DNA of 51,054 nt, taken from Pseudovirgaria hyperparasitica. Its lineage: Eukaryota. Positions 1 through 51,054 of this stretch are shown here, in pieces. A model generated the notes under the pieces. It worked only from the letters and a program-made list of their open reading frames with translations. It did no database searches and was not told where the DNA came from. The stretch lies in assembly GCA_010093815.1 (NCBI GenBank), contig ML996571.1. One strand, 5' to 3'. Positions within the stretch are counted from its first letter, which is position 1, and every line of letters begins with the position of its first letter. The position numbers and the translations under genes are program-made.

Positions 1-207
1 GGTGAGTTCATCCGATGGGTCGGGAATTGTTCCACGGAGCAAGAAGGGCTGATATGTGGCAGACACATTGGTGGGCATGGGTCTTGTTGGTGGTGGGATT
101 GCGCTTTGCGTATTGTCTAAGAGCTGAAAATTATGACGACCGATCATGTCTATCTACAACGGTATGTCATACAGTCTGGGAACTGAAGAGCGGATGTGAA
201 GATGATG

Positions 208-1196
208 CTACGCAGCAATCAGCCGCGTAAAGCCCTCCTCGGGCGGTTGCAGCCAGTTCTGCGCATCATACGTCTTCTCACCCTCGATCACATGGAACGT
301 ATATATAATGCGACTCTTCCCACTGGTGTTCCGCTCGCTCTTATGCAGCAGATTCCCATGGATCAACACTAGACTGCCCGCTTTGACCTCGCCCATCGTA
401 TACTCCTCCTCTCTACCCTCGCCCTCCTCTGTCCGGCTCAGACCTTGAGGAAACTTCTCCCACGAATTATCCACAAACGTCGTCCCATTATCACCAGGCT
501 TTCGCACGAACCTCTTCCGCACCGGCTCCCGCTTATGACTCCCACTCGCAAAGCTCAGACACCCGTTCTGCACCGTCGCATCCTCGAGCGCATACCAGAA
601 TCCTACGGCGCTAGGCGGGTTTGTGAAGAGAAATGTGCTGTCCTGATGCGGTGGTACGGCGCCACCGATCTCTGGTTGTTTGCAGATGACCATACTCTGT
701 AGGACGCGCGGGTCCTTGAAACCCAGATTTCTTGCGATGGCGGCGTTTTGGGTCGAGATAGAGGCGGCGCGGAAGGATGGTGACAGAGCGTGTAGATAAT
801 GTCCGATTTTATTGATAGCGCGGTGCTTCGGCTTGAGGAGGGTACCTGAGGCGTCGAATGCGTCTATAGGTTGTATGTTAGAGATGGTGTATTGGACCTT
901 GGAATTTGCGATAGAGGATAGATGTAGATACCTTCTTCGAAAAAGAAGCGCACTTTATCGCCACTTTCGAGGAAGTACTTGTCGCCAACATGATCCTCAC
1001 CGTCGTCGCCACCGGTGGAGAACTTTGTCATTGGGTGCTCGTCTAGACTGAACTCATCGAGCATCGTATATGTCTCTTGGAGAAGTGCAGATACAGTGCT
1101 TTGGTCGAGTGCGTCGGGGATGATGAGGTAGCCGTTGGTGTCCCATGTTTTAAGCTGCTCTGACGTGAGACCATAAGCGTCATCATTTACAACCAT
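208..1196 (-). CDS. Phytanoyl-CoA dioxygenase (PhyH/PHYHD1-like) 2OG-Fe(II) oxygenase; exons 1196-932, 863-208
   Basis: Two ORFs join through a GTATCT..CTAAC..TAG intron (931-864), giving ..FFFEEDAFD..AINKIGHYLH. Motifs KQPEIGGAVPPHQDSTF (HxD), WYALEDATVQNGCL and HGNLLHKS..N.S..SR are typical of the PhyH family. Confidence 0.92.
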
Positions 1197-1830
1197 ACTG
1201 AGGGATTGACGGTATAGCGAGGAGCGCGAGCTCTTGCGTCCAAGATGCGAGGTGTAGGCAGAGGTAGGTTTGCGGGGGCGCATTTGGTATCATCCGCCAG
1301 CTCGGGAGCTCGAAAAGCCCCACATGCTCGGGATCATTGATAGGAGACAGAGTAAATCTACTTCAAGCAGAGTGAAAGATTGTGATAATCTGCACGCAAT
1401 AGCGCTGGCTGATAAAGATTCGTCAAGAACTGTTCAATGTCATAACATGGTCCTGAAAGTGTGCCATCCACGAGAACCGGGCAATCGGCTCTTGGATTAC
1501 AAGGATCTGCTGCTTAAAGACTGTAATATTGCACAAAAATGACTTTCTCAGTTGCTAGTTCTGCCTCTACATCGTTTTGCGTTAGAAATTTTTGGAGTAT
1601 CGGCTGCTGGTTGCGCAAAACCAGTTCATTGAGAAGCGCAGGATTCCTTCCCATGGGTGTCAATGTATCGTGATTGTACCTGACTTCTTCAATTAGAATA
1701 CACCTCCGCAAACGCAATTGTATGCGATTGATGTCTTTTCATACATCTATCCTAACGCCTTTCGCCGCCCGTGCTTTTCAAAACTCCAATGCGTGATGGT
1801 ACATCTTCCTTCGAATCTCTAACGTATTGA

Positions 1831-2919
1831 CTACTCGCGCTTGAAAGGTGGCCCAGGAGGACCACCAAATTGACCTCCAGGCGGCGTCGGCCCGCCGTGA
1901 GGAGGCATACCGAATGGCATGCCACCAGGTGGTGCGCCTGGGGATTGACTCATGCCAGGTCCTCCGGGTCCCATGTTTGGAGGGAAGAAGGCTGGCGGCG
2001 GGAAGCCATTCGGTGGCGGAAATGGCATCCCCTGGGGTGGTGATCCGCCTGGACCGTTCATAGCACCAGGAGGGAAAGGAGGCGGGAAAGGCATACCGTT
2101 CGGACCTGGGCCAGGAGGTGGGCCCCCATTCGGACCAGGAGGCATGTTTGGCGGCGGAAAAGGGAACGGCATACCACGTCCCCCAGCTAAGAATTGATCA
2201 GCAAGTACCTCATAGGAATCGAACGTATAAGAATATGGAAGGTCATGGATGGATGTGATAACTACCCCATGTGTCTCTGGGAGGTCTATTTGCAGATCTC
2301 ATGGGCTCATTATATTGGTGATAGGTATCGTGGAACTGGTTGAAATTGCTGAATGGAACATTGAACTCACGTCCTCCAGGGCCTGGCATTGGAAACGGCG
2401 GTGGCATACCTCGACCTCCTAGAACAGAATTTAGGAGGTGCAGATTAAGAGACACACACGTCAAGACATACCTGGGGGTGGGAATGGGAACGGGGGTGCA
2501 CCGAAACCACCAGGAGGCCCGGCCATGGGTCCAACAGGTTGTTGTAGCATTGGATTTTGTGCCTCTTGACCAGCGGCCGCGTATGAGTTTGTGATCGAGT
2601 CTATGACACTCTGCGCTTTTTCGTGTCCAATCTCTGTAAAGCTGTTAGCTGCCTGCTCCAACATCTCAGCTCTATTGGGGGACGCTCGTTGATAATAGTC
2701 GACGACATTGCGGAGGTGATTCCTTCCACTGTTGTGCGCTTTTCGTACACTCATAGAGTCATGTGTGAGGTAGACATCGCAATAGTCACCTTCTGTCTGT
2801 CAGCATTCATGGCTTCGGCGCGTGGTGCGGAGATGAGGCGGAGGTGACCCTACAGAAGAGTAAGGAATAGTTAGCTAGGCGCGCGGTGTAGGAAGGTGGT
2901 GTGACTTATATTTCGGCAT
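1831..2919 (-). CDS. YHC1: U1 snRNP protein C (matrin-type zinc finger plus Pro/Gly-rich tail); proposed exons 2919-2910, 2859-2854, 2789-2688, 2633-2472, 2418-2371, 2186-1831 (227 aa)
   Basis: The spliced model reads [51 protein letters not shown], the canonical U1-C N-terminus. All five introns are phase 1 and exon lengths sum to 684 nt. Introns 1 and 3 need non-canonical ends (see findings). Confidence 0.92.
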
Positions 2920-3389
2920 CTTGATCAGATTGTAAAGCTTTTGAGCGTTTTGCGACCCTTCCTCGGATAGGTATTGTGTTGTCGACAGTCAATGAAACCT
3001 CAACCTAAAGTCGCGTCGGTACGAAAGCTATCAGTTTCGGCACAACTTCGGAGCGCCGGCTACTTGACGTGGACGCATGTTTTTTTTGCTTTCATGCTTC
3101 TCCGCCTCGAAATACTCAATTGTGGTATATTGTAAAGCGGGGTGAGCTTTTTATGATTCAATATACTGCTGTGAATCCTAGCATTGTTCTTATAGCTATA
3201 CCTTACACGAACCACCTGGACAGGAGACGAAAACAAGAGTCGCGTGCGAAAGTGGCGGGCCAAGCACTGGGGGACTCTGGAGAGCAAAGCCCCACAAAAA
3301 AATCTAGAAGAACTCTTGGTGTGGCATATCAACATACTACCTAATAGTCCTGCGACGACGAGTAACGCCAATATCTCCACGTCGCAGCG

Positions 3390-5091
3390 ATGGCGACAGA
3401 CGTGACACGACTGGAGCCCGTCCGCGGTGCTAAGCGGATCTCATCAATCACAGCCGAGGAGCGCTATTGGAAATCTTTTTCGTCGCAGCTACAATTACCC
3501 TCGCCAAATTCTCAACACGTTACCTATATTTCACATCCCCCGCCTTCTTCCAATTCTCTGGTGTCCCCGACACCTGAGGTCTTTGCAGTCACCGCCGGTC
3601 AACGTATACAGATATTCTCATCCCGGACAAGGAAGCTGTTAAAGACCATAACGAGATTTAATCCAGAAGACATTGCATACAGCGGGACAGTACGTCGCGA
3701 TGGCAGGATACTGCTTGCTGGCGGGAACAATGGTGTTGTCCAGGCCTTCGATGTAAACTCAAGAGCTATCTTGAAACAATTCAAAGAGCACAAACAACCC
3801 GTATGGTGCACGCAATGGCATCCGCGCGACCTCACCACAGCAATGAGCACAAGCGACGACCAAACCGTCCGCCTGTGGGATCTTCCCAGCGATGATAGCA
3901 CCCATAAGTTCTACGGCCACACCGACTACGTCCGCTGCGGGACCTTTATGCCCGGCCAAACCGACCGGCTACTCGTCAGCGGCAGCTACGATACCACAGT
4001 CCGTCTGTGGGACCCGCGAACGACAGGGAAAGCAGTAATGACGTTCAAGCACGCGGCAGCCGTCGAATCCGTTCTTCCACTCCCATCTGGCACGACGCTG
4101 CTCGCTGCCGCCGGGAACACTGTTTCTGTCCTAGATGTTATCGGCGCGCGGCCAATCACGCAGCTCAAGAATCACCAGAAAACTGTTACGACTATGGCAC
4201 TTGCGTCCAGGGGCACTCGTCTGCTAACGGGTGGTCTGGATGGGCACATAAAAGTGTTCGAGACCGCGGCGTGGAATGTCGTGGCGGGCTTCAAATACCC
4301 TAATCCCATCTTATCCCTCGACGTTATCAGCTCCGGCGCAAAGCAAGAAGACAAACACATAGCCGTCGGCACATCCACAGGTCTTGTTAGTATCCGCACA
4401 CGTCTGTCCGCACAGCAGAAACTCCAACAGCGCGAGCGAGAACGCGAGATGGATGCCTTAGCCGCCGGACGGATAGAGGAATACGATAGGAAAAAGGGCA
4501 AGCCACTAACGAGCATGATGAAGAAGAGGCTACGTGGGAAAGACTTCACAGGTGAGGGAGTGGATATCGTGGTTGAAGGGCCGAACCGAGGGAGGCTGAG
4601 GGGGGCGACGAAGTGGGAGCATGCGTTGCGAAAAGGGCAGTTCGAGGAGGCGTTGGACTATGTGCTCGACCCGGTACGTTTGGCCCTATCCTTTTCTTCT
4701 TATGCATACTTGCCATCTTGAGGCTGATATGTAAAATGATGAACAGACGCTCAACTTTAAACGCCAAGACTGCATGACACTCCTTACCACCCTCCGCCAC
4801 CGTTCCGCGCTCCGTGCTGCTCTACAGAATCGCGATGAAGTTTCACTACAGCCCATCCTGGTCTTCCTTCGCAAGACGATCAGCGATCCGCGGTTTGTTA
4901 AGCTCACCACAGACGTAGCTATGGTATTGCTAGATATCTATGGACCGCATATGGGGCTGAGCCCGGAGATTGACAAGCTGGTAAAAGACTTGCATGATGC
5001 TGTTCGGTTGAACTTTGAGATTGCGCAGTGGGCTTGTAGTATCACGGGAATGGTGGACTTGTTAATGGTAGGGGCAGAGAATCGAGATTGA
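3390..5091 (+). CDS. UTP15: U3 snoRNA-associated protein 15 (WD40, SSU processome); exons 3390-4673, 4747-5091
   Basis: WD40 repeats (HKQPVW, VRLWD, GHTDYVR, SGSYDTTVRLWD), N-terminal EERYWKSF and the UTP15 C-terminal LRHRSALRAAL..RDE motif; GTACGT..CAG intron joins the two ORFs in frame. Confidence 0.92.
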
Positions 5092-5318
5092 AGGGTAGGC
5101 TATGAGAAGAATCTATTTTTACAATGCATAGCGGAGGCGTCTATTTTCAGGCAGCATGGCTATTGTGGCCGTCCTGTTGGATTATTAGATACAGGCATCT
5201 TGTACAGGCTATACTTATACCGTAAGACTCTTGATATTCTGGGTACAGCTGACGTATGTCCATCGACCAAGTGTATGATACATGTGGCAATGCCACTAGA
5301 AGTATGTACAAGAAATCG

Positions 5319-6496
5319 TCACCACAGGCAGTGCTGATGTTGGAATGTGACGGGCCGGTCTGGGAGTTGTGTCCAGGGTTTCCTCTGGGCACGCTTTGCC
5401 TCGCGCTCATTGTGTTCTCGTATGCGGGTCTTTTCTTCCTTCAACTGCAATACAACACCTGCAATCAACATTAGCTACTTTCCCGCAAAGTAGGTACGGG
5501 CTCTGTATCAAACTTACGAGATTGTCGATGCAGAATCCTGTTAACCTTTCCTTTAGCACGAAACTCCACATCTTTCATATGCTGGCCTTTCTCAACCCAT
5601 GCCTGATCAAGATAAAGTCCCGTTTCGTTTTTAACCTTGTGCTTCCTTCCGTCCTTCAATACGATATGCTTCTCCTGCCCTTTCGGGAGATCTGTGCCCA
5701 ACCCCATACCAGATTCTATAACTGCTCGATTTCTCACCTGTTCTAAAAGCAGGCGTAGGCTCAGAGCGTAGCGCTTCTTGCTAAACCTCATCTGCGCTTC
5801 GGCCTCCTCGAGCGTCTTGCCGGCGACCTGCCGGGCTAGCAACATCAATTTCTTGGTGCTCGTGGAAAGATTAGCGCTCCTTTGAACCACTTTGCGTTCA
5901 GTCATGTTCAGGATCTCCTTGCGTGTCATGCTCCATTTTGACTGTACAGCGCGAGTTATTCTCTTGCGCTGATACAGTTGACGTTTGAGCGGCCGTGGAT
6001 CTAATTTTAAGGCCATGTTGCTCCATCTCCGGTCTTTGATCTCAATAGGAACCGGGATGGAATCGGTGTTGTCACTCGGTGGTTGAATTTGTTCATACTT
6101 GACCGTGCCTCGAAGTTGCTCTTCAGGACTGATGTCCGGGTCGACTAGATATTGGGCCTTCGGAGGGCGAAACTCGGCGTCCCAAACAGAGCCCTGAGGT
6201 AAGAAGCTTGCTGGGCTGCTAGGCATCGAGTCTCTGCTGAGGTCAATATTTTTGTCTTCGGCTTTTGAGCGTTCGTAGGCTTCGAGGTATGGATTGGTGA
6301 AGCGGTTGGTATCCGTTGTACTCTTATTCGTTGGCTGAGTGTCGGTTTTTGTCTTGGGCGTGGCCTTTGATCCGGAGGAGGCAGAGCGGATTTGTGTCAC
6401 AGATCGGATTGGGAGTATGAAAGTATGGCTATGGGGATTGATGAGCGCGGTGACTGCGACATTGGTAAGTGTTTGGAGCTGTTGAGAGAGTCGCAT
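5319..6496 (-). CDS. MRPL22: Mitochondrial ribosomal protein uL22m; exons 6496-5518, 5458-5319
   Basis: L22 motifs STKKL..LARQVAGK...A..QMRFSKK and QAWVEKG...RAKG. A GTAAGT..GCTAAT..CAG intron continues into RVVLQLKEEKTRIRE..WTQLPDRP..W-stop. The N-terminus resembles a mitochondrial presequence. Confidence 0.88.
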
Positions 6497-7132
6497 ACTG
6501 ACCTGGACGTGTCAGCCGCCGCGACTGCGTTCGTACACTCATTTTAAGAAATGCAGCAATCGATGCCAGAGCTTGGAAGCTCTAGAATCGAGATGCGGTG
6601 ATGTTGTGTCAGATGTCGAAGTTCTCGGGGGTCGGACTTTTCGAGCATCACGTGCGCCCAGAGTTCGGCGTGCACTTCACCTGCACGTCCGCCGACGGTG
6701 CTGCATGCACGCGAAAATGGCGGACTGAGGCCTGGAAGGGGAAGAAAAGGGTTCTAGGCCTAGAAGACTAGAAGAGGTCTTCGATTTGTGTTATTATAGA
6801 CCGAAGCTGTTTTCACCCATCATCTTCATCTTTCGACGCTGAAAGACACCGTGATCGCACGTGTCTAACCTCCTCTTCCTAATATTACATTCATCTGCTC
6901 CTCTACTCGTCGTCTCCCTTTCCACCATCGCCATCCCCGACTCATTCTCCTGATGAAGGCTGTAGACTGTCGTTGCTGTCTTGCCCCCGCGAGTTTTTGC
7001 TTGGGCACGTAGGACTTGACTCCGAACTGAAGCTTTCCCTGCATCCACAACTCGCACGACTCGAAGAGCAGCGACCGCTTTAAGGTGGCAGCGCCTCTAT
7101 CTGTCGTCCTCACCTCCACCGTCGCTTTCGCC

Positions 7133-10100
7133 ATGGACATCAACTCCTTGTTGTCACCGTCGGACACCCCTAGCAGCGGAACTCCTCCCCCCGCGCAATC
7201 CTCGAATACCTCGTCCCCTGCTTTGAACCCTGTTCAGTCGCCAAACAAACCGCGCCAGCAACGTCCCGCGAAATCTAACAAACGAAACTCCTCTGCGCTC
7301 AGCCAGCAGCTTCACTATAACTCAAATTCGCTACCAAGTCCGAATGACCCTCCCTTGACTCCGCTGTCGCACAGAGATCCACAGCCGCAGCCTGCTTATC
7401 CTCTCTCGAGCCCGTCCGTGACAAGCGCGCCCGGTACAAACGGTCGAATTGGAAGTGCAAGCGGCACACCACCGTTGGGTGAACGTGGAAGTCTTCCGCC
7501 CTTACGATCAGGCAGCATCGATACTTTGGCAGGTGAGTGGACTTGCGCTGCAACAGCTGTTTTTATTGCTCGCTAATCGCTGTGCCGTAGATCTTGCATT
7601 GTTACAGCATCCACAACAGGCATACCCGCACGCTCGGAACCCACCGTTAAAGTACTTGGATTCTCCTTGCTTTACAAAGATTCAATGGACTAACGCACCT
7701 TCTAGCTTACAAAATCTTTCTCGCTCTCTGTCTGCGCAATCTTCGACAAAAGATATTGTGATGGCGGAAAGATCTCCAAAGCTACTTAAGTCTTTGACGT
7801 CCCAATTTGTTTCATCAGAAGATTCGACCTTACTTTCCCAACTTGTTCAGCAGCTTCATGACAAGCCGCTTGATCATGCCGCCCATCTTGAATACATCCG
7901 TCTTCTAAAGCAGGGCTTGACCGCGACCTTAGAAGCTGGCTATTCTGCCTCCAGCTATGAGCTCTTTGAAGATCTTCGTGAAGCAAGAAAGAGTATGAGC
8001 AAGAATTATACCCTCGGTGAAGACCTTTGGCTTGATTGGGTCAATGACGAACGTCTGGCCGTCCAGACTACCGAAGATCGCCTCACTCTCATGGAGTTGT
8101 ACAGTCAGTGTACCGAAGAAGAGCCTGCCAGCTCTAAGATCTGGAGGAGCTACGGTGACTATATGTATGACCTATACGCTTCGGCAAACCAGATGGCCGA
8201 TGCCGATAATTGGTCCGAAGAAGATCGTATTGTCGGTATGCATGTCTTCACGTGGGACGCGATGATCAAAGTATGGGACGAAGGTCTCATTGCGACTCAA
8301 TGGCATATCAACGGCAGCCAACTCGTATGGGATAGGTATATTCAAATAATTCTCGAACACCAGCGCAACAGCCCTTCGGACGACACTGTTAGGCTCCTGG
8401 AGAACATGTTTGCTACTCGCCTGATGAAGCCTCATATCACTTGGCAGAATACCTTCGATCTTTATTCGGAGTATATCTCGAGCTGTTTTGGTAGCAGCTA
8501 TGAAGAAATCATGCGAACTGCTACCAAGCAAGCAAACCAGGTCAAGAAGCAAGTGAGGTTACGTGATCCTTTCGAGCATCGGATTCAGGTGGCACAACAA
8601 GATGGCAACAGAACGGGTGAGTGGGATGCACTGAAAACCTATCTAGATTGGGAGATCAAGCACAAGGGGGTCTTTTCCTTCGATCTTATCAATGGTCTGT
8701 TTGAGCGAGCTACGACTCGTTTCTCGACAGACTCGTCTTTATGGGAAGACTACGTCGAATTCCTGATAGAGAACCCGGCCCAAAGCGTATCTGTACTCAG
8801 CGTGGTGGAGCGCGCCACTCGCCACTGCCCGTGGTCAGGCGATCTATGGTCACATCGTCTGTTGGCCCTCGAGGCGGAGAAACAGTCTTTCGAAGAACTT
8901 GAGAAGGTGAAACACAAAGCCACAGAGTCAGGCATGCTCGATCAAGGTGGTATGGAAGAGCTTTTGAAGGTTTATGTCTCCTGGTGCGGGTTCCTTCGAC
9001 GCAAGGCATTCGAGCGCAGCAGCGCGACCGACGACGATATAGACGTTGCTGAGGTCGGTATACATTCTGCTCTTGAGCACGTCAAAGCCATCGGCCAGAA
9101 GAAATACGGACCTGATTGGCAAGGTGATCCAATGTATCGATTGGAGCGCATCCACATAAAGTTCTACACACAGTCCGGGAACACTAACGCAGCACGAGAG
9201 CTTTGGGAAGGTTTGATACCGCGTCAGAAAACTAGTTATGATTTCTGGTATCGATACTACATCTGGGAAATGGTAATCTGGTCTAAGTTCAGTACCAATG
9301 ATAACGCCGGTACACAGCTGAGGCCGCCATACGAAGCGACAGCTTTGCTACGCAAAGCTCTCAAACAACACCAGATCATGGACTGGCCTGAACAGCTGGT
9401 GGCAATGTTCCTGAACCACTGTGAACAACATGAATCTGTCCAAGAGCTTCGTACTGCCATCATAGAGTCCAGACGGGTCAGCATTGAGGTGGCAAAGAGG
9501 CGTCGCCAAGAATCTACCTATGGCGAGGTACCCATGGAGGATTTACAGCATCAAGAACCACAAAGCAAGCGCAAACTAGATGTTGAAGGCGCTGTGGAAC
9601 ATGGTCAGACTGTCAAGAAGTATCGAACTGACGATGAAGCTGAGCCCGTGTATCAGAGCGACGAAATGGTAATCGATCACATATCCGCCACCGCCCCCTC
9701 CAAACGTGACCGCGAACACACGACTATCATTGTCAAAGGATTGCCCATCGATGCGACCGACGTAAAGGTCCGACAATTCTTTCGAGATGCTGGAACTATC
9801 GTTAGTATAACCATTTCTAAGGAGAAAGACTCACAGACTGCCGTCATCGAGTTTGAGTCAAAGCAAGAAGCTCAATACGCGCAGCTGAAAGACGGCCGTG
9901 AATTTCATGGTACAGAAATCGAGGTCAAACTAAGTGTCGAAACTACGTTATGGGTCACGAATTATCCCAAAATCGCGGATGAAAAATACATTCGCGGTTT
10001 GTTCGAGCCTTATGGAAAAGTCGTCTCTGTCCGCTTTCCCTCACTGAAGTTTGATGCCAGTCGACGCTTTTGCTATGTCCAATTTGACTCCAGCGACGCG

Positions 10101-11221
10101 GCACATGCTGCAACCGCTCTTCATGGTCATCAAATTGACGAGAAACACGTACTCAGCGCTAAGATCTCGGATCCATCCATGAAAAAGATGGCAAAGGGAG
10201 GGCCAACTGTGGAGGGTCGTGAGATCTTCATTCGCAATATAAATTTCCAGGCGTCACCTAAAGAGTTCGAAGAACTGGCAAAGACGGTCGCTGAACCTAG
10301 TCATTTCCGGCTTCTACAAAAGCTTGGCCAAAGGTCCAAAGGAATGGGTTTCGTGGTCTATCACTCAAAGGTCTGTTGTCCCAATTGCCAAGTGAAATAT
10401 CGTTCATTAATGCCTTCACATAGCAAGACGCAGAAGCTACTGTCGCCGCTCTCCACGACACGCCATTCATGGGTCGCAACCTGATTGTTAGTATTGCTGA
10501 CCCTGACCACAAAACTAAAAACATGGTCGAGAAAGTCACATTAGGGACAACCTCGGAGGCCCAAACCCAAATCCAGAGCAATCTTAAGAATTACAAAGAC
10601 CGTACCCTCTACATTCTCGACGTTCCCGACACCGTCAACACCGCGCGCATCCGTGCTATGTGCGAGGAATATGGCCCACTTAACAAGATCACAATGCTGC
10701 GTGACAAGTCCGCTGCCATCGTCGAATTCACTTTGCTCGCAGACCACGGCAAAGCCGAGCTCGCAATTCATGGATATGAGATTGAGCCAGGCTTCAAGTT
10801 GTCGCTGGGTACCGTGCGTGATGTCGACCGGGGCAAAGCATGGCTCCGCAATGATCGCTTGAATTGGAAGCCGCAAGAGGAATACAAAGCTCAGCATGTA
10901 AACCCTAAAAAGGCAAAGGCAAAGGAACTCAAGGATGTGAATATGGAGAAAAAGGCCCCCAAGGTCATTGGCTTGGTCCCTACCAGAGGACTGTTAACAC
11001 GACGCGGTCGTGGCGGCGGGCTCGGTATCAGAGGAAAGGCTACAGTCCCAACGAGGCCGGCAGCTGCGGAGGACGATTCCGCTGTCGTAGATGATCCCAT
11101 GATCCAGTGTGAGGAGGCGGCCCCTGAAGTGAGGCGCGCACCGCCGAAGTCAAACGCGGATTTCAGGGCTATGATTATGGGTAGCCAGACGAAGAATGCG
11201 GAGGGAGAGAAGGATGCTTGA
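7133..11221 (+). CDS. PRP24: Prp24/SART3-like U4/U6 snRNP recycling factor (HAT repeats plus four RRMs); introns 7533-7590, probably 7652-7705, and 10371-10423
   Basis: HAT-like repeats (LWLDW, LWEDY, ERATRHCPWSGDLW), RRM motifs (RRFCYVQF, KGMGFVVY), and the C-terminal Lsm-binding motif KSNADFRAM. Introns have GT..CTAAC/CTAAT-like..AG signals and join the ORFs in frame. Confidence 0.88.
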
Positions 11222-11591
11222 ACTCATCTGTGGATGATGATTTCGACTGCGTGCCAAAAACGGGGCATAAGTTGCTATTGCGATACTCATTCTAAAATCG
11301 ATGCGAATCCGGCGTAACAATGGCGATTAGAGATACCTGAAGGAGTTTGCTCACGCGAACAGCTACATACTGCTTGTCATAGTAGCTTCTATAGGCAGAA
11401 GCTTGTGTCACTTGTCTCGGCGAATGGACGAAGGATACCATGGGATTCACAAATCGGATATGCTAACATGCAATGTATAGCCAAAGGGGTATACGCATAT
11501 ATAATCATGAATGTAAAAAAAAGTTCTCATCAATATTGCTGGCACTCATGCATCGTAACGGTATCATACTTTCCTGCCTCGACAAGCGGAT

Positions 11592-13697
11592 CTACGGTTT
11601 CGGTCGAGGCCCAATAATCTGCCTCCTCCCTCCAAATCCAATCCCGGACCCAACCTTGTTTTGACTATCTCCACCTGTGAAGCCATACATATTGACGTCC
11701 CACGATTGGCCTGGCCCGGCGCCTTCCTGCTCATCTCTCCTCATCCCCTTCTTCTCTTCCTGTGCATCCTCCCATTCCTTCTGTCGCTCGCGCTCGCGCT
11801 CCATCTCGCGTTCAAGCAGTGACTTTGACGCCCAGCCGCCAGCCTTAGTCTTCTGTTGTGCTTGCATGCGACGTTGAGACTCGAGCGCATTCTCGGCGGC
11901 GGACGAGAGGGCGTGGTCCGGAGCGGAGAATGTATCGGGCTTAGGTGCCACTGGGGCGGGATTGGAGGCAAGAAATTTTGATGTGCGATTTGCAGCAAAA
12001 GGCGAACGGGGTTGGGCTGGTGGCGGTTTATAGGTTGAGGGATCTGGAAGAGGGCGAGATGGTGATGGAGGTGAGGCTACGGTTGTTGCGGGTTCAGGGA
12101 GAGGGCGAACTGGAAGACTCGGAGGAGTTGAAGGTCTGGCAGGGGTGGGCTCGGGGAGTGGACGTTGTGGTTGCTTCTGTTGTTGCTCTGTCCATTGGTT
12201 GCGAAGATATTCCCTTTCGTCGCCAACCCAGGAAACGTCACTTTCGCGCGGTGATACAGTTCGCTCTTTCGCTGCAGGTTTGCTTCGTGATCGAGAGCGA
12301 GGGGTGGGTTCTACAGTTCTTTGAGTACGTCGATCGGCTCGCTCCTCACGTTCTGCGAGATACTGTCGTTCACGCTCTTTGGCTTCTTCTAGTTGGCGTT
12401 CGAGCTCTCGCACTCGGTCACGTTCGGCAGTTTGTACTGGATCCTCAGTGCTGTTCCGGCGACTACGCGGCTTGGATGACTGCTCTGCTTGGTATTGGCT
12501 AAGGAACTGGCCGTGGAGGTGTGCATCATTAGTGGCACGTTTCCTTTCTGTTTCCTTTTCTATGTCTCGTTGAGTTTCTTCTTCCTCACGCCGCCTTTGT
12601 TCTTCATCTGCTTTCCACCGTCTTTCTTGCTCCTCCCATTCTTTTTTCTGTGCATCTACGCGACGCTTCTCCTCCTCCTTGCGGCGCGCAGTCGTTTCTT
12701 CCCATCGCCTTTCTTCTTCTATGCGCTCTCGTTCCTCCTCCTCTGCTATCTCACGCCGTCTCCTACTCTCAGCCTCTTCAGCGAGCGCCTGTTGCCGTTG
12801 CTCCTCAGCTTCCCTGTCCTTCCTAATTTTCTCCTTTTCTGTTAGACTTGGAACTTTTGGACCCGGGGTGGTGATTTGCCGTCTCGCTCCGAATGAGATC
12901 CCTTGGTTACCCTGACTAGCACCGCCCATATAGCCATACTGGTGAATGTTCCAAGCTGGGGTTGTCGATTTCTCATCCGCCTTTTTGCTCCAGCTGCTCA
13001 CACCACCTGGTGGTGATCGCGTTTCATCTGTTGCTTTTGATGATGTAGACCCCCCAGTCCTCTGAGGTGTCACCGCTCTCTGCATCGGGTTGAAAGTGTT
13101 TGACCCGCCTCGATATGAGGTTGTACTCATGCTGCTTGCAGCACCTGCGCGGTTGGTATCGTAGCCACTGACTGTGTGATCACCAGTGGTCTTTGGACTC
13201 TGCATTCCTCCCGATTTCTTCGGCCCGATCGCATTGGGAAAGTTCCGGGGATTCAAGGAATTCGCAACCCGACTGAAAGCGCCAAGGCATTGTAGCACTT
13301 GCGCTGGATCTTTCGCTTCGTATAGGTCCACAGTGAGGAATCGATCATGAGCCGGGAGATTGAGGGGAGGTTGTTCGCAGGCTCGGAGGAAGTGAGATAT
13401 GTTCTCCATTTGTATAAAAGGCATTGGTGACTTCTTGTACTTTACGCCTGGAGCAGGGACAGCAAGGTTGATGAGTCTGATCAATTTCTGTCAGTGAAAG
13501 TGCCTAGCGCTTCAGTCATAGTCCGCTTACTTGCACAGTGCCGTGCCATCTTTCAGTGCCTCTAGTATATCTCCAGCAGGCAACCTCTCGCCCAATACTG
13601 ATTCTATCCATGTCCGTATTTCATTTGCCGCTTGTGGTGTATATCTACCGAGGCGCAGCTTCCTCATATCTTGGTCGAGAGAGGACACAGAAGCCAT
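11592..13697 (-). CDS. Calponin-homology (transgelin/Scp1-like) protein with coiled-coil and Pro-rich extension; exons 13697-13531, 13476-11592
   Basis: MASVSSLDQD..WIESVLGE..LKDGTALCK/LINL..FIQMENISHFL..DLYEAKD..QV is a CH domain. A calponin-like repeat (QYGYMGGASQGNQG) follows. Intron GTAAGC..CTGAC..CAG. Confidence 0.88.
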
Positions 13698-14124
13698 CTT
13701 GGCAAGCTCCCGAGAAGATCAAGGTTTTCGTAGGAAGTTCAAGAATGACGTGTGCGTTCGATTGCTGCTGGAGACTAGTAGAGTGCGCGCTCTGAACGTA
13801 ACATGTAGATAGTTACCATATGCATGGGTACCAAAGAGAAGAGAACAAAGAAATTACGTCCGTATAGGAGTAAGATCAAAATAAAGGGACAGTGGTCGGG
13901 ATATAAGATGTTGCGGAACGGAAGGTATGCGTATGCGGGGAGGCTAAAGTCAACCCTGCCTTCCTTCTGGCTCCCCAGCCACCGCTAGACTCTCTGAGCA
14001 GCCAGACGCCACACCTTTCGTCATCAATGCCGGCGCGTCCCTGACGTTTTGACGCGAGTGGGTCTGAAGAACTTTCGATATCATTGCGACGACGAAGCTT
14101 TAGGACGCCCTTGTTAAAAGCGTA

Positions 14125-14829
14125 ATGGCCTCTCCGCCGGGCGCTTTAAGGCAACTATGGTACAAATGGAAAAAGATCAAATTACCGTGGCGGAGGCAAA
14201 CGCTCGTCGGTACGTTCTTAGTCACCTCACCGTCGCGAATGAATAATCGTCTCGATATGACCTAGTACACCATCACTGACATATCACCAGGCTTCGATCT
14301 CGCGGGCAATACTTTCTGGGAGTTCAGAGATGTACTTCGATCTGGGCGTATGAGGCGTATAGCGAAATACCCATCCACAGCCTATCACAGCGACGTCAAA
14401 GTCACACCGCAATGGATGCAATGGTTACGGCACACTCGTGAAGACCCTCCTTCGCTTGAAGAACAACAGCAGGATGTCGTGCGACAGATACAGATGAGAC
14501 AGTTGGCCCAATTAGCCGATGAGCGATGGGCAGCGAAGCCATCGGCCTTGGATCGACCAGACACGCAACAGATGCCTGAATTGCAGTCTAGCAGTCCAGC
14601 AGACTACGGTGTACAAACAGAATCAGATAGCATAGAAGGTGTTACAAGCTCAGCAAGAACGACAGAGGATGGCACACGGAGTCGGAATGGAAACAATGTG
14701 GACGAAAGTAGCATCAAGGGGCCAGCAAAGGGGAAAGAATCGCCGTGGAACACACCGCAGACAAGCAACCCTGGCGATGATTTCCAGCCACAAGCATGGA
14801 CTCCAGGATCTGCGCAAAGAAGAGGTTGA
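14125..14829 (+). CDS. NDUFA12/NDUFAF2 (B17.2-like) complex I subunit or assembly factor; exons 14125-14209, 14291-14829
   Basis: The spliced product has LPWRRQTLVGFDLAGNTFWE..RMRRIAKY..PQWMQWLRHTR..PP, the NDUFA12 family signature. Intron GTACGT..CTGAC..CAG. Confidence 0.85.
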
Positions 14830-15089
14830 GTAGACCTATTGTACATCATGTGGTATTCTAATGACTTATCACGAAATGTGAACAAGACGCTATACCTCCG
14901 TGAATGATGAGACCGAGAGGATCAGTTATTCCTTTCCCCGAAAACTAAAAATGCTAGTAGGAGGTTCGGTCAGTTCTCTGCCCACACTACTCTTAAGATA
15001 TTTCACAGATCGCTTATGAAAGACTATAAATAGTCGAGAAATGTGCGCAAACAGCTATTGACCGCCCTATATAAGTCTTCTACCGCGTC

Positions 15090-15548
15090 CTAGCGCTTCC
15101 TGGTGTGAAAATGCTTTTTTTTGCGGGGATTGGCGCTTCGGCCTGACGAGCGCCAATCAAGACGTAACTGCGAAATATCGACGCTCACGAAGGACTTGGG
15201 CCCAGTCTCTACATATCGTGGAGCAGGTGCGTGTCGGTCACGTCTCCTGGTGGGACGATTCCCGTATGGCTCCGACACAGGCGGAGGAGGGGCCCCCTCT
15301 TGATAATGGTATGTTCCGTGCCGTTGTGGTGATTGACGTGGAGGATCTGGACAAGATGGTGCCTCTCCCGGGGAGGGTGGCAGCGACTCTAGTGTTCCAT
15401 CCCGGGATCTATTGGCATTGCGGTGTGCAGCCTCCACGCCCTGTTGGAAGGACCCCCCCTGACGGGAGTTTCTACGTCTATTTTGAGAGTGATCCTCGTA
15501 GGAAGTCGTGTGGTGTGAAACGGGTCTTCTATGGATTGGGAAGCACAT
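15090..15548 (-). CDS. Possible small low-complexity hypothetical protein
   Basis: 152-aa ORF with Pro/Arg/Gln-rich composition. The ATG start reads MCFP. No recognisable domain. Confidence 0.25.
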   Translation of the reverse strand: MCFPIHRRPVSHHTTSYEDHSQNRRRNSRQGGSFQQGVEAAHRNANRSRDGTLESLPPSPGEAPSCPDPPRQSPQRHGTYHYQEGAPPPPVSEPYGNRPTRRRDRHAPAPRYVETGPKSFVSVDISQLRLDWRSSGRSANPRKKKHFHTRKR

Positions 15549-15742
15549 TGACGTGGTGTCTTAGGATCGAGTAGTACGCGGTGTTGGCTGTCCTCGTTCA
15601 GCAATGTCTAAAGATGCTCTTCGAGCTCCAACGAGGGAAATGTGGGAGTGCCAGGTGGTGTAGTTTCTGAATTTTTTTTTGGATCTGGGGAAACATCTAT
15701 GGAAGTCCCGAGCAAGCCAATTTATATTGACTGCTGCTGTGG

Positions 15743-15814
15743 CAATGTCTCTCATGACAGCGATGTCTCTCCTGACAGGAATGTCTCTCCTGACAGCAAT
15801 GTCTCTCCTGACAA
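15743..15814. repeat. 18-bp minisatellite, 4 copies (consensus caatgtctctcctgacag)
   Basis: Units read directly at 15743, 15761, 15779 and 15797. Confidence 0.9.
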
Positions 15815-16513
15815 CGTATACATTCCTCACCTTCGACATTGTCATGAAGTTATGTTCTGAAGGAGCATGGCGCCTAATGAACCACAACAGGCCCGTACTG
15901 GAGGAGTCATTCGACAATTGTTGGCGATATGTGTTTGAGTGTGAAATCATCTGTGAAAGCTCTTCTCATACGGTCAAGTCCATTAAGTCATTTCATATCA
16001 GGCAGTCAAGCCCTTAAAATCTCCACATGCTGTTGATCGGCTAAGATCTTCTCGTCGACTTTCAATACCACGAGCACCATATTGATGCTCTGCATGGCCA
16101 ACATGATTGCTCTGTTCCAGTGCTCATCTAGGACTGCTATCTCTCATGACATGGAAATGAAAGGTTTCATCTGCCTTGATATTGATTCAGGTATGATTCC
16201 TAGTCATGTCGAAGCTACAATGTCGAACTGCCGTGACAATCAAACCCGGACAATTTCAAGTCTTCAACGTATGTGCTAGACCAAGACTCTGTAGACTAGG
16301 GCATAGTGTCGTGAGCTAATGACACTTCGCTGTGAGCAGGACCTAACCCTATCGCCATTGTTCATAAAATCTCCTGTCCCGTCATGCTGTAGAATTAGCT
16401 CCAAGTTCTATAAAAGGTATCGTACAGAAACGAATGATGACCGAAACGCTGTGCGATGTATGAAATTTTGCTCAAGATAGGCTGAAAAGTTGCTGCTATG
16501 ATCAACCAGCATG

Positions 16514-17344
16514 TCAAACACCTTGCCTAGGTTGCACCGGCTGCGAATACTCCGGCGCCGCACTCGCCTCATGCTCAACCGCCGGACTCTTGTACGCCGT
16601 CCCCGCATAATACTCTCCCGCAGCCCCATACACCGGCACCGGGTTCTGCTGCCCCAGCTCATGCCCGCCGGCACCGCCATAAGGTTCGTATGCCCCTGTC
16701 TGGTAAGGCTGCTGGCCCTGCTGGCCATGCATAAAGCCCTGACTTTGCCAACCCTGCGGCGCAGCCGGATTATGCGCTGGCTGGTACGCGCCCCTGAAAG
16801 CGCCCTTTTTCTGCTTCCGCTTTGTGATGATGGCGTATATTAGCATCAGGACGAAGAATGCTAGGACGATGATGGACCCGACAAGGCCGCCGGCGCCGGC
16901 GCCGCGCGTGGTATCCCAAATTTCAAGGCCGACCTGTACCATCCAGATGGTCGTTTGGATTGAGTTGACTACGACGAGCCATTTAGGGGTCAGGCTGTGG
17001 CGGAGGAATTTGATTACCGAGAGGATATCAAGGAGGAAGACGATGAGCATGATTAGGAAGAAGGCTACGGAGACACTGTATGTGGGATCAGTATGGCTTT
17101 TTCATGCTTCTTGAGATGTGGTGTGGCTTTACCCTAAGGCTACCTTCCAATTTACGTAGACTCCGTTTCCATTTATGTCGTCGCCGATGTAGCCGTCATC
17201 GTTTTGGCTTAGTTCGCGCGCTGATACAGAGAGGGCGATGATGGTTACGACTATGAGGATGCCGGTTATGACCATGCGGACAGCCCAGAGCGGGAGCAAA
17301 ATTCGCTTCATCCAAGGGGTGCCATCTTTTTGTAATGACGGCAT
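16514..17344 (-). CDS. Four-TM (MARVEL-like) membrane protein with Gln/Tyr/Pro-rich C-terminal tail; exons 17344-17133, 17075-16514
   Basis: Two ORFs joined by a GTAAAG..CTGAT..CAG intron; four hydrophobic segments; WMKRILLPLWAVRM start. The MARVEL assignment is an inference from topology. Confidence 0.75.
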
Positions 17345-18422
17345 GGTGGGTATGGATGGAAGAGCTCAGAAGTCATAACACAGCTTTTATCGTAAATCGC
17401 GCAGACTTCTAGGGTTGATAATGACAATGGAGCAGGAGAATAATCTGCAAAACGAGCGACGAAGACGAGATGTATATCAGCGGGCAGACAGACGAGCAGC
17501 GGTTGCTGAGAATGAGTTTTAGGCCCCCTCGGCCGTCGAGCTGTTGATCCCTCGCAGCCCCCAGTCGGCGCTAATGTGCCGTTGGATGCTGTAACATGGG
17601 GCTAATTCACACCAATCAGCATATTACACCACGCCTCATTTGTTGATTCTGGGGATCCAACAATGTATTGAGTTATAGGTGACCAGGACCAGGACACAAG
17701 AGTAGAAATTGACGATGACTTAGATAGGATACGGCTATATGCTCTGCGTGTTGACACTGATCAGATTCAGAATCTAGATGACTGAGCTATCTCGAACATC
17801 TCCTACGCCATCCACATGGTAATTAAATGACCCATCGATCGGACCCTGAGCTAATTATAATTATTAGTCGCCGTCGCGAAAAGTACATTATCAATTTGCC
17901 TTACGGTATTGTACAATGCTGAACACCAGCCACAGTCCAAAGAGCAACAGATTCGTCAAGAAACCGAGACTGCTTCGCTTTCGCTATTACCTTTGTACAT
18001 GGCACTACCGCTTGATTAAGACTCGATATTATATTCAATGGCAACATACTAGCCAAACAATGCGAGGACCGCAGTGGTGGAGAACAGCACAGCCACAAGT
18101 GGATCCTCCCCCAGCGCGTTTCCCTTAATCATCCGTGTGATTGATTAATTAGCATGCAAGGTGATTTTGATAATAGCTATCGAACACTAAAACAGCCAAT
18201 AATTCTGGGGCTCAGACATGTATCGCCAGTCAGTCCTACATCGTGATGCATACCAGTCTGTTTTCACAGTGAATAGTCGAAGCAAGGGGTAACTCATGGC
18301 ACTAAACGTTAGATTCCAATATTTAGTTGCCGCCCAAAAGTAGTTTCTGACGTTCCCCGCAAGAAGACATCTTGGTCTCGCATGACATGCTCGGTAACGT
18401 ATTCAGTGATTGTGGTGTCATC

Positions 18423-19436
18423 ATGTCCACTCAAGAACAAGCTCGTCAAGATGGAGATACATATGGTCTGCAGAGAAATACTCCATCTTCCATAAGGTAT
18501 GATATCGGCAGTGCTATACAGCTACCGCGTAGTACCGAGAGTTGTGCTGACTGAAAAGACTTAATGCACAACACTACATCTGGAAAGATGCCGTTGGAGG
18601 CAATCTTCATTCACGCATTGCTGTCAATAATGCCTCGACAACCCGTGTTGCTGATATTGGCACCGGTACCGGGTACGTATCTGCTTCCTCCCTGACCATA
18701 TGATACTGAGTAACGAATCAGCATATGGATGCATGACATGAAGCGGGAGTATCCTGCTATTCAGATCGACGGCTTCGACATATCTCTCGAGCAAGCACCA
18801 CATCCAGCATGGCTACCTCCTGATATCCGCCTACATAAGCTCGACGTCACAAAGGCGATTCCAGATGAGTTTTGCGAACAATTTGACATCATTCATCTCC
18901 GCTTGTTTCTTGCTGTCGTGCAGGACAATGACGCATCTCCAATAATCAGGAATCTGATATCGATGTTGAAGCCGGGAGGATGGCTTCAGTGGGCGGAGCA
19001 TCCATTTCAAGACCTCGGAGATGTGAGAGTCGAGGCGCCGTCTCCTGATGTATCGAGCACAGCCATGCAAGCCTACTTGGATCTTGCCCAAGCTGGCTCA
19101 GACAAAAAGTGAATCGTCTGGTCGTAGCAGAACTGAATGCACGCTGAACCTAACAGATGGGCTTGGGTCCCTAAACTACCGAGAACATTTAGTAGCCTTG
19201 GACTGATTGACGTCGAGTCCTCGAGTCCGCCATCAAAGCCGTATACGTGGTTGTATTCGACGCAACTCATCATGGGTGCTGTCCTCGAGATTTCCTACCA
19301 GATATTGGACAACAGTACTCCAGAATCGAAGGGTCCTGTCATGAGACGTATTATCGAAGCGGCATGCGGGGATATGAGAAATGGCGTGTACTTGACATAT
19401 TCGCCGTTGGTGGTCATCGGTAGAAAGAGATTATAG
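18423..19436 (+). CDS. Class I SAM-dependent methyltransferase (LaeA-like/Methyltransf_23 type); exons 18423-18496, 18559-18672, 18722-19108, 19157-19436
   Basis: RLNAQH, motif I VADIGTGTGIW, GFDIS, FDIIHLR, LKPGGWLQWAE; three GT-AG introns join the pieces in frame. Confidence 0.88.
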
Positions 19437-20020
19437 TCGACATGTACCTACTCAATGAAATATTCGGCCTAGAGATGTAGCTGTTGCGTGAACGTTCAAT
19501 CAGAAGAGTCTTTCAGAAATAGCCCTTTCGTGCTTATGCTTCTGCCAGGTGTATCCAATCTCTAGCTTCTTAACGACGTGTACGGTTCAGATCAATAAAG
19601 GCCAAAGAATCTATCTAAAAGGAGCCTCCATTCTTCTCCAAAGTGCTAATCACACTTGAAGAAATCCATGTGAGTTGGCGTGTACATGTACTGATCATGT
19701 ATTGAGCAGACATCAGAAGGAACACGGAGGACGCGACGACACGACGCGTGACCGACCAGGGTCATGTGCAGACTCGAAGTGGGGCAGTGTGGGGCAGATA
19801 AGGATAGCTTGCGGTTTAAATCCAAATAGGCAAGAAGTGTTCAGGAATAAGGGTCCACAGGCAGTTGTTTCAGCTCGCGTGTTGGCGCCCCTTCGCATGT
19901 GACTCGTGAGTCGTTATCGTGATCATGTATGTGCTCAACTGATTTGAATAACACATACATGATCCTCGTCCCCTGCTTCCAAACACAACACTCAAAGCCC
20001 TCCAACAACTGTACATCAGC

Positions 20021-21643
20021 ATGGGCTCTTCACAATCAAAGACCAGTGATGCTGCTATCCAAGAGAAGCTCATGGAGCGATTGCGAGCCCTCGAGGTAAA
20101 ACACGAGGCCAATGTGGTCAACGAGAAGGACGAGTTTGTCATGGTCAATGGAGAGCTTCGTAGGTACTCGTCAGCCAGAAGCAAAGAAGACTGCTAAGAT
20201 CCCATTTGCCAGCCCCCAAATACACCTCTACCAGACAAGATGTCTCGTTAGCAGCCGCCGAGGAATGGGAGAGAGAGCTGCTTGCTGATCCAAAGGTACG
20301 TCTATCAGTCGAGACAATGACGGCTCACACTTACCATTCTATAGAACCGATTAGCTCTCTCAGCCCTTACGTCGAACAGACTTCAAGACATCGTTCGCCA
20401 GAGAGGTGCAAAGATCGCCGATACCCAGACATTCAACATCCAGATCGACCTCGAAGGAGCTCCAGTAACCAACCAACGATCTTCGGGAAGATGCTGGATC
20501 TTCGCCTCCACAAACGTGTTCCGAGTAGCCATCATGAAGAAATATAAGCTGAAAGAATTTGAACTGTCTCAGTCATACCTTTTCTTCTGGGACAAGCTCG
20601 AGAAGGCCAACTACCTCCTAGAGAGCGTTTTGGAAACAATTGATGAGCCTCTGGACGGAAGAATGTTGCAAGCTCTACTCAGCTCTCCAGTTGGAGACGG
20701 TGGGCAGTGGGACATGCTTGCCAATCTTGTAAACAAGTATGGTCTCATCCCGCAGACATTATACCCAGACTCCTTCAACGCGCAATACTCCTCGGCCATG
20801 GACACTCTGATCACCACAAAGCTCCGCGAAGATGCCATTCGCCTCCGTAAATTAGCCTCCAAGGCATCAACCCGATCCGCCGTGGCCGCAACAAAGGAGA
20901 AGATGCTTCAGGAGATACACCTCATCCTCACCCTCATGCTTGGTCCTCCACCATCCGCGAATAAACCTTTCACATGGGAGTTCTACGACAGCGATGGCAA
21001 ATTTAATTCAATCAAGACGAGTCCTATGGCATTCGCGAAAGAGCTTTCAGACACTCGTACTGTCCGTGCCTGCGGAGGAATGGATGTGCACCGGCTTTTC
21101 AGCCTTGTGAACGATCCGCGAAACGAATACAATACCCACCTAAGTGTGCACCGTCTAGGAAACGTCTGGGAAGGACGTCCTATAAACTACGTCAATGTCT
21201 CAATGAAGACTATGAAAGATGCCGTGATTGCCACGCTCAAGAAAGACATTCCAGTTTTCTTCGGCTGTGACGTTGGCAAATACAGCGATTCCGCATCTGG
21301 CATCATGGATACCGATCTGTACGATTATGAGCTCGGCTTCAACATTCGCCTTGGCATGAACAAGGCTGAGAGGCTTCAGACTGGCGAGAGTGCCATGACC
21401 CATGCCATGGTCCTTACCGCTGTGCATGTGGTCGATGACAAGCCTGTGCGATGGCGTGTTCAAAACTCTTGGTCTGACAGTGCCGGTACGAAGGGCTTCT
21501 TTGTCATGAGCGACGCGTGGATGGACGAGTTTGTATATCAAGCTGTTGTCGACCCAAGCGTCGTCAGCGAGGAGATTCGCAAAGTTTTGAAGCAAGAGCC
21601 GAAGATGCTACCTCTTTGGGATCCTATGGGCGCTTTGGCATAA
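20021..21643 (+). CDS. LAP3: Bleomycin hydrolase / cysteine aminopeptidase (peptidase C1B); exons 20021-20159, 20213-20295, 20345-21643
   Basis: Catalytic motifs NQRSSGRCWIFA (Cys), MTHAM (His) and VQNSW (Asn), plus the C-terminus WDPMGALA. Confidence 0.93.
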
Positions 21644-23005
21644 GCAGGCATAGATGTTTGATTACTACTGTAATTTTGATGGTTCCTTGATACGATTAAT
21701 GATATCTTTGGCTTATGGCCTACGCACAGGGTCTTTCTATGAATGTCTCGATTACTAATCGTGCCTTTGAAGGATGAGTCGAAGACAGGGATACCGCACC
21801 AACCAACAGTAATTAGAGCTAAATCTTACTGTTTCCAGCTGATATGTCTATGGGCATGATACTACTTATTAATAGTAATGTAGATACACGGGTAACAGAG
21901 CTTTAATCCTAAAGGTTTGATCTGAAGGGTGTTCGACATCCCCGAGTCCTTCCATTACCTCGAATATGCTGACTAAGAACTTACAGCTATCTACCTATAT
22001 ATCATACCTGATGTTAAAGCTCTCGCTTCCAAAGATACACCTGTTTAAGCTAAATTTAGCATTATCGCCGATAAATCCAATAGCAGACTGTTCTCAATCT
22101 ATTGATACTTAGACCCTTTCTCTGGAGTCGAAAGAGCCTAGTTACAGTTCCCAAAAGTGCTTCCTGGTCGTAAGTGCTTTAGCTATCCTTTCCCCTTTCA
22201 GGCTTCAGGCTGTCCTTGATGATTAACAAGGATGAAGAAATGCTAGCTACGTCGAAGTACTGCTCTCAGTACACCTGTGTTCGAGATACCTCTATCAAGT
22301 ACCAAATACAGATGATGAGGAGAGGTCCTGATGATATTCCTCCACCCCGCTTATGTGGGCGAAAAGATGTGTGTGTAGGTAGCTTGCAATTTACGCAGAT
22401 TGTAACCCCTGGTCGGACATGGTCGACATTAAAATCTCCCATGTGAAGCAATCTGACTAATCTACTCAGCATACTAGTATGATCCAATGGCACGCTGTAT
22501 CTACTTATCGCAGCTAAGCCTTCAGTCACATGTTCCCAATTCCACGACAAGAGAAATAGACGTACCTTGCCGCCTTGTGAAAGGCAAGGGTTTTTGGAAT
22601 GAGCGGGGTAGTAATCTCTCTTTCTATTCACTCCAATTTTGGAAGAACCTCCGCAAAAACGGAAACAAAGGAAGTGAAGACTTGACTCTAGCCTGTACAC
22701 AATCAGAGATATCAATATGCAAGTATAGTAGAGGTTGACAAAGTTAACATCTATCTGACGAATAATCCAAGGTGCATCTTTCACACTGTGGTTACGGTCA
22801 CACCAGATGCTAGAGTTCCTGGCGGGTATCGAACACAAAGACTTAGACAGAAGGACGACTGCAGACGCACAGATTGCAAGACTTCGGATACCTACGTACC
22901 ACCGACGAACCCCTCATACAGCCCGTCATCCTCGGCGAACAATACATGAGATGGTCGAAGGAGGTTTCTTTGAGAACCGACACAAAAGACACGAGATTAC
23001 TGTCT

Positions 23006-23824
23006 CTACCCAGTCCTCTCGTCATGGGCAGGACTTGCTAGCTTCTCCATCCACGTTCGTATCTTTTCCAACGCAATGTGATCGTGTTCTTGCGCTGAAG
23101 TTGTGAACTCTTCGTCAATCCATCCAATCGTGCCCGCTGTGATAAGCTCATTCCCGAATGGCTGGCATGAGCCGTAGTCGATGAGAACGGGGTCATCGCT
23201 ATTGTCGATCATCACATTCATTGGCGTGAGGTCGTTGTGTGCTAGTCCAAGTTTATGAAGGTGGCAGACCGCAGATTCAATTTTACGCATGCAGTTCTTA
23301 ACGTCAAAGGGTTTCGCCTTAGGGCTGGGCTTTTCTAGTCGATAGTAGAGCGTATCCGGAAGGCGGTCCAGGACAAGGCTAACGATACGACCACGTTCGA
23401 TCAAACAGCCATGATACCTAATGATGTGTGGGTGTGGGTTACGTAGAAGAAGCTCCATTGTTTGGGCTTCGTATAGCACAAGTTTTGGTAATAGGCCTGT
23501 ACCTACGAAGGCTAAGCCTAGTTTTGGCTTCTTAAGGTAGAAGGTTTCATCGATCGGAAGTGAGAATACTGTGATGTTTGAAGGAGCTTCAGGATACACA
23601 TCCTCATCCGGGAGACGTTTAAGACTTTCTCTTATAATATCCAGTGTCAAATCGCGTTTTCGAACATCGGATTGACCGAAGTAGACTACCCACTCATCGG
23701 TTATGTAGCCGAAGGATGAATATACGAATACTTCATTGCCATTCTCGTCATCTTCCATTGTGAACGCTTCGTAGAGCGGGGAGAGGTCCCGAGACGAATA
23801 TATTGGCAGGTCTTCGTTGACCAT
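23006..23824 (-). CDS. Fungal orphan protein kinase-like protein
   Basis: FYLKKP (VAIK Lys), EAQTME, HPHIIRYHG, HNDLTPMNVMID, LIDYG, AGTIGW. Intronless. The start is taken at MVNEDLP; the ORF is open back to 24031. Confidence 0.8.
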   Translation of the reverse strand: MVNEDLPIYSSRDLSPLYEAFTMEDDENGNEVFVYSSFGYITDEWVVYFGQSDVRKRDLTLDIIRESLKRLPDEDVYPEAPSNITVFSLPIDETFYLKKPKLGLAFVGTGLLPKLVLYEAQTMELLLRNPHPHIIRYHGCLIERGRIVSLVLDRLPDTLYYRLEKPSPKAKPFDVKNCMRKIESAVCHLHKLGLAHNDLTPMNVMIDNSDDPVLIDYGSCQPFGNELITAGTIGWIDEEFTTSAQEHDHIALEKIRTWMEKLASPAHDERTG

Positions 23825-25069
23825 GGCTGAAATCTGCTTCGCTGTCGAAGTGAGGCTGCTGAAAGTGCTTGATATAGAAGTGGCATTTCTCATATAGGAG
23901 GAGTTGCGGGCAATCGTTCTGCCGGGTCCGGCCAACCCTGGCTGGTAGGACGAAGGTATTATCATTTTCATACAAGAAAGAGTGCGACTCACCATGAAAA
24001 GATTACTTGGTTTTCGTATACCAGGATGCATTCATCATGCTGTACTGACTTATGCGTTACGAGCGGAAACATCTGGCGGATTTTGCGGTAAGTTCTTCAT
24101 CAAAAGAAGAAATCCTGCGATCTCAGGGACCTGGAATGTATGGGTTCTTAGCATGACATGCGGCACAACATATATAGTGCGAGAATATATACGTGAGCGC
24201 TATCCCTCGGATCAATGATCTACTACGGCTAAAGAACAGCTCAAGTAACTAGCCAAGCAATCAATATGGCACTGTTTGACATATGCACATCGAAAAGCTA
24301 CAGGGATCAGGGTTGTCGACTTCAGTGGGTCTCCTGATGTTCCGGAACGCAGTGCGGTGGATCCATCCGCACCGAACGTTTACAAGAACAGCCCTTGGCT
24401 GTGATCTGTAAGCCCGTTCACGTATATGAACCCAGTATCTAGACCCCAGACGAGAGGTACTTGAGGTTCTGGATACCAGGGACTGCCGAGAATTCCGTGA
24501 CGCAATGACCGTTGTATGAAAACAAGACATGTATGATTAGCAAATCCGACCATATGTGATTTGCTCAGGGCTGTACATAACGACTGAATTAGCACAGTCA
24601 CTGTGCCGCTACAGAATCTGAAACACACAGCAATCTCATAGCCTTCCCATGCGCCGCATAGATACGCCGCAGACGCTCGCGCTTGATGTAATGCTGCACA
24701 AGTATCTATACCTAATTAATCAACCATCTGGAATTGTTATAACATCTACATCCTCCGAACAATATAGTACTGTACTGCATCAATAGCATCCGTGCTCTGC
24801 CCTGTAAATCGCAACACCTACGCCCGAGTCAAACACTGACAGCTTGTACGCCAAGAATGCTTCACTAAAAGGTATGCCGATCAGAATCTGAGAGTCAATA
24901 GACTTACAGTATACCCAAGTAGCATTCATCTACGTACATTGAGACCGCACCAAACATCACGCTGTTCTTGCCGTTTCCGCATCGCCACTTCATAAGGACT
25001 CAGGACGTCGAACTTCAGACCGTCTTCCTCCTAAAAGCCATCTCAAAACTAAGCCACAGATCCATCGCG

Positions 25070-25255
25070 ATGCCACCACTAAACCCACTTGCCCTATCAC
25101 GAGGCTGGGCCACCGTGAAAACTGTCTCACTCAGCACCGGCGCCATCATTGGGATCTCTGCAGTGGCGGTTCTTTTTGCGCTCCTGATTCTGTATTTGGT
25201 TGTGCAGCACTGCAAGCGTCATCGTGTTCAGAAATATGGGCCGTACCAGATCTAA
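25070..25255 (+). CDS. Possible 61-aa single-pass membrane protein
   Basis: ATG at 25070; LSTGAIIGISAVAVLFALLILYLVV followed by basic KRHR matches the common fungal 'LS.GAI.GI' TM anchor pattern. Confidence 0.4.
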   Translation: MPPLNPLALSRGWATVKTVSLSTGAIIGISAVAVLFALLILYLVVQHCKRHRVQKYGPYQI

Positions 25256-26407
25256 TGTTCAACGCGTTTGGTGTATGGACACGCATATTTTTGTATTTGG
25301 ACGGTCGATCGATGGAGACTGCTGGCCAGAACGTACTCAGGCGAGGAAGGAGCGAAGGAGTGGAAGATTATGTGAGATGGAGTTGTCTACATGACACCAG
25401 ATGGTACGATTTCCATTCAGAGTTGTTGTACTTGCCGTGTTTGAGTGGAGTATACCCCTGTAGTTCAAACGACATCTTTTCCTCGAAACTTCTGTCCGAA
25501 TGCTTCTTCAAAGCACCCCATCTCCCACCAGTCGATCCCAGATATCACGGCTCGTCCAGAACACCCCTAAAGCGCTGAATACATCATTGACAGTGTCGTC
25601 GATTCTTCGGATACACCAGACCCGTCGGATACAAATCCTGATCCACTTATTGACCGACACAATAAACAGAACGAAAGTGCACCTCACCATTCATGCAGGT
25701 CGAGATTGCCTTAAAAATCAACCGCGAACAAACTTATACTGATTTGGAGCGCATCTGGACTGGAACAGACAGCTTTCAGCTCGCAAGCGAGTGTTTCCAG
25801 AAGAAAAAACCAGACAGAGCCATCATCGTCGAACGTCTCAATGGGGGAGAGGGGTAACGAGCCCAGTGAAATAGGAAATAAATGTACACACTGTCGAGCA
25901 CCGTGGTGGGGAAGTGGGGCACAGTTAAGATAGAAGAGGAAGAAAAGAGCTCTATCATTGAATGTCTAGGTAGCGAAGGGAAGAATAGGCGATGGTACAT
26001 CCCTATCGCTACATACTGGAGCCCTTTAATGCTTGGAAGAACATCTTCCTTCCTGGACACGCTCCTGACTGGGACTATCCGCATGAGCCCTATACACCGA
26101 AACTACTGAGAAGAGGAAGTAGAAGAGCTTCATCGTAGAGTATCTTACCCAGGTGTAGAAGTGTCACAGTCCCATGGTACTGCACCTCCCACGAACCCCC
26201 AGCGGAAGTTCCTGGAACCCCATAATTTTCTTTCATATACCACACAGAGGATCCAAGAACCGTTCACGCGCACACAAACAGACCTCAGAAAACAGTGCAC
26301 CATCCCAGGTACCCACAGCAATAACCCCCTCCCACCTCCGATTGGTCCCTCTGCCCACAAATAAGTAAGTGAACAACCCATCATCATCAAACTTCCCAGG
26401 CATATGC

Positions 26408-27160
26408 CGAATTCAAGAGCCAGTCAAATTGCGAGCGCATTCTAGAGCGGGACTACCAGCTATTTTCACGTTCACTCGTATCCTTCACTTCCTATAACCC
26501 CTTACTGATCCTGGCCTCGTCCTCTATTGGCCAGCTCATTCTTGAAAACGGTAATAGCCTACACGATCGTGTCTCGTCTGTTTAGAAACCTCGAATTCAA
26601 GAGCCAGTAATATCGCGAGCGCATTCTGGCGCGGGACTACCCGCAATCTCCACGTTCACTTCTACCCTTCACACCCTACGACCCTATACGACCCCTGACG
26701 CCCCTCCTCCATTGGCTAACTTCCTCTTAAGAAGGGTAATAATCTACACCATCGTGCCTCTTCTGTGCGAAAACCTCGAATTTAACAGCCAGTAATATTA
26801 CGAGCGCATTCTGACGCGGGATTACCCGCTATCTTCACGTTCACTCATTTCACTTATATCCCAATAAACAGTCACACCACCCAATTGGCCAACCCACCCT
26901 TGAAAACGGCAACAGCCTACACGACCGTGTCTCGTCTGTCCAAAAACCTCGAATTCAAGAGCCAGTAATATTGCGAGCGCATTCTGGCGCGGGACTACCC
27001 GCCATCTCCACGCGCTCTCCTTTCACTCCTCTTCCATCACCACGTCATACCACCCCATTGGCCAAACCGCTTTTAGAAACGGCAACAGCCTACTCGATCG
27101 TGTCTCTTCTACGTAAAACAAGCGCGAGTTCAAAGACCAATCATATGCCGAGCGCATCTG
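26408..27160. repeat. Diverged tandem array of ~173-185 bp units (4 full units plus a degenerate fifth start)
   Basis: The motif cgaattcaagagccagt..gcgagcgcattct..gcgggactacc recurs at 26408, 26592, 26777, 26950 and, degenerate, at 27125. Confidence 0.9.
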
Positions 27161-28070
27161 ATTTTCGCGACGCCCACGTGGTGGTGTTTATTACCCAATC
27201 TCTCTCTCCCTGAACCTGGACCCACATTCCACTTCGCTCCCAACCTAAAACCTAGTCGATCGTATATACGACGAGCGCAATTCTCGAGATTTCTATCTGA
27301 AGTCTAGCGCTTCAGAATCCATGGGTCGTTTTGCGTTTATATCTGCTTTGTTTTACTTTTTTCCGACCTCGTTGCTATATCATGTTTGCGCCTTGCGCCT
27401 TGTGCCTTGGACCTCGTTTCCCTCTTCCTTGTTCCTTGTCTGCCACTTCTGCTTTTGCGTGATATATGGATGTACAGTATACACGAACGCGCGTAAGTGA
27501 CGCACGTGGTGTTATTGTGGGTTCTCGTGACGGTGTGGCATTATTTCCATGGCTAGAGTCATAGAAGATTACCACCTACAAGATTCAAATTTCCACGCAC
27601 AGCTAGCTAGTTTGGCTTGGATACAAGTTCTTCATTTGCTATGTTTTGCTTTTGGTAGTGACATGCGTCTTTTTGCTCTTCATCTATCTATTGAGTGGTG
27701 GTATTGCAGCAGAAGTTGCAATGATGTCTAGAAAGAACAAATCGTGGCATCATGTGTGTGTGTGAGCCAGGTCCAGGGAGGCATTGTTGGGCCGCCCATT
27801 GAACTAACCACCGAAAAAACGCCAATTGACCAATGCAATGTTCCAGATTCTGCCTCTATCCATCTACCGTAAGAAGGTCATGTATATGAGACGACACTGT
27901 AAAGCCGCATGATGTGTCTATCGACGACTGCCGATCGTCGTCAATCATCCATATACCTCGCTCAAGATTTCCATTTCCGTTTTATCCACGGAGGCATAAA
28001 ATCATTTTCAAGCCGTTAACTATTCAATCAAGTCAGCTATAATATCTGCGCAATATTTTGCATGCATCGA

Positions 28071-31000
28071 TCAGAATAAGTGAGGATCTGAAGCCGGCTC
28101 GCCACCATACGCCAGCTCCTTGAAACCCTCGGGTACTGTCCACCCGTGTGTTCGGCAAGCACGAATGTAAGCCTCGACCGCCTCACCAATAGAGTAGTCG
28201 CGTGCTGGTCCCGGCTCGAGTCGTGCTGGTCGGGGATCTAAGCTGCTCATTGCGAGGCGCACTTGTAGGAGAACGGACTCAATTGACGAGACGGCAGACC
28301 AGCCAGTATTGGTGAGCAGTTCCATACATAAGGCGCCACCGGCTGTGACGTGTCCACCACCACCTTGTTGGAAGCCTAGAAACCGAGGACGAACAACGCG
28401 GACGAATGGTGGGGACATTGGGTAATCTTTTCCAAAGCGAAACTCGAGGACAACGGATCTGAGATCCTTCTTCTTCATGTCTTTCGCTAGAGGTAGATGG
28501 GATTCGAACGAGTGGAGCTCGATAATCCACTGGTACATGTTGTTGATATGATCAGGATTGATGTACCATCCAAGTTCGTGCAGGGGTTCCTTGGCTTGGA
28601 CTTTCAGAACAGCCTTAAAGTCTTGTTGGAGTCTTCTAGTAGCCGAATGAGTGGCCCACATAGGCTCAATGAGCTTTGGGAGAGACTCAGCATCAAGCTT
28701 GCCCGGGATGAAATCGGTTTGCGATATCTCGACAGTTGTGCCACTATCGTTTGACGGCTGTGAAAGATGTATAGAGCTCTCCTCTTCCCGGAATATCTCA
28801 AGGTCCTCTTGCAAAGTGTTGACACTTGCAGTGTCATCAAAGTCAATATCAATGTCTTCCTCGATTGATATTGGGTCACTCTTCTGGCCTGACCCCTTTA
28901 GTCGCTTGAAACCTGCCTTGATCGACGCCGATAGAGGATTCGATCGCTTCCGTTGCGTGTTTGCTTTCGCTGGGATGACAATTTTGCCGCCCTCACCCTG
29001 GGGAGTCATCACTGGGTCCTGGGCCTGTGCTTCCGTAGGAGCTATGACGACGTTCAGCGGATCTGCCATCGATGGAGACTTGACGAAGAGGTAACGCGTC
29101 TGAATCCAGTCTACATGCTGAACAACAAGATGAGGATTTCTGGACTGAAATTCATCGGGCGCATTGACAACCTCGTTGAGGGCTATGGCGGAAGAGATCT
29201 TCAGCTCGCTGCTCGGCCAGACACGGGGACTAGCCCCATTCCTGCTGTAGGTGCTCATATGAGAATAGCCTAGGCTAGTTCGCGCATCGAGTGAGTGATA
29301 TACTCCATCGCCAAACGCACGTCCATGTGCGATGTTCTTGAAGTGTAGACCTTCTCTGATGATACCGTGCCAATTGTTCAGCGCGCTCCCGTGCCAAGCA
29401 TAGAGTGTTGGATACGTGAGTGATTTTCTCTGCATAGTAGTCTGTACTGCATTGAGGAATCGTCTTTCCTTGTCCTAGGGTCGGGTTAGTACGGTTTCAT
29501 CAGCCATCGACAGGGCTTTGAGGCTTACTGGCGCGCCCATCGCAAATCTAAACTGTGTCCAACCGTCCATGCCGAACACTCGCTCGTCTCTTCTGTTTGG
29601 ATCACCATTGCCACTCTCGCACTCTACAATGCAAGCTCTACTAGACGCAATGATCCAACGCAAAAGACTTATAGCAGCAGGCGGTACGCGATCTATCCAG
29701 CTAGCTAACGACGCCACGCCCTTGCGTTGAAGATAATCTTTCATTTCGGGAACGCCAGGTAGGATGTCGAGTAGACTGCTTATTGCACCCCTCTTGTCGT
29801 CGTCGTTGAGATCATCAAAGTTTCGATTATAAGGGTATAAATTCACCTTCTGAGGATTCAGCGGAATTGGAGAAGGGGTCTGCGGATATGGAGGGGAGTT
29901 GACTCCTGGTCTTGGCTGCTGGGCAGCGGCTGATTTTGCTGACGTATCGGGGGCTTGCACGAACTCCGATAGAGTGACGACTGGGAAATAGGTAGTTTCG
30001 ATGACCCGGGCGTGAAGAGCGGCCTCTATCTTTGGAATTCGCACGACTATCCAATCACCATTTCGGATAGGGCAAGTTATTTCTGATTCAAAGGTCAACT
30101 GTCGAACACTGTGGTCGTATTTGGCGACCATGTGCGGGCCTGTGCCGGGGTAACTTGCTGCGAAATCCATATTGGTACTGAGTGAGCTGGAAGCTGGCGG
30201 CGGGACCAGAAGACTCAGCCCACTTGGGAAGCTGTTCAAGCCGCCTCCGGTGGCGCTGACATAACAAAAGGATATGAGCAGATCAACAACTTTATGTTGT
30301 GCTAGGATCTCATGCTCAATGCTGGGACCGAAGCCAAGAGACATGTATTGATAGAGACAGAGCGGATTGTCGCACACATACGGCTTGATGGCCTCGAGAT
30401 CGTTAGGAAGCTTGCGGAAACAGACGAGACAGAACTCAGTACAGCGTACGAAATGGCGGAGTGTAGCTTGCATGGCTATGAGTGGAAAAGAGTGGCGCTG
30501 GTTGGCCGAGACGTCATGTATATGGTCTGCTCGGACGATGCTAGGGAAAGTTGCAGCAATATGTTCTTCAGCGAGATATCTGTCATCCACAAGGCTTGAG
30601 CGGATCTCAGAAGTTGCCATATGATCAGCTAGGAATTCTTCTGCGCCACCCCAAGCCATTCTGTTGTATCTGTAAGAAATTATCTTGATCAAACGTTCGT
30701 TTAAAAACTCGTTTAGCGGACCAGATATGAATGCATTCCTGAAGCCGAGATTCAAGTCTGATGGCTGGAAGCCTGTATTTGAATTTGCCTGGTTTTTTGC
30801 TTCGTCTTTTGCCAGGGATGTGAAGGCGTGGACAGCTTCTGGTAGTGTTGGTTTATACGTGTTGCTCACTCCAACTCGGATCTCCAAGGCCCTACGACAG
30901 CTCTTAGAGCCTAGCTTCAATAGCGCGTCTATGGAGTGATAGCCGTAGGGATAGTGTAGTACCAAAACAAGATATTCCGAAGCTTTGACCTGCCAGGCTT

Positions 31001-31777
31001 GCATTGCTTCGCAAGAGATGCCTAATTTTCCAACTCGAACAGATAAGGTGACGTAGCAAGGACCTCCATCGAGGAGTTGAGCTAGTGCTCCCACTTTGAA
31101 ACCTGCTGCTTTTGCCATGAGGAGATCAGATCGTATGCGAGAACGAAATGGCAAGGTTGATTCAATCATCAATTGTCCTGACGAATGTCCAGTGTGATTT
31201 GGAAGTCGTAGGGAGAGCATCTCGTCTGGAAAGTAGTCCTCGCCCTCATCCTCGTCGCTATCATCCTGGCCACTGTCGAGTTCATCTTCTTCAAGATCAC
31301 TATACGCTTCCTGTGAGTCTGGCATCTCGACGTCATCGTCTAGACGCGATTGTGTGGCTTTTGCGACGATGTGTAGCAGTTTCTGCACAGATTTGCCCGC
31401 GGTTTGCTCGAATAAATCGCCAAGCTTCATAGCAATGGCAGCGGGGGCAGTGTCTGGGGCGATGAAAAAGCAGGAATGGCTTGAGGGATAATCCGAAACA
31501 TCTATAGGGCTGGTCAACTTCCAGTTTCTGGTAGAATGTGCTGATACGACAACAAGACTGGAGATGTAGGAAGCATTGAAGACACTGGTCGTCGATCTAG
31601 AAGACCTGACATACCTGATATCTTTGCAACAAGCTCAATGTTCGCTGAACCGACTACATTATCCACGGTAAAGACAAATTCGCCATCATCGTCGCCTTTG
31701 TGTACATCGCGGATACCGTTAATTGCTGTGTTCTCAATAACCTGCGTGAGGTCGGCGATGAAGGCCTTGCGTGGCAT
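28071..31777 (-). CDS. PARP-like ADP-ribosyltransferase fused to a C-terminal UBE2Q-like ubiquitin-conjugating domain (PARP6/8-related fungal type); exons 31777-31615, 31501-29529, 29474-28071
   Basis: Cys cluster CTEFCLVC..PYVCDNPLC; ART motifs YAWHGS..NWHGIIREGL..GRAFGDGVY..SLGYS; E2 motifs YPMSPPFVRVVRPRF..HVTAGGALCMELL...GW. Two GT-AG introns join three ORFs in frame. Confidence 0.88.
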
Positions 31778-32867
31778 TACGGAAAACGGTGTGTGATTGA
31801 GCTTGAACAACCGCAGTCAACTGGACTGAGAGAAGATTTGGGATAGAAAGATTGGCCGGTGAAAGAGGGGGGAATGCCATCAACGTCGTGGGATATGTCG
31901 TTGGATGAGAAAGTAGAGGATTGAGTCGCGTGTAAAAAGAGTTCGGGCGCGTCAAGTGAGCGCCTGCCGTGCCTGGAAGATTGGTGAACAATGTTTCTGG
32001 TACAGTGCGATTTCAGGCCCGTACTTTGTTGAGAAAAGCGTATTATGTTATACGTGCTCTGATTTCGTAGGTGACTAGACACAACGATGGGTTTAGACGT
32101 GGAATGCCACGGAACTGACTGTACGATCTGATATGGCAAAAGTGACCGCAATTCGTCTGTCTTTTATTGCCTAAGATCTGGCAGCCAGAGAAACTGAGAC
32201 GTCTCGAGGATGGCGAGCCACACAACCCTGGAATGAATCCCACCCGAGGAAAGCAATAACACTCGATAGTGACGGTCAAGCAAGGAAGAGGTAAGGAGCG
32301 TTGAAGTTATAGAGGAGGAACTCGCGAACTTCAAGAGGAGAGAAGGTCGAAGTGAGGGCAACAGACGATCCAGACAAGATGATAATGAGGAGGGGAGGTC
32401 AAGGCATGGCAACAGGCAGCAAACAGGAACAGGAGCCGAATCTAACAGTGGCGGTGCACTGTATGTTGTCACGTCCACTTAGATGCACGGCGAGGCAGCA
32501 ATGATAGCGGTCACGCTGAAGACGAGAGAATAGGACAACGAAAAGAGAGAGATTCGAGTGCATATGTGCGCACAAATAGAGAAATGAATTCGTGGGATTG
32601 GGACGCGAGAACGAGGTAAACACGTCGATTTCCAGGCCGCCATCACAGCAGCCGGGGAAATGCCCCTAATTAACTACAGTTGAAGCAGCAATTTAGCGGC
32701 CGATACCCCCCGCAGTCACAGCCACAGATAGCCACAGACTGCCCCGCCACAACCCCTCCAGCCTCACAAGAGTCAAGCCACGCTAAACGTTCTCCCTCCC
32801 GTCTTGACAAGCTTCACGAACCTATTCATTAGGTAGTCCCAAACCTCCAAACACCCATACGCAAACA

Positions 32868-33980
32868 ATGGCCGTCGATACCACTACTACTACCACTACC
32901 ACTACTACTCCTACCAAATCAATACACCTCGCAGACCCCTCCCTCGCGCCCTTCCTCAACCCCACCTTCGACGCCGCAACATACTTCAACACCGTCCTCC
33001 CAACCCTATCCCTCACCTCCACGACGACCACGACCTCTAATCGCCAATCTCAACCTCCTCCCACCACACCCACCGCCTCCCTCGCCGAACTATCCACCCA
33101 AACCCAGACTCTCCTCTCCCAACTCACCGCCCAGACAACCCGCCTCTCCACCATCCTCACCCAACTCACAGACGATATCCTACGCTCCGGCGCCCGTCTC
33201 GCATATCAAGTCGAGCTCCTGCGCGGCGAAACCATCAGCTTGACCGACACACTCGCCGGCCCACTCTCCAGCACCATCGAGACCTTCGTCCCAGGCGGAT
33301 TCGCAGCTGCTCAGGAGACCACACCTGAAGCACACCAGCACCAGCCAGAACCCTCGCCATCCGCACCCAATTCCCCGCCGGCCATCGATACCGACGCCAA
33401 CGCCACACCCACACCCGCACCCACATCCGCCCCAAAACCAACCACAGACCCAGAATACATAACCTCCCTCCGCACCCTCACCCTCGTGCGCACCCGCCTC
33501 GAGTCCGTAATCCAAACCTTCGGCGACGCCATGCAATGGACCCTGCCGCCCTCCTCCATCAACACCACATCCTCGCTAATCTCCGTATCCGCGCCCGAGC
33601 CAGGCTCCTCACACGCCTCAGCGGAGGAAAAGGGCCGGGCGTTTGCCGAGAAACTGCGGAATGAGATTGGTGATCTGGTCGTGCTCGGAGAGGACGGTCG
33701 GGGCCAGAAGGAGGGAGAAGCGGGTGGGTATGAGGCTGCGTTGGTGCGGATTGATGGGTTGAGGGAGCTTGCGGGCGTGTGGAAGGGTACGGCGGAGGAG
33801 AAGGCTAGGGCGAAGTTTGTGGAGGATCTGGCGAAGCTGGCAAGGGAGAGGATGAAGACGTTGGAGGGAGGGGCGGGCAAACAACAGCGGAGAAGGCAGA
33901 GTTCTGCGGCGGCGAGACAAGGCACTCAGAGTGGGGGAGGATTCCTGGACAGTCTGCAGCGGATGAGGGGCAATTTCTAG
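32868..33980 (+). CDS. Hypothetical helical protein; N-terminus resembles COG/exocyst-type tethering subunits
   Basis: Intronless 370-aa ORF with strong codon bias. PFLNPTFDAATYFN followed by a coiled coil resembles CATCHR-subunit N-termini (inference only). Confidence 0.7.
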   Translation: MAVDTTTTTTTTTTPTKSIHLADPSLAPFLNPTFDAATYFNTVLPTLSLTSTTTTTSNRQSQPPPTTPTASLAELSTQTQTLLSQLTAQTTRLSTILTQLTDDILRSGARLAYQVELLRGETISLTDTLAGPLSSTIETFVPGGFAAAQETTPEAHQHQPEPSPSAPNSPPAIDTDANATPTPAPTSAPKPTTDPEYITSLRTLTLVRTRLESVIQTFGDAMQWTLPPSSINTTSSLISVSAPEPGSSHASAEEKGRAFAEKLRNEIGDLVVLGEDGRGQKEGEAGGYEAALVRIDGLRELAGVWKGTAEEKARAKFVEDLAKLARERMKTLEGGAGKQQRRRQSSAAARQGTQSGGGFLDSLQRMRGNF

Positions 33981-34136
33981 GACCCACTCTCTTGTCGAGA
34001 CTGGTTTGATATATAGGGGACTGGAGGATTGTATATACAAAATTACTCCTTCACACTCGCATCACGCTCAACGTGATGCGCACAGGCTAGAATGAGACAA
34101 AACACGGCCATCTATCCATCTACACAGCACAAGACC

Positions 34137-35341
34137 TCACTCCTCACCATCACCACCACCAACCGCCCTCTTCCTCACCTCCACCTTCTCCACCTCCACA
34201 CTCGCATGTCCTCTCTCATCCAGTCCCCTCGCCACCTCCGTCGTACTACTCACGCCCTCCTCATCCGTATCCACATCAATCCCTTGCACAACAACGGGCT
34301 CGCTAACGCTCCTATCGCGCCGCTTCCCGACCGCCTTGGTGCCGAACGGAGGCTCAAACCGGGTGCGAATCGTGGCAATCATCTTGCCAAACCACACAAA
34401 GTTCAGAGTATTGAGCGTGATGTTGGCTGCCAGATACGCGCCAGCCAGCCACACAGGCGTGGCCTGGTCTTTGGGGGCGACAAAGCGCAGGCGGTCGAGG
34501 GCGCCGAGGGAGGAGCCGAGGGGTTCTCGCGGGTGCATGGTGGCGGTGTGTGTGAGGCCGCGGTAGATGTCGGCGAAGACGAGAAGGGTCTGGTAGGAGC
34601 CCCAGATGAGACGACAGGAGAAGAATGTGACTATGAGGATGACGCCGTTGCAGAGTTGGAGGGTGGAGCCAGTGAGAGAGAGTTTGTCACAGAACCAGTG
34701 GATGTTGAGGAAAGGGGAGGAGAGTTCATAGAGGATGAAGATGGGTGCGTAGAAGTTTACGAAGGGGCGCTAGAAGCAACCTATCAGTATATGTGTCCGT
34801 GACTCGATCTGAAGATGCACAGGGAGGGACTCACAAATCCGAGCGCATACACTCCCAGCGCACTCACCGCATGCGCCAACATCCCCAAACCAAACACCTT
34901 CAGATACCGCACACTAACCCATAGATCCCACACAAAATAGCCCGTTGCAAATGCTTGAATCATGCCCTCTGCCCCGGTGTATCCCCAAATACGCTCCTTC
35001 CACGCCTCACCAGACCTCACGCCCATCTCCCCCCTTGCCTCATTCTTCTCGCTCCACAACACCCACAGCGCCAGCACATTGATCAGGCAGCTCTGCACGA
35101 AGCTGACCACGTGCACGTCCCAGTTGATGCGCGTGCGTCTATTGAAGAAGGGGTATGTGCGCGGAAACAGACGGGCGGACAGCCACGGCGAAACGACAGC
35201 GCCAATGAGCTGGTATGCGACTGCGACGAAGAGGATCTCGTGGATGTGCAGATGAAGAGTTTGGAGGCCGTAGTAGTCGGCAAAGGGCTTGATGGCACGC
35301 GCAAGAAACGGCGGGCAGGAGAAGGGAAATGGGTCTCGCAT
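34137..35341 (-). CDS. TLC (TRAM/LAG1/CLN8) domain membrane protein, TMEM56/Tda4-like; exons 35341-34835, 34769-34137
   Basis: NWDVHVVSFVQ, GYFVWDL, LAHA, RPFVNFY..LYELSSPFLNIHWF, LNFVWFGKMI; intron GTGAGT..CTGAT..TAG. Confidence 0.88.
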
Positions 35342-35769
35342 GGCGGTTGGTGGAGGGGCAGTAGGTTCGCGGATGCTGAAGTGGTTCTGCACGCTGGAGC
35401 TCGAGTATAGGTGGATTGTCGTATGTCTGTTCCGAGGGAGAGTCGAGGACACTGCGGAGAGTGATGACGAAGGAGATTTTAAAAGATGCTAGGGAAGGGA
35501 AAAGTGAAGAGCGGTCAAGACATGTAGGTCATGTACGAGACAGAGACACGAGTGAAGGAGGCTGGCGGATCCGTTTGTCCATAGTTACATGGGAAAGCTT
35601 GGCGCCCGATGCACGTCTGTGCCACCAACACGCGTTTTTATATATAATTAATATTTTACGGCATCATCACCATACTACACGTATATAGAGTCTATAACTA
35701 TATAATATAGTATATAAGAGTTAGTATATATAATATTTAGTATTTTTAACTTACTAATATATATATATA

Positions 35770-36930
35770 TAGTACCCCGGGGTGTTATCTATCCCGATTC
35801 CGTATATAGATGAATTAACTTCCTTCTATAATATAATATATCTATTAATAAGATTATTACTATTACTAAAGTTAGTAAGAATATAGTATATAGAACGAGG
35901 TTTAACCTTAAGATATATAGATAGAGAAATAAACCGCGGTTAATGCGTCGTGGTCCACCTCGTTAACTAAGCGATTATATAATATAATAACTACTTAAGA
36001 GACTACTTTATAAGGGCTGGCTATACCTTAATAAGATAGCTAGATAGATATATAAAGAGTTTAATCTTACTATATCTAAATAGCTTCTATCTAAAGAGTT
36101 ATCTAAGTAAGGGTAGAATTATAAGCTATTAAAATATATTAGTAGTACGCGCTTAGAGATAGTATATACTTTATACCTTAAGGATATCACGGAGCTACTA
36201 GTAGACTTATATATCTTCTTAGATAAGGTTATTTTTAATAAGAAAATTAGATAGAGGCGTCGAGCTAGAGTACTAAAAGGATAGACTCTAACTAAGATTA
36301 GTACTCTTAATTAAGGACCTATATATAGCGTATATAGAGCTATTATAGCTAATAGTTTTATCTACTATTAGATAAAGGAAGGTTATTTCTTAATGGATAA
36401 GTTCTATACCTAGCTATAAATATACCTATTACCTACCCTTAAGGTAAAATACCCTAGGCGTATAATAATAATTATTATAGATAATCTCGTACTTTATATA
36501 AACTAATAGATTAAGCTACTTATACTTAGCGCTAGCTATATTATATAGTATACGCTACTATACTTACCTAACTTTAATTCTATTAAGCTTATATAGATGG
36601 TAATAAAGGTATAGATTTATAGATAGTATATCTAGATATATTAGTAATCTCGAACTTTTAAGGACTTCCTCTATATTATATTTATATATAGCTATACTAA
36701 TTAGTAGGCTCTATACTTCTTTAAATATACTATAGATAGATACTATATTAATGAGACGCTCTAGTAGAAGGTAGTTACTAATTTAGAGAGCTTTAGATAA
36801 GGTAGAGATAGTAGAGAGGTTACTAAAGTTAAGGAGATTAGGAGACTTTTTTACGAACTCGTTAAGTAACTTACTTATTACTAACTTACTAATAAGTAAG
36901 TTACTTAGCTAGCTAGTAATAGTCTATATA
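35770..36930 (+). mobile_element. RIP-inactivated Tc1/mariner (IS630-Tc1, DD34E) DNA transposon relic; ends approximate
   Basis: One frame gives FLDK (de-RIP FLDE, 36216), IIIDNL (36471) and YLPNFNSIK (de-RIP YSPDFNPIE, 36561). The second D and the E are separated by 34 codons. TIRs were not identified. Confidence 0.75.
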
Positions 36931-36949
36931 TATATCCGTTTTAGATACT

Positions 36950-38113
36950 ATTCGTTAAGTATATAGCCTTAATATATAAATATATACTCCTAAATATACT
37001 CTAAGAAATACTATACTATCCCTATCTAAATACTAGTTATACTAGTTATAGTAAACGCCTAGAGCGAGGACGCCGCCTTACTTACCTTAACTTACTTCTT
37101 ATACTTATAAAGGTATAGACGTACGTCTAGTAGGATACTAAGTAGAATACCTACTATCTTCGCGGCTTTATAATAAGTAGTTCTAGGCTAAGTTATCTCC
37201 TTAATATAGCGGTAAGTATAGTAGTTATTATCTATATATAGTCTTAATTCGTGTATCCTAGCCCTTATCTTATTATAAGTCTCTATCTCCTTATACTATT
37301 TAAGAGCTAATAGTACTATATCCGCCTAGTAACGCCCTAGTTATACTAGACTACTAAAGGTTTCTATAACTCGTGTCTAAGGGAGTGTTTTACGACGAGT
37401 CTTATAAGTTAGTAAATAATTTAAACTATAAGTAGATAGAGGGTAAGGTTAAGGTTAAGGTTAAGGAAACGTAGATATCTATATAGGTATTATAGGATTA
37501 AACCTATAACGCTATAATTCTATCTAATAAAGTAGTTAAGTATACGTAAGCTTATCTTTATTATCTTAATAATATCTCGCCGCCGCCTCCTCACGCTTAA
37601 TTATCGCCTATCTTATCTACTTATCTTAAAGTCTTATATTCCGCTTCTTATAATCTAACTTAGCCTCCTTATATCGTAATCTCTTTATTTTAAGGCGCTC
37701 GAGTATAGAAGTAGTACTTCTATTAACGGTAGTTAACGAGGTACTAGTTCTACTACTAGTTTAAGACTTTCTTAGGCACGGTCGAGTAATAATCTTATAG
37801 AATAAGTCTATTAACGGCTTATCCTTAGTTATACCTTAAATACTATTAATAATATTATTAGCCTATAGCTCTAAGATAGTCTTATCTACCTTATAGTAGA
37901 GTATTCTATTAGGTAATATAATCTTATAGTACTAACCTTAGTAGTTTATATACGTCGCCTTACTATACTAGAGCTTACTCTAAATATTATTAATAATAAC
38001 TTCTTAGTTACGGCCTCGCTATCTTCGCTTCTCCTATAATTTAAATAGCTATTTTAAGTATCTCTTAAGGTTTAGATATTAGGACTTAGTCTTAGATAGA
38101 ACCTAATCTACAT
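36950..38113 (-). pseudogene. RIP-degraded ORF of unknown family
   Basis: The minus-strand frame from ATG 38113 looks protein-like, with TAA/TAG stops. A possible de-RIPed C-x4-C-x-N-x4-C..H cluster lies near 37880-37970. Confidence 0.3.
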
Positions 38114-38399
38114 GTACCTTAGCTAATAGGGTTAGGAGGTAACGTAAAGGGCGGTAAATAGTCACGTACTAGATAGATCGGCGTCCCTTTATATATATAC
38201 TCTCGGATTTCTACCGAAAGGGTTTAGTAGTAATTCGTTCTATAATAGAATATACCCTATTATTCTATCTAACTATACTACTATCTAATAACCCTATTCT
38301 TATATTCGAATTACTCCCTATATAGTACTATAGTTAAGATAGTCTAACTAGAACCGGGAAGGTCGACACGATCTACTATAGGGATAAGTAATACTATAT

Positions 38400-39230
38400 T
38401 AAATAATAGGGATCCTCTATAATTAGTACTAATCCTAGCCATTTCTAACTAAGAAGTAGAAATATTAGACTAAATTATAGAGCTTTTAGACGAAGAAATG
38501 GTAGAGACGCCGAGTAACTTCTAATAATATAAAGCCGGATAACGAGTCGTGGCGGAGCCACGCGAGGTATTATAATAAACTATCGCTGAACTTTAGGAAT
38601 ACGTCGCGAATTAGGCTTAAGAGATTTAAACTCTTAAAGAATAGGTAGAACGCGCGAAACTCCTCGTAAAGAGACGAGAACTTAAGGAGTCTCTTAAAGA
38701 ACTACGCCGAACGATAGTAGGTAGACGACTTCCTATACTAATTTAGGCGGAATTAGTTTACCTACCATTAGAGTTACGATAATCTACTATATACCTAGCC
38801 GCTTCGTTACCAATTTACTCTACTTCTTCCCTAGGTATACTAAAACCTAAAGACCCGACTATATTTATAGAGAAGAACTAAAAGGAGTAGAAAGACTAGA
38901 AGAGAGACTACGAAAAGTACTTCCTTAATAACTCTCTACTCTTTTCTACTAAAGTATAACGTATTTCGTTTAGAGAATAATACCTAGACTTGTAATCCCG
39001 GGATTAATAGGATAGATAGAAGGAAGTATAGCTACTATCTACGATAACCTAGGAATATTTAGCTATATTTATACTAAACACTCTCGGAACGGATAGAGAA
39101 CGTGAAAGAAAGATACTATCTAAGTTAAGAAGCGTAGTATAACGACCGAACTAGATATCTACTTAACTACTATAATACCTCTAAAACCTATAGAATAATA
39201 TCCCTATACTATAGAAAAATATTTATATAT
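38400..39230 (+). mobile_element. RIP-degraded gag fragment of a host LTR retrotransposon, cut off by the 39231 LTR
   Basis: De-RIPed reading KPKDPT.F.GKNQKEWKDWKRDCEKYF..TWE.L..F.L..LG..Q..NQ resembles a retrotransposon gag capsid. Confidence 0.55.
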
Positions 39231-39602
39231 TGTGGAAGGCCGCTCCTGCAGCCCTATATGTATATGTCCCTAGCTCGATTACATGGCTTCATTATATATT
39301 TAAGGAGGGCGTTTTCCTTGGTCATTCTACTCGGCGCGCTTCCCCCATTACTAATATTCGACTATTCGATCTTTCCTTATGTTTATGGGCCTCTATGGGT
39401 ATTAATTATTAGGCTTAGCTATTAAAGAATTAATTAAGAGTATTATATAGACCCGTCCTATTATAAAAGAGAACTAATAAGAAGTCGTGCGTTTAAAGAG
39501 AACTCATAATACCTAGGAGAGATACTTGTAAGTTCGTCGCGACTACTATACTAGGAACACAGCCATTTATAAAAGAGACATACGTGGCGATAGCTTACCA
39601 TA
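39231..39602 (+). repeat. 5' LTR (372 bp)
   Basis: Starts TGTGG and ends CCATA (RIPed CCACA, the inverted terminus). Colinear with 50298-50669. Confidence 0.93.
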
Positions 39603-39606
39603 ATTT

Positions 39607-39623
39607 TAGAGGTCGTACCTAGA
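39607..39623 (+). promoter_or_regulatory. Primer binding site, probably tRNA-Gln
   Basis: TAGAGGTCGTACCTAGA lies 4 nt after the LTR and de-RIPs to TGGAGGTCGCACCCAGA, complementary to a tRNA 3' end ..GACCU-CCA as in eukaryotic tRNA-Gln (inference). Confidence 0.6.
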
Positions 39624-40222
39624 CTACGAACTTATAGGGGGAGATTAGGACTCCGAAACCAGCTTAGGGGAAGTATATGGCGTGCCTAATAAGGTAGTCT
39701 AGACTTACTAGATCGAAGCCACGAGTCCGGAAAACAGGGAGTCCGGAGTCGCTAGGGGCTAGCCTCTTAAAAGTAGCCGTAAAAAGTATGCGTATACTAA
39801 TACGGGTAATAGCGCGACTCGAAAATATCTTAGGGGAATAGAATATAAAATAGAGCTAGATGAAGTAGTAAAGAAGAGTTTAAAAACGATAAATATAACC
39901 TATTTAGTGCTACTATAGCTGTTATTCATAAACACGGCTATATAAGTATACTACTTTAGGAACGCCTTACACGAAGATAATAACATAAGTAGAATACCGT
40001 GAACCTTATATTAATAAAGACGATAGTAATAGTTTACCTTATAAAGGGATTAGTTAATATAGAGAAGGGATAATAGGTGTTATAGGTAGACGCATTAGGC
40101 TAACCTTTAGTTAAGGTAATCCCTTAACTAATAACCTTACCCCTAGCGTCTCTACTAGCACATCTACTACTAGTAATAGTATGATAGGAGCTTAAAATAA
40201 CGACCTAGTAACTCGTAGAGAG

Positions 40223-43200
40223 ATGCTTAACTTCTTCGTAGCATTTGCGCGATAAGGAAGAATAGTATCTCTATCTACCCTAGCCCCCGAGCGCTTTAAA
40301 GGAATAAATATTACGGCCTTCCTTCGGAAGTATAAGGACATATATATAAACTATAAAGTTCCGCCTAATAAGAAGATAACCTCCCTACCATTATACTACG
40401 AGGACTATCTCCGTCCTACTATTAAAGGAATAAGTAGGTTTTAGAAATAGTAGTAGGCTATACTACGTGAAGAATTATTAAAGGAATTCTCTCTATTTAA
40501 CTCTACTCTCGAGGAAGGTACCATCCACTTTATCTAAAAATACGTGGAAATGGTTAAAGTAGACCCATCCTACTCTCTCCCTATATACTACTCCCGGTAT
40601 CGTGTTATCACGGAGAAACTTACGGCTAAAGAAAGTCTAAGCTTATATTCGCGAATAGAGCTCTTCCTAGAAGGACTACCTAATAGTCTTAAGGCTCGGG
40701 CTATAGAGAAATGTTAACTCACGATAGAAGTATATAGTTACGACTAGGTAATTATCTATGGCTTTATATTATAAAAGGCTAGAGTACTTAAGAAACTAGC
40801 TCGTATTAATAAGCACTCAGCCGTATAAGAGCTAGCCATAGCTATATACTATAAATTAAAGATAGAGAGTAAGAAGACTAGCTTAGAAGAGTAGTCATAT
40901 AAAGAAAGAAGAACTAATGAATTTAACTACCCCTCTCTAGTCGTAGTACACGTTACGCTAGAATCGGATAAGTTTAATAAGATAGTAGAGAGATTTAGTA
41001 AACTAGACCTTACGTTAATTAAGATAAAGTCCTACTTTACCTCTAATCCCTTATTCCTATCCCTTAAGAAGTACGAACCTAAGCTACTTTCGGCTATTAT
41101 TAACTAGTAGGCGCGAAGGCTAAATCTTTTAGCACATCCCTAAGTATAAGGTATACCCATAGAACTAACGTAAGTTTATCCATAGAATTATATATAGAAT
41201 AGAGAATATATCTCTACCCGAGACTCCTAAGGAGGCGTTATAGCCTAGAATAGGCCTTAAAGACTGATCGTGTACATCACGTACGGAGGAGATTACCTAA
41301 TATATAGATATCCGGAGATAGTAGGATATATTAGAGACGGATTACTAAATATTAACGGGGTATAAGTATTCCAAGGGCGTTTCGGGGCGAACGGAGAAGA
41401 AATCCCATTACTACCCTCCTCGGTAGGGCTATAAGCTACTCTATAAGCTATCTAGAACTACGTAGCAACGGTTTAAAACGGCCTAAGCTAGTACGGAGGA
41501 GGAGTAAAGGTTTCTACGTCCGTAGTAAACATTAACGCTTCATAGGGAGTGCCGGTATATAGTATTAGTATAAAACCTACGAAGGGTCCCTACTAGGCCT
41601 CGGTAGATAGTAATTTAGAAGAAGAAGTCACGTCGCCCGAGAGTAAGAAAGATAGATATATAGAATTCCATGAACGCTTCGATATAGCTAGTAATAGATA
41701 TATCCGCGAGGAGATAGCCCTAGAAGAGCCCGCTATACTTATAATATCTAGAAGAGGGATTACGAAGAGTATACCTAATTATACTAAGAAAAGAAAGATT
41801 GCCCGTCTTCGCGGAATGCGTAAAGGGTAGTATATAAGGATTATTAAGGAATAGGAGGACGGCGAGAAGAGTAGCGACTAGAGAATATCTAAATAAGAGC
41901 TAATAGCGCTGGAGAATAAGATAGATAAAGGGGATAGCCTAAATCCTAGTTAAAAGGCACGTATCCGAGGCGTTAAGCTTAATAACTATCTACGCGAAGG
42001 ATAGCGGCTAAGTATAGAAGCTAGTAAAGTATAGCTAGTGCGCGTTCTAGAGACAACCATAAATATTACTATTAGCGAACTATTAAGCCTTAATAGCGAC
42101 TTACGTCGTGCGGTGTTCGAGAAGGGCGCCCCCGACTTTATAGCTAGAGAGGTCTATAAGACTTAAGAAGAGAGAGCCGAGAAGAAAGGAAGAAATAACC
42201 ATACTATGGCTCCCGAGATAAATAAACTTAACGTATTAGTACCCCTCTATGCTACGGGGACGGCTATTACGTAACGAGATATTAATTAGCTTAAGGAAGG
42301 GATAGTAAGGCTAGTGGCCGAGTATCTAAGGTACCCTATGGAAGTTAGTCCTAAAAGGGCGACTAGTATAGTACTATTCGATAGTGGCGCATAGGTAAAT
42401 AGCATTCGACTAGATGCTACGAGGCGTCTTAGGCTAGTAATATCTTTGCTTCCACTATATATAAAGAACTCGAGTTTGGTTAGCGCTACTTAGTATAGTA
42501 CTCTATTTATAGGAATAGTATAGTAATACCCTATCTATATAGGTCGGATTATTACGGCCACTTTAATATTCGTATATAGCGAACTTAATTATAACCTTAT
42601 TCTAGGGGAGCTATATACTAGATAGGCCTTACTTATAGTGTAGAGGTTAGCCTCTAGGTAAGTACTCTTAATAGTCTACTCCGTATATAGATAAGAATAT
42701 ATAACCTTTAAAACTAGTCCGGATAAGTATATTCTAGTCTTAGAGAAGGAGGGTAACTCTATAGCTAGAGACTAACTATATAGCGGAGTATGTCGCCGGA
42801 AGCCGGAGTTAAGCCGGATTATTAGTTAAGGGCTACCCTTAACTAATAATCCGCACTAAATAGGGTCTAGTAAACCTACTAATAAAGGGGATAGGCTATA
42901 TTTTTATACGGATATAGAAATGAGTTATATAGAGTTACTTTCCGAGAAAATCCGGCCTAAAAATATTACTTAGTTATCGAGAAAAGATAACTTAGTCGCC
43001 CTAGTTACGGCGGTAAGGTACGCTACCTTCGTATATAAATAAGGCATAATAATAGAATAGCTTATAGTAGGCTCTACCGGCCTCTAAAGACGGTATTTAT
43101 CCGGGGTATTAAAGGGATTTAGTATAGCTACCATATATAAAAGAAAGGGAGTTAAAGTATACCCCGTGGATGACTCCGAAGCCCACTAAAAGGTTCCTAG

Positions 43201-46200
43201 GAATCTATTAGGGTATCTAGACTAGCGTGAACGAGCAATCGTACGGTAGGTACTTCTTCTAGCTATCCACCTAGGCCTTAACATGTTTAATAGGCTAATA
43301 GAGCCTCGAAGGGTAACTATCCCGCTAGAAACACGTCTAACGCCTCTATATATAAGTTAGCTAAAGATTAGAATGGAGCTACGTCCTACGGAACTTAAGG
43401 TACTATATATAATCTTATTATATCGCGAGGAAGTACTAGTATAGGAATTCTTATACCTTAGTAAATTTAATAAAGAGATGGTACCTCTGTAGGAGATCCG
43501 AATAGTAGAACATAAGGTATAGTAGGCTAAGAACTTTAATATTCCTAGAGCCCTTTATAGGAAGGTACTTATAATTCTAAAAGAGCGTCTTAATAGCGGA
43601 AGGCTCGAGCCCTATAGTAGTCCTTATTAAAATATCTATTTTCTCGTAGAAAAGAAGAAGGAAGCTAATAAGGAACGAGATTATAGGTTAATTAATTCGG
43701 CGATAGAAATTAACCGAGTTACTATTCGTAATACGGCCACGCCGCCCTCGTATAAAGAGTTCTCGGAGCACTTTACGGGGATAGCCGTCTTAACGTTTAC
43801 CGACTTCTTCTTAGGATACGATTAGATTCTATTAGTAGAGTATTACCGAGACTTAACGGGGTTTATAACGCCCCTAGGATTACTACGCGGGATAATATTA
43901 CCTTAAGGGGCCACTAATTTAGTAGCTTAGTTCGTTAGGATTATATTAACTATTATATAAGAATATATCCCGGAGAGGGCTCTACTATTCCTAGATAACT
44001 TAGGTATTAAAGGACCTACGATAAAATATAACTCTAAGGAGGCCCTGCCTAGAATTCGTAGGTATATCCTAGAACATTTAATTAACGTGGATAAGGTTCT
44101 TACGGATATAGAGCGCGCCGGATACGCCCTAAGTAGTAAGAAAACTTAGTAGTATGTTAAAGCCGCTAACGTTATAGGATACGTCTACGATATTAAAGGG
44201 AGGCGACCGAGTAATAAAAAGGTTACTACTATTAGGGACTGGAAACCCTATAAAAACACGATAAATATACGAGCCTTCCTTGGCGTTTATATATATTTCC
44301 GGATATAGATCCCCGGGTACGCTATTATCGCATCGCCGCTATTTATACTATTAAAGAATAAATCGGCCTAGTAGTAGATAGCTAAGGAGTAGACCTTAAT
44401 AGACGCGCTAAAGATAGCTCTAACTACTACTCCCGTACTAATAACGTTACGGTACGGGATAGGTACGGGAGATATAATTCTAGTAGTAGACTCTAGTAAC
44501 GTTAGATAGGGAGCTGCGTTAATATAGGAGAACGAGGATTATAAACGTTAGCTATCGCGGTATAATAGAGGAATATAGTTAAAAGCTAAGAGAAACTACG
44601 ATACCGTGAAGCTAGAGTACCGAGCCCTCCTCTACGCGTTATAGAAGTTCCGGTAATATCTCTATAGCACGTACTTTATTATAGAAATAGACACGAATAC
44701 TCTAGTTACTTAAATTAACCGCACCGTAACTAACTTACTAGGGGCGCTCGTTACTAGGTGGCTCGCGTGGATTTAGCTATAGAACTTTATAGTTAGGTAT
44801 ATACCTAGAAAGCGTAACGTAGTCGCCGATAGTATCTTATAGATATACGAAGGAGAAGAACTACTAGACGTCTCTACCTTTAACCTAGACGAGTTCGTGG
44901 ATATAGCTCTATATATAGACGTGCTAGAGACGTCGTTAATTAAGCCCGTTAGTAGGAGAGATTACACGATAGGGATACTTAACTATACCGCCATTAAGTC
45001 TCCCTTAATAGATAAATATAGTAATAAATAGTAGAGGATTATAAAGTACCTTACTATACTTAAGAGGCTAACTAATCTAACCGACCGAGCGTATAAGGCC
45101 TTTATAACCGACTACCTAAAGTTCCTTATACGTAACTAAATACTCTAGCGGAGAGAAGATAGGCATTACTAATATATACGAGTAATTAAGGATCCGAATA
45201 CTAGGGCGCGTATAATTACCGCTACTTACGATGAGATAGATTATAGAGGTAGTAAAGGGACCCTTAGAAGGATTAAGGATAAGTATTAGTAGGTAGGTAT
45301 ACGTAGAGACGTGTAATAGTACGTGAAAACCTATAACGAATATTAATAACGAAGTAAACTCCTTAGAGGTCTTAATAAAGGGCTCTACCACGTTATAACG
45401 CCTATTCTTTAGTAAAGAATATACTTAGACGTAACGACGCTACTACCTTCTATAGGGTATAGTAAAGTAGTATCTATACGAGAATAGCTAAGCGGATAGA
45501 CTAAGGCGGAGGCATGTACGGCGGCTACGTCTATAGTTATCGTAAAGTTCCTCTTTAAGAACGTAATCTATAGATATAGAATTATTCCTAAAATTATCTA
45601 TAACGGTAGTAGAGAAAATATAGGTACCATAGAGGAGCTCCTCCGACTCTATAGAATTTATTAGAAGGTTACGTCTATATATAATCCCCGAGTAAATAGA
45701 ATTATTAAGAGAAGTTTTATACTACTTACTAATACTCTCACGAAGATAACTAATGGCGGATTTAAGAACTAGCCCGGCCACCTCTATACGGTCGTCTAGG
45801 TAGATAGAATAATGATACGTACTAGTATAGGGTATAGTACTATATATCTCGTGCTCGGCTATAAACTAATCATGCCTATCGAAGTCGAATTCGAGTCGCT
45901 CCGAATACTCCCTTAGGACAAGATACGATTAACGTCCGACTTACTCGCTCTTTAAGCTAGATAACTTAAGAGAAGATCCGAGGATCTTAAGGAGGCCCAT
46001 ACCTACGTAATATAAACGCGTAAGGAATCGAGAGAGGCATAGAATAATAACTATTACCTTCGTTAAGAGTCGTTACTAGTTAATATAATTATCCTCCTAT
46101 ACAACTCGTAGTAATAGAAGGATATAGAGCGGAAGCTAAGGTAGCATTAGAGGGGGCCATATAGAATCTAGTCTGTGTTTAATTATACTTATAAGCTCGC

Positions 46201-46486
46201 GGAGCTTAATAGAGCCATACTTAGAGGGACGTTTCCTAGCTATAGGTTAAAGAAATATTTTATAAGAAATGTAAGTAACGAGAGTCACGATAAGCCCTCG
46301 CGACTACTAATTAGAAGAATTACTAAGGAAAATAAGGAGAGTAGTGATAAGGAAAACTATTATAAATAACTTACGGAACACCTTAACGACGCCACACGAA
46401 CCCGGGTAGAAGTAGTAATTTCTACTCCGTAAGACTTTAATAGAGAAGAATATTTGCGTTTCTCTAGAATCGACATCTCCTTCTAG
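40223..46486 (+). pseudogene. RIPed gag-pol polyprotein, all motifs in one frame (start and end approximate)
   Basis: gag F.G.NIT.FL (40295); protease LFDSGA (D at 42380); RT TDFF.GYD, F.TPLG, LP*GATN (43898) and FLDN>FLDD (43988); RNase H LVVDSS (44480) and KLE..AL; integrase YVKT(C)..(C) (45320) and YNPR.N. All are in the same frame. Confidence 0.9.
42815..42853. repeat. Perfect inverted repeat, 18-bp arms with 3-nt loop (copy 1)
   Basis: cggattattagttaaggg-cta-cccttaactaataatccg, read directly. Confidence 0.95.
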
Positions 46487-46538
46487 GGGATAGAAGTTTT
46501 TTTAAGGAGGGAAGGGATACTTATAAAAGTAGTCTTAT

Positions 46539-47008
46539 AATGATAAACTCTATTATTAAAAAAGGACGATGAACTCCATTATCGAAAGAGGATGATAAAC
46601 CCTATTATTACTATAAAATAATAAAACTTATTATTAAAGTAAGCAATGCTCGAAAGAAGATATAATGGCGTTTACGCGAATTCTATCTACTATATATTAA
46701 AGCCGGTCGTGTAATCAAAGCCTACCTATCGAAGGCCTATTTCGTTACTATAGAACGGGCCCCGTTAGAAACTAATAAGGAAGAAAAGAAGGAGAAGGTA
46801 TAGAAGAAAAAGATACTTATAGGAAGTCTTATAAGGATAAGAATATACCCGGTATCTATTCATTTATAGATTCCGCTATATACCCGGTAGACATATTCAT
46901 TCATAGATTTCCTATGTACCTAGTATATATTTATTTATAAATTCGACACGTATACGGGCCTACGGCCGTTAGTAAGGATCATTTATAAAAATTACTATAT
47001 ACCCGGTA
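46539..47008. repeat. Two short tandem arrays between pol and the cargo ORF: 26-bp units x4 (46539-46642) and TATACCCGGTA-containing units (46844, 46879, 46915, 46998)
   Basis: Read directly; the copies differ mainly by transitions. Confidence 0.75.
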
Positions 47009-47165
47009 TTCGAGGAGGCATAAAAAGGGAACTTAAGATAGTATATAACTCTTCCCTCTTATATCTCTCTATACCTCCTTAATTAATAAAACCTCCTCCT
47101 CTACTTCCGCCTCGCTTAACTACCTCTTCTTAGAACGTAACTCGCTGATAGAACCGATAATAATA

Positions 47166-50099
47166 ATAGCCCCGCCGAAAAAGAAAACGCCTACCTATAA
47201 AGAGTTATAAGATCGTTAAGCACTAATAAGATAGACGCGGTCCTAGTTAAGAGTCATAAGTACTAAAGCAGGGCTATCGACGGCTATCATAGTATCAAGG
47301 CCATCTACTACTCCATACGGATAGGCTATAGAAGCTACGGAAGTAAATAAGTCTACTATTAACCAAATTATCGCTATCTAGAACCCGTAAGAGCGATAGG
47401 ACTATATTCTAGACACGTTTAATAATCTCCTTTATATTACTAGCCTCGTAGAATAGCTCTTAAGTAGTATAGTTAACCTCCTCTAGGAAGTAGAAGCCGT
47501 AATAGGGTATAGTAAGGTAAAGATTAACTCCTCTATTCCGAAAGAAGTCCACGAGATAATTTATTATAGAAGAGATACTAACTTCTATATTCTAAAAGCT
47601 AAAAATGCGATCCTATAAAACTAGCGAAAAGACCTCCCTAATAATAATAGCTAGTTACTCTAATCCGCTCTTAGATAGCTCTAGTAAATATAGAACTTTA
47701 TAGAAAAGCTAGTAGCGCTCTTATAAATGCGGACATAGGTAAGAGCGAGGAACTAGTTAAACATATCTCTATAGTCCCGAATCGGCTAGGGATAGAAGGG
47801 AAGAGGAATTAAGGTATATCTTTAGAGCTCTAATATCGATACCGCCCTAGCTAGCGATAGTAATAAGGACGGTCTATCTCTCTAGTAACTCTTAAACTAC
47901 CCTAGCCGATAAAATAAACTAACATTCTATAATAAGACGGGACTTATTATCCCCGCTAGTTAATAGTCACGGATAAGTAGAATGGTTTATAGGCCCGTTA
48001 AATACTATCTATAAATTAAAGAGATGAGTGCATCGCCTCCGCCTTAGACCTTACCATCGCTAAAACCAGCGTAGGTAACGCCTACGGTAAAGTCCCCTCC
48101 ACGAAGCACGCCTTCTAGTTTAGTAGTACGTCGTCTCTTTAAAGCTAGTTATCCGTTTAAAGTAAGCATTCCTTCTACTACTACTAGTATACGTCCCTTA
48201 CCGGGCCATATAAGAACCTCTTTAGTGCCCGTTACGGCCACGCTAATAAAACCCACTCACGGACGTGCCTTATCTACCGGCCCTTAGTAATTACTAGGGG
48301 CGCCTATACGATAATCCCCGGTTATTCTTAGTTCGTACCCTAAGACGATAGTATCGGTTAAGGAAGAGGACGAGCCTAAGAAGTATTAATACGCGCCTTT
48401 AGTGACGAAGACTTTTAAGGTAGCTATATTATTAAAGAAGAATTTCACGAGTATTAAGGGAATAGCCCTACTAGTACGCTAGAAAGCGTAGATAGGTAAT
48501 ATGGCTATTCCGTATAAAGTCTACTATAAGTATTACTAAGACGTGGCTAGAAAGAATGATATACTTATTAGCGTGTCCTACTTAAACCTAGTAGCGAGAC
48601 TTAAAATAGTATATAAGTTTAGAGATAACGTAGGGGCCCTTAAAGTTTATAAGGACCGCTATACCTAGTTCGCGAAGTACGCGTAGCCACCTTATCCGAT
48701 AGAGGCATTAGGTATCTATCGTTACTAGACCCTAGAGACCCCGAAGTAAGTTATTAATATTAAAACTATCCTTACTAGTATCGCATTTATAATTTAGAAG
48801 GAGGATAGTAGAATAGATAGGTAACTCTTCGATAAGTAGGAACGTACCGGAAGTGTTAATATTAAAGGGCTCTTCGAGCCACTTAAAAAGACGATCTCTA
48901 TACTTAATAAGAGTATTCTAGAACTCGCGAGGGATGAATTTAATATATATAAGTACTACCAGCGCATGTTTAATAAGAAATCGAACTACGGCTGGCTATA
49001 AACTATATACCACTTCTATATCTAATAGTTTATTAGGTAATGCCTACTTTACTAGCTTACCTATATCGCTCTTCGGCCCGATCTTAACTACTATCTAATC
49101 TCGTACCCGTACTATGCGAAGTCCTAGGATAGGGGCGATAAGACGGGTTTTAAGTATCTCGATAACGCCATTAATCGAATCCTCGATCCTAGCGATAGAC
49201 ACGGGTTTAATATAATCTAGGGGAGTATTAGTCTCGACAACGAACGAAGTAACGACTACACTATAATTATTCCCCGCTTCTATAAGTTCTTAAATAAATA
49301 GTAGTTAAAGGCTAAGCTCCGCGAGGGGGTCAATCGAAATAGTATAATTATAGCTATTAACGATAAGATCTATAATGCGGACGATAAGAAATGATTTAGT
49401 CCCTTCGTCCTGGTCCCCTACTAGTCCCTTAAAGTATATATCTCTAGCCTACTAATAATATACGGCGCCTAGGGTCCCGTAAAGGGTGGAAGATACACGA
49501 TGCTTCTATGGTATATCGCGATTAGCCCTAATTACATGATAATAGAAGTACCTAAAATAGGTATATAGGAATAACTCGTAGTAGCTTATAGGAATTTAAC
49601 TCCGGGACCTATGTCTCCGTCGGGATTTTCTAATAAATATAGCGCGATTCCTTTTGCCTTCCTAGCCGTAGTTTAACTCCCGAGTTTTAACGCCGTTAGT
49701 AACGCATTAGTCGGCCGTAAAAGATAGGATAGCTAGGAGATAAAAGAAGAGGCAGCTACGTAGCTTAACGTAAGTCCTTAATAACTTAAAGCTAAGGTAG
49801 ACGCCTAGTTTAAGGAGGGCTCGAGGGTATTCGTAGAGACCTTTAAGAAAATAGTAAGGTAGGAAAGGCTAGTCTATAGGGATAGGTTGTTCTAGAAGGA
49901 ATTTAATAAGGTGCGCGCCGCTAAGCGGCTAATTAATTTTAAGAAATTCGAGTCTAACGCGGGCCTAGATAACGTTAAAGAGAACTTCTATAGATAGGAG
50001 AGGCCTAACGAACTATCTAACGAGGAGGAATCTAACCTCTCTAAGATAAGTAACACGATTCTTTAGGAGCTGGCTCGCGACCTCGAGTACTAAGATTAG
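47166..50099 (+). pseudogene. RIPed cargo ORF (~975 codons): basic N-terminus, helical region, Ser/Pro-rich linker, C-terminal putative 2OG-Fe(II) dioxygenase domain
   Basis: ATA(>ATG) GCC CCG CCG AAA AAG AAA at 47166 is in the same frame as GFK[Y>H]LD (49155), I[*>Q]GSISLDNE, IPRF[Y>H], [Y>H]GA[*>Q]GP (49461) and R.TML[L>P]WY. Nearly all stops are TAA/TAG, as expected from RIP of CAA/CAG/TGG. Confidence 0.75.
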
Positions 50100-50118
50100 G
50101 CGCCTAAAAACCTACCTA

Positions 50119-50154
50119 ATTATTAGTTAAGGGCTACCCTTAACTAATAATCCG
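50119..50154. repeat. Perfect inverted repeat (copy 2), 36 bp identical to 42818-42853
   Basis: attattagttaaggg-cta-cccttaactaataat-ccg, read directly. Confidence 0.95.
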
Positions 50155-50286
50155 GGCTAAGGTTTACCCGCGCCGAGAGGTTTACTAGGGGCGCATTTTA
50201 TTTATATTAAGGTCTTTCTTTTAGGCGTTCTTTACACGGTTTCTTATACGGTTACTATACTACTAAGGGTAGTAGTTCTATAGGCC

Positions 50287-50293
50287 GGGGAGG
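50287..50293 (+). promoter_or_regulatory. Polypurine tract before the 3' LTR
   Basis: GGGGAGG ends 4 nt before the 3' LTR start. Confidence 0.6.
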
Positions 50294-50297
50294 TATA

Positions 50298-50669
50298 TAT
50301 AGAAGGCCGCTCCTATAGCCCTATATATATGTGTCCCTAGCTCGATTACATGGCTTTATTATATATTTAAGGAGGGCGTTTTCCTTGGTCATTCTACTCG
50401 GCGCGCTTCCCCCATCACTAATATTCGACTATTCGACCTTTTCTTACGTTCATGGGCCTCTATAGGTATTAATTATTAGGCTTAGCTATTAAAGAATTAA
50501 TTAAGAGTATTATATAGACCCGTCCTATCGTAAAAGAGAACTAATAAGAAGTCGTGCGTTTAAAGAGAACTCATAATACCTAGGAGAGATACTTGTGAGT
50601 TCGTCGCGACTACTATACTAGGAACACAGCCATTTATAAAAGGGACACACGTAGCGATAGCTTACCATA
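50298..50669 (+). repeat. 3' LTR (372 bp)
   Basis: Starts TATAG (RIPed TGTGG) and ends CCATA; same length as, and colinear with, the 5' LTR. Confidence 0.93.
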
Positions 50670-51054
50670 GTATTTTAATTCTAAGAAGTATATTCGGGTC
50701 GAAACTAACGCATTAGAATTTATAATTACTAGAATTATTAGTTAACCGTATAAAGATACGAAAGATAAGATATAATAGTACCCGGTCGCTTTCTTTTCCT
50801 ATAAAATAGTAGATATAGAGATATATTATAACACGTACAACTAGGAACTACTTATAATTATTAAGAGTTTTAAGTAATAGCGATATTATTTAGAAGGCTC
50901 TATATATTAGATTGAATTATTATCGGATTACGTAAATCTACGTTACTTTATATCGACTAAGGTCCTTAATCGCCGATAAGTACGTTAGGCTAAGTAGATA
51001 TTAATATTTAACTTTAAAATCTTATATAAAGCTAGAAGAGAGAATAAAGCTAAT
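50670..51054 (+). mobile_element. RIPed RNase H region of a second (host) Ty3/Gypsy pol, running off the window
   Basis: De-RIPed reading HFDPKK.IRVETDAS..PVAFFS.K..YDTHDQELL.I..F.QWRHYLEG..SDH.NL.YF..LNRRQ.RW. Confidence 0.85.

What the first reader, a model, noticed from the sequence alone, without database searches (positions are those of the whole stretch)
2854..2919. U1-C gene needs an AT-AC intron and a 6-nt micro-exon
Seen (minus strand): ATGCCGAAAT | ATAAGT..GCTAACTATTCCTTAC | TCTTCT | GTAGGG..AAG | GTGACTATTGC. Removing a 50-nt intron with AT..AC ends (2909-2860) and keeping the exon TCTTCT (2859-2854) restores the conserved MPKFFCDYC exactly, including the first zinc-finger Cys. The donor ATAAGT is the fungal GTAAGT consensus with G+1>A, the branch site is a U2-type CTAAC, and there is no U12 ATATCC signature. 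Known: ascomycetes lack the minor spliceosome, and A..C termini can substitute for G..G in U2 introns. The paired change at both ends argues against a sequencing error. Inference: a U2-spliced AT-AC intron in the gene for the protein that stabilises U1/5' splice-site pairing.
Basis: partly seen in the sequence, partly recalled or inferred. Interest (0 to 1): 0.8.

Follow-up and report, generated by a model that had tools for sequence, protein, structure and literature searches.

The report
AT-AC intron in fungal U1-C gene
The gene for the splicing protein U1-C in this fungus really is interrupted by a rare intron that starts with AT and ends with AC, followed by a six-base exon. The same odd arrangement is kept in many other fungi, and it explains why this gene is so often mis-annotated.

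Summary
Confirmed. On the minus strand the U1-C (zf-U1) gene runs 2919..1831. Spliced contigs of two public runs (one sample) join 2910 directly to 2859, which removes a 50-nt AT..AC intron. They keep the 6-nt exon TCTTCT and then join 2854 to 2789, giving MPKFFCDYC and an intact 227-aa ORF. The junction cannot slide.

The intron looks U2-type: ATAAGT donor, CTAAC branch 11 nt from the 3' end, and no U12 motifs. Published surveys find no minor spliceosome in Ascomycota.

Among 80 related metagenome loci, 29 carry the same AT..AC intron (15 distinct lineages with the window). Another 27 carry GT/GC..AG at the same site, and none mixes the ends. Two cDNA-like contigs of an Aureobasidium-like fungus show the intron kept in one and removed in the other.

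Two extras:
- Every AT-AC lineage has the next intron starting GTAG (14/14, against 0/9 in GT-AG lineages).
- This species alone has a GA..AG third intron (2687..2634), also spliced exactly.

It is a new, deeply conserved member of the known rare class of U2-type AT-AC introns. Dependence on the major spliceosome is inferred, not shown.

The parts
1831..2919 (-). U1-C (U1 snRNP protein C, zf-U1) coding region: six coding exons, 227 aa, stop codon ending at 1831
   Evidence: Exons joined by coordinates in a script give an open frame that starts MPKFFCDYCDVY. Pfam zf-U1 match. All five introns are bridged by contigs.
2910..2965 (-). Exon 1: 5'UTR plus ATGCCGAAAT (ATG at 2919-2917). Its upstream limit is not mapped; at least 56 letters are in the X2 contig.
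   Evidence: table 5 (side 56) and table 7 (17-letter loose end of X1 equal to 2926..2910).
2860..2909 (-). Intron 1: 50 nt with AT..AC ends. Donor ATAAGT at 2909-2904; 3' end TAC at 2862-2860.
   Evidence: The junction is unambiguous because the flanking bases differ. The same intron with AT..AC ends is in 29 of 80 related loci.
2870..2874 (-). Probable branch site CTAAC of intron 1, with branch A at 2871, 11 nt from the 3' end
   Evidence: Sequence. CTRAY lies 10-12 nt from the 3' end in the AT-AC lineages (for L035 by my reading of TACTAAT in the sequence, because the script printed another site). The branch was not mapped experimentally.
2854..2859 (-). 6-nt micro-exon TCTTCT. It completes the two Phe codons and gives the first base of the first zinc-finger Cys codon.
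   Evidence: table 5c (six letters between the two sides of the joint) and tables 7 and 8 (the X1 contig starts its match at 2859).
2790..2853 (-). Intron 2: 64 nt, GT..AG, donor GTAGGG (2853-2848). It is retained in the X1 contig and removed in the X2 contig.
   Evidence: The donor begins GTAG in 14 of 14 AT-AC lineages and in 0 of 9 GT-AG lineages.
2688..2789 (-). Exon 3: rest of the zinc finger ([11 protein letters not shown]... to YYQ plus the first base of the next codon)
2634..2687 (-). Intron 3: 54 nt with GA..AG ends (donor GAGCGT, branch CTAAC, acceptor TTTACAG). It is in frame, so retention would add 18 aa.
   Evidence: table 5: skips 54, plus-strand ends CT..TC, 'both' 0, seen in both runs. 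All 55 related loci that have this intron start it with GT. Retention gives 245 aa.
2472..2633 (-). Exon 4
   Evidence: tables 5 and 8.
2419..2471 (-). Intron 4: 53 nt, GT..AG (GTATGT...TCTAG)
   Evidence: skips 53, cut +1; sequence.
2371..2418 (-). Exon 5
2187..2370 (-). Intron 5: 184 nt, GT..AG (GTGAGT...TTCTTAG)
   Evidence: skips 184, CT..AC on the plus strand.
1831..2186 (-). Exon 6, coding part: Pro/Gly-rich tail and stop codon

Best explanation
This is the U1-C gene of a dothideomycete. The neighbouring gene's product is 100% identical to a protein that NCBI names from Pseudovirgaria hyperparasitica.

The first intron of the pre-mRNA is a genuine AT-AC intron of the U2 (major-spliceosome) type, 50 nt long. 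It is followed by a 6-nt exon and an ordinary GT-AG intron. Removing both introns builds the codons for MPKFFC, including the first zinc-finger cysteine, so correct use of the AT and AC sites is needed to make U1-C at all. Keeping either intron gives an early stop.

Mechanism (inferred from established knowledge):
- U1 snRNA pairs with positions +2 to +6 of ATAAGT.
- U2 pairs with the CTAAC branch site 11 nt from the 3' end.
- In the second step, an A(+1) to C(-1) contact replaces the usual G to G contact between the first and last intron bases. That is why the two ends always change together.

The AT-AC state is old. It is kept in lineages assigned, by the names of mis-predicted proteins, to Dothideomycetes, Eurotiomycetes and Lecanoromycetes. 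Other Pezizomycotina have GT-AG or no intron at the same site.

Shown: the junctions, the ORF, the covariation and the conservation. Inferred: which spliceosome acts, the branch point, and the A-C contact.
For: RNA-level junctions in this organism:
- X2 contig (depth 1826): 2910, then TCTTCT, then 2789.
- X1 contig (depth 388): 2910 joined to 2859, with intron 2 retained.
- In the same contigs, two canonical GT-AG introns (2471..2419 and 2370..2187) are bridged, so these are spliced forms on the gene's strand.

ORF: the joined exons give 227 aa starting MPKFFCDYCDVY. Retention of intron 1 or intron 2 stops after 14 or 20 residues. The zinc-finger profile needs those six residues.

U2-type features:
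- The donor is ATAAGT. [quoted passage not shown]
- All 15 distinct AT-AC introns are 49-57 nt and end in YAC. The donor is ATAAGT in 13, ATATGT in 1 and ATAGGT in 1. CTRAY lies 10-12 nt from the 3' end (for L035 read by eye).

Covariation and conservation:
- Of the 80 loci, 29 are AT-AC, 25 GT-AG and 2 GC-AG. A further 22 have no intron 1 and 2 are cut off upstream. None mixes AT with AG or GT with AC.
- Outside the splice signals the intron sequences are unalignable between lineages (15 clusters at 80% identity).

Second species: L054 and L041 are 97% identical over 941 nt, share a 5'UTR, and lack intron 3. L054 keeps the AT-AC intron and L041 has AAAT joined to TCTTCT.

Taxonomic spread:
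- Predicted proteins that read into the intron (MPKYK...) come from Saccharata, Aureobasidium, Rhizodiscina and Lambiella.
- Predictions that start inside its 3' end (MHS[SF]VG) come from Polytolypa and a Penicillium (lineages).

Minor spliceosome: PMC10639083 finds no convincing minor introns in Ascomycota and loss of most minor snRNAs (passages read).
Against: - The two runs are one sample of one study and are not on record as RNA. That they are cDNA is my inference from contigs that bridge all five introns in two different partly spliced forms.
- No contig covers the inside of intron 1, so its end bases in this organism rest on the assembly alone.
- No genome was held, so absence of U11, U12, U4atac and U6atac in this species was not tested.
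- No branch point was mapped.
- The class-level spread rests on reading mis-predicted proteins, not on named genomic DNA.
They sit at the very 3' end, where they could not serve as a branch.
Confidence: 0.88

Rival explanations
1. The intron is a U12-type (minor spliceosome) AT-AC intron.
For: The AT..AC ends are those of most known AT-AC introns. The 3' end TTCCTTAC resembles the U12 branch motif (recalled consensus TCCTTAAC).
Against: - The donor is ATAAGT, not ATATCCTT. None of the 15 distinct AT-AC introns has ATATCC.
- The U12-like letters abut the 3' end, so they lie 0-2 nt from the splice site instead of about 10-15 nt.
- A U2-type CTAAC sits at the usual fungal distance.
- PMC10639083 finds no minor introns and few or no minor snRNAs in Ascomycota.
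Confidence: 0.02
2. The AT and AC are assembly errors or belong to a decaying gene copy; the true intron is GT-AG.
For: No read or contig covers positions 2909 and 2860.
Against: - Two independent errors would be needed at exactly the two end bases.
- The same AT..AC ends are in 29 of 80 related loci from many projects (14 other distinct lineages).
- The gene is spliced into an intact 227-aa ORF.
Confidence: 0.01
3. The joined forms are artefacts (reverse-transcriptase template switching) or DNA retro-copies, not products of splicing at AT and AC.
For: The run type is unknown ('?'). Template switching is a known source of false non-canonical junctions; it is raised for other cases in PMC7072748.
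Against: - There is no repeat at the junction and the flanking bases differ. The tool gives 'both' 0 for the 2789>2910 joint.
- The product restores a conserved reading frame exactly.
- Two different partly processed forms occur in the sample.
- A second organism shows the same junction (L041 against L054).
- The signals are conserved over 15 lineages.
Confidence: 0.02
4. RNA editing turns the ends into canonical ones before splicing, for example A-to-I at +1.
For: A-to-I mRNA editing exists in some filamentous ascomycetes (recalled). Editing is mentioned as a possible source of apparent non-canonical sites in PMC7072748.
Against: The 3' C would need a C-to-G change, for which no editing system is known (recalled). 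Strict pairing of A with C in all 30 cases fits a direct A-C contact better than two separate edits.
Confidence: 0.01

Closest known systems
U2-type ('type II') AT-AC introns of animals (SCN4A/SCN5A and about two dozen others; Sheth et al. 2006, PMC1557818, passages read)
   Same: AT..AC ends, with the rest of the donor matching the U2 consensus (/ATAAGT). They are conserved over long times and are very rare (24 of 608,562 U2-type introns in five species).
   Different: This one is fungal and only 50 nt long, with a CTAAC branch 11 nt from the end. It lies directly before a 6-nt exon, in the gene for a U1 snRNP protein, and is always accompanied by a GTAG donor in the next intron.
Engineered A(+1)/C(-1) double-mutant intron in yeast (Parker and Siliciano 1993, as cited in PMC5029451; original not read)
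   Same: The same logic of paired first and last bases allows the second step with A and C.
   Different: That intron is an engineered mutant. This one is natural, needed for an essential gene, and kept in many lineages.
Nested AT-AC intron in S. cerevisiae RPL30 (PMC5029451, passages read)
   Same: A natural AT-AC junction in an ascomycete without a minor spliceosome.
   Different: The RPL30 event makes up 1-2% of transcripts, its donor does not resemble ATAAGT, and its authors leave its mechanism open. Here the donor is the textbook U2-type AT-AC form and the junction gives the only productive mRNA.
U12-type AT-AC introns
   Same: The terminal dinucleotides.
   Different: Donor and branch motifs are absent. 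The host phylum is reported to lack the machinery (PMC10639083).
GA-AG introns (frequent in two animal species per PMC7072748; human FGFR genes, recalled)
   Same: Intron 3 of this gene (2687..2634) uses a GA donor with an AG acceptor.
   Different: Here it is a single-species change of an intron that starts with GT in all 55 related loci that have it. It lacks the AG|GAA context described for the animal cases.
Stwintrons (nested spliceosomal twin introns of Pezizomycotina; search listing only)
   Same: Two tightly coupled short introns in a filamentous ascomycete.
   Different: No order of canonical GT-AG removals can give the observed product. The first excised base is A and the last is C whichever way the removal is split.

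Membership tests
U2-type (type II) AT-AC intron | Intron ends AT..AC shown at the RNA level | tested here: met
   2910 joined to 2859, with no possible sliding. L041 against L054 shows the same in a second organism.
U2-type (type II) AT-AC intron | Donor matches the U2 consensus apart from +1 (/ATAAGT) | tested here: met
   ATAAGT in 13 of 15 distinct AT-AC introns. The consensus is stated in PMC5029451.
U2-type (type II) AT-AC intron | U2-type branch site at the normal distance; no U12 branch motif in place | tested here: met
   CTAAC with its A 11 nt from the 3' end. CTRAY at 10-12 nt in the AT-AC lineages (L035 read by eye). The branch itself was not mapped.
U2-type (type II) AT-AC intron | Splicing depends on U1, U2, U4 and U6 and not on U11, U12, U4atac or U6atac | not testable with these tools
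   Needs snRNA depletion or extracts. Only literature on Ascomycota is available.
U12-type AT-AC intron | Donor /ATATCCTT | tested here: not met
   The donor is ATAAGTCA. None of the 15 lineages has ATATCC.
U12-type AT-AC intron | Host has the minor spliceosome snRNAs | not tested
   No genome is held for this window. Rfam finds no RNA family in the 51-kb window, which says nothing about the rest of the genome.
U1-C / zf-U1 (PF06220) | Full N-terminal zinc finger, profile positions 1-38 | tested here: met
   Exon 3 alone matches positions 7-38 (4e-16). The joined ORF starts MPKFFCDYCDVY, like homologues that match 1-38. The joined protein was not itself handed to Pfam.
Micro-exon | Internal exon of a few bases, present in mature RNA and flanked by two introns | tested here: met
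   6 nt, 2859..2854 (tables 5c, 7 and 8). The same 6-nt exon is in 42 of 80 loci that have both introns (28 AT-AC and 14 GT-AG).

The most novel reading that the evidence does not exclude
The AT-AC intron, the 6-nt exon and the next intron may form one co-evolving unit.

The proposal is that an AC 3' end cannot be seen by the factor that normally recognises AG. The TAG held inside the next intron's donor, 10 nt downstream and after a pyrimidine run (TCTTCT-GTAG), would then serve as the stand-in AG for early assembly on intron 1. The A(+1) to C(-1) contact would still fix the real cut at AC.

Observations this would explain:
- GTAG is invariant in 14 of 14 AT-AC lineages, even where the usually stronger +5 G is lost (GTAGAT).
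- GTAG is absent from 0 of 9 GT-AG lineages.
- The intron 3 donors of the same lineages vary freely.
- No genomic AT-AC lineage has lost intron 2 (0 of 14, against 10 of 19 GT/GC-AG clusters).

Because the gene encodes the protein that steadies U1 on 5' splice sites, the weak sites (AT here, and GA in this species) could also make U1-C output sensitive to U1 snRNP activity.
Probability: 0.25. Interest if true: 0.85.

Novelty: new member of a known kind. Interest (0 to 1): 0.72.

Why it matters
- **A rare natural case with RNA support.** Natural AT-AC introns removed by the major spliceosome are extremely rare. One survey found 24 among about 608,000 U2-type introns (PMC1557818). In filamentous fungi, that survey mentions them only as hypothesised. 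Here the case has RNA support, sits in an essential splicing gene, and is kept over what appear to be three classes of Pezizomycotina. Sister lineages hold the GT-AG form at the same site. This is a natural experiment on the pairing of the first and last intron bases.
- **Annotation.** Of 120 predicted U1-C homologues examined, 51 have a wrong N-terminus that lacks part of the zinc finger. The micro-exon and the non-canonical intron explain this. Gene finders for these fungi should allow this junction.
- **A testable link.** The invariant GTAG next door, and the GA-AG intron in the same gene, suggest a connection between 3' splice-site recognition, micro-exon definition and U1-C dosage.

Tried and rejected
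- **Sequencing runs:** no RNA holder listed. The two holders have an unknown library kind, so I judged them only by what their contigs bridge.
- **Uncovered stretches:** parts of the stretch without cover (the inside of introns 1 and 3, and 2988-3095) were not used as evidence.
- **Whole genome:** none is held, so there was no search for minor snRNAs and no genome-wide count of AT-AC or GA-AG introns.
- **Rfam on the window:** 0 matches.
- **Earlier findings of this scan:** nothing to show.
- **First translation:** wrong frame; corrected.
- **Assigning the 80 loci to taxa:** tblastn against the named homologues was mostly uninformative because the best hits are only 45-80% identical. Exceptions were L041, L054, L016 and L017 (best to an Aureobasidium protein at 75-97%) and L052 and L033 (best to Penicillium and Aspergillus proteins).
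- **Tree of the short conserved exons:** considered and dropped as too uninformative, so a single origin of the AT-AC state is not shown.
- **Two-step canonical (stwintron-like) removal:** considered and rejected by logic. Any split of the excised 50 nt still needs a step that starts at A 2909 and a step that ends at C 2860.
- **Cryptic GT donor 4 nt downstream (ATAA|GT) paired with the TAG after the micro-exon:** this would give a frameshifted product with an early stop, and no such joint was listed.
- **Literature:** seven searches found no paper describing an AT-AC intron or micro-exon in a fungal U1-C gene. The library lacks most subscription journals, so this is not proof of absence. No supplements were opened.

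Full report
**Observation.** On the minus strand an ATG at 2919-2917 is followed by CCGAAAT. Next comes a 50-nt stretch (2909..2860) that begins ATAAGT, contains CTAAC (2874-2870) and ends TAC. After it come TCTTCT (2859-2854), GTAGGG (2853-2848), and an AG at 2791-2790 in front of GTGACTATTGC. Translated from 2787, the next exon is [33 protein letters not shown]... and matches Pfam zf-U1 at 4e-16, but only over profile positions 7-38 of 38. Homologues that begin MPKFFCDYC match positions 1-38.

**RNA-level test.** One search for sequencing runs returned two holders from one sample of one study, with unknown library kind. Laid on 1800-3400, their contigs are 100% identical to the window where they match. 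They bridge five gaps:
- 2186>2371: skips 184, GT..AG on the gene's strand.
- 2633>2688: skips 54, ends GA..AG on the gene's strand, no sliding possible, seen in both runs.
- 2789>2910 in run X2: skips 120 with six letters in between, which are TCTTCT on the minus strand.
- In run X1 a 1056-letter contig matches 2688..2859 without a break and then carries 17 further letters equal to window 2926..2910. In that molecule the AT..AC intron is out while the following GT..AG intron is still in.

The base before the intron (T 2910) differs from its last base (C 2860), and its first base (A 2909) differs from the base after it (T 2859). The cut therefore cannot be redrawn with canonical ends. No series of nested or successive GT-AG removals can give this product either, because some step must start at A 2909 and some step must end at C 2860.

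Joining the exons by coordinates gives an open frame of 227 aa that starts MPKFFCDYCDVY and stops at 1831. Keeping intron 1 or intron 2 gives a stop after 14 or 20 residues. Keeping intron 3 stays in frame and adds 18 aa.

Caveats: the runs are not on record as RNA. I take them as cDNA because they bridge all five introns in two different partly processed forms. No contig covers the inside of introns 1 and 3, so their end bases rest on the assembly.

**Organism.** The divergent neighbour gene (3390-4721, plus strand; Utp15-like WD40 protein) is 100% identical over 97% of the query to a protein that NCBI names from Pseudovirgaria hyperparasitica. This is a dothideomycete of the order Acrospermales. 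PMC10639083 reports no convincing minor introns in Ascomycota and loss of most or all minor snRNAs (passages read). No genome was held for this window, so I could not check this species myself.

**Type of intron.** The donor ATAAGT is the form that PMC5029451 (passages read) gives as the very strong consensus of known U2-type AT-AC introns, in contrast to /ATATCCTT for U12-type introns. The CTAAC branch candidate has its A 11 nt from the 3' end.

**Comparative evidence.** A scan of metagenome contigs with the exon 3 protein matched 456 stretches. Of these, 318 encode a relative and the best 80 were kept. I read the region between the start codon and DYCDVY in all 80:

| State at the intron 1 site | Loci |
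|---|---|
| Intron 1 with AT..AC ends | 29 |
| Intron 1 with GT..AG ends (14 with the micro-exon and intron 2; 11 without intron 2) | 25 |
| Intron 1 with GC..AG ends | 2 |
| No intron at either position (several on contigs of 30-240 kb) | 21 |
| Only intron 2 present (L041) | 1 |
| Cut off upstream (L009, L016) | 2 |

No locus combines AT with AG or GT with AC.

At 80% identity of the intron region, the 30 AT-AC sequences (window included) fall into 15 clusters. The GT-AG loci with intron 2 form 9 clusters, and the GT/GC-AG loci without it form 10. The AT-AC introns share these features:
- Length of 49-57 nt.
- Donor ATAAGT in 13 clusters, ATATGT in 1 and ATAGGT in 1.
- A 3' end of TAC or CAC.
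- CTRAY 10-12 nt from the 3' end. For L035 the script picked another site, and I read TACTAAT by eye.

**A second organism at the RNA level.**
- L041 and L054 are whole contigs of about 1 kb. They are 97% identical over 941 nt and share the same 5'UTR.
- Both lack intron 3, which their genomic relatives L017 and L035 have.
- L054 runs as one open frame to a stop.
- L054 keeps the AT..AC intron and lacks intron 2. L041 has AAAT joined directly to TCTTCT and keeps intron 2.
- These look like two partly processed cDNAs of one Aureobasidium-like species. Their best named match is an Aureobasidium protein at 94-97%.
- That protein's own gene model reads through both introns, giving MPKYK...FNYSSVG.

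**Taxonomic spread (from predicted proteins, so indirect).** I examined the 120 homologues listed (373 hits in all).
- Five start MPKYK, which is what reading into AAAT|ATAAG gives: an unnamed one, Saccharata, Aureobasidium and Rhizodiscina (Dothideomycetes), and Lambiella (Lecanoromycetes).
- Polytolypa (Onygenales) and a Penicillium start MHS[SF]VG, which is what ATGCAC|TCTTCT|GTAGG gives.
- Ten read MPKCDYC, with the micro-exon skipped between a GT donor and the intron 2 acceptor. These come from genera I recall as Sordariomycetes or Leotiomycetes.
- In all, 51 of 120 predictions lack the proper MPK[FY]FCDYC start.

**Two further observations.**

First, in all 14 genomic AT-AC clusters the donor of intron 2 begins GTAG (GTAGG in 13, GTAGAT in 1). 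In the 9 GT-AG clusters it never does; they have GTAAGT, GTAAGC, GTGAGT, GTACGT or GTATGT. As an internal control, the intron 3 donors of the same 14 AT-AC lineages vary at +3 and +4 and are AG in only 2 of 14. No genomic AT-AC cluster has lost intron 2 (0 of 14), against 10 of 19 GT/GC-AG clusters (Fisher p = 0.0014). That test is not corrected for shared descent, so it is only a hint. This suggests, but does not show, that the TAG 10 nt beyond the AC end is itself under selection.

Second, intron 3 starts with GT in all 55 related loci that have it, and with GA only in the window. The contigs of both runs nevertheless splice it exactly at GA..AG.

**Literature.**
- PMC1557818 (passages read) counts 24 U2-type AT-AC introns among 608,562 U2-type introns of five species. 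It notes that some xylanase genes of filamentous fungi had been hypothesised to contain such introns.
- PMC5029451 reports a nested, minor (1-2%) AT-AC event in yeast RPL30 with an atypical donor, and cites the engineered AT-AC intron of Parker and Siliciano.
- RNA-seq surveys of ascomycetes list AT-AC junctions only as counts: PMC3577648, PMC4324775 and PMC4084796 (passages read).
- PMC7072748 (passages read) finds AT-AC rarer than CT-AC in fungal annotations.
- None of seven searches turned up a report on the U1-C gene.

**Verdict.** The observation and the interpretation both hold. This is a real, productive AT-AC intron of the U2 kind followed by a 6-nt exon, in the gene for U1-C. It is conserved with perfectly paired ends across many Pezizomycotina lineages. 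As a kind it is known; as an instance it appears unreported and is unusually well supported. It also comes with two unexplained companions: the invariant GTAG donor of intron 2 and the GA-AG intron 3.

Noticed in passing
window 2634-2687 (minus strand): The third intron of the same gene has GA..AG ends (donor GAGCGT). It is spliced exactly in contigs of both runs. All 55 related loci that have this intron start it with GT. It is in frame, so retention would add 18 aa. The A at +2 (2686) is not covered by any contig.
   Followed up: partly
loci L002-L072 (AT-AC class) and window 2848-2853: The donor of intron 2 begins GTAG in 14 of 14 AT-AC lineages and in 0 of 9 GT-AG lineages. One AT-AC lineage keeps TAG while losing the +5 G (GTAGAT, L034 group).
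   Followed up: partly
homologues P0002-P0121: 51 of 120 predicted U1-C proteins in public sets have wrong N-termini: micro-exon skipped, read into an intron, other starts, or starting at MSVRKAH. This fits gene finders failing at the micro-exon and the AT-AC intron. No row among the 120 was flagged as the window's own protein.
   Followed up: partly
L036 and L051: Intron 1 has GC..AG ends (GCAAGC, GCACGT) in two lineages that lack intron 2. This is a third state of the same intron.
   Followed up: no
L041 and L054: Two contigs in the metagenome collection behave as cDNA: no intron 3 and a shared 5'UTR. Each retains a different one of introns 1 and 2, so both orders of removal occur.
   Followed up: partly
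window 2920-3389 and 3390-4721 (plus strand): A Utp15-like WD40 gene lies head to head with U1-C across about 470 bp. Its product is 100% identical to an NCBI protein named from Pseudovirgaria hyperparasitica.
   Followed up: partly
P0029, P0074, P0104: Predictions from Lachnellula and Metarhizium read MPKFFC and then run into an intron. This suggests lineages with intron 2 but no intron 1.
   Followed up: no

Follow-up and report, generated by a model that had tools for sequence, protein, structure and literature searches.

A GA-AG intron is spliced out of the U1-C gene in DNA of the fungus Pseudovirgaria hyperparasitica

Results

Structure of the U1-C gene

We analyzed a stretch of 51,054 nucleotides of fungal nuclear DNA (Pseudovirgaria hyperparasitica, contig ML996571.1 of assembly GCA_010093815.1), hereafter the window. 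The gene studied here lies on its minus strand, from about position 2919 to position 1831. The product of the third exon matched the Pfam family zf-U1 (PF06220) in a profile search (score of 60 bits, cut-off 22; E = 1.8e-16), in agreement with the first-pass annotation, a reading of the letters alone that had proposed U1-C as the product. The zinc ligands (C-C-H-H in MPKFFCDYC...H...H) and the conserved helix that follows the finger fall in invariant columns common to the 25 orthologues that we aligned. The gene encodes the U1-C subunit of the U1 snRNP.

The RNA joints described below set six exons (Table 1), which total 684 nt and form one frame of 227 amino acids that starts with MPKFFCDYC, contains YYQQIGHEKAQ and ends in a single terminal stop. 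The codon of the first zinc-finger Cys is split and is formed by joining the micro-exon to exon 3.

Table 1. Exons and introns of the U1-C gene, with positions in the window
Feature	Position	Strand	Sequence and support
Exon 1	2910..2919	-	10 nt; ATG 2919-2917; 2910 is the first letter past the joint in the X4 contig
Intron 1, AT-AC, 50 nt	2860..2909	-	ATAAGT...CTAAC...TTAC; X4 joins 2789 to 2910 with 6 micro-exon letters between; in X3, a loose end connects 2859 with 2910
Micro-exon, 6 nt, TCTTCT	2854..2859	-	AGAAGA on the plus strand, in the joint of the X4 contig; conserved in relatives
Intron 2, GT-AG, 64 nt, weak donor GTAGGG	2790..2853	-	Removed in the contig of X4, kept in that of X3
Exon 3, U1-C zinc finger	2688..2789	-	PF06220 match; invariant alignment columns
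Intron 3, GA-AG, 54 nt, phase 1	2634..2687	-	Donor GAGCGT, branch site GCTAAC, acceptor TTTACAG; joint 2633/2688 in X3 and X4
Exon 4	2472..2633	-	Starts AG ATT GGA CAC; sequence, alignment and RNA joints
Intron 4, GT-AG, 53 nt, donor CAG/GTATGT	2419..2471	-	Contig skip of 53, equally placeable at 2418-2470
Exon 5	2371..2418	-	RNA joints
Intron 5, GT-AG, 184 nt, donor GAC/GTGAGT	2187..2370	-	Contig skip of 184
Exon 6, Pro/Gly-rich tail	1831..2186	-	Stop TAG 1833-1831; RNA joints

Elsewhere in the window, from about 36000 to 51054, the G+C content falls sharply to 0.29-0.40, the TpA/ApT ratio is 1.6-1.8 and the (CpA+TpG)/(ApC+GpT) ratio is 0.2-0.3. This low-G+C and repeat-rich block bears the signature of repeat-induced point mutation.

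Exact excision of the GA-AG intron

On the minus strand, the region of intron 3 reads ...TATTATCAAC / GAGCGT...GCTAAC AGCTTTACAG / AGATTGGACAC, where the slashes mark the borders of the intron, which starts after YYQ plus one C. The branch site and the acceptor had been described as ideal, and this holds: 11 nt follow the branch A of the consensus site GCTAAC, and the acceptor is YAG. Translation also bore out that the intron is a multiple of three without a stop, such that its retention would insert 18 residues. This combination is expected by chance in about 14% of cases and therefore carries no weight alone.

We searched for the joint in contigs of four public sequencing runs, X1 to X4, all filed under one organism label. 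The X3 and X4 contigs pass directly from 2633 to 2688 and skip 54 letters, with CT..TC at the borders on the plus strand, which corresponds to GA..AG on the minus strand. The two sides of this joint share no letter (both = 0), so the cut is not placeable elsewhere; it is flanked by 163 and 102 letters, and depth is 0 over 2640-2686 in both contigs. The same contigs also skip 2187-2370 (184 nt) and 2419-2471 (53 nt). Toward the start of the gene, the X4 contig joins 2789 to 2910 through the six letters of the micro-exon, and the X3 contig is unbroken from 2688 to 2859, with intron 2 kept, and continues with 17 letters matching 2910-2926, with the AT-AC intron removed. Introns are missing from the X3 and X4 contigs at exact GT-AG, AT-AC and GA-AG borders, four or five of them per contig, and one contig keeps a single intron; this points to spliced RNA as their source, a transcript origin read from the joints alone and not from the run records. 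Intron 3 is retained in no X3 or X4 contig, contigs being assemblies that drop rare variants, such that a minor isoform with intron 3 retained is possible.

The X1 and X2 contigs derive from DNA and carry the letters of the window, GA included, over 1700-3100, with 0 other letters and word depths of 308.7 and 273.6. They represent one sample, possibly the source of the window's own DNA, and contain all sampled words; an assembly slip is thereby excluded, but X1 and X2 do not stand for an independent strain. X3 and X4 represent one second sample, from another study under the same organism label, and contain 0.56 and 0.47 of the sampled words. A spliced contig cannot display its own donor, and the strain behind the RNA could carry GT. 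Over about 930 nt, among them the 64 nt of intron 2 where it is kept, the RNA contigs present 0 letters that differ from the window; this agreement is what speaks for one and the same strain, or for a nearly identical one.

We conclude that positions 2634-2687 of the window are a genuine spliced GA-AG intron of the U1-C gene. The first-pass annotation, which had proposed this intron with its GA donor and predicted that its removal restores YYQQIGHEKAQ, was right on both counts. It had also named the outcomes that would speak against it. The exact joint in the RNA contigs, the identical DNA contigs and the open frame of 227 codons lead us to reject use of a GC..GAG junction, constitutive retention and an assembly slip.

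Several other readings of the 54 nt were considered and discarded. The GC..GAG junction, which would give YYQRIG, is excluded by the exact 2633/2688 joint, and constitutive retention by the lack of the 54 nt in the X3 and X4 contigs. Template switching by reverse transcriptase does not fit a joint at which no letter is shared. A-to-I editing of the donor would, by reasoning, yield GG and not GT. Finally, neither the donor GAGCGT nor the branch site fits the consensus of a U12-type intron.

The branch site GCTAAC, the YAG acceptor and the lack of a U12-type donor or branch consensus are the features of a U2-type intron, and intron 3 is presumably processed by the major spliceosome.

Strength of the five donors

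We counted the matches of each donor to the 5' end of U1 over the nine positions from -3 to +6, taking the U1 complementarity consensus as a short motif. Donors 1 to 5 present 6, 4 plus 1 wobble, 4 plus 1 wobble, 8 and 6+1 matches, respectively, in keeping with the earlier statement that the first three donors of the gene are poor and the last two good. The GA donor lies in the context AAC/GAGCGT and keeps G+1, G+5 and T+6. As had been pointed out, the only nearby GT (at +5/+6) would shift the frame on reading the sequence. The length of the intron falls within the 51-153 nt of the orthologous introns described below.

No better U1 site that could act by proxy was found within -40..+40 of the GA donor: the best one matches 6/9 positions, is without GT and lies 35 nt downstream. 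A helping RNA structure was not detected either, as the fold of 2624-2697 has a free energy of -17.1 kcal/mol (z = -1.30) and 25 of 200 shuffled sequences fold as well.

Age of the intron position and of the GA donor

Using the read-through translation as a query, we retrieved 406 U1-C proteins at E ≤ 0.001 and aligned 25 of the 120 listed, which were chosen by hand from the top hits and those of high coverage. Across the junction, 14 of the 25 aligned orthologues read YY[QE]QIG[HQ]EK. The other 11 have inserts between YYQ and IG[HQ]EK whose first residue is R (in one case L) and whose last is E, and which are otherwise unrelated to each other in sequence and length. This pattern of fixed ends around differing contents is the one expected of a phase-1 intron left unspliced in automatic gene models. 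The 18 residues are thus not conserved as protein, since insert sequences and lengths differ between species; the 54 nt are also absent from the RNA contigs, so that the possibility raised earlier of constitutive retention with a conserved insert did not materialize. Fungal U1-C models appear, from these alignments, to be systematically mis-annotated at intron 3. The read-through models are P0002-P0005, P0007, P0011-P0013, P0020, P0028 and P0034, several of which have wrong N-termini too.

We further analyzed U1-C loci in metagenome contigs, of which 308 were confirmed and the best 80 kept. Of these best 80 loci, 54 (36 distinct sequences) contain an intron at precisely this phase-1 position. 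All of them present a GT donor (54/54) and an AG acceptor (54/54), and the GA donor was found in 0/54 orthologous introns of this set. The intron is lacking in 25 of the best 80 loci, some of them found on long contigs (70-240 kb), so that its absence is genomic. One further locus (L074) fell outside the parse of our script and reads C/GTTAGT by eye. The distinct donors are GTACGC (7), GTATGC (5), GTGCGC (4) and GTAAGT (4), with GTTCGT, GTGCGT, GTAGGG, GTATGG, GTACGT and GTACGG occurring twice each and GTAGGA, GTTTGT, GTAGGC and GTGAGT once each. The donor GTGCGT, represented by two distinct introns, differs from GAGCGT by one letter, at +2.

In-frame stops occur in 16 of the 36 distinct orthologous introns. 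All 36 are multiples of three, which is probably an artefact of how the best 80 were picked out of 308 loci: they were ranked by tblastn, and the query was a read-through translation, which favors in-frame introns. The closest protein among the matches listed (P0027) is 86% identical over the aligned part, and the closest of the best 80 loci (L015) is 86% identical in exon 3. P0027 reads YYEQIGHEK, in which E replaces the first Q, and its N-terminus is non-homologous.

These comparisons show that the intron position is old and widely shared. Given the GT donor of all 54 orthologous introns, GA would have arisen in this lineage by a change from T to A in a donor resembling GTGCGT and is not a conserved feature, a direction of change that we infer from the orthologues. 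The uniform GT had been listed, together with an assembly error, as a reason to doubt the intron, yet the DNA contigs present GA at a depth of about 300.

The first two introns in related genes

From the best 80 of 308 loci, 60 distinct rows were classed by their introns 1 and 2. Wherever the first intron is AT-AC (21 distinct rows), the donor after the 6-nt micro-exon is GTAG[GA]N (21/21), and the window agrees with this. Nine rows have a GT-AG first intron followed by a second intron, whose donor is GTAAGT, GTGAGT, GTACGT or GTAAGC. Another 9 have intron 1 only, two of them with GC donors, and 17 have neither intron; 4 of the 60 rows were left unclassed or are partially spliced. The poor donors 1 and 2 thus appear to be a conserved pair in one fungal group. 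The pairing of AT-AC with GTAG[GA]N could go back to a single clade, or the two poor sites on either side of the micro-exon could be functionally coupled.

The loci L045 and L058, from two lineages that lack the micro-exon, open their first U1-C intron with GC (GCAAGC and GCACGT, respectively), which indicates that the first U1-C donor departs from GT in several separate forms (AT and GC). Two short metagenome or metatranscriptome contigs are apparently partly spliced U1-C RNAs: in L057, the AT-AC intron is removed and intron 2 kept, and in L071, intron 2 is removed and the AT-AC intron kept. From these two contigs, the AT-AC intron and intron 2 seem removable in either order.

In the X3 contig, intron 2 (GTAGGG) is retained while introns 1, 3, 4 and 5 are removed. 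The slow intron of the gene seems to be intron 2 rather than the GA intron; the removal of the GA intron in both RNA contigs also suggests that it is not the slow one.

Discussion

The interpretation that we favor, with a probability of roughly three in four, is that intron 3 is a genuine U2-type intron of the U1-C gene in which the T at +2 of the donor has become A in this lineage, that it is still removed, and that the spliced mRNA encodes an ordinary U1-C of 227 amino acids. The intron occupies an old and widely shared phase-1 site inside the second Gln codon of YYQQIGHEK, and the donor would have resembled GTGCGT before the change. Removal would persist because the rest of the intron is intact: G+1, G+5 and T+6 of the donor, CTAAC 11 nt before the end, the YAG acceptor and a short length of the kind usual in fungi. 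Such a short intron may be recognized as a unit by the major spliceosome and be carried by its strong branch site and acceptor, in which case splicing would be constitutive, with no dedicated regulatory role. Judging from the behavior of the U2A mutant in yeast, a GA donor would mainly tax exon ligation rather than the recognition step assisted by U1-C. Several points count against this interpretation. The yeast U2A mutant would lead one to expect poor ligation, yet intron 3 is spliced here; the GA donor matches the 5' end of U1 at only 4 + 1 wobble of 9 positions; and two different non-canonical introns in a gene of five introns, which is U1-C itself, would be an unlikely coincidence if purely neutral.

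The first-pass annotation had suggested a regulatory role, in which the GA, AT-AC and GTAGGG donors couple the output of U1-C to the handling of poor 5' splice sites and feed back on the U1-C level. We consider this unlikely, but we do not rate it lower because two different non-canonical introns occur in one gene for a 5' splice site recognition factor. Three consecutive poor donors do lie in the gene of a protein that stabilizes the duplex of U1 and the 5' splice site, the AT-AC intron and GTAG[GA]N donor go together in 21/21 distinct rows, and one transcript contig keeps intron 2. In addition, PMC3632134 reports that yeast U1C-L13F lowers the splicing of most suboptimal 5' splice site reporters, and PMC3798272 that human U1C takes part in a splicing-based cross-regulation with U1-70K. 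However, the GA donor was found in 0/54 orthologous introns and the whole intron is lacking in 25 of the best 80 of 308 loci, such that conservation does not support the GA donor as a part of any such circuit. Both RNA contigs also lack the GA intron, the X3 contig with its retained intron 2 included. Should weak donors be helped by U1-C, the feedback would be positive and not homeostatic: following the U1C-L13F effect presented in PMC3632134, a shortage of U1-C would reduce its own production, a loop that does not tune. In yeast, moreover, the U2A change limits the second step and not U1 recognition (PMC10578475), and retention of intron 3 would produce an in-frame insert, with no premature stop and no switch to nonsense-mediated decay. 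A related version is distinctly unlikely as well: in the clade with the AT-AC intron, the micro-exon and GTAGG, production of U1-C would be tied to the handling of poor 5' splice sites, and GA would be a third poor donor, gained in this lineage and tolerated since such splicing is what the gene is tuned to already. If true, the output of U1-C mRNA would report the leniency of the spliceosome and feed back on 5' splice site choice genome-wide.

The remaining alternatives concern the letters themselves. The DNA and RNA runs come from different samples and different studies, and the donor is invisible in a spliced contig, so the DNA strain might carry a private T-to-A change while the RNA strain has GT; retention in the DNA strain would then yield U1-C with 18 additional residues, as intron 3 is in frame and stop-free. 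This is very unlikely given that the RNA contigs present 0 letters different from the window across all exons and the 64-nt intron 2 and that both runs bear one organism label, and U1-C, an essential protein, would probably suffer from an 18-residue insert placed between YYQ and the helix residues, all of them invariant. The possibility that the 54 nt are coding and that the longer protein is the normal product is barely credible: the intron is indeed a multiple of three and stop-free, and 11 of the 25 aligned public models read through it, but the 54 nt are missing from the RNA contigs, the inserts of the different species have no common sequence or length, 16 of the 36 distinct orthologous introns contain in-frame stops, and a stop-free multiple of three arises by chance with a probability of about 0.14. 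A sequencing or assembly error hiding a true GT would agree with the GT of all sampled orthologues; its probability is negligible, since two runs in independent Logan assemblies give the same letters at depths of 308.7 and 273.6, with no others listed.

A GA-AG intron of a filamentous fungus that is backed by RNA and whose orthologues are all GT constitutes a natural single-letter test of how departure from GT affects ligation. Intron 3 also explains the frequent errors in U1-C gene models, as illustrated by the 11 of 25 aligned public models that read through it. Finally, with a conserved AT-AC intron, a conserved weak GTAGG donor and a product that stabilizes U1, the U1-C gene is a reasonable place in which to look for splicing-based feedback, of which these data show none. 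In the literature on fungal GA-AG and other non-canonical splicing, AT-AC introns and micro-exons, we found no published description of non-canonical introns in fungal U1-C.

Within the gene itself, the closest comparison is the AT-AC intron, which is likewise non-canonical and has its joint in the same RNA contigs; it is conserved in 21 distinct rows, whereas GA was found only in the window. In humans, Brackenridge et al. reportedly described in 2003 a GA 5' splice site in FGFR1-3. That donor, like the one in U1-C, is isolated in a genome of otherwise GT-AG introns and is used efficiently, but the U1-C donor has no better U1 site in its neighborhood (at most 6/9 and without GT within -40..+40). 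The efficient use of a GA donor in human FGFR genes is also noted in PMC7072748, and human donors are ranked by usage as GC>TT>AT>GA>GG>CT in PMC6280755.

Regarding U1 proteins, the human cross-regulation of U1C and U1-70K, as outlined in PMC3798272, also couples the levels of U1 snRNP proteins through splicing, as the feedback considered above would do; unlike the latter, it acts on an alternative exon of U1-70K and not on non-canonical donors within the U1C gene. In the S. cerevisiae ACT1-CUP1 reporter, PMC10578475 describes that the U2A change causes the lariat intermediate to accumulate, with the second step limiting and not the first. The single change from GU to GA at the donor is identical, but in our case the mRNA is the form that was assembled, which suggests that this fungus tolerates the change better or that the context compensates for it.

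Genome-wide use of GA-AG introns has been described for Eurytemora affinis as well as for Oikopleura dioica (PMC5714493 and PMC7072748). There too, GA-AG ends are really spliced, but GA accounts for a percent-level share of introns, preceded by a conserved AG and followed by a conserved A, whereas the U1-C donor is AAC/GAGCGT and isolated as far as seen. A close known case is found in Fusarium graminearum: according to PMC3577648, 0.31% of 2604 inspected introns are non-GT/GC, of several kinds, and the gene FGSG_10550 contains a GA-AG intron of 52 nt. Sanger sequencing confirmed 7 of the 28 genes with non-canonical sites in that study, a figure that covers the whole set. Like the U1-C intron, the intron of FGSG_10550 is a short GA-AG intron of Pezizomycotina that emerged from RNA-seq as a rare exception; unlike it, it lies in another gene, and here the host encodes a 5' splice site recognition factor that also contains an AT-AC intron. 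GA-AG introns are therefore a rare but already described kind, of which intron 3 of U1-C is a further case.
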